In this document: positions 1 through 64,000 of the stretch, piece by piece | Layout: every line of letters begins with the position of its first letter | Position numbering within the stretch: the first letter of the stretch is position 1 | Origin: Dehalococcoidales bacterium | GTDB lineage: Bacteria; Chloroflexota; Dehalococcoidia; Dehalococcoidales; RBG-16-60-22 | Direction of reading: 5' to 3' | DNA: 64,000 bases | NCBI GenBank assembly: GCA_034409565.1 | Contig: DAOUMS010000022.1 | Span: forward strand, 116,354-180,353 | Translations under genes and position numbers: made by a program | The notes under the pieces: generated by a model | The model's database searches: none | What the model was told of the DNA's origin: nothing | Seen by the model: only the letters and a program-made list of their open reading frames with translations

Positions 1-1159
1 CCCTACCCCCCACAAGTATATTGTCCAAACCTTTTGGTAAAAGAGTCCTGTAAGGGAAATTATAGGTTTTGGGAACTTCGACAAAGGTACGTTTTACACC
101 GGGACCATGTCCTTGCATTGGAAACCTGTTGTTGGCAATAGTGTCTTCAAACCTCTTTCCGGTGAGTATATCATCCTTCGTAAGCACATAATCTCCAGTG
201 ATTCTGCGAGTTTCTCTGATGCCCATCGTCATTGCATTATATGCAAGGAAGGAGTTCTCAAAGCCAGGTACATTATTCTTAAGAAATTGCGCCATAGACA
301 TATTTTGTTTTCTTCCAAGGATTTCCATTGAAGTCAAATCCTCATTACTACATGCATCACCCATTAAGTGAGCCGCGTTAACAGTTACCATCCCACTTTT
401 AACTGATGTTCTATCAAATAGAATTAAAATCATGCCTTCAACTTCGGCCTTAAGTTCACCTTTCGCCCGAGCTTCCTTAATCATATTCTTGTCGACACCG
501 AAGATTGTCGGGTAAGGGTTAGCCTGAAGATCAGGTAAAGTCCCATGCCTATGACCCCATGTAGGCTTCTCCCTAATCAACTTGTCGACATCTACGCCGC
601 CTATAGTAAACAACAATGTTGACGGTTGCCTGTCTGATACATCTGCTGCCATATAGGAAGCCCCAGCCTTTATAGCTACATCACCGTCGCCTGTAGCATC
701 AATGACAATTTTGCCTAGAATGGCCTGTCTTCCCGATTTGCTCTCGGTGATAATACCTCTGACTTGCTGGTCGTCAACCACTGCATCAACGGCCGTAGTG
801 TAAAAGAGTGGTTTGACTTTCGCCTCCTCCACCATCTCGTTCATTATTAGTCTTGCAACTTCAGGGTCAAACTGTGCATAATAACCGTCTACAAGACTCC
901 CGGCAGCTATCTGTCTTGTCTTAAGTTCTCTATATATACCCCCGTCCACCTGAGGAACGGAACCCATCCAAACGTTACATAAACCAGAAGTTGCGGTACC
1001 CCCAAGAGCAGAATAATGCTCAATAATTACCGTTTCCATTCCATTTCTTGCCGCTGCAATAGCAGCAGGAAAGCCAAAAGGCCCACCCCCAACGACCACC
1101 ACATCCGTTTCAATCACAACCTCCGTCTTTCTTTTAGCCTCTGTGATATACTTTGTCAT
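1..1159 (-). CDS. FAD-dependent oxidoreductase (N-terminal ~386 aa; the C-terminus runs off the left edge)
   Basis: Absent from the ORF track because no stop is reached. My translation starts at ATG (complement of 1157-1159), 8 nt after a GGAGG. It reads MTKYITEAKRKTEVVIETDVVVVGGGPFGFPAAIAAARNGMETVIIEHYSALGG..., a GxGxxG dinucleotide-binding fold. I checked only positions 2-61 for stops, and that stretch is open. Confidence 0.65.
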   Translation of the reverse strand, partial: MTKYITEAKRKTEVVIETDVVVVGGGPFGFPAAIAAARNGMETVIIEHYSALGGTATSGLCNVWMGSVPQVDGGIYRELKTRQIAAGSLVDGYYAQFDPEVARLIMNEMVEEAKVKPLFYTTAVDAVVDDQQVRGIITESKSGRQAILGKIVIDATGDGDVAIKAGASYMAADVSDRQPSTLLFTIGGVDVDKLIREKPTWGHRHGTLPDLQANPYPTIFGVDKNMIKEARAKGELKAEVEGMILILFDRTSVKSGMVTVNAAHLMGDACSNEDLTSMEILGRKQNMSMAQFLKNNVPGFENSFLAYNAMTMGIRETRRITGDYVLTKDDILTGKRFEDTIANNRFPMQGHGPGVKRTFVEVPKTYNFPYRTLLPKGLDNILVGGR

Positions 1160-1302
1160 TGCTTTTACCTCCTTTGTTTTTAAAAACTCTAATCACGGAT
1201 TTATTATCTGATTCCTTATACTCTTCCCTTGCGTTCTCGTCTTTCTTCACTAGCTGTCGGGAGCCATATAATACAATCCCCAACGTTTAACGGGATCTAC
1301 TT

Positions 1303-2613
1303 TCACCCGGCAAGATTGGGCAGAAAAAGTGCTATCTGTGGAAAGGCAATCAAGAAGATTAGCACTATAAAATCACAAATAATAAAAGGCCAAATGCCGG
1401 CAAAGATTTCCTCCAATTTCAATTGCTCCCCGGCCACACCTTTGACTACATAAACATTCAATCCCACGGGTGGAGTAACTACAGCAATTTCACACATCTT
1501 GATGGCGATGACACCAAACCAGATTAGGTCATACCCTAGGCCCACCATTATAGGGGCTACAATAGGTAGGGTGATAGCCAGCATGCCAGTGGCGCTCACA
1601 ACCATGCCCAAAAAGAAATACATTATCAAAAAGCCCACTAAAATTATAACCGGCGGCACAGGCGATCCTCCCACGAAGGTAGCCAAACTGTTTGGAATCT
1701 GGGAAAGAGCTAGGAAGCGGCCGAGTACGACGGCCCCTATGATGATAATGAATATTTGGGCAGTAGTGTATGCCGTCTCTTTCAATACGCTACCGAGGTG
1801 GCTACCCTTAAACCCCTTTCGAATAAGGCTGATAATGAACGATGCAGTAGCACCAGCGGCGCCAGCCTCGGTAGGAGTGAACCACCCTGAGTAGATGCCT
1901 CCTATAACTATGGCAGCAAGGATAGCTATTGGCCACATCATGGGTAGCGATGAGAATCTATCTTTCCAGCTAAATACTTCTCCCGCAGGTACCGGTGCTA
2001 AATTTGGATTCCGCCGCACTCTGATTACTATCGATACTCCATATACTAGTACCGTAAGCAGACCGGGTAATATACCGGCGAGAAAGAGTTTCGCTATTGA
2101 AGCTTCTGTAAATATGCCATAGAGGATGAGCAATATGCTAGGGGGGATCATGGTAGCAAACGTCCCTGCGGCAGCAATACAACCGACAGCAAGTTTTGCG
2201 TCATATTTATACTTACGCATGTCAGGTAGGGCAGCCCGAGTAAAAACCGCTGCTGCTGCCACGGAAGAGCCTGAGGCTGCCCCAAAAGCACCACAAGCAA
2301 GGGTGGTAGCTACTGCCAGTGCGCCTGGCACTCTACTCACCCACTTATAAAGTGCACCGAAGGCAGCCTCAGCGATCCCACTGTAGGTTGCAAAGCTGCC
2401 CATAAGTAGGTAAAGGGGGAGGCAGGAGTAACCATAGGTCGTGCCGACATTGTACGGTGTTGTCCGGAGTATCCCCAGTCCACTTTGGGTACCAAGTATT
2501 GCTATGGCCCCCAAAGTCCCGGTAGCAAACATTGCAACTCCGACATTGATACCAAGGAATAGCATCAACAAAAATAGAGCCAAAAATATTACACCTATCA
2601 GCGTAGGGTCCAA
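1303..2613 (-). CDS. dctM: TRAP transporter large permease subunit (DctM family)
   Basis: 436-aa polytopic membrane protein. Size and sequence style are typical of DctM. It lies directly downstream of DctQ- and DctP-like genes. Confidence 0.85.
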   Translation of the reverse strand: MDPTLIGVIFLALFLLMLFLGINVGVAMFATGTLGAIAILGTQSGLGILRTTPYNVGTTYGYSCLPLYLLMGSFATYSGIAEAAFGALYKWVSRVPGALAVATTLACGAFGAASGSSVAAAAVFTRAALPDMRKYKYDAKLAVGCIAAAGTFATMIPPSILLILYGIFTEASIAKLFLAGILPGLLTVLVYGVSIVIRVRRNPNLAPVPAGEVFSWKDRFSSLPMMWPIAILAAIVIGGIYSGWFTPTEAGAAGATASFIISLIRKGFKGSHLGSVLKETAYTTAQIFIIIIGAVVLGRFLALSQIPNSLATFVGGSPVPPVIILVGFLIMYFFLGMVVSATGMLAITLPIVAPIMVGLGYDLIWFGVIAIKMCEIAVVTPPVGLNVYVVKGVAGEQLKLEEIFAGIWPFIICDFIVLIFLIAFPQIALFLPNLAG

Positions 2614-2651
2614 TTCACGTTCCTTTCCCAGCTATCCCCATTCTAGTCCGG

Positions 2652-3152
2652 TTATGCGAATTCCTTACGCACTCTCTCAGTTCGTGATTCCAACCTTCTT
2701 TGTTTAATAAACCTTATAATATTAAGTAGAACCTGAATTGACATCAGTGCGCAACCTAAGGTGACTATAGCCTTTACTGGATATTCTGGTAGCAGTACGG
2801 CCCCGGTAAGCATTTCTTTAATCTGGAAGGAATGTGCGCTGTCAATGCCTGTCACTACTGTCATAGTTGTGAACAGAAGGAGTGCCACTAAGTAATCAAA
2901 GATTAACACAACCATCCTAATCTTTGGTGTAAGATGGTGTATTAAAAACTCTACCCTTATATGACTCTCCTTTTCCTCGCAATGCGACAACCCTAGAAAA
3001 ACAACTATTGCTAACATAAAACCCGCAACACCAATAGCTCCAAGAAGAGGATAGCCCAGCTTCCGTCCTATGATATTGGAAGTTATTAGAAACATCATAC
3101 CGAAGACGATGCCTGCCCCAAGCGATGAAGCCACTGCATTAACTCGTTTCAT
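2652..3152 (-). CDS. dctQ: TRAP transporter small permease subunit (DctQ family)
   Basis: 166-aa protein with four predicted TM segments, located between the dctP-like and dctM-like genes. Confidence 0.7.
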   Translation of the reverse strand: MKRVNAVASSLGAGIVFGMMFLITSNIIGRKLGYPLLGAIGVAGFMLAIVVFLGLSHCEEKESHIRVEFLIHHLTPKIRMVVLIFDYLVALLLFTTMTVVTGIDSAHSFQIKEMLTGAVLLPEYPVKAIVTLGCALMSIQVLLNIIRFIKQRRLESRTERVRKEFA

Positions 3153-3241
3153 GTTATTAAACTACACCTTCATTAGCCATAATCAACAATAGCTACGCCA
3201 TCACCTGACTGAAAAGCCTAGACCTATCTAGGTTTGCCATA

Positions 3242-4267
3242 TTACTTGAGTGACTCGGCTACTAGCTTCTTCAGCTTTTCCATAAGGGGAGCCGCATCCA
3301 TTTTTTCAGCCCACTCATCTGCCAAGGCTAACACTCGAGGGTCACTATTCCACTTATCTTGGTCTTCACTAGGTACATCCAGAATTGTACACCCATGGTC
3401 AACAATGTCTGCGCGAATGCCGTCAAGTTGGCTGGCGACTGAGTTGACAATGAACGTAGTCATCTCTTTGCCACAATCCTCAAATACCTGCTGGTCAGCC
3501 GCCGACAATTTGCCGAGGGTATCTAAATTAACACTCATGACATTCCCTCCTGAACACTGAGTGTCGACGACTACAACCCCCTTGGCTACCTCATGGAATT
3601 TGAACCGGTGTCCTGATTCAAGGGCCGCAAATGCCCCATCTATAGTGCCACTCTGCATAGCCGTGTAGCACTCGGCCATCGGCACGGATACTGGAAGCGC
3701 GCCCAGAACCTCGATTTTCTTGGCGTCAGCTGCACAATACACCCGAATCGTCTTCCCCTCTAAATTCCATATGCTGTCGACCGGTTCCACCATGTACATG
3801 GTATGAGGATCCTTAGGATGGAACCCGATTACCTTCTGATTAATATTTTCGTAATCTGCAGCGAACTCAGGAATTTCATCTAGAATCCTCCACCACATGG
3901 CTTCCTGCTTCTCTAAAGAAGGAATGATGGGAACTACGTCCATCGCCTCCCAATAAGGAATTTCAGCTATATGTTTTCCAGGGGTAATAAAAGCAATGTC
4001 GCATGTGCCTTGCTCGCAGGCAACAAGGCTCTCTTTTTCAGAAACCAAGGTGTCACTGAAATATATTTCGACCAGGGCTCTGCCGCCCGTGCGTTCTTCT
4101 ACGCACTCCTTGAAAAAGTTGAGTGCGTCAGCTCTTATACCTGTTGAGGCACTATGCTCAGCCACACGGAAAACTACCGGTTCTGGCGCTGGTTCTGCAC
4201 AAGCAGCCAGGAGAAGCGAAGTACCCAACATCAAGACAACTAAAGCAATGATAATTTTCTTTCTCAT
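3242..4267 (-). CDS. dctP: TRAP transporter substrate-binding protein (DctP family), lipoprotein
   Basis: 341 aa. N-terminal signal with lipobox LLLAAC. Size and context fit a TRAP solute-binding protein. Confidence 0.8.
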   Translation of the reverse strand: MRKKIIIALVVLMLGTSLLLAACAEPAPEPVVFRVAEHSASTGIRADALNFFKECVEERTGGRALVEIYFSDTLVSEKESLVACEQGTCDIAFITPGKHIAEIPYWEAMDVVPIIPSLEKQEAMWWRILDEIPEFAADYENINQKVIGFHPKDPHTMYMVEPVDSIWNLEGKTIRVYCAADAKKIEVLGALPVSVPMAECYTAMQSGTIDGAFAALESGHRFKFHEVAKGVVVVDTQCSGGNVMSVNLDTLGKLSAADQQVFEDCGKEMTTFIVNSVASQLDGIRADIVDHGCTILDVPSEDQDKWNSDPRVLALADEWAEKMDAAPLMEKLKKLVAESLK

Positions 4268-4437
4268 TAGAGAAACTCCTTAATTTAGATTTTGGTCGGC
4301 TAAAATTAATCTACTTTTAAAAGCTACCACCCCCTTCCATCTTAATTACTCAGTCCAAGGTTTCTTCTAACTAGCTTTAGTCACATGATGAGACTTACTC
4401 TTTTCGCACAGCAGAACTATTACGTCTAATTGGAGTC

Positions 4438-5292
4438 TTATGAGCTGAACTCCTTGCTCCATACTCCCGAGTCTAATGCGTTCTTCTCCCACCAGGAAAT
4501 TATCTCACTCATGTTGTGAACAGGGTTAACGATATCTACATAGCCAAGTCGATAGCTGACCAGGCTAGAGCCCAGTTTAAGCAGCGTAGCTAACCGCTTG
4601 TAATAAGATGGAGTCATTTTAAATATAGGAACTCCAAAGCCCAAAGCAGCTATAGCCGCACCGCTGGCATTTCGTATTACGGAGGCAATAGAATCAATCC
4701 CTTTAAAATGTTCTCCATGGGAAAAAGCAGTGCCGGTCTCTCTTACTTTTTGTAGTTCACGTTTTAATTCCGTCTTGGTGGCAATCGTTTTTGGAGTTAA
4801 CGGCTGTAGCCTTTCCTCGGGATAGAGGCTGTCGATTTGCTTGTTAGTCAATTCAGCTAACAGCGCTTTACCCAAACCTGATGCATAGGCTGGGAAGACT
4901 GACCCTATGTGGATGCCCCATCTGAAATCAGACTTTGATTCCTGTCTCATGATCAGGGTTATGTAGTCTTTGTCTAGGATACCTACACTTGTGACCTCAC
5001 TGGTCATATCGTTTAGTGATTTTAGAACTGATTCGGCAGCTGTGAATATGTCCGTTGTCCTCAAGTACAAGCTTCCCATCATATAGATAGCAGAGCCTAT
5101 ACTATATTTTTTAGTTTCTGCGTCTTGCTCCAGTAGCCCACTTTTAGTTAGGGTTGCCAGTATACGGTGTGTAGTCATTTTAGGTACCCTGGTTTTTCTG
5201 GATATTTCAGAGGCACTTAAAGATGGCTCTGCTGGTGTAAAACTCCTCAAAATGGATACAGCTTTAAGTACTGAGTTATTAGTTACATACAT
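4438..5292 (-). CDS. IclR-family transcriptional regulator
   Basis: 284 aa. N-terminal winged HTH (SASEISRKTRVPKMTTHRILATL) followed by a C-terminal IclR effector-type domain. Confidence 0.85.
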   Translation of the reverse strand: MYVTNNSVLKAVSILRSFTPAEPSLSASEISRKTRVPKMTTHRILATLTKSGLLEQDAETKKYSIGSAIYMMGSLYLRTTDIFTAAESVLKSLNDMTSEVTSVGILDKDYITLIMRQESKSDFRWGIHIGSVFPAYASGLGKALLAELTNKQIDSLYPEERLQPLTPKTIATKTELKRELQKVRETGTAFSHGEHFKGIDSIASVIRNASGAAIAALGFGVPIFKMTPSYYKRLATLLKLGSSLVSYRLGYVDIVNPVHNMSEIISWWEKNALDSGVWSKEFSS

Positions 5293-5332
5293 ATCAAAAA
5301 AAGAGATTAGGTCTGTGTTTTATATTAAAAAT

Positions 5333-5351
5333 AGTATCAATATATGATACT
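5333..5351. promoter_or_regulatory. Perfect inverted repeat AGTATCA-N5-TGATACT, candidate IclR operator
   Basis: Read directly from the sequence, 41 nt upstream of the IclR start in an AT-rich intergenic region. There is no experimental or comparative support. Confidence 0.25.
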
Positions 5352-5696
5352 ATGTTACACATATAGTTATAATTTAATAATTTTCTATTGATTTGTCAAG
5401 TCTTATTGTATCGAAGTAGAAAATGCCCATACTTTCCCGGCAACTCGAGCACTCTACCCCGACATTAAACTTTGCGTCATTATGTGTTGTTTAACAAATT
5501 GGGCAAATGTTACTGGTTATACAATTTACTATATGGTTACCTGACCGCCTAATATATGTGATAATAGTCCATAAAAAGTAGGTGGTGCTGTTCAATAGAC
5601 AGTATCGGTACTTCTGAAATGGTGTTCAGCATCTAATTACATAGGTTTGGGTTATTTCCAATAGGCTCACTAATTGTCTAGTGGAAAGCAATTACT

Positions 5697-6137
5697 CTAG
5701 TGAGAATTTATGGCTTGCCTAATGGCTTCCTCAAGCTCCTGCGGAGCATCCGTGCCGATTCTGAATTTCTTGCCCGTTCTAAGCTTGATCTCGACGGCGT
5801 AAAAGCCGGAAACATTGTATATCACGCCGTGAGGTGTCAAGCGAATGCCCCATCCATAATACCAATGATTCTTAACAACCTGACACGATTCTATCTCATT
5901 CAATTTAAATCGCTTGCGGATTGGCCCAGGACCGAATTGCACTTCCAGTTCTTCTTCCCAGATGACTACAGTCAGACTAGAGAATAATACCAAAGCTACC
6001 GCAATGACAACCAAGACCCCGATGGCAATCCAGTTGATGCCAGCATTTGCCAAGACAACCCCAATCAACACCATCACGGCTGCCATCGACGCGATGATCA
6101 GATAACCAACCTGCGTATGTTCATAACGCTTAATCAT
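5697..6137 (-). CDS. Hypothetical membrane protein (two N-terminal TM helices plus a soluble C-terminal domain)
   Basis: 146-aa ORF with hydrophobic segments at the N-terminus. Its start overlaps the upstream cupin gene's stop by 4 nt. Confidence 0.5.
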   Translation of the reverse strand: MIKRYEHTQVGYLIIASMAAVMVLIGVVLANAGINWIAIGVLVVIAVALVLFSSLTVVIWEEELEVQFGPGPIRKRFKLNEIESCQVVKNHWYYGWGIRLTPHGVIYNVSGFYAVEIKLRTGKKFRIGTDAPQELEEAIRQAINSH

Positions 6138-6460
6138 ATTGTCTCACCCGTATGGTCGACAGGATCGCGAGTGACCTCCGTGGTCGGATAGACGTACATC
6201 ATAGTAAATGGAGCACCACTCTGGTTTAAAAAACGATGTGGCACGCCAAGTGGCACCAAGGATAAGTCAAACCGCTGCAAACTGTACTTTTCTCCATTAA
6301 GTTCGGCGACTCCCTCACCATCAAGGATAACGACGAAAATACAATCAACAATGTTATTATTGATGAAGCGGCTAGTTTTCTCACTTCTTACCTCTTCTGA
6401 TGTGCAATCCAAGTCTGTTAAATATCCAATGGAAAAATCAAAGGGCGCCAGCAACCGCAT
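6134..6460 (-). CDS. Cupin-fold protein
   Basis: 108 aa. Cupin motif-2-like LVPLGVPHRFLN is present. Motif 1 lacks the HxH, so a metal site is doubtful. Confidence 0.45.
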   Translation of the reverse strand: MRLLAPFDFSIGYLTDLDCTSEEVRSEKTSRFINNNIVDCIFVVILDGEGVAELNGEKYSLQRFDLSLVPLGVPHRFLNQSGAPFTMMYVYPTTEVTRDPVDHTGETI

Positions 6461-7084
6461 CTTACTCAGTGGTCACCAGCGCCCTTCAGCATCACCGCTC
6501 TCCCGATCAACTGTTTTATTTTCAATTATCTTTCATATCAGGTAAGTCCTATTATAGGTCTGTTTCGTCATTTGTCAATATCTAGAGTATCAATAATTGG
6601 TTCAAGAGTCCGAGATGTGGTTTTGATAATTGAGAGGGTAACCTGTTAGCTAGGTTGGAGTAACAAAACTCTAACTTGTGCAGTAAGGTAATATTCCATC
6701 TTTTTGTGACACAATATTGAGTTAGTCTTCGATCGGGTTATCATTCTGTACTTTAGTTGTTACAATTTCACTCAGTGAGCGAGGTCGGGACTTTATAGCG
6801 AGACTAAAAACTAATTCAAAGGTTCCACCTATCGTACAGTACTGCCCCTGAAGAGGACTCGAACCAAGTCAGATTAATATTATGTCAAGACTGCCCTATT
6901 GAATCCCACGGTTAATGTGTTAAAATTAATCAAAGTAATCAACAGTAATGTATCAAGGAGGTGATGACCCGGAGGAAAAAGACCAGCTGCTTCGGTGGAT
7001 TTCGCTCAGGTCTCCGGGTTAAGTTAGCCTCAAAAGTTCGAAAAATCCCTGGAAATTGAACTCTTAACTTCTAAGCAGCGGGTC

Positions 7085-7112
7085 GTGGGTTCGAATCCCT
7101 CCAGGGACGCCA
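7085..7112 (+). other. tRNA 3'-end-like fragment (T-arm, acceptor 3' strand, G73 and CCA). Not a complete tRNA.
   Basis: GTGGG-TTCGAAT-CCCTC-CAGGGAC-G-CCA, with one T-T mismatch in the T stem. It resembles the ...GGGGACGCCA 3' end of tRNA-Glu-type genes. I could not build a D arm, an anticodon arm or a 5' acceptor strand (GTCCCTG) upstream. Confidence 0.35.
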
Positions 7113-7175
7113 GAATAGCTATGATTCCCCCCCATTTTCACAGTTCCTCGTTACAGTGGTTATCGCGTCAGGACC

Positions 7176-7682
7176 TCATCTGTTGGGAGGTCTGACTTCC
7201 AGCTCGAGAAGTGCCTGCTTCCGGTGCAGTCCGCCACCGTAGCCGACGAGTCCACCGCTGGCCCCGATAACGCGATGACAGGGCACGATAATGGCTACCG
7301 GATTGGTACCTATGGCCTGGCCGACAGCCCGGCTGGCCCCGGGACGACCCAGAGCACTGGCTATCTGCCCGTATGACCTGGTCTGGCCATAAGGTATACC
7401 CAGGAGGAGTTCCCAGACCCGGCGCTGGAACTCGGTGCCACGAAGGTCGAGGGGAACGGTGAACTCATGCAAACCACCGGCAAAGTAGGCATTAAGTTCC
7501 GCAATTATCTCATCGTTCTTACCGGCCGCGTCTCTGGCTTCGATACCCTGCCGGCGCCACCGCGCCATCAGTGACGGCATATGGGACTCGGTCTTGACAC
7601 AGACGGCACCACGAGAAGAGCTGCCGACGATATAGGTTCCAAGCGGACTGTCATAGTGCCCTAAGTAGAATGTTTCCTTCAT
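7176..7682 (-). CDS. ogt: Methylated-DNA-[protein]-cysteine S-methyltransferase
   Basis: 168 aa with the active-site motif IIVPCHRVIGASG and a C-terminal MGMT DNA-binding domain. Confidence 0.9.
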   Translation of the reverse strand: MKETFYLGHYDSPLGTYIVGSSSRGAVCVKTESHMPSLMARWRRQGIEARDAAGKNDEIIAELNAYFAGGLHEFTVPLDLRGTEFQRRVWELLLGIPYGQTRSYGQIASALGRPGASRAVGQAIGTNPVAIIVPCHRVIGASGGLVGYGGGLHRKQALLELEVRPPNR

Positions 7683-7740
7683 GCTGGCCTCGGCCCCGCA
7701 AAAATTGAATACGGTGTCTCCTCAGTATAGCATAAATAGC

Positions 7741-8967
7741 CTATTTCAGGCTTTCAAGCAGGTCCTGGCGGCAGGTCAGAGACGATACCGTCGTCAGGAA
7801 CTCCTTCAATGACGCGCTCTGTTCCCTCAGCCTCTGCAACTCGTCGCCTATCGGACTGACGGAGGTTGGGCGGTCGGCATAAGCGCCGTAAAAGGCGAAG
7901 TAGGCCTGGTTCAGCTTTCGGATATGGTACCCCTTGGACGCGAGGTACTGCCGCTTTGCCTCCATGAACGCCTCCACCTGCTCAACTTCGCCCTGTGCCA
8001 GGTATTCATCCACCGCCCTCCGTATCTCACGCATCTCGCTATCGAAATCAAAACCTGACTTTGGGTTCTGCTCACCATCCGTGCTTTGCAAATCGGGGTA
8101 GTAGCTCTCCACCACCATGCCGCCTATCTCCTTGCTAATCATACTGGCCACGGTTTCATTCATAGTGGCAATTTCATAGTTGCGGGCCACACCGATAAGG
8201 TCTAGCACGTAGCGAAATCCCAGAGGTTTGAAGGACAAATATTGATGCAGCCATTCCTCGGCTGCGGCATCAACGGTAAAGCGCAGGCTTGCCTCATTGG
8301 TCACGAATACCGGGTAAGTCCCGCCAAACCCACCAAGCCCCACCACGATTGAAGACACGTCCAGCTTATCAACCTCGCCCTCAATCTGCTCCATTTCTGC
8401 CACCGCCACCTCCTGTCGGAGCACAATTTCCCGCATGCTTTCTATCCTGTCCCGGGGGGAAATAACCAGCAAATGGGGCGGCTTATCCAGTTTGAAATCC
8501 ACTGGCGGGAAAACCATTTTCAATTTCAAGTACCTGTCGGCCGGATGGTAAATATCTTGCTGAACCAGGATGTCCCTTATCTGCCCGGCAATTACCCTCT
8601 CCACCGCATTTATCAGTGAATCCCTTTTCGGCTGCAGTTCGCTTAATTCCGCCTCCAGGGGTGCCAGCTCGCCCGCTTTGTTGCCCGCCTTTACCGCCTC
8701 TATCTCGGATTTCAGGGTTTTTATCCGCACCACCGTGGCAAAGTAATCATTCACCTTTTCCATTTCATCGGCAGCGGCCTTGTCCCGGCCCCGAAACACC
8801 TGTTTTACCCCTTCCGCAAAGGTGCTGGCCTCCCATTGCACAACATGGAAGCGATAAGGCCGCACAAGCTGGCTCAACCGTTTATGGAAATCTTTCGGGG
8901 CAGCACACCCGGTACCGAGCAAGCAAAATGAGATTAGACCTGCCATTACTGCGAGCTCTATCTTCAA
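7741..8967 (-). CDS. Hypothetical lipoprotein
   Basis: 408 aa. Signal peptide with lipobox LLGTGC. A central coiled-coil-like region. EEWLHQY...NETVASM is weakly reminiscent of HExxH...NE peptidase motifs, but the first His is Glu. Confidence 0.55.
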   Translation of the reverse strand: MKIELAVMAGLISFCLLGTGCAAPKDFHKRLSQLVRPYRFHVVQWEASTFAEGVKQVFRGRDKAAADEMEKVNDYFATVVRIKTLKSEIEAVKAGNKAGELAPLEAELSELQPKRDSLINAVERVIAGQIRDILVQQDIYHPADRYLKLKMVFPPVDFKLDKPPHLLVISPRDRIESMREIVLRQEVAVAEMEQIEGEVDKLDVSSIVVGLGGFGGTYPVFVTNEASLRFTVDAAAEEWLHQYLSFKPLGFRYVLDLIGVARNYEIATMNETVASMISKEIGGMVVESYYPDLQSTDGEQNPKSGFDFDSEMREIRRAVDEYLAQGEVEQVEAFMEAKRQYLASKGYHIRKLNQAYFAFYGAYADRPTSVSPIGDELQRLREQSASLKEFLTTVSSLTCRQDLLESLK

Positions 8968-9086
8968 CTCAGATTTGCCTTTGTTACCACTGCGTTGATG
9001 AGGAAAAAATATACCAACTCTGTTTTAGTATATTATGTAAACTTATTCTCTAAGAGCTGGCCGCTTGCGGGCAATCTTTGCATATT

Positions 9087-9734
9087 TCATTCCATTCTTA
9101 CCGCAATTTTGGCCAGTTCCCAGGAGTATTCGTAAAGGTGCAAACCCTTGCTCATAGCCACTATCTCCCCGTCCTGAACGCCAACCTCGCTGGCGATATA
9201 TTCCTTGAGCAGCTGAATGGCCGCCAGGTTTGAGGGAAAACCTGCCCAGAGGTCCCAGGAGCGGAAGTAGACCACAAAATTGAGCTTGCCATGCCTGATG
9301 CGGGTGTCTATGGCCCGCAGGCAAGGAGGGTCGGAGAGAAAGATGGACTGCGCGTCACCCACCGCCATAAAAGCCTGATTGGTGTTAAAGCCGTCTTCCT
9401 GGTACATCTTGATTACCTCGGCAATCTGCTTCTCCAGGTACTGGCCATAGGTGTACTGCTCACCTTCCTTGCGGTGGGCCGTCATCAGATATGGCAGGTA
9501 CTCCTCCACGTAGTCCATGGTGCTCGGCGGGGGCACTCCCTGAGGCACGTCCGGTACCAGTGGCCTCGTGCCGGGATAATGAATCTGAATAACGACAAAG
9601 TCAAGCTCTTTCCGCCTTTCCCCAGCATAGCTGCCCCGCTCAATTTTGTACTCGTAACCATCGGTCAGTGTCTTGCAGACACACTGGAACCAGGCTTCGG
9701 AGAGGTCACGCGCCTCAATGAAAGCGATCTTCAT
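9087..9734 (-). CDS. Thymidylate synthase-like protein (short, archaeal/methanogen-type ThyA family)
   Basis: I placed the start at the internal ATG (MKIAFIEARDL...), which clears the upstream gene by 31 nt. About 215 aa. It has the DPPCLRAID nucleophile-Cys context and FRSWDLWAGFPSNL, matching the ThyA-fold 'PC' and 'RS.D...G.P.N' signatures. Confidence 0.55.
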   Translation of the reverse strand: MKIAFIEARDLSEAWFQCVCKTLTDGYEYKIERGSYAGERRKELDFVVIQIHYPGTRPLVPDVPQGVPPPSTMDYVEEYLPYLMTAHRKEGEQYTYGQYLEKQIAEVIKMYQEDGFNTNQAFMAVGDAQSIFLSDPPCLRAIDTRIRHGKLNFVVYFRSWDLWAGFPSNLAAIQLLKEYIASEVGVQDGEIVAMSKGLHLYEYSWELAKIAVRME

Positions 9735-9765
9735 CCCGCAAATCCTTTCTATTGTCTGTGTTCGC

Positions 9766-10467
9766 CTATTTTTTCCTGAAGACGGCGAAAAACCGGTCCT
9801 CGTATTCGGCAAAGAGGTTCCAGCGGTCGAGCTCTTTTTTCAGCTCGCCCGGGTCAAACTCACCCTTCGTCACCCGGCGGAACATCTCTTCGATTCTCAA
9901 GCGGGCATCCATGGGTACGCCACTGGCATCCATATCCAGCAGCCCCCTCGCTCCCATCTGAGAAACATGATGTGGAATTGAACCCCTGGCCACTTCATAG
10001 ATGAACTTGAGCAAAGATACATCCCAGAGTTCATCCTCGCCTTTTATAATCGCCGCCAGAGGGTCACCACGCTTATCAATCTCCGCATTCAACCGATTGG
10101 CCACTGTCCGCCAGTTCTCCAAGACAATGTTCAGCCCTTTGGGCTCATTGCGATAACTGTAAAAGAGACCGGGGGCATCAGCGCCATAGGTCTTGATGAG
10201 CGCATCAAGGTAGCGGCGAGCTTCATGGCTGAACCCTTCCAGATGGGAGAGGTAGTACGGGGTAACGATTCTCGGCTTTTCCGCAACAACCCTTCCCTCC
10301 CTCACCACCGTCTCATTGACCTCACGGGCCGGCTCCGCGTAGGCCGGCTCGGTGAGCAGGTAGTAGTGGATATTGGTCGTGCCGAAGGTGGCCAGCTTCT
10401 GCTTCGGCGGCCTTAGCACCTCGGTGCGCCAGACGGCATGTTCAATTCGGTCATCATTAGCCGACAT
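9766..10467 (-). CDS. Conserved-looking hypothetical protein
   Basis: 233-aa ORF with normal composition. It sits 9 nt downstream of the preceding gene and 31 nt upstream of the ThyA-like gene. I recognise no motif. Confidence 0.55.
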   Translation of the reverse strand: MSANDDRIEHAVWRTEVLRPPKQKLATFGTTNIHYYLLTEPAYAEPAREVNETVVREGRVVAEKPRIVTPYYLSHLEGFSHEARRYLDALIKTYGADAPGLFYSYRNEPKGLNIVLENWRTVANRLNAEIDKRGDPLAAIIKGEDELWDVSLLKFIYEVARGSIPHHVSQMGARGLLDMDASGVPMDARLRIEEMFRRVTKGEFDPGELKKELDRWNLFAEYEDRFFAVFRKK

Positions 10468-10476
10468 CAGATTCCC

Positions 10477-11070
10477 CTATAAAATTTTAACCAGTTCCTG
10501 TTTGTATTCATCAAGGAGCCTGATATACTGCGCGTCCATCTGCGCCAGCAGACGGCGCCATTCTTCTTGGAACTGGGGCTGGCTTTCCACATTTATTTTA
10601 AAATTGGCCAGCTGGCCCATCTGCTGTTTCACCGCCTGCTGAATCCTCGCCTCAACATCAGCCTTCAATGATTCATACGCCTGCTTTCGTTGCTGCTCGC
10701 CCTGCTCCGCATAGTGGTCGAAGATGCGCCTCAACTTGCTGAACACATTCTCCGTGCTCACTTTATCATTCTTCAGCAGCTTTATCCCGTCCATTACCCG
10801 TCTGTTCTTCTTACGTAAAAAATCGTTCCCGGGCAGTTCGATGTTCTGTATGAGCACGCCCTGAGCCCCCTCGATAACATATTTTTTCACCCCTTCTTCA
10901 AACTTGCCCAGCTCAGACAGCAGATTCAGGTTCTGCTTTAAATATCGCGCCGCCAGTTTCTCCCCTTCCGGAACGTATTTCCAGCGCATACGTTCCTCTT
11001 CCGTTACCTCCCCCAGCTCCGCCACCTTCTCCATAGCTATTTCCAGAGCGCTTTTTATTTCCTCTCCCAT
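10477..11070 (-). CDS. Hypothetical protein, helical/coiled-coil rich
   Basis: 197-aa ORF rich in E, K and Q. It is the first gene of the apparent 10477-9087 transcription unit. Confidence 0.5.
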   Translation of the reverse strand: MGEEIKSALEIAMEKVAELGEVTEEERMRWKYVPEGEKLAARYLKQNLNLLSELGKFEEGVKKYVIEGAQGVLIQNIELPGNDFLRKKNRRVMDGIKLLKNDKVSTENVFSKLRRIFDHYAEQGEQQRKQAYESLKADVEARIQQAVKQQMGQLANFKINVESQPQFQEEWRRLLAQMDAQYIRLLDEYKQELVKIL

Positions 11071-11262
11071 ATTACGCTTCCCGACCTCTTAATAACTCCT
11101 CCCTTGTCAGTTCTCTCCTTTATTAAGTATTATACTAGATGCTCGGTGAAGCTTAAAGATAGACGACGCTGGATGACCGGGCATTGAGCACAATGACTTG
11201 CTAAAAACACCCGCCGCTGTATATATTTAAGGTAGCTCAGCATCAGAAAGGAGGCACTTATT

Positions 11263-11712
11263 ATGCACCGGAACTGGAAATTCCACCACGTCGCAGTGGT
11301 GGTCAGGGACATGGAGAAAGCAATCAAGTTCTACGAAGCCCTGGGAATAGGCCCTTTCCCTCCCCTCATTGGGCCACAGGGAAAGGTAACGCTGGCGAAC
11401 AAAACGCTGCATGGACAATCATCCGACTGGGAGATTGACCTGCGGCAAGCCGAAGGCGGCATTGGCGATATCATCTTCGAGATGATACAGCCTCTGGCCG
11501 GCAATACGCCGGTGAAGGAGTTCCTGGATGAAAAAGGCGAAGGCATCCAGCACATCGGCTTCTTCGTCGATGATATTGAAGCGGAAACAGCCAAGCTGGC
11601 CGAGAAGGGTTTTAAAATCACCCAGAGCGGGGAATCACCGGCAGTCAAGTGGGCCTACTTCGGCACCGACGCTGTGGGCGGCTTCTCCATCGAACTCATG
11701 CAGAAGAAATGA
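11263..11712 (+). CDS. VOC (glyoxalase-fold) protein, methylmalonyl-CoA epimerase-like
   Basis: 149 aa. FHHVAVVVRDMEKAIKFYE ... GIQHIGFFVDDIEAE ... IELMQ is the typical paired beta-alpha-beta-beta-beta metal-ligand pattern. Confidence 0.7.
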   Translation: MHRNWKFHHVAVVVRDMEKAIKFYEALGIGPFPPLIGPQGKVTLANKTLHGQSSDWEIDLRQAEGGIGDIIFEMIQPLAGNTPVKEFLDEKGEGIQHIGFFVDDIEAETAKLAEKGFKITQSGESPAVKWAYFGTDAVGGFSIELMQKK

Positions 11713-11724
11713 GGTCGCCTCTAA

Positions 11725-12813
11725 TCATACCTTCCCGGCAACCAGTTCGCCCATTTCTTTGGTGCCGACCTTTGTCTTACCCTCGCTCATAATATCATAG
11801 GTGCGGTAGCCATCATTCAATACGTCAATTACGGCTGCCTCCACTGCCTGTGCTTCTTTGACCAGCCCGCAGGAGTAGCGGAGCATCATCGCCATACTCA
11901 GTATGGTGGCGATGGGATTGATCATGTTCTGTCCGGCGCGACGGGGAGCACTGCCGTGAATCGGCTCGTAGAGGCCCAACGTCCTCACTCCCTCCTGTGG
12001 CACCCCGGCCAGGCTGGCCGAAGGCAGCATCCCCATTGAGCCGGCCAGCATCGAGGCTTCGTCGGTCAGAATATCACCAAACGTGTTCTCGGAGACAATG
12101 ACGTCAAAATGCTTGGGGTTCTGTATCAGACGCATGGAAGCAGCGTCCACCAGCATGTGCTCCAGTTCCACATCAGGGTATTGCGTTACCAGGCCAGATG
12201 CCACCTGCCGCCACAACCGGGAACACTCCAGTACATTGGCCTTATCCACGGAGACCAGCTTTTTCTGCCTTCTGCGGGCAAGCTCGAAACCGACCCTGAC
12301 AACACGCTCGATTTCCGGTTCCGAATAGGTCATGGTGTCCACTGCCCGCCATCCCTTGGGCGTCTGCCAGCGCTTCTTCGGTCGGCCGAAGTAGAGTCCG
12401 CCGGTAAGCTCCCGGACAAAGATGAAATCAACTCCTGTAACCACTTCCGGCTTCAGGTTGGTGGTGTTAACCAGCATGGGCAGGGCTTTGACCGGGCGCA
12501 GGTTAGCGAAGAGCCCCAGTTTCCTGCGCAGCGCCAGCATCCCATCTTCCGGCCGGACCTTCGTGCCGGGGGTATCAAACCTAGGGTCGCCGACCGCACC
12601 CATCAGCACGGCGTCAGATTTCCAACTCATCTTCATCACGTCCGGCGGCAACGGCACTCCGGTGGCATCAATGGCCACCCCACCAATCAGACCGTCATAC
12701 AGGTCAAAGGTATGCCCGTACTTCTTGCCCACCGTCTGGAGGACACCGACGGCTGCCCGTGTAATTTCCGGACCGACGCCATCGCCAGGTAAAACCACGA
12801 TGTGAAACTTCAC
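11725..12813 (-). CDS. leuB: 3-isopropylmalate dehydrogenase
   Basis: VKFHIVVLPGDGVGPEI N-terminus and the IDH/IPMDH signature region. I moved the start to GTG (complement of 12811-12813), which is preceded by GGAGGG and lies just after the leuD stop. Confidence 0.9.
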   Translation of the reverse strand: MKFHIVVLPGDGVGPEITRAAVGVLQTVGKKYGHTFDLYDGLIGGVAIDATGVPLPPDVMKMSWKSDAVLMGAVGDPRFDTPGTKVRPEDGMLALRRKLGLFANLRPVKALPMLVNTTNLKPEVVTGVDFIFVRELTGGLYFGRPKKRWQTPKGWRAVDTMTYSEPEIERVVRVGFELARRRQKKLVSVDKANVLECSRLWRQVASGLVTQYPDVELEHMLVDAASMRLIQNPKHFDVIVSENTFGDILTDEASMLAGSMGMLPSASLAGVPQEGVRTLGLYEPIHGSAPRRAGQNMINPIATILSMAMMLRYSCGLVKEAQAVEAAVIDVLNDGYRTYDIMSEGKTKVGTKEMGELVAGKV

Positions 12814-12814
12814 T

Positions 12815-13315
12815 TTAGACCCTCCTGCTCGATAATCGCTTTTTGGTGTATTCAATCAGCCCGCCCGAGGCTATAATCCCGGTCATAAATTCGGGATAGG
12901 GGCTGGCGGTAAAGGTCAGCCCGCGGGTCACATTCTTTATCTCCCCCCTGGCGAGGTCAACCTCAAGGACATCACCGGACTCGGTTTTATCCACAGCTTC
13001 CTCACATTCAAGGAGCGGCAGGCCGATATTGATGGCATTGCGGAAAAAGATGCGGGCGAAGCTCTTGGCGATGACGCAGGAAATTCCCGCCGCCTTGATG
13101 GCCATGGGGGCGTGCTCCCGTGAGGAGCCGCAGCCGAAGTTGGTGGTGGCCACCATGATGTCGCCCGGTGCCACTCTCTTCAAAAAATCCTCATCAATAT
13201 CTTCCATACAGTGCTTGGCCAGTCCCTCCGGGTCATAGATATTGAGATAACGCGCCGGTATGATGACATCCGTGTTCACATCAGCGCCATACTTATGGAC
13301 TTTACCTTTTAGCAT
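12815..13315 (-). CDS. leuD: 3-isopropylmalate dehydratase small subunit
   Basis: 166 aa. Aconitase swivel-domain sequence ([19 protein letters not shown]). Confidence 0.9.
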
Positions 13316-13345
13316 TCAGATACGACCTCCTCAATTCAATGATTA

Positions 13346-13825
13346 TCAAATCTCCACCAGCAACTTCTCAAAGTCCTTCACCACCGGTGGTTTTTTACCT
13401 CTACCCGGCTCGATGGTGTGCCCCTCGGCCTGCAGGTGGGTCACCTGTGCCGCCACGCCGCCCGGGTACTTCTCATTCAGCTCCCCTTTCGATTTTAAAG
13501 TCCGCCAGTAGGGGGTAATTTCTTTCTTGCCTTCACCGGCGTCCTCCTCAGCTGCATGCGCGGCAATCCAGCAAAAGATGCCGGTGGTGATGGGGCAGCC
13601 GATGCTGGCACCGTGCTTTTTCGCCAGGGACTCCCGTATCTGGTTGATGGTAATCAGTTTGCCCCTCGGCACCTGTCCCATGATTTCGTCCACCTCTACG
13701 GGTGCCGGAATCACCACCGTCCCCGTCCCCCAACGCCGGCTCATATTGCCGGTGATTGCCACCACTTTGGGCAGGTCTTTGCTGTCATGCAGTTTCTCAC
13801 GCCAGCTTTTTCGCATCCTTACCAC
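13346..13825 (-). CDS. MGMT-family DNA-binding-domain protein lacking the catalytic Cys (alkyltransferase-like)
   Basis: 159 aa. VPRGKLITINQIRESLAKKHG ... ITPYWRTLKSKGEL parallels the IPxGKVxTYGxIA ... P(C/W)HRVV layout of MGMT/ATL domains. PYWR replaces PCHR. Confidence 0.45.
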   Translation of the reverse strand: MVRMRKSWREKLHDSKDLPKVVAITGNMSRRWGTGTVVIPAPVEVDEIMGQVPRGKLITINQIRESLAKKHGASIGCPITTGIFCWIAAHAAEEDAGEGKKEITPYWRTLKSKGELNEKYPGGVAAQVTHLQAEGHTIEPGRGKKPPVVKDFEKLLVEI

Positions 13826-13874
13826 TATCTCCTACTCGGCTCTTTTCTGCCTCGCCACATATCTTCCTTATATC

Positions 13875-14195
13875 TTAAAAAGTTATGACCCGGTCACTCC
13901 CTTTCACTATTTCATAAAGGTCGTCCAGTGTGGATACCTTGTATATCCCGGAAGCAGGCAGCCCGTGGATTTCCAAGCACGTCCCACAGGCAAATAACAT
14001 CCCCCCACTGGCGAGGAAGGGTTCCTTCTGCTCGGTTATGTTATATACATCTTTGTCCAGGGACTCAAATTCAACGCCACTCCCCAAAAAGAAAATATTT
14101 ACCCTGTCGCCCATAGCTAGGGCAAAGTTGCCAAACCGGAAAGCGTTCCATACCGTTTCTGGGTCGTTGGAATAGACAATTATGCCGATTTTCAT
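13875..14195 (-). CDS. DsrE/DsrF-like sulfur-relay family protein
   Basis: 106 aa. MKIGIIVYSNDPE ... FACGTCL is typical of the small DsrE fold with a conserved Cys. Its ATG overlaps the leuC stop (ATGA). Confidence 0.65.
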   Translation of the reverse strand: MKIGIIVYSNDPETVWNAFRFGNFALAMGDRVNIFFLGSGVEFESLDKDVYNITEQKEPFLASGGMLFACGTCLEIHGLPASGIYKVSTLDDLYEIVKGSDRVITF

Positions 14196-15448
14196 GCATT
14201 CAACTCATCGGGAGGAATGATTCTGCCCGCCACAGCGCTGGCGGCGGCAACCGACGGGTTGGCGAGGTACACTTCCGATTTGGTATGTCCCATTCTGCCG
14301 ACGAAGTTACGGTTGGTGGTGGAGATACACTTCTCTCCCTCCGCCAGCACACCCATATGACCGCCAAAGCACGGCCCACAGGTAGGCGTGCTCACCGCCG
14401 CACCAGCCTCAATGAATATGCCTATAAGCCCTTCATTCAAAGCGTCAGCGTACACCTGCTGAGAACCGGGAATGACGATGCAGCGGACACTGGGATATAC
14501 TTTTTTCCCTCTCAATATCTGGGCAGCAACCTTTAAATCATCAAGTCGGCCATTAGTGCAGCTGCCGATAATCGCCTGGTCTATTTCTATGTTCCCCACT
14601 TCACTAACCGGCCTGGCATTGGCTGGCGAATGGGGAAACGCCACCTGCGGCTCCATTCCCGTGATATCATACTCGATAACCCTGGCATATTCGGCATCGG
14701 AGTCAGGCTCATACACGTTATAGGGCTGTCTCGTTCTGGGTTTTATGTAAAGCTGCGTCTTATTGTCCACCCGGAAAAGACCAGCCTTGCCCCCGGCCTC
14801 AATAACCATATTGGCCATGGTAAAACGCCCGTCCATGGGCAGAGCATCTATCGCCTCGCCGGTGAACTCCATCGCCGAATAGAGTGCGCCATCGACACCG
14901 ATATCACTGATAGTGTGCAGAATTAAGTCCTTCCCCCCTACCCACTTCCCCAGTTCACCGTGGTACACAAGTTTAATAGTCTCGGGGACCTTCATCCAGA
15001 GGTCGCCGGTGGCCATGGCCGCCGCCAGGTCAGTTGAGCCCACACCGGTGGCGAAGGCACCCACCGCACCGTAGGTGCAGGTATGGGAATCGCCGCCTAT
15101 AATCACCCGACCAGGGAGCGCAATACCCTGCTCCGGCAACAAAACATGCTCAATACCGGCTCTACCTATCTCGAAGAACACTGCCTTCTGCTCAGCGCAA
15201 AACTCACGCGTCATCTTGCCCATCTCAGCGGAGGCAATATCCCGGTTGGGCATAAAGTGGTCGAGCACCATCACGATTTTCTTGGGGTCAAAGACACGGC
15301 TCAGCCCGATTTTCCGGAACTCCTTGATGGCAATGGGCGCCGTGATATCATTGGCCAGAATCACGTCCACCCTGGCATTGACGAATTCCCCGGGGCTTAC
15401 CTTTTTCCGGTCCGTGTGCGCTGCCATTATCTTCTCAGCCAGATTCAT
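14192..15448 (-). CDS. leuC: 3-isopropylmalate dehydratase large subunit
   Basis: Aconitase-family sequence with Fe-S Cys ligands (GSCTNGR, TPTCGPCFG). I moved the start to the internal ATG (MNLAEKIM...), which follows AGGAAGG and clears the mgtC stop. Confidence 0.9.
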   Translation of the reverse strand: MNLAEKIMAAHTDRKKVSPGEFVNARVDVILANDITAPIAIKEFRKIGLSRVFDPKKIVMVLDHFMPNRDIASAEMGKMTREFCAEQKAVFFEIGRAGIEHVLLPEQGIALPGRVIIGGDSHTCTYGAVGAFATGVGSTDLAAAMATGDLWMKVPETIKLVYHGELGKWVGGKDLILHTISDIGVDGALYSAMEFTGEAIDALPMDGRFTMANMVIEAGGKAGLFRVDNKTQLYIKPRTRQPYNVYEPDSDAEYARVIEYDITGMEPQVAFPHSPANARPVSEVGNIEIDQAIIGSCTNGRLDDLKVAAQILRGKKVYPSVRCIVIPGSQQVYADALNEGLIGIFIEAGAAVSTPTCGPCFGGHMGVLAEGEKCISTTNRNFVGRMGHTKSEVYLANPSVAAASAVAGRIIPPDELNA

Positions 15449-15494
15449 CTCAATTTCCTTCCTTCCGTCTTTTTTGGTATGTACCTGTTGGGGT

Positions 15495-15896
15495 TCATCC
15501 CAGCCAGCGAGGCATGATGAGCACGCCAAGAACAAGCGCCGCGGCTACCGCCGAAATGATATACAAACCAGCGCCCGCCGCCAGGCCTATCCCGGCCATC
15601 ACCCAGATTGTGGCCGCCGTGGTCAGACCGGCCACAATGCCTCCCTCACGATGCAGGATGACCCCGGCCCCCAGAAAACCAACGCCGACCACCACGCCAG
15701 CGGCCACCCGGGCCGGGTCACTGGCGGCACCAAAACCATAAATGGAAATAATAGCGATAAGGGCCGCCCCGACTGAGATGAGAATATGCGTTCTCAACCC
15801 CGCCTGTTTCCCGGCCTTTTCCCGCTGGTAGCCGACAACAGCTCCCAGAGCGGCCGCCAGCAGAAGGCGCAGCACCATTTCCAGTGCAATAGGCAT
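15495..15896 (-). CDS. MgtC/SapB-family membrane protein
   Basis: 133 aa. GYQREKAGKQAGLRTHILISVGAAL is the MgtC-family signature. Confidence 0.8.
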   Translation of the reverse strand: MPIALEMVLRLLLAAALGAVVGYQREKAGKQAGLRTHILISVGAALIAIISIYGFGAASDPARVAAGVVVGVGFLGAGVILHREGGIVAGLTTAATIWVMAGIGLAAGAGLYIISAVAAALVLGVLIMPRWLG

Positions 15897-15904
15897 CTCA
15901 GCCT

Positions 15905-17425
15905 CTACTCAGTTTTCTTTTTCCTGGCCAGCAAACGGTTGAGGGCATTCATATAGGCTTTGGCACTGGCCACTATAATGTCTGTGTCCGCTCCCCGGCC
16001 GGTATAGGTAACGCCATCGCTCTCAATCCGGCAAAGCACCTCGCCAATGGCGTCAATACCCTCGGTTATTGATTTGATGCTGAACTCGGTAAGCGTGTTG
16101 GGTACCTGTACGATTCTATCAATCGCCTTGAAGGCGGCGTCAACCGGCCCGCTGCCCAGGGCCGCATCAGACAGCGCCTGCCCTTCAGGGCCAATCAGTA
16201 CTACCGATGCCGTGGGAATGCCACGGTCGCCGCAGGATACCTGAATGCGATCCAGGTGATATAGCTCGGAAATGGTGCGCTGCTCCTCGGCCACCAGCGA
16301 CTCGACATCCCGGTCGGTTACTTCCTTTTTCTTATCCGCCAGCTCCTTGAAAGCGCGAAAGATGCGATTGAAGTCTTCGTCTGACATGCTGTAGCCCAGC
16401 TCGGCCAGTCGCTCACGAAGCGCGTGCCGACCGCTCAGCTTGCCCAGCACCAGGCTGCTCGATGGTATGCCCACGGTTTTAGGATCCATGATTTCAAAGG
16501 TGATGGGCATTTTGATGACCCCGTCCTGGTGTATCCCGGACTCATGCCGGAAAGCGTTGGCGCCGACAATGGCCTTATTCGACTGTACGGAAAAGCCGGT
16601 CAGCTCGCTTACCATGCGGCTCGTTTTATAGATTTGCCTGGTATCGATATTGGTACTGAGGTTGAAGAGGTCAGTGCGGGTCTTGATGGCCATCACGATT
16701 TCTTCAAGTGAAGCGTTGCCCGCCCGCTCCCCGATGCCGTTGATGGTGCACTCCACCTGCCGGCACCCGTGCCTGACTGCCTCCAAGCTGTTAGCCACCG
16801 CCAGGCCGAGGTCATTATGGCAGTGCATACTGACGACCGTTTTTTCGATACCGGGCACGTTCTGGAAAATGCCATCGATAAGCCTGCCGAATTCTTCCGG
16901 AATGGAATAGCCCACGGTATCCGGTATATTGAGCGTGGTAGCGCCAGCCTCAATCGCCACCTGAAGTATCTGGTAAAGATAGGCCGGTTCCGTCCGGCTG
17001 GCATCCATCGGTGAGAACTCAATGTCATCAGTGTAGCTCTTGGCCCGGGCTACCATATCCCGAGTCAACTGCAGAATCTCCTCACGGGTCTTCTTCATGC
17101 CATGCATGAGGTGGATGTCAGATGATGATACGAACACGTGAATGCGGGGGTGTGCGGCACCTTTAATCGCTTCCCAGGCGCGGTCGACATCGTCAGGGTG
17201 AGCCCTAGCAAGGCCGCAGATGCTACTGCCCCGCACTTCCTGAGCGATGAGTTTCACCGATTCAAAGTCGCCCGGGGAACTGATGGGGAAGCCGGCTTCG
17301 ATGACATCCACGCTGAGCTTCTCAAGCTGCCGGGCGATTTCCAGCTTTTCGTTAAGGTTCAGGCTACCACCGGCCGCCTGTTCGCCATCGCGCAGCGTGG
17401 TGTCAAAGATAATTACTTTGTCCAT
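15905..17425 (-). CDS. leuA: 2-isopropylmalate synthase
   Basis: 506 aa. [14 protein letters not shown] ... IEAGFP ... [13 protein letters not shown], plus a C-terminal LeuA-type regulatory domain. I cannot exclude the citramalate synthase paralog from sequence alone. Confidence 0.85.
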
Positions 17426-17477
17426 CTTGCTCCCCCGTTGTCTATTTGCGTTATTTAATTATCAATAAGATTTCGGC

Positions 17478-18470
17478 TTATTTGGCCAGCCACGGCATCA
17501 TCTTGCGCAGCTCTGCCCCGACCTTCTCAATCGGGTGCTCCCTGTCCTTGCGCGTGAGCGCGTTGAATACCGGCAGACCAGCCTTGTTCTCCAGAATCCA
17601 CTCCCGGGCAAAGGTGCCGTCCTGAATCTCGCCCAGAATCTCCCACAGGTTTTCTCTTACCCCTTCGTCAATCACCCTTGGCCCTCTGGTTATATCGCCG
17701 TACCGGGCGGTATGGCTCACCGAGTTACGCATGAAGTCAATGCCGCCTTTGTAAATCAGGTCGACAATGAGCTTGAGCTCGTTCAGGCACTCAAAGTAAG
17801 CCAGCTCCGGCTGATAGCCAGCCTCCACCAGCGTTTCAAAGGTAGCTTTGAGGAGAGCCGTCACGCCGCCGCAGAGTATTGCCTGCTCACCAAAGAGGTC
17901 GGTCTCGGTTTCCTCAGCGAAGGTTGTTTCCAAGACTCCGGCACGGGCACAGCCGATGGCCGACGAATACGCCAGTGCCTTTTCTTTGGCCTGTCCGGAA
18001 GCATCCTGATAGACTGCTATCAGCGCGGGTACACCCTGCCCCTGGGTAAAGAACTCGCGGAGCAAATTGCCCGGGCTCTTGGGCGCTATCATCGTTACAT
18101 CTATGTCCGGCGATGGTACAACCTGGCTGTAGTGGATGGTGAAGCCATGAGAGACCATAAGCATATTACCCTTGGTCAGTCCCGGGGCGATATGTTTATT
18201 GTAGATTTCCTGGTGCTGGTTATCCGGCGCCAGCAGCATGACGATATCAGCCGCTTTGGCGGCCTCAGCTACGGAAGCTACTTTCACTCCATCAGCCTCA
18301 GCCCTGGCCTTGCTCTTGCTGCCTTCATGAAGGCCCACAATCACCTCAAAGCCGCTATCTTTCAGGTTCAGTGACTGACCACGTCCCTGGTTACCATAGC
18401 CGATAACAGCAATCATCTTGCCTTTCAGCAGATTCAGATTCGCGTCCTTGTCATAGTACACCTTAGCCAT
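17478..18470 (-). CDS. ilvC: Ketol-acid reductoisomerase
   Basis: 330 aa. [21 protein letters not shown] Rossmann motif and class-I KARI length. Confidence 0.95.
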
Positions 18471-18541
18471 GTTTTTTATTTACCTCCTTTAACCTTTCTT
18501 AACGCCTATTTAAGCAGCGCCCGTCCCAGTGAGAACTGCAA

Positions 18542-19081
18542 TTATAATAATTTATACCCTTCCTTTCTAGTTTTTGACGTTTTCTCTTCAGCGCGCGGCT
18601 GGCCGGTACTACCGCGCAGCATAGCAATGCTACCCGTCCTGGCCACTTCTTTTACCCCGAAGCCGCGCAGCAAATTCAGCAAAGAATCGACCTTGTCTTC
18701 ATCACCGGTAATCTCGATGGTCAGAGAATCACCGGCTACATCCACAATGCTGGCACGGAAAATATCGGCAATCTCAATTATTTCACTGCGGGTGGAGGAG
18801 GTTGCCCTTACTTTGATAAGTGCCAGTTCCCGCACCGTAATATTATCGTCGGTGACATCGGTAATCTTGACCACGTTAACCACCTTGCCCAGTTGCTTTC
18901 TTACCTGCTCCAGAATGCTGGCCGTGCCGTTAACCACGATGGTCATGCGGGATAAGTTGGGCAGTTCACTGTGTCCCACGGCAATGCTTTCAATATTGAA
19001 ACCCCGCCTTCGAAAAAGACTGGCCATACGGGTCAATACCCCGGGCTTGTCCTCAACCAGAGCAACTAGTGTGTGCCTCAT
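18542..19081 (-). CDS. ilvN: Acetolactate synthase small (regulatory) subunit, full length
   Basis: 179 aa. N-terminal ACT domain (HTLVALVEDKPGVLTRMASLFRRRGFNIESI) followed by the C-terminal ALS_ss_C-like half. Confidence 0.9.
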   Translation of the reverse strand: MRHTLVALVEDKPGVLTRMASLFRRRGFNIESIAVGHSELPNLSRMTIVVNGTASILEQVRKQLGKVVNVVKITDVTDDNITVRELALIKVRATSSTRSEIIEIADIFRASIVDVAGDSLTIEITGDEDKVDSLLNLLRGFGVKEVARTGSIAMLRGSTGQPRAEEKTSKTRKEGYKLL

Positions 19082-19131
19082 TGCCGATAAACGCTATATC
19101 TCCGCAGGTATTACCGTGAAGTCTCCTCGCC

Positions 19132-19407
19132 TCACGCCACATCTTCTGTGGTGATATCCAGGACCTTTACCACGTCAACTATTTTTTCCAGTTGTTTTCG
19201 AACCTGACCCAGAATCACCGCCGAGCCGGAAACCACGATGGCAACCCTGGTCAGGCCAGGCCGCTCACCATCCTCAGTTTCAATGGTTTCCAGCACATTT
19301 ACGCTGTGAATATTGAAACCACGTCTGCGAAAGACGTTTGACATCCGGTTCAAGACACCGGGTTTATCCTCTACCAGCGCCAGCAGTATGTGTTTTGTCG
19401 GTGCCAT
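19132..19407 (-). CDS. Short ACT-domain-only paralog of the acetolactate synthase small subunit
   Basis: 91 aa. [31 protein letters not shown] aligns by eye to the N-terminus of the adjacent ilvN. It ends after one ACT domain. Confidence 0.7.
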   Translation of the reverse strand: [91 protein letters not shown]

Positions 19408-19426
19408 TTTGCCACCTTTTTCAACC

Positions 19427-21151
19427 TTAGATATTGCTCACTTTCAGTCTCTTTGAATCGGAAATGGCCTTCATCGGCTGCCTGGGCTCCTCCATAATCT
19501 CGGCAACCGTTGCTCCGGGCGGAATCATCGGGTAGACGTTTTCCTCCGGCTCCACCATAAAATCGATAAGGAAGGGCCCATTGTGCGCCATCGCCTGTTC
19601 GATGGCCGGGGCCACTTCTTCCCGGCGCTTAACCCGCAACCCTGACATACCGTACCCCTCCGCAATTTTAACGAAGTCAGGGCAGGATATTGGCGTGGCC
19701 ACGTACCGTCCCTTATAGAACAGCTGTTGCCACTGCCTTACCATCCCCAGGTAACCGTTATTGATAATGGCTATCTTGACTGGTGCCTGCTCCTGAACGA
19801 TGGCGCCCAGTTCCTCAATGGTCATCTGAAAACCACCATCGCCATCAATACACCAGACCGCAGTATCGGGGCAGCCAATTTGAGCTCCCAGGGCCGCTGG
19901 CAGGCCAAAGCCCATGGCGCCAAGGCCTCCGGATGAAATCAGCGTATCGGGCTTATCGAACCAGTAATGCTGTGCCGCCCACATCTGGTGCTGCCCGACT
20001 CCGGTGACAATTATCGCTTCGCCCTTGGTTATTTCATATATCTGACGCACCACGTACTGTGGCAGCAGCCCATCTTCATCCCTGATATCGATTGATGGGT
20101 GTTCTCTTCGCCATTCATCAAGCTGCTTTACCCAGCTAAGATGGTCAACGGGAACAAGCTGTCTGTTCATTGCCTGCAAAACCATCTTGACATCGCCCAC
20201 GATGGGCACGTCCACGCGAACGTTCTTACCAATCTCCGCCGGGTCAATATCGATGTGAATGATATGGGCGTGGGGGGCAAAAGCGCTTATCTTGCCCGTC
20301 ACCCGGTCATCAAATCTCATGCCGACGGCGAGCAGCACATCAGAATTCTCAACGGCGTAATTAGCATATACCATGCCGTGCATGCCCACCATGCCATAGC
20401 TGAGAGCATGGCTTTCCGGGAAGCAACCTACGCCCAGCAAGGTGGTCGTCACCGGTATCTGTGCCGTTTCCGCCAGCTCCTTCAGTTCACGGTATGCTTT
20501 GGAGACATTGACCCCTCTGCCAGCAATGATAACAGGGCGTTTGGCCTCATTGAGCATTTTAGCCGCCTTCTTGATTTGCGTGGGATGGCCCTGAAGCGTG
20601 GGCTTATAGCCGGGCAAATTCATTTTGTCGGGATAGCTGAATTCAGTTTGCTCCAGAAATACATCACGTGGTATGTCAATTAATATGGGGCCCGGGCGCC
20701 CGGTACGTGCCAGATGGAAGGCCTCTTTGATAATAGTGGCCAGGTGATTGACATCCATAACCAGATAGTTATGTTTGGTAATGGGCAACGTTATACCGGT
20801 GATATCTGTTTCCTGAAAGGCATCACGGCCGATGAAGTCCCTCCGGACCTGGCCGGTGACCGCAATTATCGGTACCGAATCAAGAAAAGCGTTGGCGATG
20901 CCGGTAACCAAGTTGGTCGCTCCGGGACCGGAGGTGGCGAAGCATACCCCCACTTTTCCCGTCGCCCGCGCATAGCCGTCAGCAGCGTGGGCCGCCCCCT
21001 GTTCGTGGCGTACCAGAATATGCCGGAGCTGAGGATACGACGGCAGAGTATCATAAAGCGGAATAACCGCTCCCCCGGGGAAGCCAAAGATAATATCCAC
21101 CCCCTCTTTTACCAAGCCTTCGCATAAAATCTGTGCCCCTGTCAGCTTCAT
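19427..21151 (-). CDS. ilvB: Acetolactate synthase large (catalytic) subunit
   Basis: 574 aa. ThDP enzyme signature (GDGGFQM...NNGYLGMVRQWQ) and N-terminal GFPGGAV. Confidence 0.9.
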   Translation of the reverse strand: MKLTGAQILCEGLVKEGVDIIFGFPGGAVIPLYDTLPSYPQLRHILVRHEQGAAHAADGYARATGKVGVCFATSGPGATNLVTGIANAFLDSVPIIAVTGQVRRDFIGRDAFQETDITGITLPITKHNYLVMDVNHLATIIKEAFHLARTGRPGPILIDIPRDVFLEQTEFSYPDKMNLPGYKPTLQGHPTQIKKAAKMLNEAKRPVIIAGRGVNVSKAYRELKELAETAQIPVTTTLLGVGCFPESHALSYGMVGMHGMVYANYAVENSDVLLAVGMRFDDRVTGKISAFAPHAHIIHIDIDPAEIGKNVRVDVPIVGDVKMVLQAMNRQLVPVDHLSWVKQLDEWRREHPSIDIRDEDGLLPQYVVRQIYEITKGEAIIVTGVGQHQMWAAQHYWFDKPDTLISSGGLGAMGFGLPAALGAQIGCPDTAVWCIDGDGGFQMTIEELGAIVQEQAPVKIAIINNGYLGMVRQWQQLFYKGRYVATPISCPDFVKIAEGYGMSGLRVKRREEVAPAIEQAMAHNGPFLIDFMVEPEENVYPMIPPGATVAEIMEEPRQPMKAISDSKRLKVSNI

Positions 21152-21163
21152 GGCAAGCCTCCT

Positions 21164-22846
21164 CTAGCCTCCGAATACAGCTCCGGTATTCGCCGAGCAT
21201 ACCTTCTCCGCATAATACCTGAGATAACCGGACTTTACCTTCGGTTCAAACGTCGGCAACTGTGCAATACGGCGCTTAATTTCTTCATCGGTCAGTTCCA
21301 CTGCCAGTTTATAGTTTGGAATATCGACCAAGATAATGTCGCCGTCCTGCAAAGCCGCAATCGGGCCCCGACTGGCCGCCTCGGGAGAAACGTGACCGAT
21401 AGCGGCACCGCGAGAGCCACCAGAATAGCGGCCGTCGGTTAACAGCGCGACCTTGTTGTCTATGCCCAGACCGCTCAGAAGAGAGGTAGGAGTCAGCATT
21501 TCCCTCATTCCGGGGCCGCCCTTTGGCCCTTCGTAGCGGATAACGATGACATCGCCCTCTTTTATGGCACCGCCCATAATGGCCTTGGTGGCGGCTTCTT
21601 CCGAGTCAAATACCCTGGCCGGTCCACGATGCGACATCATTTCCGGGGCCACTGCTGACCGCCGCACCACAGCACCTTCCGGTGCGAGATTGCCAAACAG
21701 TATGGCCAGCCCACCGGTCGCAGAGAACGCCTTATCAACCGGTCGAATTATATTGGTATCCAGAACCTGGCTGCCAGCGATATTCTCAGCCAGTGTGTCG
21801 CCGGTCACTGTTTTCAGGTCCAGTTTCAATAGTCCTTTTATTTCTTTCATCACCGCCGATATGCCGCCGGCACGATCCAGGTCCTCAATATGATATTTGG
21901 TTTTACTTTTTATATCTATATATGCCGGCGCTAGCTTGCAGAGACACGGCGTCTTCTGGCTTATCTCGTTGACCAGTGACAGCGGGAAGTCAACGCCCGC
22001 CTCATGGGCGATGGCCATCAGGTGCAGCACCGAGTTTGTGCTGGCGCCAAGCGCCATATCGACGGTCAGGGCGTTGTAAATGGATTCCTGGTTGATTAAA
22101 TCGCGGGGTCTAATGTTCTTCGCCAGCAACTTCATCACCGTACGCCCGGCGTCCATGGCCAGAACCCGCCGTCTGGCGTCAACTGCCGGTATAGTGCCGT
22201 TGCCCGGCAGCCCCATGCCCATAACTTCAGTTAAGCAGTTCATGGTATTGGCAGTGAACATGCCGGCACAGCTCCCGCAGCCCGGGCAGGCAACCTGCTC
22301 CATCCGTTCCAATTCCGCTTCGCTCGTTTTGCCGCTAAGAACCTCGCCCACTCCCTCGAAGACCGAGATGAGGTCGACCTTCCTGCCATCACTGCCAAAA
22401 CGGGTGGCCAGCATGGGACCGCCACTGATGAAGATAGATGGAATATTCACCCTCACCGCCGCCATGAGCATTCCGGGAATGATTTTGTCACAGTTGGGAA
22501 TGAAAACGAGGGCATCAAAGGCATGCCCCTCGGCCACCGTCTCCGCAGAATCGGCAATCAACTCCCGGCTGGGCAGGCTGTATTTCATCCCGGCATGGTT
22601 CATAACAATGCCGTCACACACGGCAATGGTATTGACCTCAAAGGGGACGCCGCCACCTTCCCTTACTCCTGCCTTCACCGCCTGTGCAATTTCACGCAGA
22701 TGTATATGCCCGGGAACAATCTCGCTAAAGCTGTTGATAATACCCACAAACGGCTTGTCCATTTCCGAGCGATTGCACCCCAGAGCATAAAGCAGAGAGC
22801 GGTGCGGCGCTCTTTCTATCCCCTTCTTGACAACGTCACTTTTCAT
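21164..22846 (-). CDS. ilvD: Dihydroxy-acid dehydratase
   Basis: 560 aa. IlvD/Edd signatures ([17 protein letters not shown]). Confidence 0.95.
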
Positions 22847-22870
22847 GTCCGGTTCCCCAATCTATTTTGG

Positions 22871-22932
22871 ATTTAAAAAAATAAAGGCTACACACGCACG
22901 GACCAGATACCCGGGAAAAAATCGCAGTAGCC
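22871..22932 (-). terminator. Candidate leader hairpin plus U-tract (possible attenuator) in the ilvD 5' leader
   Basis: On the minus strand: GGCTAC-35 nt-GTAGCC followed by TTTATTTTTTT, about 25 nt before the ilvD ATG. The stem is only 6-7 bp around a large loop, so this is weak. Confidence 0.25.
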
Positions 22933-22940
22933 CGTACCAC

Positions 22941-22970
22941 AAAATAGCACAAAATGAATGTGCTTGTCAA
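22941..22970 (-). promoter_or_regulatory. Sigma-70-like promoter for the ilv-leu operon (TTGACA-18-TATTTT)
   Basis: Read on the minus strand, immediately downstream of the tsaC stop. Confidence 0.45.
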
Positions 22971-22991
22971 ACTCGGTGCACGAGTGGTATC

Positions 22992-23663
22992 TCAGTGTTG
23001 CTCGGAACCCAAATCATGAAGGGACTGCAGAACCTGCCGTATCTCCAGCCAGCTCACCAGTCCCTGCCTCAGCAACTGGGGCGGGCTTACGGTCAGGTCA
23101 ACAATCGTGGAGAGTCCGCGAGAGGGTATCAGGCCCTGGTCCAGTATCAGGGTGACCTGTTCCGCCGCCTCACCGAGCAGACGGAGCACCTCCGGCACAG
23201 AGTATGGCGTAGCCTGTCCGCTGATATTGGCGCTCGTCGCCGTAATGGGCAGGTCGGTGATGACGGCCAAGTCCATTATCACCCTGTTATCCGGGATTCT
23301 AATGCCAACCGTATCGCGCCCGCCAACCAGCAGAGACGGAACGCTCTCCCTCCTGGGCAGCACCAGTGTCAAGGCGCCGGGCAGGAAATTGTGCGCCAGT
23401 TGCTCTGCTTCCGGGCTGATGTGAGCATACCTTTCCGCCATTTCCAGCGAGCTGACTGCCATGTGTATCGGGTTGGCGTAGTCGCGTCCCTTGATATTGA
23501 AAACCTTGACGATGGCCCTAGTGTCAAGCGCATTCGTCGCCAGCGCATACCCGGTATCCGTCGGGCACACCATCACTGCCCCTTTGCGGATAAGGCGCGC
23601 CGCCCGCCTTAATACCTGTTTCGACGGTCTTTTGGGATTGATTTCTTCGATTTCAGCCCGCAT
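22992..23663 (-). CDS. tsaC: L-threonylcarbamoyladenylate synthase (TsaC/YrdC/Sua5 family)
   Basis: VCPTDTGYALATNA ... LPGALTLVLP ... VGIRIPDN ... TATSANISGQ. I set the start at the internal ATG (MRAEIEE...), which overlaps the tsaD 3' end by 11 nt. Confidence 0.85.
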   Translation of the reverse strand: MRAEIEEINPKRPSKQVLRRAARLIRKGAVMVCPTDTGYALATNALDTRAIVKVFNIKGRDYANPIHMAVSSLEMAERYAHISPEAEQLAHNFLPGALTLVLPRRESVPSLLVGGRDTVGIRIPDNRVIMDLAVITDLPITATSANISGQATPYSVPEVLRLLGEAAEQVTLILDQGLIPSRGLSTIVDLTVSPPQLLRQGLVSWLEIRQVLQSLHDLGSEQH

Positions 23664-24672
23664 GTTGCACCTCCAGTGGCACATTGGGGATGACATCGAG
23701 AGACAGGTCATCGACCTGCCCTCGCATCAGCCGGGCATGGCCGGCCGCCGCTACCATGGCCGCATTATCCGTGCACAGCGAGAGGTCGGGAAAATAGACC
23801 TGTATTCCCTCTCTATTACCGGTATCCGCAAATACTTCTCTCAAGCGACGGTTTGCCGAGACGCCGCCGGTGACGCTGATGGCAGATACCTCACGCTGCC
23901 TGGCAGCCCGCACCGTCTTGGCCACCAGCACATCCACCACCGCTTCCTGAAAACTGGCGGCAATGTCTTCCAGGGGCAACGTTTCACCACTGGCCAGCTG
24001 GCCTTTGAAAGCGTTGATGATGGCCGTTTTCAGACCGCTGAAGCTGAAATAATAGGTTTTGGCTTTCAATAACGGCCGGGGAAAATGAAAGGCCTTTTTG
24101 TTGCCCCCTGCCCCCAGGCGGTCAATCACCGGGCCTCCAGGAAAGCCAAGGTCGAGGAACTTGGCAATTTTATCGAAGGCCTCGCCAGCGGCATCATCAA
24201 CCGTGCTACCAAGCAGCTCATACTGGCAGTAGCCTCTGACGTACACCAGCATGGTATGACCACCGGAAACCGTCAAACAGACATGGGGCATCGGGATTTC
24301 AGGGTTGCTCAGCAGGCTGGCGAAAATATGCCCCTCGATGTGATGTACCCCGATGAGTGGCACCTGCAGCGTGTAGCTGAGTGTCTTTGCCGCTGCCACC
24401 CCGACCAGAAGCGAGCCGACCAGTCCCTGCTTCGCCGTTACCGCCACTGCCTCCACGTCGCGCAGGGTCTTGCCGCCGACATCGAGCGCTTCATTTATAA
24501 CATAGCCGATAAGCTCGGTATGCCGCCGCGCCGCAATCTCCGGGACCACGCCGCCATATTTACGGTGCAGGTCAAGCTGATTGGCGATGATATTGGACAG
24601 CACCACTCTGCCATCAGCTACCAGTGCCGCCGATGTTTCATCACAGGAAGTCTCAATCCCCAGTACCAGCAT
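23653..24672 (-). CDS. tsaD: tRNA N6-adenosine threonylcarbamoyltransferase
   Basis: 339 aa. MLVLGIETSCDETSAALV and HHIEGH metal-site motifs of Kae1/TsaD. Confidence 0.95.
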   Translation of the reverse strand: MLVLGIETSCDETSAALVADGRVVLSNIIANQLDLHRKYGGVVPEIAARRHTELIGYVINEALDVGGKTLRDVEAVAVTAKQGLVGSLLVGVAAAKTLSYTLQVPLIGVHHIEGHIFASLLSNPEIPMPHVCLTVSGGHTMLVYVRGYCQYELLGSTVDDAAGEAFDKIAKFLDLGFPGGPVIDRLGAGGNKKAFHFPRPLLKAKTYYFSFSGLKTAIINAFKGQLASGETLPLEDIAASFQEAVVDVLVAKTVRAARQREVSAISVTGGVSANRRLREVFADTGNREGIQVYFPDLSLCTDNAAMVAAAGHARLMRGQVDDLSLDVIPNVPLEVQHAG

Positions 24673-24677
24673 CCCTG

Positions 24678-25391
24678 TTACCCCTGCTGCGTTGCCTGAG
24701 CACGCTGCTTATATTTGTTCACAAAAGCCCTGGCCGTTGACTCTTTCAGGTATAGCGGCGCCAGCGCCAGAGTATCATCAGGCTCGCCTTTTTCCAGATA
24801 AGCCGCGGTCAGCAACGCCACCACCGCCCCGCCGGGCGTGCTTTCCCTCGCCTCGATAGCGTTTGATTTGAGCCGCTGACCAATCATTTTCTGATACCTT
24901 GCCGCATCAGTTGCCACCAGCACCGCCGGCTCTATTATCAGCCCGGTCAGACCGGCAGGGTCACCAACATAGTAGTTGCCTACCTGATGCATGCCATTGC
25001 TGTCCCGGCGGTAGAACGCCGCATATATTGTCCCGCCGGCACCGGCGTCGATAACCGGGCAAATGATTCTGGCACTGTCTCCAGCACTGGAGGCAAGCAC
25101 CTCCAGAGTGGAAATGCCCTTTACCAGTTTTCCCGTACCATAGGCGAGCATTTTGCCCACCGTCACCCCTATCCTGATGCCCGTCCACGAGCCCGGCCCC
25201 AGGCCAACGCCGAAGCCTTCAATATCCTTAAGGTCGAGTCCGACTTTCCGGAGCACGCTGTCGGCATGGAGCATGATTTTGGCCAGCGACTCATTTCTGG
25301 CCTCAAAAGTTAAATCGGCCAGGACGCGCTCGCCGTCGACCACACCGATGGCGTTGGCGTAACCCGAAGTATCAATACCGAGTACCAGCAT
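24678..25391 (-). CDS. tsaB: tRNA t6A biosynthesis protein TsaB (YeaZ)
   Basis: 237 aa. MLVLGIDTSGYANAIGVV N-terminus of the ASKHA fold, without the TsaD metal motif. Confidence 0.85.
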   Translation of the reverse strand: MLVLGIDTSGYANAIGVVDGERVLADLTFEARNESLAKIMLHADSVLRKVGLDLKDIEGFGVGLGPGSWTGIRIGVTVGKMLAYGTGKLVKGISTLEVLASSAGDSARIICPVIDAGAGGTIYAAFYRRDSNGMHQVGNYYVGDPAGLTGLIIEPAVLVATDAARYQKMIGQRLKSNAIEARESTPGGAVVALLTAAYLEKGEPDDTLALAPLYLKESTARAFVNKYKQRAQATQQG

Positions 25392-25882
25392 CAGCCTTCA
25401 AGCCCCCTGATAAGGACGCCCGACCTCTCCCCAGAACCGGTAAATTCCAGCCGGCGCTTTTGCGGGGAAAGCACTTCGAACTGCACCTGAAGATAGTCCT
25501 CGGGCAGAAGAGAAAGCACTTTTTCCGCCCACTCCAGCACGATAACCCCCGTCTCCGCCCTGGCCAGATAATCGAGCATGCCGATTTCAAATCCGCTCTC
25601 AATATCATCAATACGGTACAGGTCAACGTGATAAACTGGAAACCTTCCCCGGTACTCATTGACGAAGGCGAAAGTGGGACTGTTGACCTCCTTTTCCGGA
25701 ATACCCAGACCGGCACACAGGCCCCGGGTGAAAAGCGTCTTACCACAACCAAGCTCGCCGACCAGTGCAATGACACCGCCCTCGGCGACCCTTTCCCCCA
25801 GCCGTCGACCCAGACGGAGCGTGGCCGTTGGGCTATTACTCAGAAAAACATACGCCGTTCTAGCTGTTTTTGAAGCTGACAT
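25391..25882 (-). CDS. tsaE: tRNA t6A biosynthesis ATPase TsaE (YjeE)
   Basis: 163 aa. Walker A GELGCGKTLFTRGL and SPTFAFVNEY. Confidence 0.9.
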   Translation of the reverse strand: MSASKTARTAYVFLSNSPTATLRLGRRLGERVAEGGVIALVGELGCGKTLFTRGLCAGLGIPEKEVNSPTFAFVNEYRGRFPVYHVDLYRIDDIESGFEIGMLDYLARAETGVIVLEWAEKVLSLLPEDYLQVQFEVLSPQKRRLEFTGSGERSGVLIRGLEG

Positions 25883-26031
25883 TCCCTGGCCGTAGATTGT
25901 TACTCTTCTTGACGGTAGTATATCATAATGATGTTCGTTCGTCAGGTGGTATTCAATTTACGCAGGTTGTCTGTAAACAGCCTCTGCCAGCAGACGTTAT
26001 TTATTTTTTACCACTTACCACGAAGAAATAT

Positions 26032-26060
26032 TTGACAAAAAATATCAGGTGATTTATACT
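26032..26060 (+). promoter_or_regulatory. Sigma-70-like promoter for the fdh operon (TTGACA-17-TATACT)
   Basis: Exact -35 consensus, 17-nt spacer and a near-consensus -10, about 145 nt upstream of the fdhA ATG. Confidence 0.55.
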
Positions 26061-26205
26061 ACTGGCCAATAATGACTGGCTCTCACTACTGATTACAAGT
26101 ACCCACTCATTGCGAAGTAGCACGGCTTCTTCTTTTGTATCACATTAACCCCTGGGATTTAAATATATAAGGATATCAAGGCACCCAGATAGAGAAGGAG
26201 GTACT

Positions 26206-29200
26206 ATGGAGCTAAGCCGAAGAGATTTCCTGAAAGCCTCAGGAGCCAGCATGGGCGGCGTATTTCTTTTTGGAGTGCTTAACTCGGATGTGGCCCTGGC
26301 TGGAACTCACCCGCTTTTGCCCCTGAAAAAGCAAATCGGGGAAATGACCACCATCTGCCCTTATGATGCCTCAGGCTGCGGCTTTATCGTTGCCGCAGAG
26401 GACGGCAAGGTGGTGAACATCGAGGGCGACCCCGACCACCCCATCAACCGCGGTGGTGGCTGCGCCAAGGGCGCTTCCATGCGGCAGCTCTCTGCCGACA
26501 ATCCCTGGCGCCTGAGCAAGGTCCTGTACCGCCCCCCCGGTGGCACTGATTGGCAAGAAAAAAGCTGGGACTGGGCACTGAACGAGATTGCCCACCGCAT
26601 CAAGGACACCAGGGATAAGAATTTCACCGAGAGAGACGGCAGCGGTAGTCTGGTCAACCGTACCGAAGCCATTGCTAACCTGGGAGGGTCCGCTCTAGAT
26701 AATGAGGAGTGCTACCTCCTGGCCAAGTTGACCCGCGCGCTCGGCATTGTGTACCTTGAACACCACGCCCGTATATGACATTCCCCCACTGTCGCCAGTC
26801 TGGCGGAAACGTTCGGCCGCGGGGCCATGACCAACCACTGGAATGACATTGCTAACGCTGATGCCATATTAGCCATCGGCTCCAACCCCGCCGAGAATCA
26901 CCCGGCGGCTTTCGGCCATATCACCGATGCCAAGGACAAAGGGGCCAAGCTCATCCATGTCGACCCGAGATTCACCAGGACCTCGGCGAAAGCTGATATC
27001 TACTCCCCACTGCGGTCAGGCACGGACATCGCCTTTATCGACGGCATGATAAAGTACGTGCTCGATGACATTGACCATAATCCCGGTAACTACAATACGA
27101 CCTACATCAAGGAGTACACCAACGCTCCTTACCTCATCAATCCCGACTTCAAGGGGCCGGCGGAACTGGACGGGTTATTCTCCGGCTATGCCGGCGGTCG
27201 AAATGAAACTGACGGCGGCAAACGGAAATACGATAAGTCCAGCTGGCAGTTTCAACTTGATGACAAGGGTATCCCCAAGAGGGATATGACCCTGAAAGAC
27301 CCGAACTGCGTTTTCCAGATAATGAAGAAACATTTTGCCCGCTACACCCCGGAAAAGGTAAACGAAATAACCGGCGCTCCCGTGGACACCTTCTTGCAGA
27401 TTTGCCAGACCTTTGCGTATAGCGGACAGGTGGGCAAGGCCGGTACCATACTGTACGCCATGGGCACCACCCAGCATACCTACGGCGCCCAGAACATCCG
27501 CTCGTACTGCATCCTGCAACTTCTGCTGGGCAATATCGGCATCGCCGGCGGCGGCATCAACGCCATGAGAGGCGAGTCCAACGTACAGGGTTCCACTGAC
27601 CACTGCTTGCTCTTCCACATTCTCCCCGGCTATTTGAAGGTGCCGGATAACACTGACACGTCCCTGGGCAAATATCTGGAGCGGGTTACCCCTACGAGCA
27701 ACGACCCCAAGAGCGCCAACTGGTGGCAGCACACCCCCAAGTACGTGGTCAGCCTGTTCAAAGCATGGTATGGTGAGGCCGCCACCAAAGATAACGAGTT
27801 CGGCTTCCACTACCTGCCCAAGATTGAGGCCGGCAAGAATTATTCCCATATCTCCCTGTTTGAGGCCATGTACTCCGGGGTCATCAAGGGGCTAATGGTC
27901 TGGGGGCAGAACCCGGCCGTGGGTGGCCCCAATGCCAACCTGGAGCGGATGGCGCTGGAACAGCTGGACTGGCTGGTGGTCGCTGATATCTGGCACACCG
28001 AGACGGCCAATTTCTGGCAGCGTCCCGGCGTTAACAAGGCCGACATCAAAACCGAGGTCTTCCTCCTGCCTGCCCTCAACTCCTTCGAAAAGGAAGGCAG
28101 CGTCACCAATAGCGGCCGTTTGAGCCAGTGGCGCTACCAAGCGGCCAAGGGTCCCGGAGCGGCTCAGGCCGATTTATGGATGATGGACTGGCTGGCCCGC
28201 AAGCTCATGGAGCTGTACGCCACTGAAGGCGGACCCAATGCCGAAGCGATTTCCCGACTTAACTGGAACTACGGCCATGAACACCCTGACGTGCACGCTG
28301 TCGCCAAGGAAATAAACGGCTATGACCTCACCACCGGTAAACTGCTGCCCAGCTTCACCAAGCTGCTGGATGATGGTACCACCTCTTCCGGCAACTGGCT
28401 CTACTGCGCCAGCTATACCGAAGACGGCAATATGGCCGCCCGCCGTGACCTGACCCCCGGCCCGTTCGACATCGGGCTTTTCCCCAAGTGGGCCTGGTGC
28501 TGGCCGGTGAACCGGCGGATTATCTATAACCGCGCCTCGGTTGACCTTAACGGCGAGCCGTGGGACAAGGAGCATCCGGTTATCTGGTGGCAGGGTGATA
28601 AATGGGTAGGCGATGTACCCGATGGCGGCTGGCCACCGATGGCGGTTGACCCGGAGAAGACCAAGTACCCGTTCATCATGAAGCCGGAGGGCCATGCCCG
28701 CTTCTTCGGCCCCGGCATGGCCGAGGGACCACTGCCGGAGCATTACGAACCATGGGAGTCGCCGATATCCAACCCCATGTCCGGGCAACAGAATAATCCC
28801 GCCTTCAAGATATGGAGGCCTGACGAGCAGGGTACTCCGGATAAGTACCCCATAGTCTGCAGCACCTACCGTGTCTGCGAACACTGGCAGGGCGGGCAGA
28901 TGACCCGGAACATGCCGTGGCTGGTCGAGATGATGCCCGAACCATTCGTTGAGATGAGCGAGGAACTGGCCCAAGATATAGGCATAGTCAATGGCGAGAA
29001 AGTCATCGTGGAGTCAACCCGGGGACGGGTACAAATGGTGGCGGTGGTGACCAAACGCTTCAAGCCTTTCCAGTTGAACGGAAACAAGGTGCATCAGGTA
29101 GGTATACCCTGGCACTGGGGTTACACCGGACTTTCCACGGGCGATAGCGCCAATATGCTCACGCCTCACGTGGGTGATGCCAATACGATGATACCGGAAT

Positions 29201-29235
29201 ATAAAGCCTTTCTAGTAAACATCCGCAAGGCTTAG
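26206..29235 (+). CDS. fdnG: Formate dehydrogenase catalytic (alpha) subunit. Tat-exported molybdo/tungstopterin enzyme with selenocysteine encoded by in-frame TGA at 26776-26778.
   Basis: Track ORFs 26206-26778 and 26827-29235 are in the same frame (621 nt apart). The join reads ...LEHHARI-U-HSPTVASLAETFGRGAMTNHWND, matching the FdnG/FdhF Sec context ...ARVUHGPTVASLAPTFGRGAMTNHW. The N-terminus has a twin-arginine signal (SRRDFLKASG) and a 4Fe-4S Cys cluster (CPYDASGCG). Confidence 0.9.
26776..26806 (+). promoter_or_regulatory. UGA(Sec) plus candidate SECIS hairpin
   Basis: Thirteen nt after the UGA: UCGCCA-GUC-UGGCGG (26792-26806), a 6-bp stem with a G/U-containing apical loop. CCAGUCUGG is similar in look to the E. 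coli fdhF apical GCAGGUCUGC. Confidence 0.5.
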
Positions 29236-29244
29236 GAGGAAATA

Positions 29245-30090
29245 ATGGCCGAAAAAGCGATTTTATACGACGCAACACGGTGCACTGCCTGCCGGGGCTG
29301 TCAGGCTGCTTGCAAGCAGTGGAATGAGAATGACGAGTATATCCCCACGACGGAAAACGGCGTGCCGGTGAATAATCGGGGCAGCTATGAGAACCCACCC
29401 GACCTCAGTCCCTCAACCTGGCTGAAGATGGAGTTCCGGGAAGTTGACGCTGGAGGGCAGGTAAGGTGGCTTTTTACCCGCCGCGCCTGTATGCACTGCA
29501 CCGATGCCGGCTGCGTCAAGGTCTGCCCTTCCGGTGCCCTTTACCATCATGAACTGGGCTTCGTTGCCTACAATAAGGACATCTGCACCGGCTGCGGTTA
29601 CTGCATCGACGCCTGTCCTTTCAGCGTACCCCGTTCCGACCGCAACCTGATTACCGGCATTGCTAAAATGGACAAATGCACCCTCTGCACCACGCCAGGC
29701 CTGGACCGCATTGAAGAGGGCTGGGAACCGGCCTGTGTCAAGACCTGCCCCCCCAATGCCCTGCAATATGGTGACCGTGATGCTCTGCTGGCCGAGGGTA
29801 AAAAACGGGTTGAGGCGCTGGTGGCTAAAGGGTGGACCAATGCCAACCTGTACGGGGAAAAGGAACTGGGTGGCCTGCATGTCATGTACGTTCTCGACGA
29901 CCACCCCACAGTATACGGCCTGCCGGCAGCACCGGAGGTCTCAGGGTTAACCATCGCCTGGAAAGACGTAATCCAGCCGCTGGGCTGGGCGGTGGGTGGG
30001 GTGACACTGCTGGGACTGGGCCTGAACTATCTCGTCGCCCGGGCCACGGCCAATAAGGAAAAGGAGAAGGAAAATGCCGCAAGAAGTTGA
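29245..30090 (+). CDS. fdnH: Formate dehydrogenase iron-sulfur (beta) subunit with a C-terminal membrane anchor
   Basis: 281 aa. Four ferredoxin-type Cys clusters (CTACRGCQAAC, CMHCTDAGC, CTGCGYCIDAC, CTLC...ACVKTCP). C-terminal TM segment GWAVGGVTLLGLGLNYLV. Confidence 0.9.
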   Translation: MAEKAILYDATRCTACRGCQAACKQWNENDEYIPTTENGVPVNNRGSYENPPDLSPSTWLKMEFREVDAGGQVRWLFTRRACMHCTDAGCVKVCPSGALYHHELGFVAYNKDICTGCGYCIDACPFSVPRSDRNLITGIAKMDKCTLCTTPGLDRIEEGWEPACVKTCPPNALQYGDRDALLAEGKKRVEALVAKGWTNANLYGEKELGGLHVMYVLDDHPTVYGLPAAPEVSGLTIAWKDVIQPLGWAVGGVTLLGLGLNYLVARATANKEKEKENAARS

Positions 30091-30724
30091 AATGTATCGC
30101 AAACCGACGCGCATATTACACTGGGTGCACCTGGTTGCCTTCTGCGTCTTGTTTCTTACCGGTCTTGTCCTTTTCATCCCGCAATTAGGTGTTTTGGCCC
30201 AGGACAGCTGGACACGGGTTATTCATCGCATTGCTGCGGTTGTTTTTATCATCGCACCGCTCATCTACATTCCGCTGAACTGGAAATCAACCAAGGAGGG
30301 TGTCAAGCTGGCTTTCAGCTGGGGGGCCTATGATATCGGCTGGCTGAAAGCCGCCCCGCAGTACTATTTCCTCGGTGATGAGAGTGCCATGCCACCCCAG
30401 GGACGTATGAACACCGGCCAGAAACTATGGTGGTTGATAGTCCTTGTCTTCGGGCTAATCTTTATCATCACTGGTTTAGTAATGTGGTTCGGTAAAACAT
30501 CGGCACCACCGGCAGTTTTACTGTGGATGGTCTTTTTCCATGACGTTGCCTTTGCCGTAAGCATTCCGATGTTATTTGTTCACATCTATCTCGGCCTGCT
30601 ACACCCGATGATGAAAGAATCCTGGAAAGCCGTATACAAAGGAAAAGTATCGGTTGATTATGCCAAATCGCACCACGGCAAATGGTATGAGGAAGCCGCC
30701 AGAGGTAAAGAGGTGAAAAGCTAG
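30074..30724 (+). CDS. fdnI: Formate dehydrogenase cytochrome b (gamma) subunit
   Basis: 216 aa, four TM helices with conserved His residues (ILHWVH, VIHRI, FFHDVAF...FVHIYLGLLHP). AAGGAG Shine-Dalgarno upstream of the ATG at 30074. Confidence 0.85.
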   Translation: MPQEVEMYRKPTRILHWVHLVAFCVLFLTGLVLFIPQLGVLAQDSWTRVIHRIAAVVFIIAPLIYIPLNWKSTKEGVKLAFSWGAYDIGWLKAAPQYYFLGDESAMPPQGRMNTGQKLWWLIVLVFGLIFIITGLVMWFGKTSAPPAVLLWMVFFHDVAFAVSIPMLFVHIYLGLLHPMMKESWKAVYKGKVSVDYAKSHHGKWYEEAARGKEVKS

Positions 30725-31591
30725 TTGCCGGTGGAGACAGATGACATCATTCGCCACCTAGAGGCAAGGGAAAGAAAAGAGGGAACGCTTCCTCAGCTCC
30801 TGAAATTTTATCTAAGTTTGCTGCGCGTTCAGGCAAAAGTCGAGCAAAAGTTAGCCTCACGACTCGAACCAAGTTTAAGTCGTGAGGCTATTAATAAACG
30901 GCTCACAAACGGAACGCCCCTTGTCGCCTTTGATGAACTGGCGCTTGATTGGCCGAGGCTGCGCGAGACTTTCACCAAGGTCGCCGCCATCTTTGCCGGG
31001 TATCCGGGGCTTTTCGCCGGCTTTCCCCGGAAGCTGAGAGAGCCAGATGCCGGGCAACATCTCACCAAGAAAGTAATTCAGGCCTGGTTCAATAGCAAAA
31101 AATTACCCCCCACCCCCCTGGCCGATGATGCCAGTGAAAACATCCTGCTGGCCATAATCCAGGCCACGTTAAAACCTTTCCTGACAAGCCACGCCAGAAC
31201 CCTGATTGGCGCTGTTGACCAGGAACAGTGGCGCCGACCGTACTGCCCGGTTTGCGGTGGCAGCCCCGATTTTTCCTATCTGGATAAGGAACGGGGGTCA
31301 AGATGGCTGCTGTGCTCCCGGTGTGACACCGAATGGCTTTACCAGCGCTTGCGGTGTCCTTTCTGTGGTACTCAGGACCAGAAAGCGCTGACCTACTTCA
31401 CCGACGATAAAGGGCTTTACCGGCTCTACGTCTGTGATGATTGCCAGCATTATCTGAAGACAATTGACCTGCGGCAGACCGAGTCCGAGGTCTTGTTCCC
31501 ACTGGAACGTTTAATTACCCTGGACATTGACCGACAGGCCCTAGAAAAGGGATACCGGCCATACGATGCGGCTGGCGAGAAAGCAAAATAG
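30725..31591 (+). CDS. fdhE: Formate dehydrogenase accessory protein FdhE
   Basis: 288 aa. Rubredoxin-like Cys pairs CPVCGG...CSRCDTEW...CPFCG...CDDCQHYLK. The TTG start is directly after the fdnI stop. Confidence 0.85.
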   Translation: MPVETDDIIRHLEARERKEGTLPQLLKFYLSLLRVQAKVEQKLASRLEPSLSREAINKRLTNGTPLVAFDELALDWPRLRETFTKVAAIFAGYPGLFAGFPRKLREPDAGQHLTKKVIQAWFNSKKLPPTPLADDASENILLAIIQATLKPFLTSHARTLIGAVDQEQWRRPYCPVCGGSPDFSYLDKERGSRWLLCSRCDTEWLYQRLRCPFCGTQDQKALTYFTDDKGLYRLYVCDDCQHYLKTIDLRQTESEVLFPLERLITLDIDRQALEKGYRPYDAAGEKAK

Positions 31592-31631
31592 AGTTAGCGT
31601 AAAATACCTTTACCAGCCTACTTATAACTGA

Positions 31632-31660
31632 TTGACACCCCCATACCATAATGGTAATCT
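31632..31660 (+). promoter_or_regulatory. Sigma-70-like promoter (TTGACA-17-TAATCT) upstream of guaA
   Basis: Read directly from the sequence. The -10 ends only 12 nt before the annotated guaA ATG. Confidence 0.4.
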
Positions 31661-31672
31661 TTTTTCTATAAA

Positions 31673-33358
31673 ATGGTGAAGAGGAAAGCAAAACCAGCTA
31701 CAGACAGGGGCCTCCGCATCGCCACGACCGGTGACATTGAAGTCTCCACCTATCTGGAAATTGCCAAGAAGATAGGCGGAGAGCAGCCGGCGGCAACCGA
31801 GGAAGCGGTCTCCGGAGCGGAACGCGAGGCAATCATTGTTGTTGATTTTGGTTCCCAGTACAGTATGCTCATCGCCCGCCGCGTGCGAGAGTGCCAGGTT
31901 TACTGCGAACTGATACCCCATGACGCCCCCTGGGAAAAAATTGCCCCGCTCAATCCCCGGGGCTTTATTCTTTCCGGCGGCCCAAAGAGCGTTTATGACG
32001 ATAACGCGCCACTGGCGCCATCCTACATCTATGAACGCCATTTGCCCATACTTGGCATCTGTTACGGGATGGGAGTTATCGCCAAACAGCTTGGCGGCGT
32101 AGTGGCCCCCGGTACCAAACGAGAGTACGGGCACGCTATCCTGCACCTGAGCAGTCTTGACTCTCCCCTGTTCGCCGATTTGCCCGAGTCCACGCCGGTC
32201 TGGATGAGCCACGGCGATAAAATTGAGGAGATGCCGCCCGGTTTCAAAGCCATCGCCTACACGGAAAACTCGCCGGTGGCCGTCATGGGTAATGGCGATG
32301 GCATCTTCGGTCTCCAGTTCCACCCCGAGGTTGTCCACACGCCGGAAGGCAAGACGATACTGCGCAATTTTGTCTACCGGGTGTGCGGCTGCAAGGGGAA
32401 CTGGACCATGGGCAGCTTCATCAATGATAGCATCGCCAGAATCAAAGAGAATGTGGGGGACGGCAAAGTCATCTGCGCGCTCTCTGGAGGAGTTGACTCG
32501 GCCGTGGTCGCCACGCTCATCCACCGCGCCATCGGCGACCAGCTTACCTGCATCTTTGTCAATAACGGGCTGCTACGCCGCGAAGAAGTGGAAAGAACAC
32601 TCAAGGTATTCCAGCAGAACCTGGGCATGAATATCCAGTACGTTGACGCCAGCAAGCGGTTCCTCGCCCGACTGAAAGGCGTCATCGACCCGGAGATGAA
32701 ACGCAAGGCCATCGGCGAGGAGTTCATCCACATCTTCGAGGAAGAGGCACGCAAGGCGGGCAAGGTCGACTTCCTCGCCCAGGGGACTCTTTATCCAGAT
32801 GTTATCGAGAGCATATCCTCGGTGAGCAACGTCTCCGCCAAAATAAAGACCCATCACAACGTCGGCGGCCTGCCCGCTCGGATGACGCTGAAACTCCTCG
32901 AGCCGCTGCGCTACCTCTTTAAAGATGAGGTGCGCCTGGTCGGGCTGGAGCTTGGCCTGCCCGAAGAGATGGTCTGGCGGCAGCCCTTCCCCGGCCCCGG
33001 GCTGGCCATACGCATCATCGGTGAAGTGACCAAAGAAAAATTGGAGGTCCTGCGCAGTGCCGACTTCATTGTCATGAATGAAATCAAGAAAGCCAAGCTT
33101 TACCGCCAGCTCTGGCAGAGTTTTGCCATCCTGCCCGATATTCACAGCGTGGGCGTGATGGGCGATTACCGGACCTACGGCCACGTGATTGCCATCCGCG
33201 CCGTGACCAGCGAAGATGCTATGACCGCGGACTGGGCACGTATGCCCTACGATGTCCTATCGCGGATGTCAAATCGCATTGTCAACGAAGTGCCCGAGGT
33301 AAACCGCGTCGTCTTCGATATCACCTCCAAACCACCCTCAACCATAGAGTGGGAGTGA
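31673..33358 (+). CDS. guaA: GMP synthase (glutamine-hydrolysing)
   Basis: [20 protein letters not shown] ... GICYG (GATase), SGGVDS (PP-loop) and the C-terminal dimerisation domain ending PPSTIEWE. The first ~50 aa are a non-homologous-looking extension, so the true start is uncertain. Confidence 0.9.
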
Positions 33359-33379
33359 GGATACAAAGAGCTTCTCATA

Positions 33380-34588
33380 ATGTATAAGACACGGATTATC
33401 GGAATTCTGCTGATAACCATGCTGCTTGTTCTCGTGGCATGTACCCCCGAGCTAGCATCGGCTCCGGCTCCACCACCCGCACCTGCTCCTGCCCCAGCTC
33501 CCGCCCCTACGCCAGCCCCAACGCCTACACCTGCACCTGCCCCCCCACCGGTACCAGCCCCCACGCCAACTTCTCCCGCACCAGAAGAAACAGAGGAAAA
33601 GCCTGAACCTGCCGCGGAATTGGTAGAACTTCAATATGACGATGGCACAAGTAACGGGAATTGCGGTTCAGGGTATCAAGGATTTCTAACTCATTTTGCG
33701 CCACCCGTTACACCGTTCGTAATTAATGAGGTGAAGATATTCACCAGCCTACAGGGGACGGGATATGAGGGCCAGGAGCCCAGGGTTGAAATCTGGAATA
33801 AAGATTTTGCCCTGCTGCATTCCTGGCAGGAGTCTGCTGCCAGATTCAGTAAAGACCCGGGTTGGGCCACGGTGGAAATACCCAGCGTAACGGTAGACAA
33901 CGATTTTTACGTTGTTTTTTACACAAATTCTAAAAGAGAGGGCGGTGTCTACATACATCTGGATTCGAGCGTGGTGAATGAACATTCCGAAATGGTTGCC
34001 GATGGTGAAGTCACCGAATGGCCCTGGCAACAAATCCCGAAAGATAAGACCAACTGGATGATAAGAGTGACAGGAACCCGTACTGAGGAAAGTGTCGTTA
34101 TCACTCTTCCACCTCCCGAAATAAAAATGGAGGCCAGTGCCGACTTTCTGGAAACCGTCAACTCACTGGACGACCCGCAAAAGCTATCCCGCTGGCTGCA
34201 GGATAATATTCAGTATGAATCGCACTACGAAATATGGAAGGAAACAGGGGTTAACTACATCGCTACTCCGGAGGAAATTTTTGAAAACAAGGCCGGGTGC
34301 TGTGCCGAATTTGCCGTATTCGCCTGCTATGTCCTCCAACATCATGGCCAAGAGGCAAAAATACTCAGGATTGCTGTGGAATCGGACATGAGCAAAAACC
34401 ATGGGGTATGCGTTTATCCGTCATCTGGTTCACTTTATATTATGAATGTCGGCAGAATCGAAGGCCCCTTCCAAACCTATGAGGATATTGCTCTCGACCA
34501 TCATGAAGATTGGTCTGAATACGGCTTGTATAATTCCTGGGAGACTTACCAGCAGCTTAAAAAACCGGATGAGATTGTTTACAGATAA
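33380..34588 (+). CDS. Lipoprotein with a Pro/Ala/Thr-rich linker and a C-terminal transglutaminase-like cysteine-protease fold
   Basis: 402 aa. Lipobox LVLVAC. Roughly 45-aa (AP/TP)n linker. The C-terminal KAGCCAEFAVFACYVLQHHG resembles the transglutaminase-core G-x-C-x-x-F-A motif. Confidence 0.6.
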   Translation: MYKTRIIGILLITMLLVLVACTPELASAPAPPPAPAPAPAPAPTPAPTPTPAPAPPPVPAPTPTSPAPEETEEKPEPAAELVELQYDDGTSNGNCGSGYQGFLTHFAPPVTPFVINEVKIFTSLQGTGYEGQEPRVEIWNKDFALLHSWQESAARFSKDPGWATVEIPSVTVDNDFYVVFYTNSKREGGVYIHLDSSVVNEHSEMVADGEVTEWPWQQIPKDKTNWMIRVTGTRTEESVVITLPPPEIKMEASADFLETVNSLDDPQKLSRWLQDNIQYESHYEIWKETGVNYIATPEEIFENKAGCCAEFAVFACYVLQHHGQEAKILRIAVESDMSKNHGVCVYPSSGSLYIMNVGRIEGPFQTYEDIALDHHEDWSEYGLYNSWETYQQLKKPDEIVYR

Positions 34589-34629
34589 TGAGATATAAAG
34601 GGGGACGAAGCCTGAGGGGGGTGAGGTAG

Positions 34630-35895
34630 ATAAAGGTATTAGTCATCGGCAGTGGGGCACGGGAGCACACGCTGGTCTGGAAACTGGAACAAAGCCCAAA
34701 AATAACGGAGCTTTTCGCTGCGCCGGGAAACGCCGGTACGGCCCAGCAGGCCCATAACCTCTCCATAAGCCCCACCGACATTGCCTCGCTGATTAAAGCC
34801 GCCAAAGATAACCGGATTGACCTCACTGTCGTCGGGCCGGAGGCACCGCTGGCGGCGGGCATCGTGGACGAATTTGATAAAAAAGGCCTGCCCATCTTTG
34901 GCCCCACCCGAACCGCCGCCCAGATTGAGGCCAGCAAGGTGTTCGCCAAGCAGCTGATGCAGAAATACAAACTTCCCTGTGCCCGTAGCGCCAGCTTTAC
35001 CGACTATGCCCAGGCAAAAGAATACGTCAAAAAACAAACGCCACCGGTGGTCATCAAGGCTGATGGACTGGCGGCGGGAAAGGGCGTGGTCGTGGCCGGG
35101 TCAACCGGGCAGGCTCTCGACGCTCTGGCCAGCTTTATGGAAGCGAAAACACTGGGCGTAGCCGGCGAGCAGGTAATAGTTGAAGAGCACCTTTCCGGCC
35201 GGGAAATGAGTGCCTTCGCCTTCACCGATGGCACGGCAGTTATCCCCATGGTGCCCGCCTGCGATTATAAACGTATCTTTGACGCCGACTGCGGGCCCAA
35301 CACCGGCGGTATGGGCAGTTACAGTCCGCCCTACTTCCTCAACTCACAACTTGAAACGTCCGTCCGGGAGACCATCATGGAGCCGGCGGTAAAAGCCATG
35401 CGCCAGGAGGGCCGGCCCTATAGAGGTGTAATTTATGGCGGTCTGATGATTACCAATAATGGCCCAAAAGTGCTAGAATTTAATGCCCGGTTCGGCGACC
35501 CGGAAACGCAGGTGGTGCTGCCCATGCTGAAAACAGACCTGCTGGATATTATCATGGCCGTCGTTGATAATAGACTTGACCAGATTGAGGTACAGTGGCG
35601 CGAGGCGGCCTGCGTTGGCGTGGTGATGGCCTCGGCCGGATACCCGGGTAACTACCAGACCGGCTTCCCCATCTCTGGACTGAATGAGGTTGATAGAGAT
35701 ATAATGGTATTTCATGCTGGCACCAGAGAAGGGGCGGCGCCGGGTGAGGTGGTGACCGGCGGCGGCAGAGTCCTGACCGTGGTGGCCACCGGCAAAGACC
35801 TCACTGAGGCCAGGGAGAAGGTATATAATAATATCGCGCGGATACATTTTGAAGGCGGTCAGTACCGCCGGGACATCGCCGATATAAAAGAGTAA
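34630..35895 (+). CDS. purD: Phosphoribosylamine-glycine ligase
   Basis: The track ORF starts at GTG 34864, but homology by eye extends upstream: (ATA)-KVLVIGSGAREHTLVWKLEQSP...FAAPGNAGT is the canonical PurD N-terminus MKVLVIGSGGREHAL. An in-frame stop lies at 34627. No ATG, GTG or TTG occurs between 34630 and 34863. Confidence 0.85.
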   Translation: MKVLVIGSGAREHTLVWKLEQSPKITELFAAPGNAGTAQQAHNLSISPTDIASLIKAAKDNRIDLTVVGPEAPLAAGIVDEFDKKGLPIFGPTRTAAQIEASKVFAKQLMQKYKLPCARSASFTDYAQAKEYVKKQTPPVVIKADGLAAGKGVVVAGSTGQALDALASFMEAKTLGVAGEQVIVEEHLSGREMSAFAFTDGTAVIPMVPACDYKRIFDADCGPNTGGMGSYSPPYFLNSQLETSVRETIMEPAVKAMRQEGRPYRGVIYGGLMITNNGPKVLEFNARFGDPETQVVLPMLKTDLLDIIMAVVDNRLDQIEVQWREAACVGVVMASAGYPGNYQTGFPISGLNEVDRDIMVFHAGTREGAAPGEVVTGGGRVLTVVATGKDLTEAREKVYNNIARIHFEGGQYRRDIADIKE

Positions 35896-35915
35896 AAAGG
35901 GGTGAGGTAAATAAT

Positions 35916-36386
35916 ATGCCTTTAGTTGGCATGGTCATGGGTTCCAGGTCAGACACAGCCGCCCTCAAACCGGCTCTGGAGATACTGGCACAGCTTGGTA
36001 TTGACCACGAGGTCAATGTTATTTCGGCGCACCGTACTCCGGAGAAAGCCCGCCAGTACGGCATGACCGCCCATGAGCGCGGCATTGAAGTTATCATCGC
36101 CGCCGCCGGAGGCGCCGCCCACCTGCCCGGTGTCCTGGCCAGCTGGTCTACCCTGCCGGTTATCGGCGTACCGCTCGCCTCCGGTGAACTGAAAGGCGTT
36201 GATGCCCTCTACTCAATTGTCCAGATGCCGGCGGGGATACCGGTCGCCTGTGTGGCCGTTGGCACTGCTGGCGTCAAGAATGCCGCCTATCTGGCCGCCG
36301 AAATTCTGGGTATCAAACATGAGAGTATCAGCCAGGCTTACGCCAAATACCGGCGCGAACTGCAAGGAGAAAAGGACCAACCATGA
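35916..36386 (+). CDS. purE: 5-(carboxyamino)imidazole ribonucleotide mutase
   Basis: 156 aa. VGMVMGSRSD ... ISAHRTP ... AGGAAHLPGV. Confidence 0.9.
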   Translation: MPLVGMVMGSRSDTAALKPALEILAQLGIDHEVNVISAHRTPEKARQYGMTAHERGIEVIIAAAGGAAHLPGVLASWSTLPVIGVPLASGELKGVDALYSIVQMPAGIPVACVAVGTAGVKNAAYLAAEILGIKHESISQAYAKYRRELQGEKDQP

Positions 36387-36452
36387 GTGCTACCAATACA
36401 ATCCAGGCTCGCCGGTTCACTTGGGGAACCGACGAGCCAAGAGGGCAAAAAG

Positions 36453-37802
36453 ATGATTGAACGCTATTCCCGCCCCAGGATGAAACGGGTGTGGTCAGAG
36501 GAAAACAAGTTCAACAAGTGGCTGGAAGTGGAGATTGCCGTCTGCGATGCCTGGGCAGAGATTGGCGTCGTGCCCCGCGAGGCTATCACCAAAATCAAGC
36601 TGGCCAAGTGCAACCTGAAGCGCATGGAAGAGATTCTCTCGGAAACCCGCCACGATATGACCGCGTTCCTTGGTTCGGTGGCGGAGAGCCTGGGCGAGGA
36701 ATCGCGCTTTATCCACCTCGGACTGACCTCATCAGACGTCATGGACACGGCGCTCAGCCTGCAACTGGTGGAGGCCACCGAACTGCTTACCGAAGATGTG
36801 AAAGAACTCATCGCAGTGCTGGCACACAAGGCCATGGAGCATAAATATACCCCCATGATCGGGCGCACCCATGGCATTCATGCCGAGCCGATTACCTTTG
36901 GCCTGAAGCTCTCGATATGGGTGGAAGAGATGAGGCGCAACCTGCAGCGCCTCGGCGAGGCCAAAAAAGCCATCGCCGTGGGCAAGATATCCGGCGCGGT
37001 CGGCACCTATGCCACTGTCCCGCCAGGAGTGGAACAGCGGGCCTGCCGCAAACTTGGTCTGCTCCCGGCACCGGTATCAAACCAGATATTGCAGCGCGAC
37101 CGCCATGCCCAGTTTATGACCACACTGGCGCTCATCGCCAGCTCAATGGAAAAATTCGCCACCGAGATAAGAGGACTCCAGAGAACAGAGGTCGGCGAAG
37201 TGGGTGAGCCTTTCGGCACCGGCCAGACCGGTTCCTCGGCCATGCCCCACAAGCGCAATCCGGAACTCTGCGAGCGTATCAGCGGCCTGGCCCGGCTGGT
37301 CAGGGGCTATGCCCTGACCGCCATGGAAAACATCGCCCTCTGGCACGAGCGTGATATCAGCCACTCCTCCACCGAACGTGTTATCCTGCCCGATGCCTGC
37401 CTGCTGGTTGATTACTGCCTGTCCCTATTGGCCTCCATAATCAAGGGGATGCAGGTTTTCCCGCAACGCATGAAAAAGAACATGGAACTCACCAAAGGCC
37501 TTGTCTTCTCCCAGCGGGTGATGCTGGCGCTCATTGACAAAGGCCTTTCCCGACAGAAAGCGTATGAGCTGGTGCAGCGTAACGCGATGAAGTCATGGAA
37601 GGGAAACAAAGACTTCCTCAATCTGCTAAAAGCCGACCCTGAGGTCGTAGAGACTCTGCCTCAGCCAGAACTTGAATCCCTGTTTGACTACCAGTACTAC
37701 CTGAGGCACGTTGATGAAATCTTTGAGCGATTGGGGTTAACCAAAGCGCAGTGGAAAAGCGCCATAGCGGAACCAACCAACCTGGGGCCAATGTCCCTCT
37801 AA
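36453..37802 (+). CDS. purB: Adenylosuccinate lyase
   Basis: MIERYSRPRMKRVWSEENKF... N-terminus and the SSAMPHKRNP signature. I set the start at the internal ATG after GAGGG. Confidence 0.9.
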   Translation: MIERYSRPRMKRVWSEENKFNKWLEVEIAVCDAWAEIGVVPREAITKIKLAKCNLKRMEEILSETRHDMTAFLGSVAESLGEESRFIHLGLTSSDVMDTALSLQLVEATELLTEDVKELIAVLAHKAMEHKYTPMIGRTHGIHAEPITFGLKLSIWVEEMRRNLQRLGEAKKAIAVGKISGAVGTYATVPPGVEQRACRKLGLLPAPVSNQILQRDRHAQFMTTLALIASSMEKFATEIRGLQRTEVGEVGEPFGTGQTGSSAMPHKRNPELCERISGLARLVRGYALTAMENIALWHERDISHSSTERVILPDACLLVDYCLSLLASIIKGMQVFPQRMKKNMELTKGLVFSQRVMLALIDKGLSRQKAYELVQRNAMKSWKGNKDFLNLLKADPEVVETLPQPELESLFDYQYYLRHVDEIFERLGLTKAQWKSAIAEPTNLGPMSL

Positions 37803-37825
37803 TACGTATCGGAAGAGGTTGAGGC

Positions 37826-38281
37826 ATGATGCCGGATAAAGAACCAACAGACGAGCTCCGTCGGGTGGCCATGACGCTGGACAACGCCATCGAAAATAGA
37901 AGACTGGACGCGGTCTTACCCTGCTTTGCCGACGACTGTGAAATCGAACTGCTGCGCCACAGCCTCTATGGAAAAGCCGGTGTGGAAAAATGGTTTGACT
38001 GGCTGTTCAAGAACATCAGGCAGATCAAGTTTCAACCCGTCAAAATCATGGTGGAGGGTAACATTCTGTTCGAGGAATTCATCCTCCGGGCACGACTGCA
38101 AAGCGGACCGGAGATAAAGTCAAAACAGGCCGAAGTCCTCGTCTTTGAGAACGATAAAATTAAAAGCCTGCGCCTCTACTTCGACAGGCTCGACTTTGCC
38201 GATACGGTAGCCAGAGACCCGGTAAGCAAAGCCGTGGTGAGCCGGGTCATCAAGAAGTCACTTGAGGGCCTGACCGATTAA
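37826..38281 (+). CDS. NTF2/SnoaL-like fold protein
   Basis: 151 aa. The pattern (LDAVLPCFADDCEIELL ... ILFEEFILRARL) fits ketosteroid-isomerase-like small proteins. Low certainty. Confidence 0.45.
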   Translation: MMPDKEPTDELRRVAMTLDNAIENRRLDAVLPCFADDCEIELLRHSLYGKAGVEKWFDWLFKNIRQIKFQPVKIMVEGNILFEEFILRARLQSGPEIKSKQAEVLVFENDKIKSLRLYFDRLDFADTVARDPVSKAVVSRVIKKSLEGLTD

Positions 38282-38307
38282 ACTCGAAATATTCAGGAGA
38301 TTAGACT

Positions 38308-39225
38308 ATGGCAAATGATTCATCATTGCTTAAAGAAGCAGACCTCCCCTTGCCACTATTTATCAGGGGCAAGGTGCGTGATACTTACGACCTGGGCAAT
38401 CACCTGCTTATCATCGCCACCGACCGCATCTCCGCCTTTGATTTTGTCCTGCCAAGTGCTATTCCACACAAGGGCTTCGTCCTGAACCAGCTGTCCGTTT
38501 TCTGGTTCCGGCAGACAGCCGAAATCATGGCCAACCATCTGGTGGAGGCGATTGAAGATATACACAGCCTGGACACGTACCTGCCCGCGGAAGACCGCTT
38601 CCCCTACCCTGCCTATCTAATCGGACGCTCCATGGTGGTGAAAAAAGTAAAGCGCCTTCCGATTGAATGCGTCGTGCGCGGCTATCTGGCCGGCTCCGGC
38701 TGGGCGGAATACCAGCAATGTGGCAAAGTGGCCGGTTTCTCATTGCCTCGGGGGCTTAAGGAAAGCCAGAGGCTACCGGAGCCGTTGTTCACCCCGACGA
38801 CCAAGGCAGAAACCGGACATGACCTGCCCATCACCATGGAGGAAATCATTAAGCTGGTGGGCGAAAAAAAGGCCGGGGAAATAGAAGCGAAAAGCATCGC
38901 CATTTACAATTACGCGCGGGAATACGCCGCCAGACGGGGCATAATCATCGCTGATACCAAGATGGAGTTCGGCCTTGAAGAAGACCGCCTCATTCTGATT
39001 GACGAACTGCTGACACCTGATTCATCGCGGATATGGGACGCTGCACTGTACCAGGTAGGTCAGGCGCAGCCCAGCTATGACAAACAGCCACTCCGCGACT
39101 GGCTGGTGGCTTCGGGATGGGACAAAGAGCCACCGGCACCACCACTGCCCCCCGATGTTGCGGTCGCAACGTCCCACCAGTACATCCAGGCCTACGAGAG
39201 AATCACCGGCCGGGTACTCAAATAG
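38308..39225 (+). CDS. purC: Phosphoribosylaminoimidazole-succinocarboxamide synthase
   Basis: 305 aa. GKVRDTYDLGNHLLIIATDRISAFD and LIDELLTPDSSRIW motifs. Confidence 0.9.
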   Translation: MANDSSLLKEADLPLPLFIRGKVRDTYDLGNHLLIIATDRISAFDFVLPSAIPHKGFVLNQLSVFWFRQTAEIMANHLVEAIEDIHSLDTYLPAEDRFPYPAYLIGRSMVVKKVKRLPIECVVRGYLAGSGWAEYQQCGKVAGFSLPRGLKESQRLPEPLFTPTTKAETGHDLPITMEEIIKLVGEKKAGEIEAKSIAIYNYAREYAARRGIIIADTKMEFGLEEDRLILIDELLTPDSSRIWDAALYQVGQAQPSYDKQPLRDWLVASGWDKEPPAPPLPPDVAVATSHQYIQAYERITGRVLK

Positions 39226-39447
39226 CTATCTACCGGGCATTCAACAAAGCGAGACATGACCAGCCGCCAGCGCCTCCAGCTTTCTTACCTAGCCGTACCA
39301 GCCAAAGCTGTGATAAAATATAAACGGTAGAGCTCGGCTCTGTAAGGTGGCTGATAGCATCTGATTGACCAGAATAACCGGAAAGCCTTTTTATTTCACC
39401 GGTCAGCCGCTTTAGTTTAAACATTTGGGGTTCATCACGGGGAGGTT

Positions 39448-41775
39448 ATGAGATATTCCCCTCTGCAAGTTGATACCAGGGCCAGACTGCGCATTGAGGT
39501 CAAGGGCATAGTACAGGGGGTCGGCTTCCGACCTTTTGTCTACCGGCTAGCCAAGAACTGCCACCTGACTGGCTGGGTACGCAATACCTCCGGCAACGTG
39601 ACCATTGAGGTGGAGGGGCCTGAAGAAAGCGTCCGCCGGTTTCTAGTTCTCCTCAGAGAAAAAACGCCCCCCGCCGCCCGCGTTCAGGATGTTACCACCC
39701 AGAAACTAACCGCCAAAGGTGATATTGATTTTACCATCAGAAAAAGCCAGCCTGAGGCGGGGAAATACCAGCCGGTCTCCCCTGACCTGGCCACCTGCCC
39801 CGAATGTCTGCAAGAGGTCTTTCAGCCGGAAAACCGCCGCTATCTCTATCCCTTCACCAACTGTACCAACTGCGGCCCCCGCTTCACCATCATCCGGGAC
39901 ATTCCCTATGACCGCCCGAAGACTACCATGAGCCGTTTCACCATGTGCCCGGAGTGCCAGGCGGAGTATGACGACCCGCTTGACCGCCGCTTTCATGCCC
40001 AGCCCAACGCCTGCCCGAGGTGCGGCCCCGGCCTGCAACTGGTGGACAGCGATGGTATTCCAGTGAACGACCAAGACCCACTCCGTAAAGCAGCCGAACT
40101 TCTCCAGCGGGGCTATATCATCGCCGTCAAGGGCCTGGGCGGCTTTCAGCTTGCTTGTGATGCTACCAACCGGGAGGTCGTAGCGCGCCTCAGAGAGCGG
40201 AAAAAGCGACCCGCCAAACCGTTTGCCCTCATGATGGCCTCCATTGCCGAAATCGAAAAACACGGCTGCGTTTCACCTGAAGAAGCCGAATTGCTGCTCT
40301 CGCCAAATGCGCCCATCGTCCTGTTGCGGTGGCGGAAAGATGTCTCCAGTGTAACGCCGCTGGTCGCGGAAAATAATAAATATCTCGGTGTCATGCTGCC
40401 CTATACGCCGCTGCACCATATCCTGCTTCACCATGTGGCACGACCGCTGGTCATGACCAGCGGCAACCTCAGCGAGGAACCAATCTGCCAGGATAACGAT
40501 GAAGCCCTGCGCCGACTCCACGGCATTGCCGACTATTTCCTGCTGCACAACCGGGATATACACGCCCGCTACGATGACAGCGTTTACCTCGTAGAAAAAG
40601 ATAAACCGCGCGCCATCAGGCGCGCCCGCGGCTACGCCCCGTCTCCCATCCACCTCCCCTTCAAGGCCAGGCAGGTGCTGGCCTGCGGCACCGAGGAGAA
40701 AAACAGCTTCTGCCTGACCAGAGATGAAAACGCCTTCCTGAGCCAGCACATCGGCGACATGGATAATGAAGAGACACAGGAGCATTTTGAAAATACTATC
40801 GACCTCTACCAGCGACTGTTCCGCGTCCAGCCGGAAATCATCGCCCATGACCTGCACCCTGAGTATCTGTCCACTAAATACGCTCGGCAATATGCCGCGT
40901 CTAAAGGGTTAAAAACAATCGGCATACAGCACCATCATGCCCATGTTGTCAGTTGCCTGGTGGAAAATGAGTTCCGAGAGCCGGTCATCGGTGTCGCCTT
41001 CGATGGCGTGGGCTACGGCACCGATGGCGACCTCTGGGGTGGCGAATTCCTGGTCGCTGACTGGGGCAGTTTCGAGCGCGCCGCCCATCTGGAATATGTG
41101 CCGATGCCGGGCGGAGTTGCTGCCATTCGCCGGCCATACCGCATGGCGCTCAGCTATATCTATACGCTCCTCGGCGAAGAGACGCCACTGGAAGGCCTCC
41201 CCATCATGAGTAAAATAACGGCCGATGAAGTTAATATTGTTAAAGCCCAGCTGGGGCGGAGGTTTAACTCACCGCTTACCTCCGGGGCGGGGCGGCTTTT
41301 TGACGCGGTATCCGCACTGGCCGGCGTCCGGGGGCAGATTGACTACGAGGCACAGGCCGCTATCGAGCTGGAAATGCTTGCCCCCGATGATTTAACCCGG
41401 TTTAAACCCTACCCGTTCGTCATATCCAGAGATGAAAAACCAGCCATAATTAAACTGAAAGAGCTTATTTCCGCCGTGCTCAATGATGTCCAAAATGGCA
41501 TCAAGCCAGACGTCATCTCTGCCCGGTTCCATAAAACAATGGCCCAGATTATTCTGGAGACCTGCCGCTTGATTTCACCGCCGTCCGGCCGGAAAACGGT
41601 GGCCTTGAGCGGCGGCGTTTTTCAGAATCGCCGGTTTTTTAATCTAGCGATTGATGCTCTGGAAAAGGAAGGGTTTCAGGTATTGAGCCACCATACGGTA
41701 CCATGTAATGATGGCGGCATTTCTCTGGGACAAGCAGCAATTGCCAGTTATAAAGAGCTGAATAAAATAGAGTAA
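39448..41775 (+). CDS. hypF: [NiFe]-hydrogenase maturation carbamoyltransferase HypF
   Basis: 775 aa. Acylphosphatase N-terminus (VKGIVQGVGFRPFVYRLA), two zinc-finger pairs (CPECLQE...CTNCGPRF, CPECQAEY...CPRCGP), and YrdC-like plus Kae1-like domains. Confidence 0.95.
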   Translation: MRYSPLQVDTRARLRIEVKGIVQGVGFRPFVYRLAKNCHLTGWVRNTSGNVTIEVEGPEESVRRFLVLLREKTPPAARVQDVTTQKLTAKGDIDFTIRKSQPEAGKYQPVSPDLATCPECLQEVFQPENRRYLYPFTNCTNCGPRFTIIRDIPYDRPKTTMSRFTMCPECQAEYDDPLDRRFHAQPNACPRCGPGLQLVDSDGIPVNDQDPLRKAAELLQRGYIIAVKGLGGFQLACDATNREVVARLRERKKRPAKPFALMMASIAEIEKHGCVSPEEAELLLSPNAPIVLLRWRKDVSSVTPLVAENNKYLGVMLPYTPLHHILLHHVARPLVMTSGNLSEEPICQDNDEALRRLHGIADYFLLHNRDIHARYDDSVYLVEKDKPRAIRRARGYAPSPIHLPFKARQVLACGTEEKNSFCLTRDENAFLSQHIGDMDNEETQEHFENTIDLYQRLFRVQPEIIAHDLHPEYLSTKYARQYAASKGLKTIGIQHHHAHVVSCLVENEFREPVIGVAFDGVGYGTDGDLWGGEFLVADWGSFERAAHLEYVPMPGGVAAIRRPYRMALSYIYTLLGEETPLEGLPIMSKITADEVNIVKAQLGRRFNSPLTSGAGRLFDAVSALAGVRGQIDYEAQAAIELEMLAPDDLTRFKPYPFVISRDEKPAIIKLKELISAVLNDVQNGIKPDVISARFHKTMAQIILETCRLISPPSGRKTVALSGGVFQNRRFFNLAIDALEKEGFQVLSHHTVPCNDGGISLGQAAIASYKELNKIE

Positions 41776-41787
41776 GGAGTAAATCAC

Positions 41788-42015
41788 GTGTGCCTAGCCA
41801 TACCAGCACGGATAAAATCGATAAATGGCACCGAGGCCGAGGTTGAAATCGGCGGCATAATGCGCCAGATAAGTATTATGCTCACCCCTGAGGCCAGGAT
41901 TGGCGATTACGTGCTTCTGCACGCCGGCTATGCCATCAATATTCTCGACCAGGCGCAGGCAGAGGAAACGCTGGCCATATTCGCCGAGATGAGCGAAATT
42001 ATGGAGAAGGAATGA
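41788..42015 (+). CDS. hypC: Hydrogenase maturation chaperone HypC
   Basis: 75 aa beginning MCLAIPARI (essential N-terminal Cys). GTG start. Confidence 0.9.
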   Translation: MCLAIPARIKSINGTEAEVEIGGIMRQISIMLTPEARIGDYVLLHAGYAINILDQAQAEETLAIFAEMSEIMEKE

Positions 42016-43106
42016 AGTTAGTCAGCGAGTTCCGTCAGCCCGAGATGGCAGACGGTCTTGTCCACAGCATCAAGCGACATGCCGGCAAGAAAGCGCGTTT
42101 CATGGAGTTCTGCGGCGGCCATACCGTGTCCATTATGAAGTTTGGCCTCCGCCAGTTGCTACCGTCAACATTGACCCTTACCTCGGGGCCGGGGTGCCCG
42201 GTATGTGTCACGGACAACGCTGACCTTGATAAAGCCATTGCCCTGGCCTCTCTGCCCGATGTCATGGTGGCTTCATTCGGCGACATGGTGAGGGTGCCCG
42301 GCAGCCGTTCCAGCCTTCAGGAGGCTAAGGCAAACGGCGCCGACGTGCGCGTTGTCTATTCCACCCTCGATGCCCTTTCCTTAGCCAGGGAAAACCCGGA
42401 GAAATCGGTGGTATTCCTGGGCATCGGCTTTGAGACCACCGCCCCCACCGTTGCCGCCTCAGTCCTGCAAGCGGAGCGGGAGGGCCTGAAGAATTACTAC
42501 GTGCTCTCCATGCACAAGCTCTGCCCGCCTGTAATCAGGGCGCTGCTGGACTCCGGCGAGGTCAACCTGCAGGGACTTATCTGCCCCGGCCACGTCAGCG
42601 CCGTCATCGGCTCAAGGCCGTGGGGGTTCATCGCCCGCGACTATGGGATACCCTGCGTTGTCTCCGGCTTCGAGCCACTGGATATACTGCAGTGCATTGA
42701 CCTGCTGACAAAGCAGGTGGCCAATGGCGAGGCTAAAGTAGAAATCGCCTACCGGCGCGGGGTCAGCCGGGAGGGAAACCAGACCGCCATCGGGATTATG
42801 GAACGAGTATTCGAGCCTGCTCCGGCACGCTGGCGCGGCTTCGGCGAGGTGGCCGGAAGCGGCCTCAAGCTGCGCTCTGAGTTCGCCCGCTTTGACGCCG
42901 AGCTGAACTTTGACTTTGACCCCGGCCCCACGGAGACCCCGAAGGGCTGTTTATGCGGAGAGGTGCTGCGGGGGGTTAAATCGCCCGGAGACTGCACACT
43001 GTTCCGCCATACCTGCACCCCGGCCAGCCCGGTGGGTCCCTGCATGGTCTCGGCTGAAGGCACCTGTGCCGCTTACTACCATTACGGTGAAGATGATGTC
43101 CGATAA
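42012..43106 (+). CDS. hypD: Hydrogenase maturation protein HypD
   Basis: 364 aa. FCGGHT, GPGCPVCV and C-terminal Cys-rich Fe-S motifs. The start overlaps the hypC stop by 4 nt. Confidence 0.95.
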   Translation: MKLVSEFRQPEMADGLVHSIKRHAGKKARFMEFCGGHTVSIMKFGLRQLLPSTLTLTSGPGCPVCVTDNADLDKAIALASLPDVMVASFGDMVRVPGSRSSLQEAKANGADVRVVYSTLDALSLARENPEKSVVFLGIGFETTAPTVAASVLQAEREGLKNYYVLSMHKLCPPVIRALLDSGEVNLQGLICPGHVSAVIGSRPWGFIARDYGIPCVVSGFEPLDILQCIDLLTKQVANGEAKVEIAYRRGVSREGNQTAIGIMERVFEPAPARWRGFGEVAGSGLKLRSEFARFDAELNFDFDPGPTETPKGCLCGEVLRGVKSPGDCTLFRHTCTPASPVGPCMVSAEGTCAAYYHYGEDDVR

Positions 43107-44100
43107 GATTTTACTGGCCCACGGGAGCGGAGGCAGGCTGGCCCATGATATCATCCACAATAGTTTCCTTCCCGCGCTGTCCAACCCCTTTCTCACCCGG
43201 CTTGACGACTCGGCGGTGGTTGAAGCGGGGGGCAGGCTGGCCTTCACCACCGACAGCTACGTCGTCCAGCCCATCTTTTTCCCCGGCGGGGACATCGGCA
43301 AGCTCGCCGTCTGCGGCACCATAAACGACCTAGCCATGGTAGGCGCTACACCCCACTACTTGAGCCTGGCTTTCATCATTGAAGAAGGTCTGCTGCTGAG
43401 CGACCTCGAAAAAGTGGTCGATTCAATCAAAGAGACGGTCACAGCCGCCGGTGTGGTCGTGGTTACCGGCGATACCAAGGTGGTCAACCGCGGCACCGCC
43501 GATAAACTTTTCATCAATACCGCCGGTATCGGCACCATACCTGATGGGGTGAACATTTCCGGGCACAGCGCCCGACCGGGGGACGTGCTGCTCCTGAACG
43601 GTACCATTGGCGACCACGGTATCGCCGTGCTCAGCCAGCGCGAGGGGATTAATTTTACCACCAAATTAGAAAGCGACTGCGCTCCACTGCACGGCCTGGT
43701 GGCGGAGATGCTGGCGGCAAGCCACAATATCCACTGCCTGCGCGACCCCACCCGCGGCGGCCTGGCCACCACGCTGAACGAAATCGCCGAGCAGTCGGGA
43801 GTAAGCATAAGGATATATGAAGAAAAAATACCGGTCCGGGAGGAGGTCGTCAGCGCCTGCGAGATGCTGGGTCTGGACCCGCTCTACGTGGCCAACGAGG
43901 GCAAGCTGGTGGCCGCCGTAGCCCCCGACGAGGCTGATAGCATCATGGAGCGGATGAAGAGGCATAAATACGGTCGAGACGCCGCCATCATCGGTGAGAT
44001 AAAGGAGGAAAACCCGGGACGGGTGGTCATGAAGACCAGACTCGGTACCACACGCATTATTGATATGCTGGTCGGTGAGCCGCTGCCCAGGATATGCTAG
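43093..44100 (+). CDS. hypE: Hydrogenase maturation protein HypE
   Basis: MMSDKILLAHGSGG... N-terminus and C-terminal ...PRIC, the conserved terminal Cys motif. The track's upstream extension from 42910 overlaps hypD and was trimmed. Confidence 0.9.
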   Translation: MMSDKILLAHGSGGRLAHDIIHNSFLPALSNPFLTRLDDSAVVEAGGRLAFTTDSYVVQPIFFPGGDIGKLAVCGTINDLAMVGATPHYLSLAFIIEEGLLLSDLEKVVDSIKETVTAAGVVVVTGDTKVVNRGTADKLFINTAGIGTIPDGVNISGHSARPGDVLLLNGTIGDHGIAVLSQREGINFTTKLESDCAPLHGLVAEMLAASHNIHCLRDPTRGGLATTLNEIAEQSGVSIRIYEEKIPVREEVVSACEMLGLDPLYVANEGKLVAAVAPDEADSIMERMKRHKYGRDAAIIGEIKEENPGRVVMKTRLGTTRIIDMLVGEPLPRIC

Positions 44101-44102
44101 TT

Positions 44103-44444
44103 ATGCATGAGATGTCGGTAACCATGAGCCTTTTAGACCTTGTCCTGGAGGAAGCCGCCAAAGCCGGCGCCAGCAAAATAGTCGGGGTAAATATCGTGCT
44201 CGGCGAGATGACCGGCATCATTGACCACTATGTTCAGGCGAACTTTGAACTGCTCAGCCAGAACACGCCCGCGGAAGGAGCCGCACTTTCCTTTCGGAAC
44301 ATACCACGGCAGGCGCGCTGCCGACACTGCGCTCATTTATTTCAGCCCACCGACTTCGAATGGACCTGCCCGAAATGCCAGACAGCGGAAATCGAAATAA
44401 CCGGCGGTAGTGAACTGTACGTCGAGAGTATTGAGGTGGAGTAA
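44103..44444 (+). CDS. hypA: Hydrogenase nickel insertion protein HypA
   Basis: MHEMSV N-terminus (MHE Ni site) and a CxxC...CxxC zinc site (CRHC...CPKC). Confidence 0.85.
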   Translation: MHEMSVTMSLLDLVLEEAAKAGASKIVGVNIVLGEMTGIIDHYVQANFELLSQNTPAEGAALSFRNIPRQARCRHCAHLFQPTDFEWTCPKCQTAEIEITGGSELYVESIEVE

Positions 44445-45115
44445 TGGAAATTAAAGTATTGAAAGACATCCTGAATGCCAACAGCCAGATTGCAGAGCAG
44501 AACCGAAAGCTGCTCACCAGCAAACGCGTCATGACCATCAACCTTATGTCCTCACCGGGTTCCGGGAAAACAACGCTTATTCTGAGGACAGTCGAGGCAC
44601 TCAAGGGCAAGGCCCGCATTGCCGTAATTGAAGGCGACGTCAGTTCCAGCATTGACACCGAGAAGCTGAGCCAGGCCGGAATTACCGCCATCCAGATAAA
44701 TACCGGCGGTGCCTGCCATCTGGACGCCAGCATGGTGAATTCGGGGCTGGCCAACCTTCCCCTTGATGACATTGACATCCTTTTCATTGAAAACGTGGGC
44801 AACCTCATCTGCCCCGGCGGCTTTGACCTCGGTGAGTACCTCAGGGTGGTCATTCTCAGCACACCCGAGGGCGATGATAAACCGCACAAGTACCCGTTGC
44901 TCTTCACCCAGGCCAAGGCGCTGCTGGTAAATAAATCCGACCTGCTGCCACACGTCGGATTTGACCTGGCCGCTTTCACCCGCGCCTTCAAAGGTCTCAA
45001 TCAAGAAGCCGCCCTTTTCACCGTCTCCGGACTTACCGGTGAAGGCATCGATGAATGGGTGAAATGGGTCATGGATAATCTAAATAAGATGCGCGCCCTG
45101 AAGCCGGTAAAATAG
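44444..45115 (+). CDS. hypB: Hydrogenase nickel insertion GTPase HypB
   Basis: 223 aa. P-loop SSPGSGKTTLI, ENVGNLICP and NKSDL G-motifs. No His-rich N-terminal stretch. Confidence 0.9.
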   Translation: MEIKVLKDILNANSQIAEQNRKLLTSKRVMTINLMSSPGSGKTTLILRTVEALKGKARIAVIEGDVSSSIDTEKLSQAGITAIQINTGGACHLDASMVNSGLANLPLDDIDILFIENVGNLICPGGFDLGEYLRVVILSTPEGDDKPHKYPLLFTQAKALLVNKSDLLPHVGFDLAAFTRAFKGLNQEAALFTVSGLTGEGIDEWVKWVMDNLNKMRALKPVK

Positions 45116-45132
45116 ACAGGCGGAGCACAGCG

Positions 45133-45918
45133 ATGGAAGACAGGAAGATTGTCAACGTAGGCATCACCGGAGCCTCCGGACACATTGGCACCACACTGGC
45201 CGAAGGTCTCCCAGAACACTACAGGCTTACCCTGTTTTACAACCGACGCGAGATAAAAGCCGACCTCGCCGGCAAGCACAAAACGGTAAAGGCTGACCTA
45301 GCCAGAGTCGAACAGGTACAGGGGATATTTGAGGGGCTCGATGCGGTGCTCCACCTCGCCGCCGACCCATCGACCGAGGCCAGCTGGGAAAGCGTCCTCC
45401 ACAATAACATCATCGCCACCTACAACGTGTTTGAGGAGGCAAGAAGGGCAGGCGTGCTGAAAATCGTGTTCGCCAGCACCAATCACACGCAGCATGATTA
45501 CATTGGTAAAACCCCTCTGACCCTGGACCGGTTTTTCGTCCCGACCATGGGATTCGTGAAACTGAGCGACCCGCCGGCACCCGACTCGTACTACGGCATC
45601 TCCAAGCTCTTCGGGGAAAACTTGGGCTGGTACTACTCAAGAAGATATGGCATCCAGTTTATATCCCTGCGCATCGGGTCAACATTCCCACAGGATGACC
45701 CCTCTATCTGGAAAGGCACAGAAAGAGAAGGCCATACGCGGGCTTTATTCCTGAGCAAGAGGGACTGCGTGGCGGCATTTGCCCGAGCCCTTGCGGTGAA
45801 CACTGACTTTCTGCTGGCCTACGCCATCAGCAACAACGACCGCCGTTTCTTTGACCTCACCGAGACCAAGGAAAAGCTGGGCTTTTATCCCAGAGATAAC
45901 GCCGAAGACTACTTCTAA
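45133..45918 (+). CDS. NAD-dependent epimerase/dehydratase-family (SDR) protein
   Basis: 261 aa. VGITGASGHIGTTLAEGL Rossmann motif and YGISKLFGE (YxxxK). Confidence 0.75.
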   Translation: MEDRKIVNVGITGASGHIGTTLAEGLPEHYRLTLFYNRREIKADLAGKHKTVKADLARVEQVQGIFEGLDAVLHLAADPSTEASWESVLHNNIIATYNVFEEARRAGVLKIVFASTNHTQHDYIGKTPLTLDRFFVPTMGFVKLSDPPAPDSYYGISKLFGENLGWYYSRRYGIQFISLRIGSTFPQDDPSIWKGTEREGHTRALFLSKRDCVAAFARALAVNTDFLLAYAISNNDRRFFDLTETKEKLGFYPRDNAEDYF

Positions 45919-45944
45919 CGCGAGCTAAAGCCCAATAAAGAGGA

Positions 45945-45971
45945 GTCGCCCTGCCATAATAGCAGGGCGAC
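45945..45971. terminator. Hairpin between convergent genes (probable bidirectional terminator)
   Basis: GTCGCCCTGC-CATAATA-GCAGGGCGAC, a perfect 10-bp stem. T-rich sequence follows on the minus strand (CTCCTCTTTATT). The plus-strand side is weaker. Confidence 0.5.
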
Positions 45972-46017
45972 CTCACTTTACGGCGTTTTGCTTCTCTTTT
46001 TATAGGGGTGAGTTAGG

Positions 46018-46125
46018 CTAGTCCTCCCACTCGCCACCTTTACCGATTTTAGAGATGCAAAAGACCAGACCACCAAGAAGTATTACCCAGATAACAATGG
46101 TGGAAACAATAGCTCCGGTTGTCAT
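46018..46125 (-). CDS. 35-aa single-TM protein, MetS-like small subunit of the adjacent NSS transporter
   Basis: Below the ORF-track size cut-off. My translation is MTTGAIVSTIVIWVILLGGLVFCISKIGKGGEWED. Its ATG lies 3 nt after the transporter stop. The pattern resembles the small subunits of methionine/alanine NSS importers. Confidence 0.5.
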   Translation of the reverse strand: MTTGAIVSTIVIWVILLGGLVFCISKIGKGGEWED

Positions 46126-46128
46126 TTT

Positions 46129-47646
46129 CTACTCACCCCCTCCGGCCGTCTTGGTCTTGATGAGTGACAGCAGGATGCTGAATATCAGGGTCACACCGAG
46201 TATAATCCATATGATGTCCGAGCCACCCAGCGCTCCGATTTCATAGCCGCTATACTGCTCTTTCATGTCCTTCATGAAGCCACCAACGACCACCACAAAT
46301 ATCAGTCCCGCGGGTACTACTATTCTTATCAGCCAGTCCCACCAGGCACCGATTCTGATATCCGAAGTCTCGTTGTTATGCTCTCTCAGCTTTCCAGGAC
46401 CGAATACCCAGCCGATAACCAGACAGGCCAGGGCACCGGTAATCAGCAGGCCATAGAAACACACGGCACGGTCAACCATATCCAGCCAGTACAGGCCACC
46501 CTGGGTGGTATAAAGAACGCCCACCAAGAAGGCAACGATGCTGACAATCAGGGTAGCTTTTATCCGGCTCAGGCCAAATTTGTCCATGAGCGGTACCGCG
46601 ACACCTCCATAGGCAAGGAAGTATGCCGACGTTGTACCCAGGGAGAACAAGCAGAGGAAGAAGAGTATCCCCACCAGAGCGTTGGCTCCCGGCATCATGG
46701 ATACTGCCACAGGATAGGTGACGAACGCCAGGCCCAAGCCCGAAGCACTGACCTCGCCAATCGAGATGTTCATCGCCTGCATGATGAAGCCAACGGTGCT
46801 GAAAACAGCAAAGCCGGCGAAGAAAGCCGTAGCGGCATCGGAGAAGGAAGTGATAACGGCACTGTTATTGACATCGGCCTTCCTAGCGATGAAGCTGCCA
46901 TAGGCTACCATGCCTGCCATACCCAGAGATAAGGTGAAGGCAATCTGGCTGAAGGCAGCAAACCAGACGTCTACATTACCGAGAACAGCAAAGTCAGGCG
47001 CCAGATAGAAGTTCAACCCTTCCAGTGCGCCGGGCAGGGTCACGCCCCGGATAAACAGGACGATTAGTAATAGCCAGGGCAGGATTACCAGGAATATGGA
47101 GACTTTGCCGATTACCCGGGCACCCCGGAACATTATCAGGAAAATAACCAGCCAGACAAATGCCAGCAAGCCAAGGATGAGCCATACCGGAGGCCCGAGA
47201 ACCATTGGGCCATCTGAAAGTTGTAAAACGGTGCCGAAAAAGAAATCACCGGCACCCTCAGCGCCAGCCTGACCCATGCCCCAGGCAACGGTTGCAGAAC
47301 TGATGGCGTAGCGCAGCGACCAGGCAATGATTACCGTGTAGTAGGTGACAATCAGAAAGGCAACCCAGACCGGCCACCAGCCCAGCCACTCCCACTTTCT
47401 GCCGATACCTTCGAATGCGCCGGGCGCACTTTTCTGGAAATAGCGGCCCATGCCGAATTCCATCAGCATCCAGGGAATGCCCATAACAATGAGGCCAATC
47501 ATATACGGAATTAAAAAGGTGCCACCACCGTACTCGTAGGTAATATAGGGGAAGCGCCAGACATTCCCCAGACCGATTGCCGAACCTATGGCGGCAAAGA
47601 TAAACGGCGCTCGACTGGTCCATCTTTCCCTCGTTACTTCAGCCAA
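46129..47646 (-). CDS. Sodium-dependent transporter, neurotransmitter:sodium symporter (NSS/SNF) family
   Basis: 505 aa. RERWTSRAPFIFAAIGSAIGLGNVWRFPYITYEYGGGTFLIPY is the NSS TM1 signature. TTG start 8 nt after AAGGAGG. Confidence 0.9.
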   Translation of the reverse strand: MAEVTRERWTSRAPFIFAAIGSAIGLGNVWRFPYITYEYGGGTFLIPYMIGLIVMGIPWMLMEFGMGRYFQKSAPGAFEGIGRKWEWLGWWPVWVAFLIVTYYTVIIAWSLRYAISSATVAWGMGQAGAEGAGDFFFGTVLQLSDGPMVLGPPVWLILGLLAFVWLVIFLIMFRGARVIGKVSIFLVILPWLLLIVLFIRGVTLPGALEGLNFYLAPDFAVLGNVDVWFAAFSQIAFTLSLGMAGMVAYGSFIARKADVNNSAVITSFSDAATAFFAGFAVFSTVGFIMQAMNISIGEVSASGLGLAFVTYPVAVSMMPGANALVGILFFLCLFSLGTTSAYFLAYGGVAVPLMDKFGLSRIKATLIVSIVAFLVGVLYTTQGGLYWLDMVDRAVCFYGLLITGALACLVIGWVFGPGKLREHNNETSDIRIGAWWDWLIRIVVPAGLIFVVVVGGFMKDMKEQYSGYEIGALGGSDIIWIILGVTLIFSILLSLIKTKTAGGGE

Positions 47647-47795
47647 TTAAGTGACCTCCTTTTTTGAAGATAGCCATTGGACCAAATATCCTTAGAATTG
47701 TGGTAGGCAGGCACCTCCTTCCTCACGAGCCGTCGTGATTGCTTATCACCGCAGGTATGAATTTAGGTATACATAAAATAACCCTGTAGCTCAAA

Positions 47796-47824
47796 ATTTT
47801 ACACGGGAAACAAGGTATTGTCAA
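47796..47824 (-). promoter_or_regulatory. Sigma-70-like promoter (TTGACA-17-TAAAAT) for the NSS transporter operon
   Basis: Read on the minus strand. It predicts a leader of about 140 nt before the TTG start. Confidence 0.5.
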
Positions 47825-47843
47825 TAGGTATGCCCGAAATATA

Positions 47844-47872
47844 TTGACAATGAGACCAAATTATTATTAAAT
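47844..47872 (+). promoter_or_regulatory. Promoter-like element (TTGACA-17-TTAAAT) for the RNA locus below
   Basis: Exact -35 and a mediocre -10. Divergent from the NSS promoter. Confidence 0.4.
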
Positions 47873-47880
47873 TATATATA

Positions 47881-48138
47881 GAGGCTCGTGGCTCCCGAAT
47901 CTTAACTTGGAGGAGGCGATGCTATGAAGCTTCACGAAGTCTTCGGGGTGTGGCAGGTGGACAGCTGATGCCCTGTCTCCGGACAGGGCGGACGGACCTC
48001 GAACCCGACTCGAGTTAGTGATGTAGAGGTCAGTCTCAGCAAAGAGAGACCACATCCGGCGGTGGTAACCGGAAGTGAGTCGGGCTCGGGATGAAAAAGC
48101 AACCAGCGGGGGGCACTGAGAAGTGCCCCCCAATTTTT
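47881..48138 (+). ncRNA. Unclassified structured RNA / leader candidate (about 255 nt) containing a 14-codon sORF
   Basis: It is bounded by the promoter-like element and a strong terminator, and I traced several helices by hand (see findings). I could not match it to any RNA family. Confidence 0.4.
48108..48138 (+). terminator. Rho-independent terminator
   Basis: GGGGGGCACT-GAGA-AGTGCCCCCC (10-bp stem, GNRA loop) followed by AATTTTT. Confidence 0.75.
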
Positions 48139-48226
48139 CACCAGATAAACACCATGATAATGCCGTCTAAGCCTGATACTTGACACTGTATCGCCACGAA
48201 ACCTACAATTGATAACCGGGTTCGTC

Positions 48227-48874
48227 ATGAGCAAAAGCGCAAGAGTAGTGCCAGCAATCCTTACCGATGACCCCACCGCCCTGGAGAAGATGCTGCGCCA
48301 GGCAGAAAGCTTCACCGACTACGTTCAGATTGATATTATGGACGGCCTTTTTGTACCATCGCGGAGCGTTACCTGGGAACAGGTCGCCGGCCTGCCCGGC
48401 AGCCTGAAATGGGAAGCTCACCTGATGGTCATGCAACCGGAAAAATATATTGAGGGTTTCCAGCAAGCCGGTGCCAGCAAGGTTATCTTCCACCGCGAAG
48501 CCACCGCTTCCCCCCACGCAGTAATTTCAGGGGTCAGAAAGCTGGGACTTACCGCAGGGCTGGCCATCAATCCCGAGACCCCCGTATCCGCCATCGCGCC
48601 CTGTATCAATGAAATTGACAGCGTGCTTCTCCTTACCGTAACGCCCGGCTTCTACGGCAGCAAGTTTATCCCCGAGGTGATGGGCAAGGTGGCGGAACTG
48701 CGCCGTATCCGGCCTGGAATTAAAATCGGCGTTGACGGCGGCATCAAGGAAAGCAATATCAGGGAAATCGCCAGCACCGGAGTCGACTATGTCTGCGTGG
48801 GCAGCGCCATTTTTCTGCAGCCGGACCCGGCGGAAAGCTACCGCCGACTGCAGTCCCTCGTCCAGCAGCGCTGA
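48227..48874 (+). CDS. rpe: Ribulose-phosphate 3-epimerase
   Basis: VVPAILTDDP ... QIDIMDGLFVP ... AHLMV ... LLLTVTPGFYGSKF ... VDGGI. I chose the ATG at 48227; the track's TTG at 48209 is also possible. Confidence 0.85.
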   Translation: MSKSARVVPAILTDDPTALEKMLRQAESFTDYVQIDIMDGLFVPSRSVTWEQVAGLPGSLKWEAHLMVMQPEKYIEGFQQAGASKVIFHREATASPHAVISGVRKLGLTAGLAINPETPVSAIAPCINEIDSVLLLTVTPGFYGSKFIPEVMGKVAELRRIRPGIKIGVDGGIKESNIREIASTGVDYVCVGSAIFLQPDPAESYRRLQSLVQQR

Positions 48875-48908
48875 TAGCCAGTCGGGTACGTGTTTCTTGT
48901 TTCTCCGC

Positions 48909-50510
48909 CTAGCTCAAGCCGGATACCATTTTTTCGAGCGCGGTCGTGTCCCCGGAACCAAGATGGATTCTGACCACACGTCTCTTCAGCGACCGCAGGG
49001 TCTGCAGGTCGCCAAGTGCCTGCGCATCGGCCAGTATGTTAAACGTGTATGGTGCACCGGGAATCGGTATCTTATGTTGCTGGGCCGCGGTCACCTGGAG
49101 GAAAAGCCCGGTGTTAGGGCCTCCCTTGTGCAACTGCCCGGTGGAGTGCAGCAGGCGCGGCCCGTAGCCGGCAGTGGTGGCGATATGGCTTTTCTCCACC
49201 ACTTTGCGGCGCAACTCAGTGCATATTTTTTCCAGCTCTGGCATCTGTCTGGTGTAGGCCATAATCGCCAGGTAATCGCCCCGCCTGGCTCCGGCCAGCA
49301 ACTCACCAAGTGAACCATTTACCTCCAGAAACGGCAGACGGCCGGAACTCTGGTACTCCTGCAGGACCCTGCCAGTGGCATCCTTGGCCGCCTGCACGTT
49401 GGGCTGGTCAAACGGGTTTATGCCCAGTATCGAGCCAGCGACCGCAGTAGCAAACTCCCAGCGAAAGAACTCGGTGCCAATATCCTGCTTATCTTTGAGT
49501 TCCAGCGTAACCACGGGTTGCCCTGAAGATTTAATACGCCCCACCACCCCATCAATATCATCGTTATTATCATCCTGAAGGCGCAGGTAAATGAAAAGTC
49601 GGTCATCGCCATAGTGCTCGGGCGCGGTAAATGGTTCCCCAAGCACCGGGATAATTCCGGTACCCTCCTTGCCCGTGCTCTCGGCGAGGAGCTGCTCCAG
49701 CCACAGCCCGAAGCTGCCAATTGAAGGTGAAGTAACCAGCGTCAGCTTATCCCTGCCCTGCCGGGCGAAGGTGCCCAGCAAGGCGCCGAGCCAGGCGCCG
49801 GGATTCTCTTGAAGCAGTACATCGGCCGCACACTGACGGCCTATCACTTCGGCACGCTCGAGAACAGACATTATGTCAATCCCCACCAGCGCCGCTGGCA
49901 GCAGCCCGAAGTATGACAGCACCGAGTAGCGTCCACCCACGTCCTCCGGATTCAGGAAGGCACGACGGAACCCTGCCTCCTCGGCAAGACCGACCAGCGA
50001 TGACCCGGCATCGGTAATGGCAACAAAGTTCTGCCCTGCCCTCTCCCTGCCCAGCGACTGCTCAACCAGACCGCGAAAATATTTGTAGAAGGTAAGCGTC
50101 TCGATGGTGCCACCCGACTTTGATGAAACCAGGAACAGGGTCTGCGCCGGGTCGATGGTTTCCGTAACCGCCGCCACCCAGTCGGGCACGGTGGAGTCCA
50201 GCAATTTAAATTCGGGATAACCCCTGGCGCGGCCAAAAGTCTGGTACAGCACCTCCGCCCCCAGGCTGGCACCACCCATGCCCAGCAGCACGACATGTCT
50301 GTACCCGGCACCGCGCACTTCCTGCGCAAACGAGGTTAATTCCGGCACCTTGGCTTTAAACAGTCCAGGGAGAATGAGCCAGCCAAGGCGGTTGGTTATC
50401 TCTTTCGGTTCCGGCTTCCACACCGTGTGGTCCTTGCGCCAGAGGCGCGCCACCATATCCTTCTGCTTGAAATCATGGAGCATTTCGGCCACCGCCGGGA
50501 AATCCGTCAT
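48909..50510 (-). CDS. pgi: Glucose-6-phosphate isomerase
   Basis: About 533 aa from the internal ATG (MTDFPAV...), which avoids an 80-nt overlap with rpiB. PGI-type SIS domain motifs (VVLLGMGGASLG, FLVSSKSGGTIET). Confidence 0.8.
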   Translation of the reverse strand: MTDFPAVAEMLHDFKQKDMVARLWRKDHTVWKPEPKEITNRLGWLILPGLFKAKVPELTSFAQEVRGAGYRHVVLLGMGGASLGAEVLYQTFGRARGYPEFKLLDSTVPDWVAAVTETIDPAQTLFLVSSKSGGTIETLTFYKYFRGLVEQSLGRERAGQNFVAITDAGSSLVGLAEEAGFRRAFLNPEDVGGRYSVLSYFGLLPAALVGIDIMSVLERAEVIGRQCAADVLLQENPGAWLGALLGTFARQGRDKLTLVTSPSIGSFGLWLEQLLAESTGKEGTGIIPVLGEPFTAPEHYGDDRLFIYLRLQDDNNDDIDGVVGRIKSSGQPVVTLELKDKQDIGTEFFRWEFATAVAGSILGINPFDQPNVQAAKDATGRVLQEYQSSGRLPFLEVNGSLGELLAGARRGDYLAIMAYTRQMPELEKICTELRRKVVEKSHIATTAGYGPRLLHSTGQLHKGGPNTGLFLQVTAAQQHKIPIPGAPYTFNILADAQALGDLQTLRSLKRRVVRIHLGSGDTTALEKMVSGLS

Positions 50511-50523
50511 TTTTAAATCCCTC

Positions 50524-51000
50524 TTATTTACCTTTTCTCTTGACCATATTTTTGGCTTCAATAGCCAGCACTTTTCGCAGTCGCCGCTGAAAGCGCTCTT
50601 CAAGGGAAACCTCGGCTTTCAGGAAGGCGGCAACCACTTCCCTGGCCAGTGCTCCCCCCACCACCCGTGCTCCGAGGCAGAGAACATTCATGTCGTCGTG
50701 CTCCACCCCCTGGTGAGCCGAGTAGGTATCGTGGCAGGGACAGGCCCGCACTCCCGGTACTTTGTTGGCCGTGATACAGGCCCCCACACCGCTGCCACAG
50801 ATGATGATGCCGCGCCAGACCTTCCCCGAGGCTACCGCCTCAGCGACCGCCAGCGCGTAATCGGGATAGTCATCAGTCGGGACAAGTTTCTCGGCCCCCA
50901 GGTCCAGCACCTCGTACCCGCTCTCCCGCAGCCAGGGGGTTAACTCGGCCTTCAGGGGGAACCCACCATGGTCGGCTCCGATGGCTACTCGCAGCGTCAT
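50524..51000 (-). CDS. rpiB: Ribose-5-phosphate isomerase B
   Basis: 158 aa. [14 protein letters not shown] and [14 protein letters not shown] (RpiB/LacAB). Confidence 0.9.
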
Positions 51001-53015
51001 TTCCTGCCTCCTTGCAGCAGTTTCTTGGCTTCATCAGCCACGCGCTGGGCCGTCAGGCCCAGCTTCTCGTAAACTACCTTGCCCGGCGCGGAAGCGCCGA
51101 AACGGTCAATCCCGATAATGACCCCGCCGTCGCCGACATACCGCTCCCAGCCCAGCGGGCTGCCGGCCTCTATGGATATCCGGGCTTTTATGCTTTTTGG
51201 TAATACCGTCTCACAATACTCAGCTGTCTGGGCATTGAATAACTCCCATGATGGCAGAGATACGATGCGCGCCTGGATACCTCTTTCAAGCAGCAATTTT
51301 CCTGCTTCCAGTGCAATAGGCACCTCCGAACCGGTGCCGATAATGATTACCTGTGGTTCCCCCGCCGCCTCCTGGAGTATATAGCCGCCCCGCTGGACAC
51401 CGCTGGCCGGGGCCAGAGTCTCGCGGTCAAGCACCGACAGGTTCTGGCGGCTGAGCACCAGCGCCGTCGGGCCATGGCGCCGCTGCAGGGCTATCTTCCA
51501 CGCCTCCACGGTCTCGGTGGCATCGGCGGGGCGGATGGTCACCAGGTTGGGCACCGACCGCAACCCTACCACCTGCTCGATGGGCTGGTGGGTCGGCCCG
51601 TCCTCCCCGACCCCTACCGAGTCGTGAGAGAAAATATATATCACCCGCAGCCCCATCATGGCCGCCAGACGCACCGGTGGGCGCATATAGTCGTAGAAAA
51701 CGAGAAATGTGGCGGTGTAGGGTATAATACCCCCATGCCGCGCCATGCCACTGGCAACGGCGCCCATGGCGTGCTCCCGGACACCAAAGTGCAGGTTGCG
51801 GGCGTGGTAATCCCCGGAACTGTAATCGCCGCCGTCCGTAAGATTCGTCTTAGTGGAAGGGGCCAGGTCCGCCGAGCCTCCCATCAGGGAACGAATTTTC
51901 GGTGCCAAGACATTCATAACTATCCCCGAGGCTGACCGCGTGGCGAGCGGTTTGGTCTCTTTATTGAATAGCTCATCGAGGCCGCTGTCCCAGCCTTCTG
52001 GCAGGTCGCCCCGCAGGGTTTCTTCCAGCCGGCGTGCTTCATCAGGGTACGCCTGCCGGTATGCTGCCAGCTTCTGCTGCCATTCGTCCTGCTGCTTTCG
52101 ACCGCGCGCCAGCGCTTTACGCAGGTGCTCCAGCGCCTCCGGGGGCACGGTGAAAGGTTCTTCGTAATTCCAGCCCAGCTGTTTTCTGGTCAGCTGTACT
52201 TCATCCTCACCCAGCGGTTCGCCGTGAGATGAAGCCTTGCCCGCCTTGTTCGGGCTGCCATAGCCAATGATGGTTCGGCAGATAACCAGGCTGGGACGCT
52301 CTTTATCCGCCTGCGCCTCACTTATCGCATTTTCTATACTGCCCACAGCAAAGCCGTCGACCGGCCCGATAACCTGCCAGCCATAGGCCTGAAATCGCTT
52401 TTTTATATCCTCGGTGAAGGTGATGCCAGTCTTGCCTTCAATGGAGATACCGTTGTCGTCATAGAGATAGATGAGCTTGCCCAGACGCAGGTTTCCCGCC
52501 ATTGAAGCCGCTTCAGACGAGATGCCCTCCTCGAGGTCGCCATCAGAGACGATGGCATAGGTGTAATGGTCAATGATTTCCTGGCCCGGACGATTGTAGT
52601 TTGCCGCCAGCCAGTGCTCGGCCATAGCCATACCGACGCCATTGGCAAACCCCTGCCCGAGCGGTCCGGTGGTTACCTCAAGGCCGGGAACAACCCCGTA
52701 TTCGGGGTGGCCGGGTGTTTTGCTGCCCCACTGGCGGAACTGCTTGAGGTCGTCCAGCGACAGGTCATAGCCGGTCAGGTGCAGCAGTGCGTAGAGCATC
52801 GCTGACGCATGGCCGCAGGACAGGATGAATCGGTCGCGGTCCGGCCACTCCGGGTTCGCCGGGTTATGTCTGAGAAACCGGTCCCACAGCACATAGGTCA
52901 TCGGTGCCGCGCCCAGAGGTGCACCAGGGTGCCCCGAATTAGCCTTCTGCACCGCATCAACGGCCAGAAACCTTACCGTGTTGATGCAGAGTTCATCAAG
53001 CCTGGAATTGCTCAT
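50997..53015 (-). CDS. tkt: Transketolase
   Basis: [31 protein letters not shown]... and ThDP motifs. The start is the internal ATG after GGAGG. Confidence 0.95.
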
Positions 53016-53140
53016 GGTTGGCTCCTCCAGCTTCCGGAATGAAAAATGGCAGGTGGTTTTCTGCCATTCTACACTGACCGACACGGTTTTTCAATTGAAA
53101 GAAGATGAAACCCCAGAGAGCTTGACCGGAGGCAGCGGAT

Positions 53141-53449
53141 TTAATGTTCTTCCTCGCCCCACTTCTGCATGATTTCTTTCAGGCGTTGCGCCAGCTTGGG
53201 GTTGGCCCGCAAACGGGCGATAAAGACGGGGCAGCCTTCCAGTAGAGAGTTCTGCGCCGCCGTAGCCATGCTGGATAATAGGTTCTGCATGCCCAGGTCG
53301 GCGGGCTGGGAAACGCTTATCCCCGGCGCATTCTCAAGCTGCCGCCGTATATCTTCGGCGGTGAAACGCATCGGCGTCACGCATGATTTGTACCAGGGAC
53401 ACTCCTTGCACTGGACTATCCCGTAAGCTTCATTCAAAACGTCATCCAT
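53141..53449 (-). CDS. Small cytoplasmic Cys-containing protein (hypothetical)
   Basis: About 102 aa from the internal ATG (MDDVLNEAYGIVQCKECPWYKSC...EGCPVF). It has four Cys and no signal peptide. It lies 28 nt downstream of the tlpA-like gene. Confidence 0.45.
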   Translation of the reverse strand: MDDVLNEAYGIVQCKECPWYKSCVTPMRFTAEDIRRQLENAPGISVSQPADLGMQNLLSSMATAAQNSLLEGCPVFIARLRANPKLAQRLKEIMQKWGEEEH

Positions 53450-53477
53450 ATTCAACCCCCACTTTTCATTATAACAA

Positions 53478-54008
53478 TTACGGCATGATTTTGACCAGCT
53501 TCGATTCAATCTCCCCCGTGTTAAAAAAAGCACCAATTTTCATATCTCGTATCACCCCATCGGCATCAACAAAAAACGTGGCCGGTATGCCGCGTATGTT
53601 ATAGGCAAGGGGGACATCGTTACCCGGTGACAGCAATACCGGGAAAGTGTAGCCGGCACTTTCCACGAACTCCTTTACGCTGGCCGGGTCTTCCTGCAGG
53701 TTAACCGCCAGCAGCACCAGCCCCGTGCCAGTCCATTTCTCGTATACCGCCTGCAGCAATGGCATCTCCATCTGACACGGGCCGCACCAGGTGGCCCAGA
53801 AGTTGAGCAGCACCGGTCGGCCACGAAAGCCGCTAAGCGATACCTCCTGCCCATCCAGCCCGCTTAAGGTGAAGTCCGGCGCCAGCTTACCTATCTCCGG
53901 GCCGTATTCTGAACCTGAACCCGTGCAGCCCGCCATAAGAACGCCGGAAAACGCCGCCGATACAATTAGCAAAGCCGCAATTATATTCAATAGCCTTTTC
54001 ATAATCAC
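53478..54008 (-). CDS. TlpA/ResA-type thiol:disulfide oxidoreductase (thioredoxin fold), lipoprotein
   Basis: 176 aa. Lipobox LMAGC and active site WATWCGPC. Confidence 0.8.
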   Translation of the reverse strand: MIMKRLLNIIAALLIVSAAFSGVLMAGCTGSGSEYGPEIGKLAPDFTLSGLDGQEVSLSGFRGRPVLLNFWATWCGPCQMEMPLLQAVYEKWTGTGLVLLAVNLQEDPASVKEFVESAGYTFPVLLSPGNDVPLAYNIRGIPATFFVDADGVIRDMKIGAFFNTGEIESKLVKIMP

Positions 54009-54022
54009 CCCTCAAAATAAAC

Positions 54023-54718
54023 TCACGCTGCCAGCGCGGAGAACCAGTGTATTTGATTGGTCAGAACCAGAACCCCGACAATGATGAGAAGCAGGCCACT
54101 TACCACGTGTATCAGCCGGGGATAACGCTGTATGCGCCGGAAGACTTGCAGAAGAGAGTCAAACGCCAGCCCGATGATAAGGAACGGGAGGCCGAGCCCC
54201 AGCGAATAAATGGCCAGCAAATAGGCCCCATGCCAAGCAGTGGCCGTGTTTAAGGCTATCGCCAGAATGCCGCCGAGTATTGGCCCGACGCAGGCGGTCC
54301 AGGCAAGGGAAAAGGATGCCCCGATGAGAAAAGAGCGGAAGTAGCCCGTGGTACTCCCCACCGATGGGCTCAGGTGCTTTTCGTAATTGAGCCAGGGTAT
54401 TTTCAGCGCCGCCAATAAAAAGAGACCGAAGGCAATGAGCAGGCCGCCGGAAATTTTATTGAGCAGAGACAGGCTCGGGTTGACGGCAAATCCGGTAAGC
54501 CCGGCAATGGCCCCCATGGTGGTGAAAATAAATGAGAAGCCGAGGACAAAGCTGAGGGAATGGAGAAACGTGGGCAGCCGCCGGCCGGCATCTCGCGCGG
54601 CAAACAGTTCCGGCCCCACCAGGCTGGCCAGATAGACCGGCACCAGCGGCAACACGCAGGGCGACAAAAAAGATAACAACCCTGCCGTAAAGGCAACGAC
54701 CACCGATATGTTCTCCAT
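54023..54718 (-). CDS. ccdA: Cytochrome c biogenesis / thiol-disulfide electron transporter CcdA (DsbD-core family)
   Basis: 231 aa, six TM helices, with conserved Cys in LSPCVLPLVP and WTACVGPILG. Confidence 0.85.
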   Translation of the reverse strand: MENISVVVAFTAGLLSFLSPCVLPLVPVYLASLVGPELFAARDAGRRLPTFLHSLSFVLGFSFIFTTMGAIAGLTGFAVNPSLSLLNKISGGLLIAFGLFLLAALKIPWLNYEKHLSPSVGSTTGYFRSFLIGASFSLAWTACVGPILGGILAIALNTATAWHGAYLLAIYSLGLGLPFLIIGLAFDSLLQVFRRIQRYPRLIHVVSGLLLIIVGVLVLTNQIHWFSALAA

Positions 54719-54844
54719 AATTTAAAATTGTACAATGGTCTAAACGCTGTGTCTAATTTTATTCGTATTATCAAAGGCTCGTGGACAATCGCTTCTTCAG
54801 GTCTTATAATTTCTACTAGGCTCAGGTTGAAACATTAATAAAAG

Positions 54845-56008
54845 GTGATTGCCATCAAGCCGCTCAGTTTTTCACAGATTTCACAATATCAAACGTGCCC
54901 ACTGTGCTATAAACTTCAGTATATCGACGGGCTGAAGCCGAAGGACAAGTGGTATTTCAGTTTCGGCTCCACCATACACACCTGCACCGAATTTTTTTTC
55001 CGCGTGAGGGTGCCACCACCCCCCACCCTGGAAGAGCTACTGCAGTTCTACGAACAGAACTGGCGCCCGGAAGGCTACGAGTCTATTGACGAGGAAGCGA
55101 ACTACAAAGCCTATGGCAGAGAGATACTGACCCGGTTCTGGGAAATCCACAGCCGTGATTTCAGGATGCCACTGGCCGTGGAGAAGCAGTTCTATATTGA
55201 CATCGGCGACATCAAACTGAGGGGATATATCGACCGGGTAGACAAGCTGGAAAGCGGGGCGCTGGCCATCGTTGACTATAAAACCAACAAAGAGCTGTTC
55301 ACCATGGACTATCTGGAGAAGGACCTCCAGCTGACTCTTTACCAGCTAGCCGCCGAGCAGCTATGGCAGCTACCGGTGGCAAGGCTGACCCTGTACCACA
55401 TGAGGTCGAACACGCCCGTCAGCTGTGCCAGCCGTGGACAGGTGCAACTCGATGACGCAAAGCAGCTTGTCCTCGACGTCGCGGACAAAATAAACCGCCA
55501 GATTTTCCCGGCCACGGAGAACGATTACTGTCCCTGCGATTTCCCGGAGCACTGCCCGTACTACCGTCACTTATACAGCGGAGAAACGGCAGCCACAGCC
55601 GCAGGAGAAGCGCCGCTTACTGTCATTGGTGCCAGTGAAGTGGAACGGTACGTATCACTTCAGACACAGATTAAGGCCCTCCAGCAAGAACTGGAGGCAC
55701 TGCGACGGGAAATAATCGCTTACTGCGAAGCCACAGGGTTCAAGCGTGTCTATGGGCCGGAGAACGAAATAACCTACCAGCTCGTGGAGATGACCGGCTT
55801 CAATGAAGAGGAGGTCAGAGCCCTCCTCACACCAGAAGACCTGTGGGAAAGAGTCACCGGACTTGACCAGTCCCGGCTGAAGCAGTTGCTCGATGATGAA
55901 GTCATCGCCCAAGATGTCAGGAACCGGGTTCAATCCCTGAGGCAGATAATCGCCACCCAGCAGCGCTTGCTGGTAAGGAAGCGCCAGAACGAAGACAAAG
56001 CGACCTAG
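54845..56008 (+). CDS. PD-(D/E)XK nuclease-family protein (RecB/AddB-nuclease or Cas4-like) with a Cys cluster
   Basis: 387 aa. N-terminal CPLCY, GYIDRVD ... IVDYKT (D...D/E-x-K core), LQLTLYQLA (QxxxY) and C-terminal CPCDFPEHCPYY. This pattern fits a Cas4/AddB-type 4Fe-4S nuclease. The C-terminal ~130 aa are helical. Confidence 0.65.
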   Translation: MIAIKPLSFSQISQYQTCPLCYKLQYIDGLKPKDKWYFSFGSTIHTCTEFFFRVRVPPPPTLEELLQFYEQNWRPEGYESIDEEANYKAYGREILTRFWEIHSRDFRMPLAVEKQFYIDIGDIKLRGYIDRVDKLESGALAIVDYKTNKELFTMDYLEKDLQLTLYQLAAEQLWQLPVARLTLYHMRSNTPVSCASRGQVQLDDAKQLVLDVADKINRQIFPATENDYCPCDFPEHCPYYRHLYSGETAATAAGEAPLTVIGASEVERYVSLQTQIKALQQELEALRREIIAYCEATGFKRVYGPENEITYQLVEMTGFNEEEVRALLTPEDLWERVTGLDQSRLKQLLDDEVIAQDVRNRVQSLRQIIATQQRLLVRKRQNEDKAT

Positions 56009-56020
56009 ACGTTCGGCAAC

Positions 56021-57412
56021 TTAGGTAAACTGCTTTTCCACCGCGGCGACCGCTTTCTCAAGGGCGTTGACAATCATGCCCAGTTCATCGTTGCTCATGG
56101 TCAGCGAGACCATCATCCAGAGGATATCGCCGTACCATGTCGAGCAGTTGAAAAGCACCCCGTTTTCCCGGCCCACCTTGCTGATAACGCCGGCCACAGC
56201 TGCACGGTCAGAGAACAGCTCCTTGGTCGCCCGGTCCTTGACCAGTTCGACGGCAATCAAACCGGCATTAGCGCGGACATCACCCACGACGGCTGATTTC
56301 TTCTGGATGACACCGAGTTCTTTACCCATGATGTCGCCGATTTCCTTGGCCCGGGCCAGCAGGTTATATTTCTCCACATACTCGATGCCGGCCACCCCCG
56401 CGGCAGCCAAGTAGCCGGTACCGCCGAAGGTGTAGCCATGCTGCAGGGTATCCTTGCCGGTGAAGGCCTCGGCAATCTCGCTCCTGACATGCGTGCCTGC
56501 CAGCGCGCCGCAGCCCCAGGCCAGGTTCTTGCCCAGCGCCAGCATATCGGGCACAATGCCGTGTTTCTCGCACTCAAACCAGAAGCCGCTGCGGGCGAAG
56601 CCGGTGATAACCTCATCGCAGATGAGCAGGATTTCATACTGGTCACAGATTTCTCTAATCCGCTTCATATACCCCGGAGGTGGCGGAACGACCCCCAGCC
56701 CGGTATTGGTTGACTCGGTGATGAAGCAGGCTATTGTTGACGGGTCTTCAAACTCGATAACCTTGCGCAGTTCCTCGGCACAAAGCAGGTTGCACTCCGG
56801 ACAGGTCTGGTTATAGGGGCAACGATAGCAGTTCGGGGAGTGGATGGCCACAAAACCAGCCATGAGCGGCTCAAACGGGGCCCGCCGGAAGAGATGGCCG
56901 CTGGCACTGGAGATGCTCATGCTCATGCCATGGTAGTCGCCGGGGTAGCGGTGGATGACCTTGTACTTGGTCCCCTTGCCCATTATCTTCCAGTAGTGAC
57001 GGGCAATCTTGAGGGCGGTCTCGTTGGCATCACTGCCATTGCTGCTGTAGATGGTATATCTCAAATTGCCGGGCGATATCTGGGCGAGCTTTTCCGAAAG
57101 CCAGACCACCGGCTCGGTGGGGGCAAACAGATTGGGGGTGGTGACCACAATCTTCTCCATCTGCTCCCTCATCGCCGCCATGAGCGCCGGGTGATTGAAG
57201 CCGAGAGAAGCCGCCGCACCACAGGAGTTCGTCTCCAGCAGGCGGTTGCCGAAGCTGTCAATGACATAATTCCCCTCCCCGGCGCGGATGATGGATAACG
57301 GTAGGCCGAAAAAAGTGGCGTCTCTGCCGAAAGCCGGCCATACATATTCCTTGGCCGTGGCCACCAGCTTATCCACGCCTGCCGGCACACGATTGACCGT
57401 TGACTGTTTCAT
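56021..57412 (-). CDS. Class-III PLP-dependent aminotransferase (omega-aminotransferase family)
   Basis: 463 aa. Length and motifs (SNGSDANETALKIAR, LICDEVITGFARSG) are typical of class III. Substrate unknown. Confidence 0.8.
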   Translation of the reverse strand: MKQSTVNRVPAGVDKLVATAKEYVWPAFGRDATFFGLPLSIIRAGEGNYVIDSFGNRLLETNSCGAAASLGFNHPALMAAMREQMEKIVVTTPNLFAPTEPVVWLSEKLAQISPGNLRYTIYSSNGSDANETALKIARHYWKIMGKGTKYKVIHRYPGDYHGMSMSISSASGHLFRRAPFEPLMAGFVAIHSPNCYRCPYNQTCPECNLLCAEELRKVIEFEDPSTIACFITESTNTGLGVVPPPPGYMKRIREICDQYEILLICDEVITGFARSGFWFECEKHGIVPDMLALGKNLAWGCGALAGTHVRSEIAEAFTGKDTLQHGYTFGGTGYLAAAGVAGIEYVEKYNLLARAKEIGDIMGKELGVIQKKSAVVGDVRANAGLIAVELVKDRATKELFSDRAAVAGVISKVGRENGVLFNCSTWYGDILWMMVSLTMSNDELGMIVNALEKAVAAVEKQFT

Positions 57413-57513
57413 TCCTTCTACCTCCTGCCTTAGCTTCTTATAATATGAGATTAATCTAACAAGTTTAATATAAATAGGCCAAAACTTACAAACCCGCCGT
57501 TAAGCACCGACCG

Positions 57514-59094
57514 CTACTTGTTCAGTTTCACAGTGAGCACCTTGTACATATCCGGCAAGGCGCGCACCTGCTGATAGCACTCCTCGGTCATGGGGTCATC
57601 GAGACAAAAAACCATCATCGCGCCACCGCCCCGGTGCACTCCCCGGCTGACCTGCATCTGACTTATATTAATGTCGGCATTGCCGATAATAGTACCCACC
57701 GCACCAATCATCCCGGGACGATCCTTATGCTCGGTGAAAACCATGTAGCTACCCGTTGGCTCTATCTCCAGCCAGTAGTCCCCCACCCGCGTCAGGTGAG
57801 TCCGACCGCGCAGGGAAGACCCGGCCACAAGCGTCCTTCCGGCTTTGGTGTCAACTTCCACTGTTAGCATATTGGCGTAGTTCTCACAGGTAGCCTCTTT
57901 CTGCTCGGTAACGATTAATCCGCGGCTCTCGGCAATGATATCGGCATTGACCAAATTCACCCGCTCTTCCGTGAGGCTACCCAATAGACCGGCAAGCACG
58001 GCCACCTTTACCGGGCTGGTATCCTCTTTGGCAATATCACCCTGATAGCGGATGGTCAGAGAGCTCGGACGTCCCTCCAGCAGTTGCACGGCGATGGTAC
58101 CGAGGGTGGTCCCGACCCACATATAAGGCCCGAGTATGGACATGGCTTCCGCTGGAATCATTGGTGCGTTGACCGGGGTCTTGGGCGGATACCCCTGGAG
58201 AACGGCTACCACCTGTTCCGCGATATCAATGCTGGCGCTCGCCTCGGCCTCAAACGTTGAGGCCGCCAGGTGTGGGGTGGTTATTACCTTATCACTCTGC
58301 AGCAGTATGTTGCCTTTTGCTGGCTCCTTGCTGAAAACATCTATTGCCGCCCCAGCCAGTTTACCCTCGTTGAGCGCGTCATAGAGCGCCTTCTCATCCA
58401 CCACACCACCCCGCGCGCAGTTGACGAGCATGGCGGTAGGTTTGACCAGCCTGAGCTCGTTGCGACCAAGCAAACCCCTGGTGCTGGTATTAAGCGGTAC
58501 ATGCATGGTGATGAAATCGGCCGTTTTCAGCAGCGTTTCCAGTTCCACAAGCTGCACACCAAGCCTTTCCGCCCGGCTCTCCGAGACCATGGGGTCATAG
58601 GCGATAACCTCCATGCGCAACCCTTTGGCCATTTCCGCCACCTCAGTGCCCACCCGGCCCAGACCGATGATGCCCAGCACTTTGTTGCGGATTTCGGATC
58701 CTTTTAATTCGCGACTCCACGTTCCGGTATGGAGCAGGCCGTGTGCCTGTGGAATGCGGCGTGCCAGAGACAGCAGCATGGCCACGGTATGTTCGGCCGT
58801 GGAGACAATGTTGCCCTCCGGAGAATTGACCACAATTATACCGCGGTGGGTGGCGGCATCCACATTGATGTTGTCCACTCCCACCCCCGGCCGGCCAATG
58901 ACCTGCAGCCTGTCAGCCGCTTCGATAATACTGTCGGTGACCCTGGTCTGGCTGCGCACCACCAGAGCATCATATCCCCCGATAATTGACCGCAACCTCT
59001 CCGCCGTGACACCCTTTATCACGTCAACCTCGGCGTGCTGTCGCAGGATATCAATGCCCTGTGCCGCTATCGGTTCGGTAACCAGAACCTTCAT
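57514..59094 (-). CDS. serA: D-3-phosphoglycerate dehydrogenase (long form with ASB and ACT domains)
   Basis: MKVLVTEPIAAQGIDIL..., NAD motif GIIGLGRVGTEVA, and a C-terminal ACT domain. The start is the internal ATG (complement of 59092-59094). Confidence 0.9.
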   Translation of the reverse strand: MKVLVTEPIAAQGIDILRQHAEVDVIKGVTAERLRSIIGGYDALVVRSQTRVTDSIIEAADRLQVIGRPGVGVDNINVDAATHRGIIVVNSPEGNIVSTAEHTVAMLLSLARRIPQAHGLLHTGTWSRELKGSEIRNKVLGIIGLGRVGTEVAEMAKGLRMEVIAYDPMVSESRAERLGVQLVELETLLKTADFITMHVPLNTSTRGLLGRNELRLVKPTAMLVNCARGGVVDEKALYDALNEGKLAGAAIDVFSKEPAKGNILLQSDKVITTPHLAASTFEAEASASIDIAEQVVAVLQGYPPKTPVNAPMIPAEAMSILGPYMWVGTTLGTIAVQLLEGRPSSLTIRYQGDIAKEDTSPVKVAVLAGLLGSLTEERVNLVNADIIAESRGLIVTEQKEATCENYANMLTVEVDTKAGRTLVAGSSLRGRTHLTRVGDYWLEIEPTGSYMVFTEHKDRPGMIGAVGTIIGNADINISQMQVSRGVHRGGGAMMVFCLDDPMTEECYQQVRALPDMYKVLTVKLNK

Positions 59095-59214
59095 AGACTG
59101 CCTCTTTCTTGCCATTTGCAGGGAGCGGCATTTTACCCGTCAAAATAATGCTACACAAATAAACTCTTTATGTCAAAAGCACTCCCCGGCCACTATCTCT
59201 ACACCGGGCGAATC

Positions 59215-59243
59215 TTGACAGTGCCAGTGATGTATGCTAATCT
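59215..59243 (+). promoter_or_regulatory. Sigma-70-like promoter (TTGACA-17-TAATCT) for the gcv operon
   Basis: Read directly from the sequence, about 12 nt upstream of the riboswitch. Confidence 0.5.
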
Positions 59244-59254
59244 GCATCACATAA

Positions 59255-59434
59255 CGGCAGGAGATACCCGCGGGGAGCCGAAGGGGAAAATGGCAGCGAG
59301 ATAGAACTCAAGGCCATGAAACTCTCAGGCAAAAGGACTGCCGGAAATAACACCTCTGGAGAGACCCTGTTTCAGGGTCACCGAAGGGGCAACCCGTTAC
59401 AAACGGGTGATCTCTCAGGTAAAAGGACAGGGGG
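59255..59434 (+). promoter_or_regulatory. Tandem glycine riboswitch (two aptamers)
   Basis: Aptamer 1 (59255-59343): CGGCAGGAGAT...GCCGAAGGGGAAA...CTCTCAGGCAAAAGGACTGCCG. Aptamer 2 (about 59353-59434): CTCTGGAGAGACC...CACCGAAGGGGCAAC...CTCTCAGGTAAAAGGACAGGGG. Both carry the GGAGA / ACCGAAGGGGCAA / CTCTCAGG..AAAAGGAC core of the glycine class, and the element lies upstream of gcvH. Confidence 0.85.
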
Positions 59435-59471
59435 CTAGTCTATAAAATGTAGATTGGCCCCCTTATTGTTT
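59430..59471 (+). terminator. Riboswitch expression-platform terminator
   Basis: GGGGGCTAGTCTA-TAAAATG-TAGATTGGCCCCC (13 positions, 2 mismatches) followed by TTATTGTTT. The 5' arm overlaps the 3' strand of aptamer-2 P1, as expected for a glycine ON switch. Confidence 0.6.
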
Positions 59472-59506
59472 GGGGTAAACTGAGTGAACTGTGGCCGGAG
59501 GATAAA

Positions 59507-59908
59507 ATGAATCCAAAAGAGTACCGATATACGCAGGAGCACGAGTGGCTTTGCTCCGAGCCTGAGGGCAAGGCGAGGATAGGCATCACCCGCTATGCCC
59601 AGTCCCAGCTTGGTGACATCGTGTTTTTTGATTTACCCAAATCCGGGACACAGGTAAAGCAATTTGAGAAGATGGGCGAGATTGAAACGGTAAAGGCGGT
59701 CTCCGACCTTTTTGCACCGGCCAGCGGCAAAGTGCTGGAAAGAAACCAGACCGTGCTTGATTACCCCGCAATGGTTAATGAAGACCCCTATGGAAAAGGC
59801 TGGCTGCTGAAGATTGAATTGAGCCAGCCGGCAGAGCTGGAAGCATTGCTGAGCAGTGCCCAGTACGAGAAATTTCTCGCCGGGCTGCCCCAAAAAACGT
59901 CAGAATAG
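59507..59908 (+). CDS. gcvH: Glycine cleavage system H protein
   Basis: 133 aa. Lipoyl-lysine context EIETVKAVSDLFAP. Confidence 0.95.
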   Translation: MNPKEYRYTQEHEWLCSEPEGKARIGITRYAQSQLGDIVFFDLPKSGTQVKQFEKMGEIETVKAVSDLFAPASGKVLERNQTVLDYPAMVNEDPYGKGWLLKIELSQPAELEALLSSAQYEKFLAGLPQKTSE

Positions 59909-59928
59909 ACGGGAGGTCATGCACCGCA

Positions 59929-61233
59929 ATGCCTTCGCCTTATATCCCGAACACTGACCACGACCGCGCCGCCATGCTGCGCGATATCGGCGCTAGCTCC
60001 GTTGCCGAGCTTTTCCAAGACGTCCCAGAGCAGTTCCGCAACGTCCCGTTTAACCTGCCGCCGCCCCTCACCGAGCTGGAGCTCACCGAAGAACTGCGCC
60101 AGCGAGCGCGCCTGAATGCCAGCCTGGATGACCACGCCTGTTTCCTCGGCGCGGGGCATTACCACCACTTTATTCCTGGCATTGTCCACCACATCACCGG
60201 GCGCAGCGAGTTCGGCACTGCCTATACCCCCTACCAGGCAGAGGCCAGCCAGGGAATCCTGCAGGCGATATATGAGTACCAGTCGCTGGTCTGCCAGCTT
60301 GCCAGCATGGAAATCAGCAACGCTGGCCTGTACGATGGCAGCTCGGCGGCCGCCGAGGCCGTCCTCATGGCCAGCCGCATTACCGGTAAAAAAGAGGTCG
60401 CCGTGCTGTCCACGGTAAATCCCGCATACCGCGAGGTTATCGGTACTTATGTTAGCGGTCAGGATATAGCCATACATGAGCTGAAGCCAGATTTCAAGGA
60501 AATGCCGGACAATTATGCCTGTCTGGTCGTGCAACAGCCCAACTTTTTCGGCTACTTTGAAGAGGTAGAACACTATGCCAGGCTGACGCACGGTGCGGGT
60601 GCACTGTCCATCATCATCTTCGACCCGATTTCCTTAGGCCTCCTGCAACCGCCGGGCAACTACGGCGCGGATATTGCCGTCGCTGAGGGACAGTCGCTGG
60701 GCAACCCCATTAACTTTGGCGGCCCGGGCCTGGGTATCTTCACCTGTCGCCAGGAGTACCTGCGCCAGATGCCGGGCAGGCTCGCTGGCCGCACCACTGA
60801 CGTTGAAGGTCAGCCCGGCTACGTGCTCACCGTGGCCACCCGCGAACAGCACATACGCCGTGAGCGGGCGACCTCCAATATCTGCACCAACGAAGCCCTG
60901 GTAGCCCTCGCCGCCACGGTTTATCTGGCGGCCATGGGCAAAAGAGGGCTCCGCCGGGTGGCCGAGCTCTGTTACCACAAGGCCCACTACGCTGCGGAAG
61001 CCATCAATAAACTCAAGGGCTACTCGCTGGCTTTCGAGCTACCCTTCTTCAGGGAATTTGTCGTCCGCTGCCCCATGCCACCGGAAAAGATAAACCAGGC
61101 GCTGCGTAAAGAAAAAATCATTGGTGGGCTCGACGTGAGCCATCAGATAGATAACGGCATGCTGCTCTGCGTCACCGAGATGAACTCAAGACAGGAGATA
61201 GACCGCCTCGTCTCCACTCTAAAAACACTATGA
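59929..61233 (+). CDS. gcvPA: Glycine dehydrogenase (decarboxylating) subunit 1
   Basis: 434 aa. YIPNTDHDRAAMLRDIG N-terminus and the FTAYTPYQAE-type motif (GTAYTPYQAEASQG). Confidence 0.95.
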   Translation: MPSPYIPNTDHDRAAMLRDIGASSVAELFQDVPEQFRNVPFNLPPPLTELELTEELRQRARLNASLDDHACFLGAGHYHHFIPGIVHHITGRSEFGTAYTPYQAEASQGILQAIYEYQSLVCQLASMEISNAGLYDGSSAAAEAVLMASRITGKKEVAVLSTVNPAYREVIGTYVSGQDIAIHELKPDFKEMPDNYACLVVQQPNFFGYFEEVEHYARLTHGAGALSIIIFDPISLGLLQPPGNYGADIAVAEGQSLGNPINFGGPGLGIFTCRQEYLRQMPGRLAGRTTDVEGQPGYVLTVATREQHIRRERATSNICTNEALVALAATVYLAAMGKRGLRRVAELCYHKAHYAAEAINKLKGYSLAFELPFFREFVVRCPMPPEKINQALRKEKIIGGLDVSHQIDNGMLLCVTEMNSRQEIDRLVSTLKTL

Positions 61234-62675
61234 AAAAGAACAAGCTCTGTTTACTAAAGGACATAAGCCAGGCGGGCAAAGTCGGGTGCCGACTTCCCGA
61301 GCTGGACGTGCCAGCGGCCAAGCTTCCCCCTCAGGAATTTCTGCGTCAGGAGCTGGCGCTTCCCGAGGTCAGCGAAGCCGAGCTGGTGAGATATTTTACT
61401 TCCCTCAGCCGGCAGAACTACGGCGTGGACAACGGCTTCTATCCGCTGGGCAGCTGCACCATGAAGTACAACCCGAAGTGGCATGAGGACATCGCCCGGT
61501 TGCCCGGGTTTCAAGATATTCATCCCCGCCAGCCCGCGGACACGGTACCGGGGGCGCGGCAACTCATGTACGAACTCCAGGAATTGCTGGCCGAAATCAC
61601 CGGCATGGCTGCCACCAGCCTGGCCCCGATGGCCGGTGCCCAGGGGGAGCTGGCGGGGTTACTGATGGTGAAAGCCTACCACCGGTCGCGCAGCGATAAT
61701 CGCCGACGCAAAATACTGGTGCCGGACTCAGCCCACGGCACCAATCCGGCCACTGCCGCCATGTGTGGTTTTACGGTGAGCACCATACCATCAGACAGCG
61801 AGGGCAACCTTGACCTGAAGGGCCTGTCCGACCTGATGGATGGAGAGGTCGCTGCCCTGACTCTGACCATGCCCACCACGCTCGGCCTATTCGACCCTCA
61901 TATTGCCGAGATAAGCGCCATTGTCCACGATAGAGGCGGAATGCTCGTCGGCGACGGTGCCAACCTGAACTCCCTGCTGGGGAAAGTAAAGTTCGGCGAC
62001 CTCGGTTTCGACTGTGTCCAGCTGAACCTGCACAAGACGTTCAGCACCCCGCATGGCAGTGGCGGCCCCGGCTCCGGCCCGGTCTGCGTTAAAGAGCATC
62101 TGGCCGAATTTCTGCCGGCACCCGTCATTACCAGAGATAAAAAAGACTGCCAGCTGGTCACACCATCCCAATCCATCGGCAGGCTTGGTGCCGCTTACGG
62201 GAACTTCGGCGTCATGGTCAAGGCATATGCGTATATCCGCTCGCTTGGCGCCGAAGGCCTGAAAGAGGTCAGCGAAAACGCCGTTCTCAACGCCAACTAC
62301 CTAAAAGAAAAGTTAAAGCCACACTATCACCTGCCCCATGACCGGCCCTGCATGCACGAGGTGGTCTTCTCCGGCAAAAATCAGAAAGCAAGGGGAGTGG
62401 CCACGCTGGATATCGCCAAGCGCCTGCTTGACTACGGCTTTCACCCGCCCACCATTTACTTCCCCCAGGTGGTTGAGGAGGCCATCATGATTGAGCCAAC
62501 CGAAACGGAGAGCAAAGAGACGCTCGATGCCTTCATTGCAGCGATGGTTGAAATTGCCAGAGAAGCCGAAAAAAACCCGGAACTGCTGCATAGCGCACCG
62601 CACAGCACCCCGGTCAGAAGGCTGGATGAGGTCAGCGCCGCCCGAAAACCGAACCTGCGCTGGAAAATGAAATGA
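61230..62675 (+). CDS. gcvPB: Glycine dehydrogenase (decarboxylating) subunit 2
   Basis: 481 aa. PLGSCTMKYNP and the PLP-lysine context NLHKTFSTPHGSGGPG. Confidence 0.95.
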   Translation: MKKNKLCLLKDISQAGKVGCRLPELDVPAAKLPPQEFLRQELALPEVSEAELVRYFTSLSRQNYGVDNGFYPLGSCTMKYNPKWHEDIARLPGFQDIHPRQPADTVPGARQLMYELQELLAEITGMAATSLAPMAGAQGELAGLLMVKAYHRSRSDNRRRKILVPDSAHGTNPATAAMCGFTVSTIPSDSEGNLDLKGLSDLMDGEVAALTLTMPTTLGLFDPHIAEISAIVHDRGGMLVGDGANLNSLLGKVKFGDLGFDCVQLNLHKTFSTPHGSGGPGSGPVCVKEHLAEFLPAPVITRDKKDCQLVTPSQSIGRLGAAYGNFGVMVKAYAYIRSLGAEGLKEVSENAVLNANYLKEKLKPHYHLPHDRPCMHEVVFSGKNQKARGVATLDIAKRLLDYGFHPPTIYFPQVVEEAIMIEPTETESKETLDAFIAAMVEIAREAEKNPELLHSAPHSTPVRRLDEVSAARKPNLRWKMK

Positions 62676-63367
62676 TTGAGATGTCTGATATTTACCGGCA
62701 CCACCAAAAATCATATATCGTAAAATATCTTGGCCTGGTTCCATATGAATCTGCCCTGGTCCAGCAGGAGGAACTAAGGCAATTAAGAGTGGAGAGCCTA
62801 ATCCCCGACACGGTATTATTGCTCCAGCACCCGCATGTCTACACCGTGGGGCGCTTCCGCGGCGAAGAGGATATTATCACCCCACCGGAAAATATACCGG
62901 TCGTGCGGACAAATCGCGGCGGCAGCATTACCTACCACGGCCCGGGACAGCTGGTCGGCTACCCCATCCTCGACCTCAGAGAAAATGGGCTTGGAGTACG
63001 TGAATACATCTGGAAGCTGGAGGAGGTCATTATCAGGCTCCTCCGTGGTTTCGGCATCGAGGCAGAGCGCCACAGCAAATATCCGGGCGGCATCTGGACG
63101 GGAGGCCGGAAAATCTGCTCCATCGGCATCAATGTCGGCCGCCACGTCACCACGCACGGGTTTGCCCTCAACGCAAACAATGACTTAAAATATTTTGCAT
63201 GTATCAGGCCCTGCGGCATGGAAGGAGCTATGATGACCTCAATGGCCGAACTTCTTGGTCGTAAGGTGCCGTTTGAGGTGGTGGTAAATAGCTGGATACG
63301 CTTGTTCTCGGAGGTATTTGCCCTGAGGCCGGAAACAAGCACCCCCAGGGAGGCCGCCATTGCCTAG
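62672..63367 (+). CDS. lipB: Lipoyl(octanoyl) transferase
   Basis: 231 aa. RGGSITYHGPGQLVGYPI and the KICSIGI active-site region. Confidence 0.9.
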   Translation: MIEMSDIYRHHQKSYIVKYLGLVPYESALVQQEELRQLRVESLIPDTVLLLQHPHVYTVGRFRGEEDIITPPENIPVVRTNRGGSITYHGPGQLVGYPILDLRENGLGVREYIWKLEEVIIRLLRGFGIEAERHSKYPGGIWTGGRKICSIGINVGRHVTTHGFALNANNDLKYFACIRPCGMEGAMMTSMAELLGRKVPFEVVVNSWIRLFSEVFALRPETSTPREAAIA

Positions 63368-63965
63368 GCTGCTTCTGGTGAGACACGGCAACACCAAGGG
63401 CAATAGCGCGGAAAGGTTCTGGGGACAGACCGACGTTGAGCTCAGTGACAATGGGAGATGGCAGGTGGAACGACTCGCCGAACGCCTGACCGGAGAAGAA
63501 ATCGATGCCATTTACACCAGTGAACTGAGTCGGGCTGCGGCCACCGCCAGAATCATTGCCTCACGTCACAAGATGGAGATTATAACCTGCCCGGAACTGC
63601 TGGAGATAAATTTCGGCGAGGTGGAAGGGTTGTCTTTCAGTGAAATTGGCCAGCACTACCCGGAGCTGGTCGTGGCCTGGCCAAATCGCGACCTCGCTTT
63701 TCGCTTTCCTGGAGGCGAGAGCATCGGCGAGCTCAACAGTCGGGTCACGAAATTCTATAACCAACTGCGAAAGAGCGCCACTGAGAAAACGGCCCTGGTG
63801 GTGGCCCACAGCGGGGTGCTGCGCCTGCTCATCTGCCATCTGCTGCAGATAGATGTCTGGCACTGGCGGCAGTTCCGCACCGATTTAGCCTCGCTCAGCA
63901 TTGTGGAGACCCATTCGCAGGGAGCCACATTGCTTTCGCTCAATGATACCTCTCATTTACACTAG
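63360..63965 (+). CDS. Histidine phosphatase family protein (phosphoglycerate-mutase-like)
   Basis: 201 aa. LLLVRHGNT (RHG catalytic motif), later VVAHSGVLR. TTG start overlapping the lipB end. Confidence 0.8.
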   Translation: MPRLLLVRHGNTKGNSAERFWGQTDVELSDNGRWQVERLAERLTGEEIDAIYTSELSRAAATARIIASRHKMEIITCPELLEINFGEVEGLSFSEIGQHYPELVVAWPNRDLAFRFPGGESIGELNSRVTKFYNQLRKSATEKTALVVAHSGVLRLLICHLLQIDVWHWRQFRTDLASLSIVETHSQGATLLSLNDTSHLH

Positions 63966-64000
63966 GCAAAGGCTCCCGTCCAGCTTTCAACGTCTCTACA

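Follow-up and report, generated by a model that had tools for sequence, protein, structure and literature searches.

An undescribed family of structured RNAs carrying a conserved 14-codon open reading frame in Dehalococcoidia

The 24-residue TnaC leader peptide of the tna operon, with its characteristic W12/D16/P24 spacing, senses a small molecule in the ribosomal tunnel and blocks access of Rho to the transcript. In Gram-positive bacteria, mRNAs can also be stabilised from their 5' ends, as by the stalled ribosome of ermC, the leader of aprE (a gene that encodes a secreted protease) or the STAB-SD sequence of cryIIIA. The ErmBL leader peptide arrests the ribosome with Asp10 in the P site, residues Val9 to Lys11 being critical (PMC4935803), and PepNL, the product of a 14-codon upstream open reading frame (uORF) of the aminopeptidase gene pepN in E. 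coli, arrests it with tRNA-Asp in the P site (PMC11890864). In Sinorhizobium, rnTrpL is an attenuator-derived small RNA that is reported to act in trans, as is its 14-residue leader peptide, peTrpL.

Here, we describe a locus from a Dehalococcoidales bacterium that has likenesses to each of these systems. It lies in a stretch of 64,000 nucleotides, the whole of which is called the window below, and its features, which include a 14-codon small open reading frame (sORF) and helices named P0 to P4, are as follows:

47844..47873, + strand: predicted sigma-70-type promoter (TTGACA, 17-18 nt spacer, TTAAAT/TAAATT; 10/12 in a consensus scan)
47844-47849, + strand: -35 box TTGACA of this promoter, with the -10 box at 47867-47873 (the scan reads TTGACA-18-TAAATT, 10/12)
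47880..47935, + strand: closed 5' leader domain, from the covariation of P0 and from folds
47881-47886 with 47928-47933, + strand: helix P0, GAGGCU with AGCUUC, joining the 5' end of the transcript to sORF codons 2-4
47909-47916, + strand: Shine-Dalgarno sequence GGAGGAGG, 7 nt before the ATG at 47924, read from the sequence
47924-47968, + strand: 14-codon sORF, predicted product MKLHEVFGVWQVDS, with a TGA stop at 47966-47968
47969-47990, + strand: GC-rich hairpin P1 (GCCCUGUC / GACAGGGC, loop UCCG, plus a U-G closing pair), supported by covariation
47997-48011, + strand: 5' strand of the long-range helix P2, partner 48077-48091
48028-48051, + strand: hairpin P3, within a three-way junction, a hairpin being kept here across copies
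48056-48072, + strand: hairpin P4, CCGG / CCGG with a 9-nt loop in the window, supported by covariation
48077-48091, + strand: 3' strand of P2, partner 47997-48011
48108..48138, + strand: intrinsic terminator, with a 10-bp stem (8 G-C) at 48108-48131, a GAGA loop and a U-run at 48134-48138

With its own promoter and terminator by scan, the interval is predicted to be a self-contained, separately transcribed promoter-to-terminator unit of about 260 nt, as a preliminary description made from the sequence alone had proposed. All the elements listed in that description were found when the sequence was re-read, at or within 1-2 nt of where it had placed them: the promoter that it gave as TTGACA-17-TTAAAT is the 10/12 site that the scan scores with an 18-nt spacer, and the terminator that it singled out is the strongest terminator-like site within positions 46000-50000. 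The first base of P1 in the window is the nucleotide directly 3' of the sORF stop codon. Of 31 related copies of the element with a recognisable promoter, 25 have the end of their -10 box 5-8 nt before the base at which pairing in the transcript begins.

These copies are part of an undescribed family, made of an RNA and an sORF, that is conserved across the Dehalococcoidia, a class of bacteria that matters in sediments and in organohalide respiration. At least 131 copies were recovered from Dehalococcoidia genomes and sediment metagenomes; the element is carried by ten of 15 Dehalococcoidia loci anchored on rpe, and a metagenome scan added at least 120 further loci. Among the matches listed, 113 of 131 copies have the P2-P4 domain. 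A profile search of 780 kb of related loci found no diverged extra copies, and no copy was found in viral contigs. Searches for a known family gave the same answer as the preliminary description, which could not assign the RNA to one. At gathering threshold, Rfam matched only two glycine aptamers (59248-59433) in the whole window; at E <= 10, the region of the element matched only microRNA, IRES and lncRNA noise (E >= 0.66), and 20 related loci gave no Rfam match at all. Neither a tRNA nor a tmRNA was found anywhere in the window by ARAGORN, Pfam and NCBIfam had no match for the read-through peptides of the family, and a full-text literature search did not find GVWQVD, the core of the family peptide. 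The short strings that had been likened to the ydaO (c-di-AMP) class are meaningless, since Rfam gave neither ydaO nor any other relevant match even at E <= 10.

The multi-helix RNA that had been drawn from a single sequence was borne out by its relatives, in which the whole element is kept and the helices covary. Folding of the 265-nt RNA gives -115.6 kcal/mol (z = -4.18), a value that none of 200 dinucleotide shuffles reaches. Across the family alignment, 93.2% of helix cells are paired, compared with 37-49% in slid controls, and 358 cells are compensatory, compared with 64-85; none of 500 shuffles reaches the observed values. Of 122 unique copies, 91 have P0 as a perfect 6-bp helix, which only 9% of shuffled leaders can form, and C never faces A at either of its varying pairs (CG 41, UG 35, UA 23 and CA 0 at one; CG 85, UG 11, UA 7 and CA 0 at the other), while in folds the inner helices of the leader partly bury the Shine-Dalgarno sequence. 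For P1, 99% of the cells are paired, with compensatory changes at four of seven pairs. The 13-bp helix P2 is 92% paired and has changes on both sides at nine pairs, its matched strands reaching -21.1 kcal/mol where permuted partners reach -17.3. At the position of P3, a hairpin of at least 5 bp with dG <= -5 is found in 97 of 100 copies despite sequence change. P4, the stem of which is GCGGUG / CACCGC in most relatives, is 92% paired, with changes on both sides at all four counted pairs. The hairpin loops outside P4 are not conserved. The terminator is 95% paired, and 13 of its 13 pairs covary across the family. Altogether, five helices are supported by covariation. A T-arm-like GGUUCGA and a likeness of P4 to the 3' end of 16S rRNA were dropped after inspection by eye because both lie inside covarying helices.

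About ten copies, which we call type B, have the same sORF and hairpin P1 without the P2-P4 domain and the terminator. The type B sORF stop codon overlaps the start codon of the next gene in three loci (GUGA in L103, UAAUG in L121 and L058), where that gene is secreted, peptidase-like and next to a two-component system; in L059 and L065b, the stop codon lies 19-24 nt upstream of the next start codon. PDB sequence searches with two of the type B secreted proteins gave nothing useful. By its architecture, the type B module would be a uORF, and the overlap of stop and start fits a downstream gene that depends on it, an arrangement that is absent in the window and in 113 of the 131 copies listed. 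Given translational coupling in type B, ribosomes would have to get past P1 at least sometimes, which counts against the arrest reading set out below. Two things lay beyond the reach of the preliminary description: sORF and hairpin form a portable module, and no part of the locus is better conserved than the peptide.

The sORF, earlier proposed to be a translated mini-ORF, looks genuine. A start codon is present in 123 of 123 copies (ATG in 107, GTG in 16), preceded in nearly every copy by a GGAGG-type Shine-Dalgarno sequence, the core of which stops 6 nt short of the start codon in 78 of 113, and the family peptide has the consensus M[KR]LH-x-[LIV]-[FYL]-GVWQVD-x. According to codon tables, wobble bases vary freely while the GVWQVD residues are kept (V9, for example, is GTA in 41 copies, GTT in 39, GTG in 33 and GTC in 10). 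For most members, however, the non-wobble bases of codons 3-4 and 8-13 were prescribed by the search pattern with which they had been retrieved, and the unbiased coding evidence consists only of codons 5-7, 14 and 15 and of 18 copies found independently with an RNA-only profile that made no reference to the sORF sequence. In the sORFs of these 18 copies, the conserved codons have two, zero and five variable columns at positions 1, 2 and 3, respectively (p = 0.02), and G8R or W10R is seen in two of them. At codon 6, which is NTN, only the second position is conserved and Leu is encoded by both TTR and CTN, and codon 7 encodes F, Y or L, so that conservation at these two codons is of the amino-acid type. 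Conservation of codons 2-4 is explained in part by their pairing in P0. Judging from these codon patterns, the first 13 residues, and above all GVWQVD, are under amino-acid-level selection.

The sORF was not called by gene callers, and when a 42-residue concatenated query was run against 5.8 billion predicted proteins, the motif turned up in just three read-through ORFs, 30-37 residues long. Even when read with the greatest caution, the family is a new RNA family with five covariation-supported helices and a 14-codon gene missed by annotation pipelines. Only 75 of 128 copies stop at codon 15, the stop being missing there in about 41%, and C-terminal tails of 3-28 residues are tolerated and not conserved. 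Codon 15 is UGA in the window and most copies and UAA, UAG or a sense codon elsewhere, which led us to reject selenocysteine recoding (UGA followed by a hairpin); programmed frameshifting was also rejected, a slippery heptamer being absent and an internal Shine-Dalgarno-like AGGUGG being lost in CAA-GUU variants.

These codon patterns make it improbable that the element is a purely non-coding small RNA, in which an untranslated sORF would be constrained at the RNA level, for example because the stretch from P0 to P1 serves as a single-stranded seed or binds a protein. Such a region would suit codons 5-15, which are the only long unpaired stretch of the RNA, and initiation would be disfavoured by the pairing of codons 2-4 in P0 and of part of the Shine-Dalgarno sequence; moreover, if the sORF were translated, ribosomes on the read-through variants could unfold P1 and P2. 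Against this reading stand the period-three variation, with only the second position of codon 6 kept, F or Y at codon 7 and Leu from two codon families, the nearly invariant Shine-Dalgarno sequence and start codon at proper spacing, and the type B stop codons, whose overlap with the following start is of the kind seen in translational coupling.

The preliminary description had left a choice between a leader-peptide attenuator and an independent small RNA or dual-function RNA. The latter reading fits: the element combines a predicted promoter and terminator of its own with a small ORF, a layout that at the sequence level it shares with dual-function RNAs of the SgrS/SgrT, RNAIII/hld, SR1/SR1P and rnTrpL/peTrpL class. 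The former does not hold for rpe, which has its own promoter. Control of read-through into rpe by a trp-type leader-peptide transcription attenuator or by a riboswitch is very improbable, even if the order of sORF, structures and terminator upstream of a co-oriented gene is the expected one, the leader ORF has a Shine-Dalgarno sequence and a start codon upstream of the terminator, and rpe is the next gene in 36 of 131 copies among the matches listed. In 17 of 17 rpe-linked loci, rpe is separated from the terminator by a near-consensus promoter of its own (TTGACA-N17/18-TAnAAT); most copies have other neighbours, which vary and are often convergent, and in 20 copies among the matches listed a convergent gene directly follows the terminator. 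The leader ORF contains no tandem or enriched regulatory codons, with only Leu and Val recurring among the conserved positions (twice each) next to one Trp and one His. The terminator, which we take to be constitutive, was unchanged in folds with an imposed ribosome footprint, and mutually exclusive antiterminator and terminator pairings were not found, the candidate antiterminator pairings scoring -9.10 against -9.08 for permuted and -8.64 for shuffled controls. Switch pairings of the sORF with downstream RNA, of the P1 3' arm with the terminator, of the P2 5' strand with the terminator 5' arm and of the P2 3' strand with the terminator arms were likewise indistinguishable from permuted or shuffled controls. 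With a conserved promoter in front of rpe itself and no sign of an antiterminator, the element is not an attenuator of this gene. The nearest precedent for its stand-alone layout is rnTrpL, a terminated leader transcript that serves as a structured small RNA and also encodes a 14-residue peptide; rnTrpL, however, is a genuine trp attenuator that lies upstream of trpE(G) and has tandem Trp codons, whereas the element described here has a single Trp codon and neither an antiterminator nor a regulated gene in cis.

The distance between the sORF and P1 is almost fixed when counted from codon 13: of 116 copies, 100 have the GCCC base of P1 at 7 nt from this codon and 15 at 8 nt, so that only one departs from a spacing of 7-8 nt, in spite of the variation at codons 14-15. 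We tentatively favour the reading that sORF and P1 together form a nascent-peptide pause or arrest module, which may act as a uORF in type B and head a stand-alone structured RNA in the window. With Asp13 in the P site, some 11 nt would separate the first base of its codon from the base of P1 downstream, which would place P1 about where mRNA enters the ribosome according to published ribosome footprint and helicase measurements. At this stage, the whole conserved peptide would fill the exit tunnel and the sequence past codon 13 would be free to vary, which under an arrest model fits the unconserved stop codon. In the minority architecture, the module could control the secreted peptidase-like genes as a uORF by translational coupling; in the majority architecture, that of the window included, no gene would be regulated in cis and a paused or translating ribosome might instead control how the attached RNA folds, how stable it is or how active, making the transcript a sensor-coupled, dual-function small RNA. 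It counts against such a sensor that the window shows neither a cis-regulated gene nor a conserved alternative pairing that ribosome position could switch, which leaves it without a defined output.

Homology to a described arrest peptide was not found, only the C-terminal V-D resembling ErmBL; amino-acid-level conservation of a short ORF, as in arrest peptides, is present. As in TnaC, an invariant Trp and an invariant Asp stand a few positions apart, but the two are not homologous, and neither rut sites nor Rho logic are part of the evidence for the family. The stem at the extreme 5' end and the very strong Shine-Dalgarno sequence, or a ribosome bound near the 5' end, recall the Gram-positive 5' stabilisers, which nevertheless require neither a conserved peptide nor a hairpin at a fixed codon distance. 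The likeness to PepNL lies in a 14-codon uORF with its stop at codon 15, in an Asp at or beside the C-terminus of a peptide that fits entirely in the exit tunnel, and in the peptidase-like genes that follow type B copies. PepNL has, however, no sequence similarity to the family peptide, for which arrest is only predicted; it arrests at the stop codon, which about two fifths of the family copies lack at that position; and it is a cis leader of one gene, whereas most family copies are stand-alone, with a terminator and a conserved RNA domain. ErmBL and ErmCL are also encoded by short uORFs with critical last residues, ErmBL stalling at N-V-D with Asp10 in the P site (PMC4935803) where the conserved part of the family peptide ends in Q-V-D13, and an RNA hairpin follows the stall site, here a predicted one. 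The erm leaders differ in needing a macrolide and in a hairpin rearrangement that frees the ribosome-binding site of a resistance gene; the family has no resistance gene, no alternative pairing was found in it, and it is conserved across a whole bacterial class.

A broader version of the arrest reading, which we regard as doubtful, is that of a hitherto unseen, class-wide ribosome-arrest sensor, composed of the 13-residue nascent peptide M-R/K-L-H-x-L-F/Y-G-V-W-Q-V-D and of the hairpin near the mRNA entry of the ribosome, that would stall translation in response to a cellular signal; it would gate secreted peptidase genes as a uORF and control a housekeeping structured small RNA as an orphan. 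If true, the orphan form would be a sensor-coupled riboregulator without a cis target, a layout not known for arrest peptides. Should the arrest reading hold, a regulatory nascent peptide that is both new and deeply conserved would have come to light in a little-studied and mostly uncultivated class, and it would head a stand-alone structured RNA and not a gene. The peptide is short enough for direct toeprinting and cryo-EM.

Alternatively, the sORF could be a micropeptide gene whose free 13-14-residue product is functional, with the RNA and terminator serving as a stabilising 3' UTR and type B copies being operons that start with the same small gene. Conservation at the amino-acid level and the strong Shine-Dalgarno sequence are what such a gene would have, the sORF is the most conserved part of the element while P2-P4 can be replaced (three copies keep the sORF, P1 and the terminator and have other hairpins instead), and a trans-acting 14-residue leader peptide is known in peTrpL. 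We consider it unlikely on balance: a free 14-mer would hardly be expected to lack its codon 15 stop so often or to bear unconserved tails, this reading accounts neither for the strict spacing between sORF and P1 nor for the covariation of the P2-P4 junction, and no modifying enzyme, exporter or partner gene was seen in a conserved neighbourhood around the copies.

A peptide gene with a start region buried by 5' pairing, on a very stable RNA with its own promoter and terminator, also recalls type I toxin-antitoxin loci, in which a small toxic peptide is made from a highly structured mRNA whose ribosome-binding site is sequestered. This last reading is extremely improbable for the family. Its peptide is charged, 13-14 residues long and without a hydrophobic membrane-spanning segment, and a scan found no antisense (minus-strand) promoter inside the element. 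The window has a single copy, and two copies occur in only one of 135 related loci scanned (L065). Finally, the element is vertically conserved with stable synteny, and the type B copies appear to be translationally coupled to ordinary genes.

Comparison of its copies shows that the promoter-to-terminator locus upstream of rpe encodes an independent, conserved and highly structured RNA carrying a translated-looking mini-ORF (sORF), the peptide of which is under selection. All the features that a preliminary description had listed were found again within 47844-48138 by sequence reading and promoter/terminator scans, as follows:

47844-47849 and 47867-47873, plus strand: promoter, TTGACA and -10 (TTGACA-18-TAAATT in a consensus scan, 10/12)
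47909-47916, plus strand: Shine-Dalgarno GGAGGAGG, 7 nt upstream of the ATG at 47924
47924-47968, plus strand: 14-codon sORF encoding MKLHEVFGVWQVDS, read from the sequence
47969-47990, plus strand: hairpin P1, starting directly 3' of the sORF stop codon
47997-48011 with 48077-48091, plus strand: long-range helix P2
48028-48051 and 48056-48072, plus strand: hairpins P3 and P4, enclosed by P2
48108-48131, plus strand: terminator of 10 bp (8 G-C) followed by a U-run, found by scan

The 265-nt RNA of the window folded at -115.6 kcal/mol (z = -4.18 compared to 200 dinucleotide shuffles, 0/200 being as stable). As first described, the element has no known RNA family: Rfam gave 0 matches here at gathering thresholds and, at E <= 10, microRNA, IRES or lncRNA noise only, while ARAGORN found no tRNA and, in line with the initial reading, no tmRNA. 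Since Rfam gives only noise at the element, with no ydaO match even at E <= 10, the short strings once likened to the c-di-AMP (ydaO) class are meaningless.

The element belongs to a conserved family. Fifteen genome loci were collected with rpe as the anchor, and nhmmer with the 302-nt interval as query recovered the element in 10 of these, all from Dehalococcoidia metagenome-assembled genomes (E 6e-68 to 2e-14). Since the sORF was the most strongly conserved part of the distant copies, metagenome contigs were scanned with the sORF pattern TGARNCTNCAYN9GGNGTNTGGCARGTNGA, which returned at least 120 loci. The family comprises at least 131 copies (128 unique among those listed), and a profile lacking the sORF and P1 detected the P2-P4 RNA domain in 113 of the 131 listed. 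Viral contigs held no copy, Rfam had 0 matches on 20 related loci, and gene callers did not predict the sORF in related loci. In a set of 5.8 billion predicted proteins, the motif was carried by only three ORFs, all of 30-37 residues and none fused to a longer protein: two are read-through variants, and in the third the call begins upstream of the start codon.

The structure test was based on A1, a MAFFT alignment of 100 canonical copies made from sequence alone, in which the helices of the element covary. RNAalifold proposed 45 pairs, and compensatory changes occurred in 32. For the five-helix structure, 93.2% of cells were in standard pairs compared to 37-49% in slid controls, and 358 cells were altered on both sides compared to 64-85; 0/500 shuffles matched the observed values on every measure. 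Paired cells amounted to 99% in P1, 92% in P2 (covariation at 9/13 pairs), 92% in P4 (4/4 pairs) and 95% in the terminator helix (13/13 pairs), and the P3 region aligned poorly, yet a hairpin stood at that position in 97/100 copies. Despite their covariation, the terminator stems (A1 columns 330-367; window 48108-48131) keep a purine core that is unusually constant, GUGGAGGGCAC / GUGCCCUCCAC, in which GGAGG faces CCUCC; pairing tests against permuted or shuffled sequences gave no alternative partner for either arm.

An extra helix that the preliminary description had missed, P0, joins GARGCY (47881-47886) to codons 2-4, ARGCUUC (47928-47933). The match is a perfect 6 bp in 91/122 unique listed copies compared to 9% of shuffled leaders. 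Its varying pairs are CG41/UG35/UA23/CA0 and CG85/UG11/UA7/CA0: C never stands opposite A, so that codon 2 (Lys or Arg) covaries with the 5' strand of the helix. Within P0, CYGAAU is paired to UUCGGG, and AGGU to an anti-Shine-Dalgarno of the ACCU type, thereby enclosing the start region in a stack of helices. Since the -10 ends 5-8 nt upstream of P0 in 25 of the 31 copies with a recognisable promoter, P0 takes in the 5' end of the RNA. Two internal duplications were also seen. Family-wide, UGGCAGG of codons 10-12 (47951-47956) duplicates the P1 3' arm GGCAGGGC (47982-47989), which gives the P1 5' arm two possible partners, but the alternative helix showed no covariation and was much weaker than P1, and the repeat may be a coincidence. 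In many copies, the P2-P3 junction carries AGUGAGUU, a duplicate of AAGUGAGUU at the start of the P2 3' strand (A1 columns ~175-190 and 250-258); this stretch, not conserved in the window's clade, has stops in all three frames and is the end point of the long read-through ORFs.

A start codon is present in all 123 unique listed copies (ATG 107, GTG 16), nearly all with a GGAGG-type Shine-Dalgarno, whose core ends 6 nt upstream of the start codon in 78/113 copies, and the consensus peptide is M-[KR]-L-H-x-[LIV]-[FYL]-G-V-W-Q-V-D-x. Because the pattern by which most family members were found held codons 3-4 and 8-13 constant except at their wobble bases, unbiased coding evidence can come only from the codons left free (5-7, 14 and 15) and from copies found independently of the sORF. 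At codon 6, the second base alone is kept (NTN), with Leu from both TTR and CTN; codon 7 alternates between F, Y and L, and codons 5 and 14 are variable. The independent set consists of further rpe-homologue loci with elements detected by a P2-P4-only profile, and there the Shine-Dalgarno, start codon and sORF were kept in all complete copies. Across its 18 distinct sORFs, variable columns in conserved codons numbered 2, 0 and 5 at positions 1, 2 and 3 (hypergeometric p = 0.02), and the first-position changes were singletons. In the listed copies of the large set, the wobble bases that the pattern permitted varied freely, with V9 A41/T39/G33/C10, Q11 G96/A27, V12 G85/T27/A8/C3 and D13 C93/T27. 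Codons 2-4 are under a double constraint that includes P0; judged from codon variation, the clean amino-acid-level signal is that of G8-D13. One singleton change is G8R (L150/L151) and the other W10R, in the L149 copy (around 1690-1735), which starts with TTG; in these loci the RNA domains are intact despite substitution of an 'invariant' residue; these sORFs could be decaying or tolerated variants.

We also considered whether the element acts as an attenuator or riboswitch for rpe, a leader-peptide attenuator having been one of the original suggestions. The neighbours vary: rpe lies downstream in only 36/131 listed copies, and in 20 loci the terminator is immediately followed by a conserved ORF in convergent orientation, with rpe mostly on its far side. 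A TTGACA-N17/18-TAnAAT promoter stands between the element terminator and rpe in each of the 17 rpe-linked loci examined (in the window, TTGACA-N18-TACAAT at 48180-48209, plus strand). When the window RNA was folded with an imposed ribosome footprint, the terminator was unchanged, and four combinations of P2 strands with terminator arms scored like permuted or shuffled partners (P2 5' strand with terminator 5' arm, -9.10 vs -9.08 and -8.64 kcal/mol), whereas the true helices were clearly more stable than controls (P2, -21.1 vs -17.3; terminator, -23.4 vs -15.1 kcal/mol). Pairings of the sORF with downstream RNA, or of the P1 3' arm with the terminator, were no better than in shuffled sequences. 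Thus, the separate rpe promoter, the varied neighbours and the lack of any switch pairing better than controls make an attenuator or riboswitch for rpe very unlikely. This rpe promoter is strongly conserved, often within the string AAACCTACAAT, with equivalent sites in L001-L009 and L137-L152. The convergent ORF (91-120 residues, about +236 to +600 from the start of the sORF) has no Pfam match; in L152, where it occupies 1447-1740 on the minus strand, it is called as a gene.

Eleven pattern matches in 10 of the listed loci (L032, L049 with its near-duplicate L108, L050, L053, L058, L059, L065 twice, L103 and L121) carry the sORF without P2-P4 or a terminator, and are referred to as type B. Except in both L065 copies, a P1-like hairpin lies at equal distance, and a Shine-Dalgarno-preceded start codon follows 3' of the sORF; in 8/10 loci, the ORF so opened has an N-terminal stretch resembling a signal peptide or membrane anchor; that of L065b (one of the two L065 copies) reads as a membrane anchor. 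The sORF stop overlaps the next start in L103 (GUGA) and in L121 and L058 (UAAUG), directly precedes GGAGG and an ATG in L053 (where that ATG opens a very short ORF and a secreted protein is called further downstream), and lies 19 nt upstream of the next start in L059 and 24 nt in L065b. Read from sequence, these spacings are a signature of translational coupling. The downstream proteins include a C39-like peptidase carrying an I69 inhibitor-type prodomain and a protein that has an HELGH motif; the others had no Pfam or PDB match. In L016, L030 and L042, the sORF, P1 and terminator are kept with other hairpins in place of P2-P4. Since P2-P4 can be lost or replaced, the sORF and P1 form a portable core, a modular unit that these copies show to be reused as what appears to be a coupled uORF. 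Around type B leaders, OmpR-type response regulator genes flank the sORF-led secreted-protein genes of L032, L049, L058, L065 and L103 (with a histidine kinase gene in L049, L065 and L103), direct repeats occur upstream (for example TGTGTTACTGT twice in L103), and transposase or integrase genes lie near L059, L103 and L121.

The chief alternative reading is a true micropeptide gene whose 3' UTR is structured, but it leaves two observations unexplained. One is a dispensable stop codon: the stop is at codon 15 in 75/128 unique listed copies and its position is not conserved, 18 ORFs terminating inside P1 (17-23 residues) and 33, of 27-42 residues, reaching the 5' strand of P2 or the junction, with tails that are unconserved translations of RNA helices. 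The other is the hairpin spacing: the invariant GCCC of P1 starts 7 nt after codon 13 in 100/116 copies and 8 nt after it in 15/116, fixed although codons 14-15 vary. When Asp13 occupies the P site, ~11 nt separate the base of P1 from the first nucleotide of the Asp13 codon; published ribosome footprint and helicase measurements place the mRNA entry point at about this distance. The unconserved stop and the fixed spacing indicate that translation itself is what matters, rather than a free peptide.

We infer that the sORF-P1 module may be a regulatory nascent peptide with a pause hairpin: once the full 13-residue peptide fills the exit tunnel, P1 would meet the ribosome, and the resulting pause or arrest, which a small molecule or factor might modulate, would set translation of the coupled secreted-protein gene in type B loci and, in the window architecture, how the attached P2-P4 RNA folds, how stable it is or how active. 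Precedents for such a nascent-peptide reading are ErmBL, which stalls with Asp10 in the P site and in which Val9-Lys11 are critical (PMC4935803), PepNL, a 14-codon uORF that precedes a peptidase gene and whose arrest at UGA15 leaves tRNA-Asp in the P site (PMC11890864), and rnTrpL/peTrpL, a terminated leader that serves as a small RNA and also encodes an active peptide of 14 residues.

The family is new and of a known kind, translated leaders or dual-function small RNAs; also new is its orphan layout, an arrest-like uORF heading a structured RNA. It had no Rfam, Pfam or NCBIfam match, and a full-text literature search did not find the motif. A 2026 RNA-seq study of D. mccartyi CBDB1 describes three abundant small RNAs that match no Rfam family; a sigma-70 binding site is predicted for each, and one of them, sRNA2, belongs to the core genome (PMC12961961). 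This sRNA2 could be a counterpart of the sORF-RNA family.

The source genome is Dehalococcoidales-type, and the element has the following neighbours:

39448-45115, plus strand: upstream hydrogenase-maturation cluster, hypF, hypD, hypE, hypA-like and hypB/cobW-like (Pfam of orthologues)
45133-45918, plus strand: NAD-dependent epimerase-like gene after the hyp cluster (Pfam of orthologues)
46129-47646, minus strand: sodium:neurotransmitter-symporter-family transporter (PF00209 in orthologous loci)
48227-48874, plus strand: rpe (PF00834)
beyond rpe, minus strand: pgi, rpiB and tkt

A divergent near-consensus promoter (47796-47824, minus strand, TTGACA-17-TAAAAT, 11/12) is directed at the transporter gene, which would thus have a ~150-nt 5' UTR; a plus-strand hairpin was flagged at 47723-47738 within its upstream stretch 47647-47796, and Rfam had no match in 47647-47824. 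The sole Rfam matches in the window are tandem glycine riboswitch aptamers (RF00504) at 59248-59433 on the plus strand, with 54.4 and 52.8 bits.
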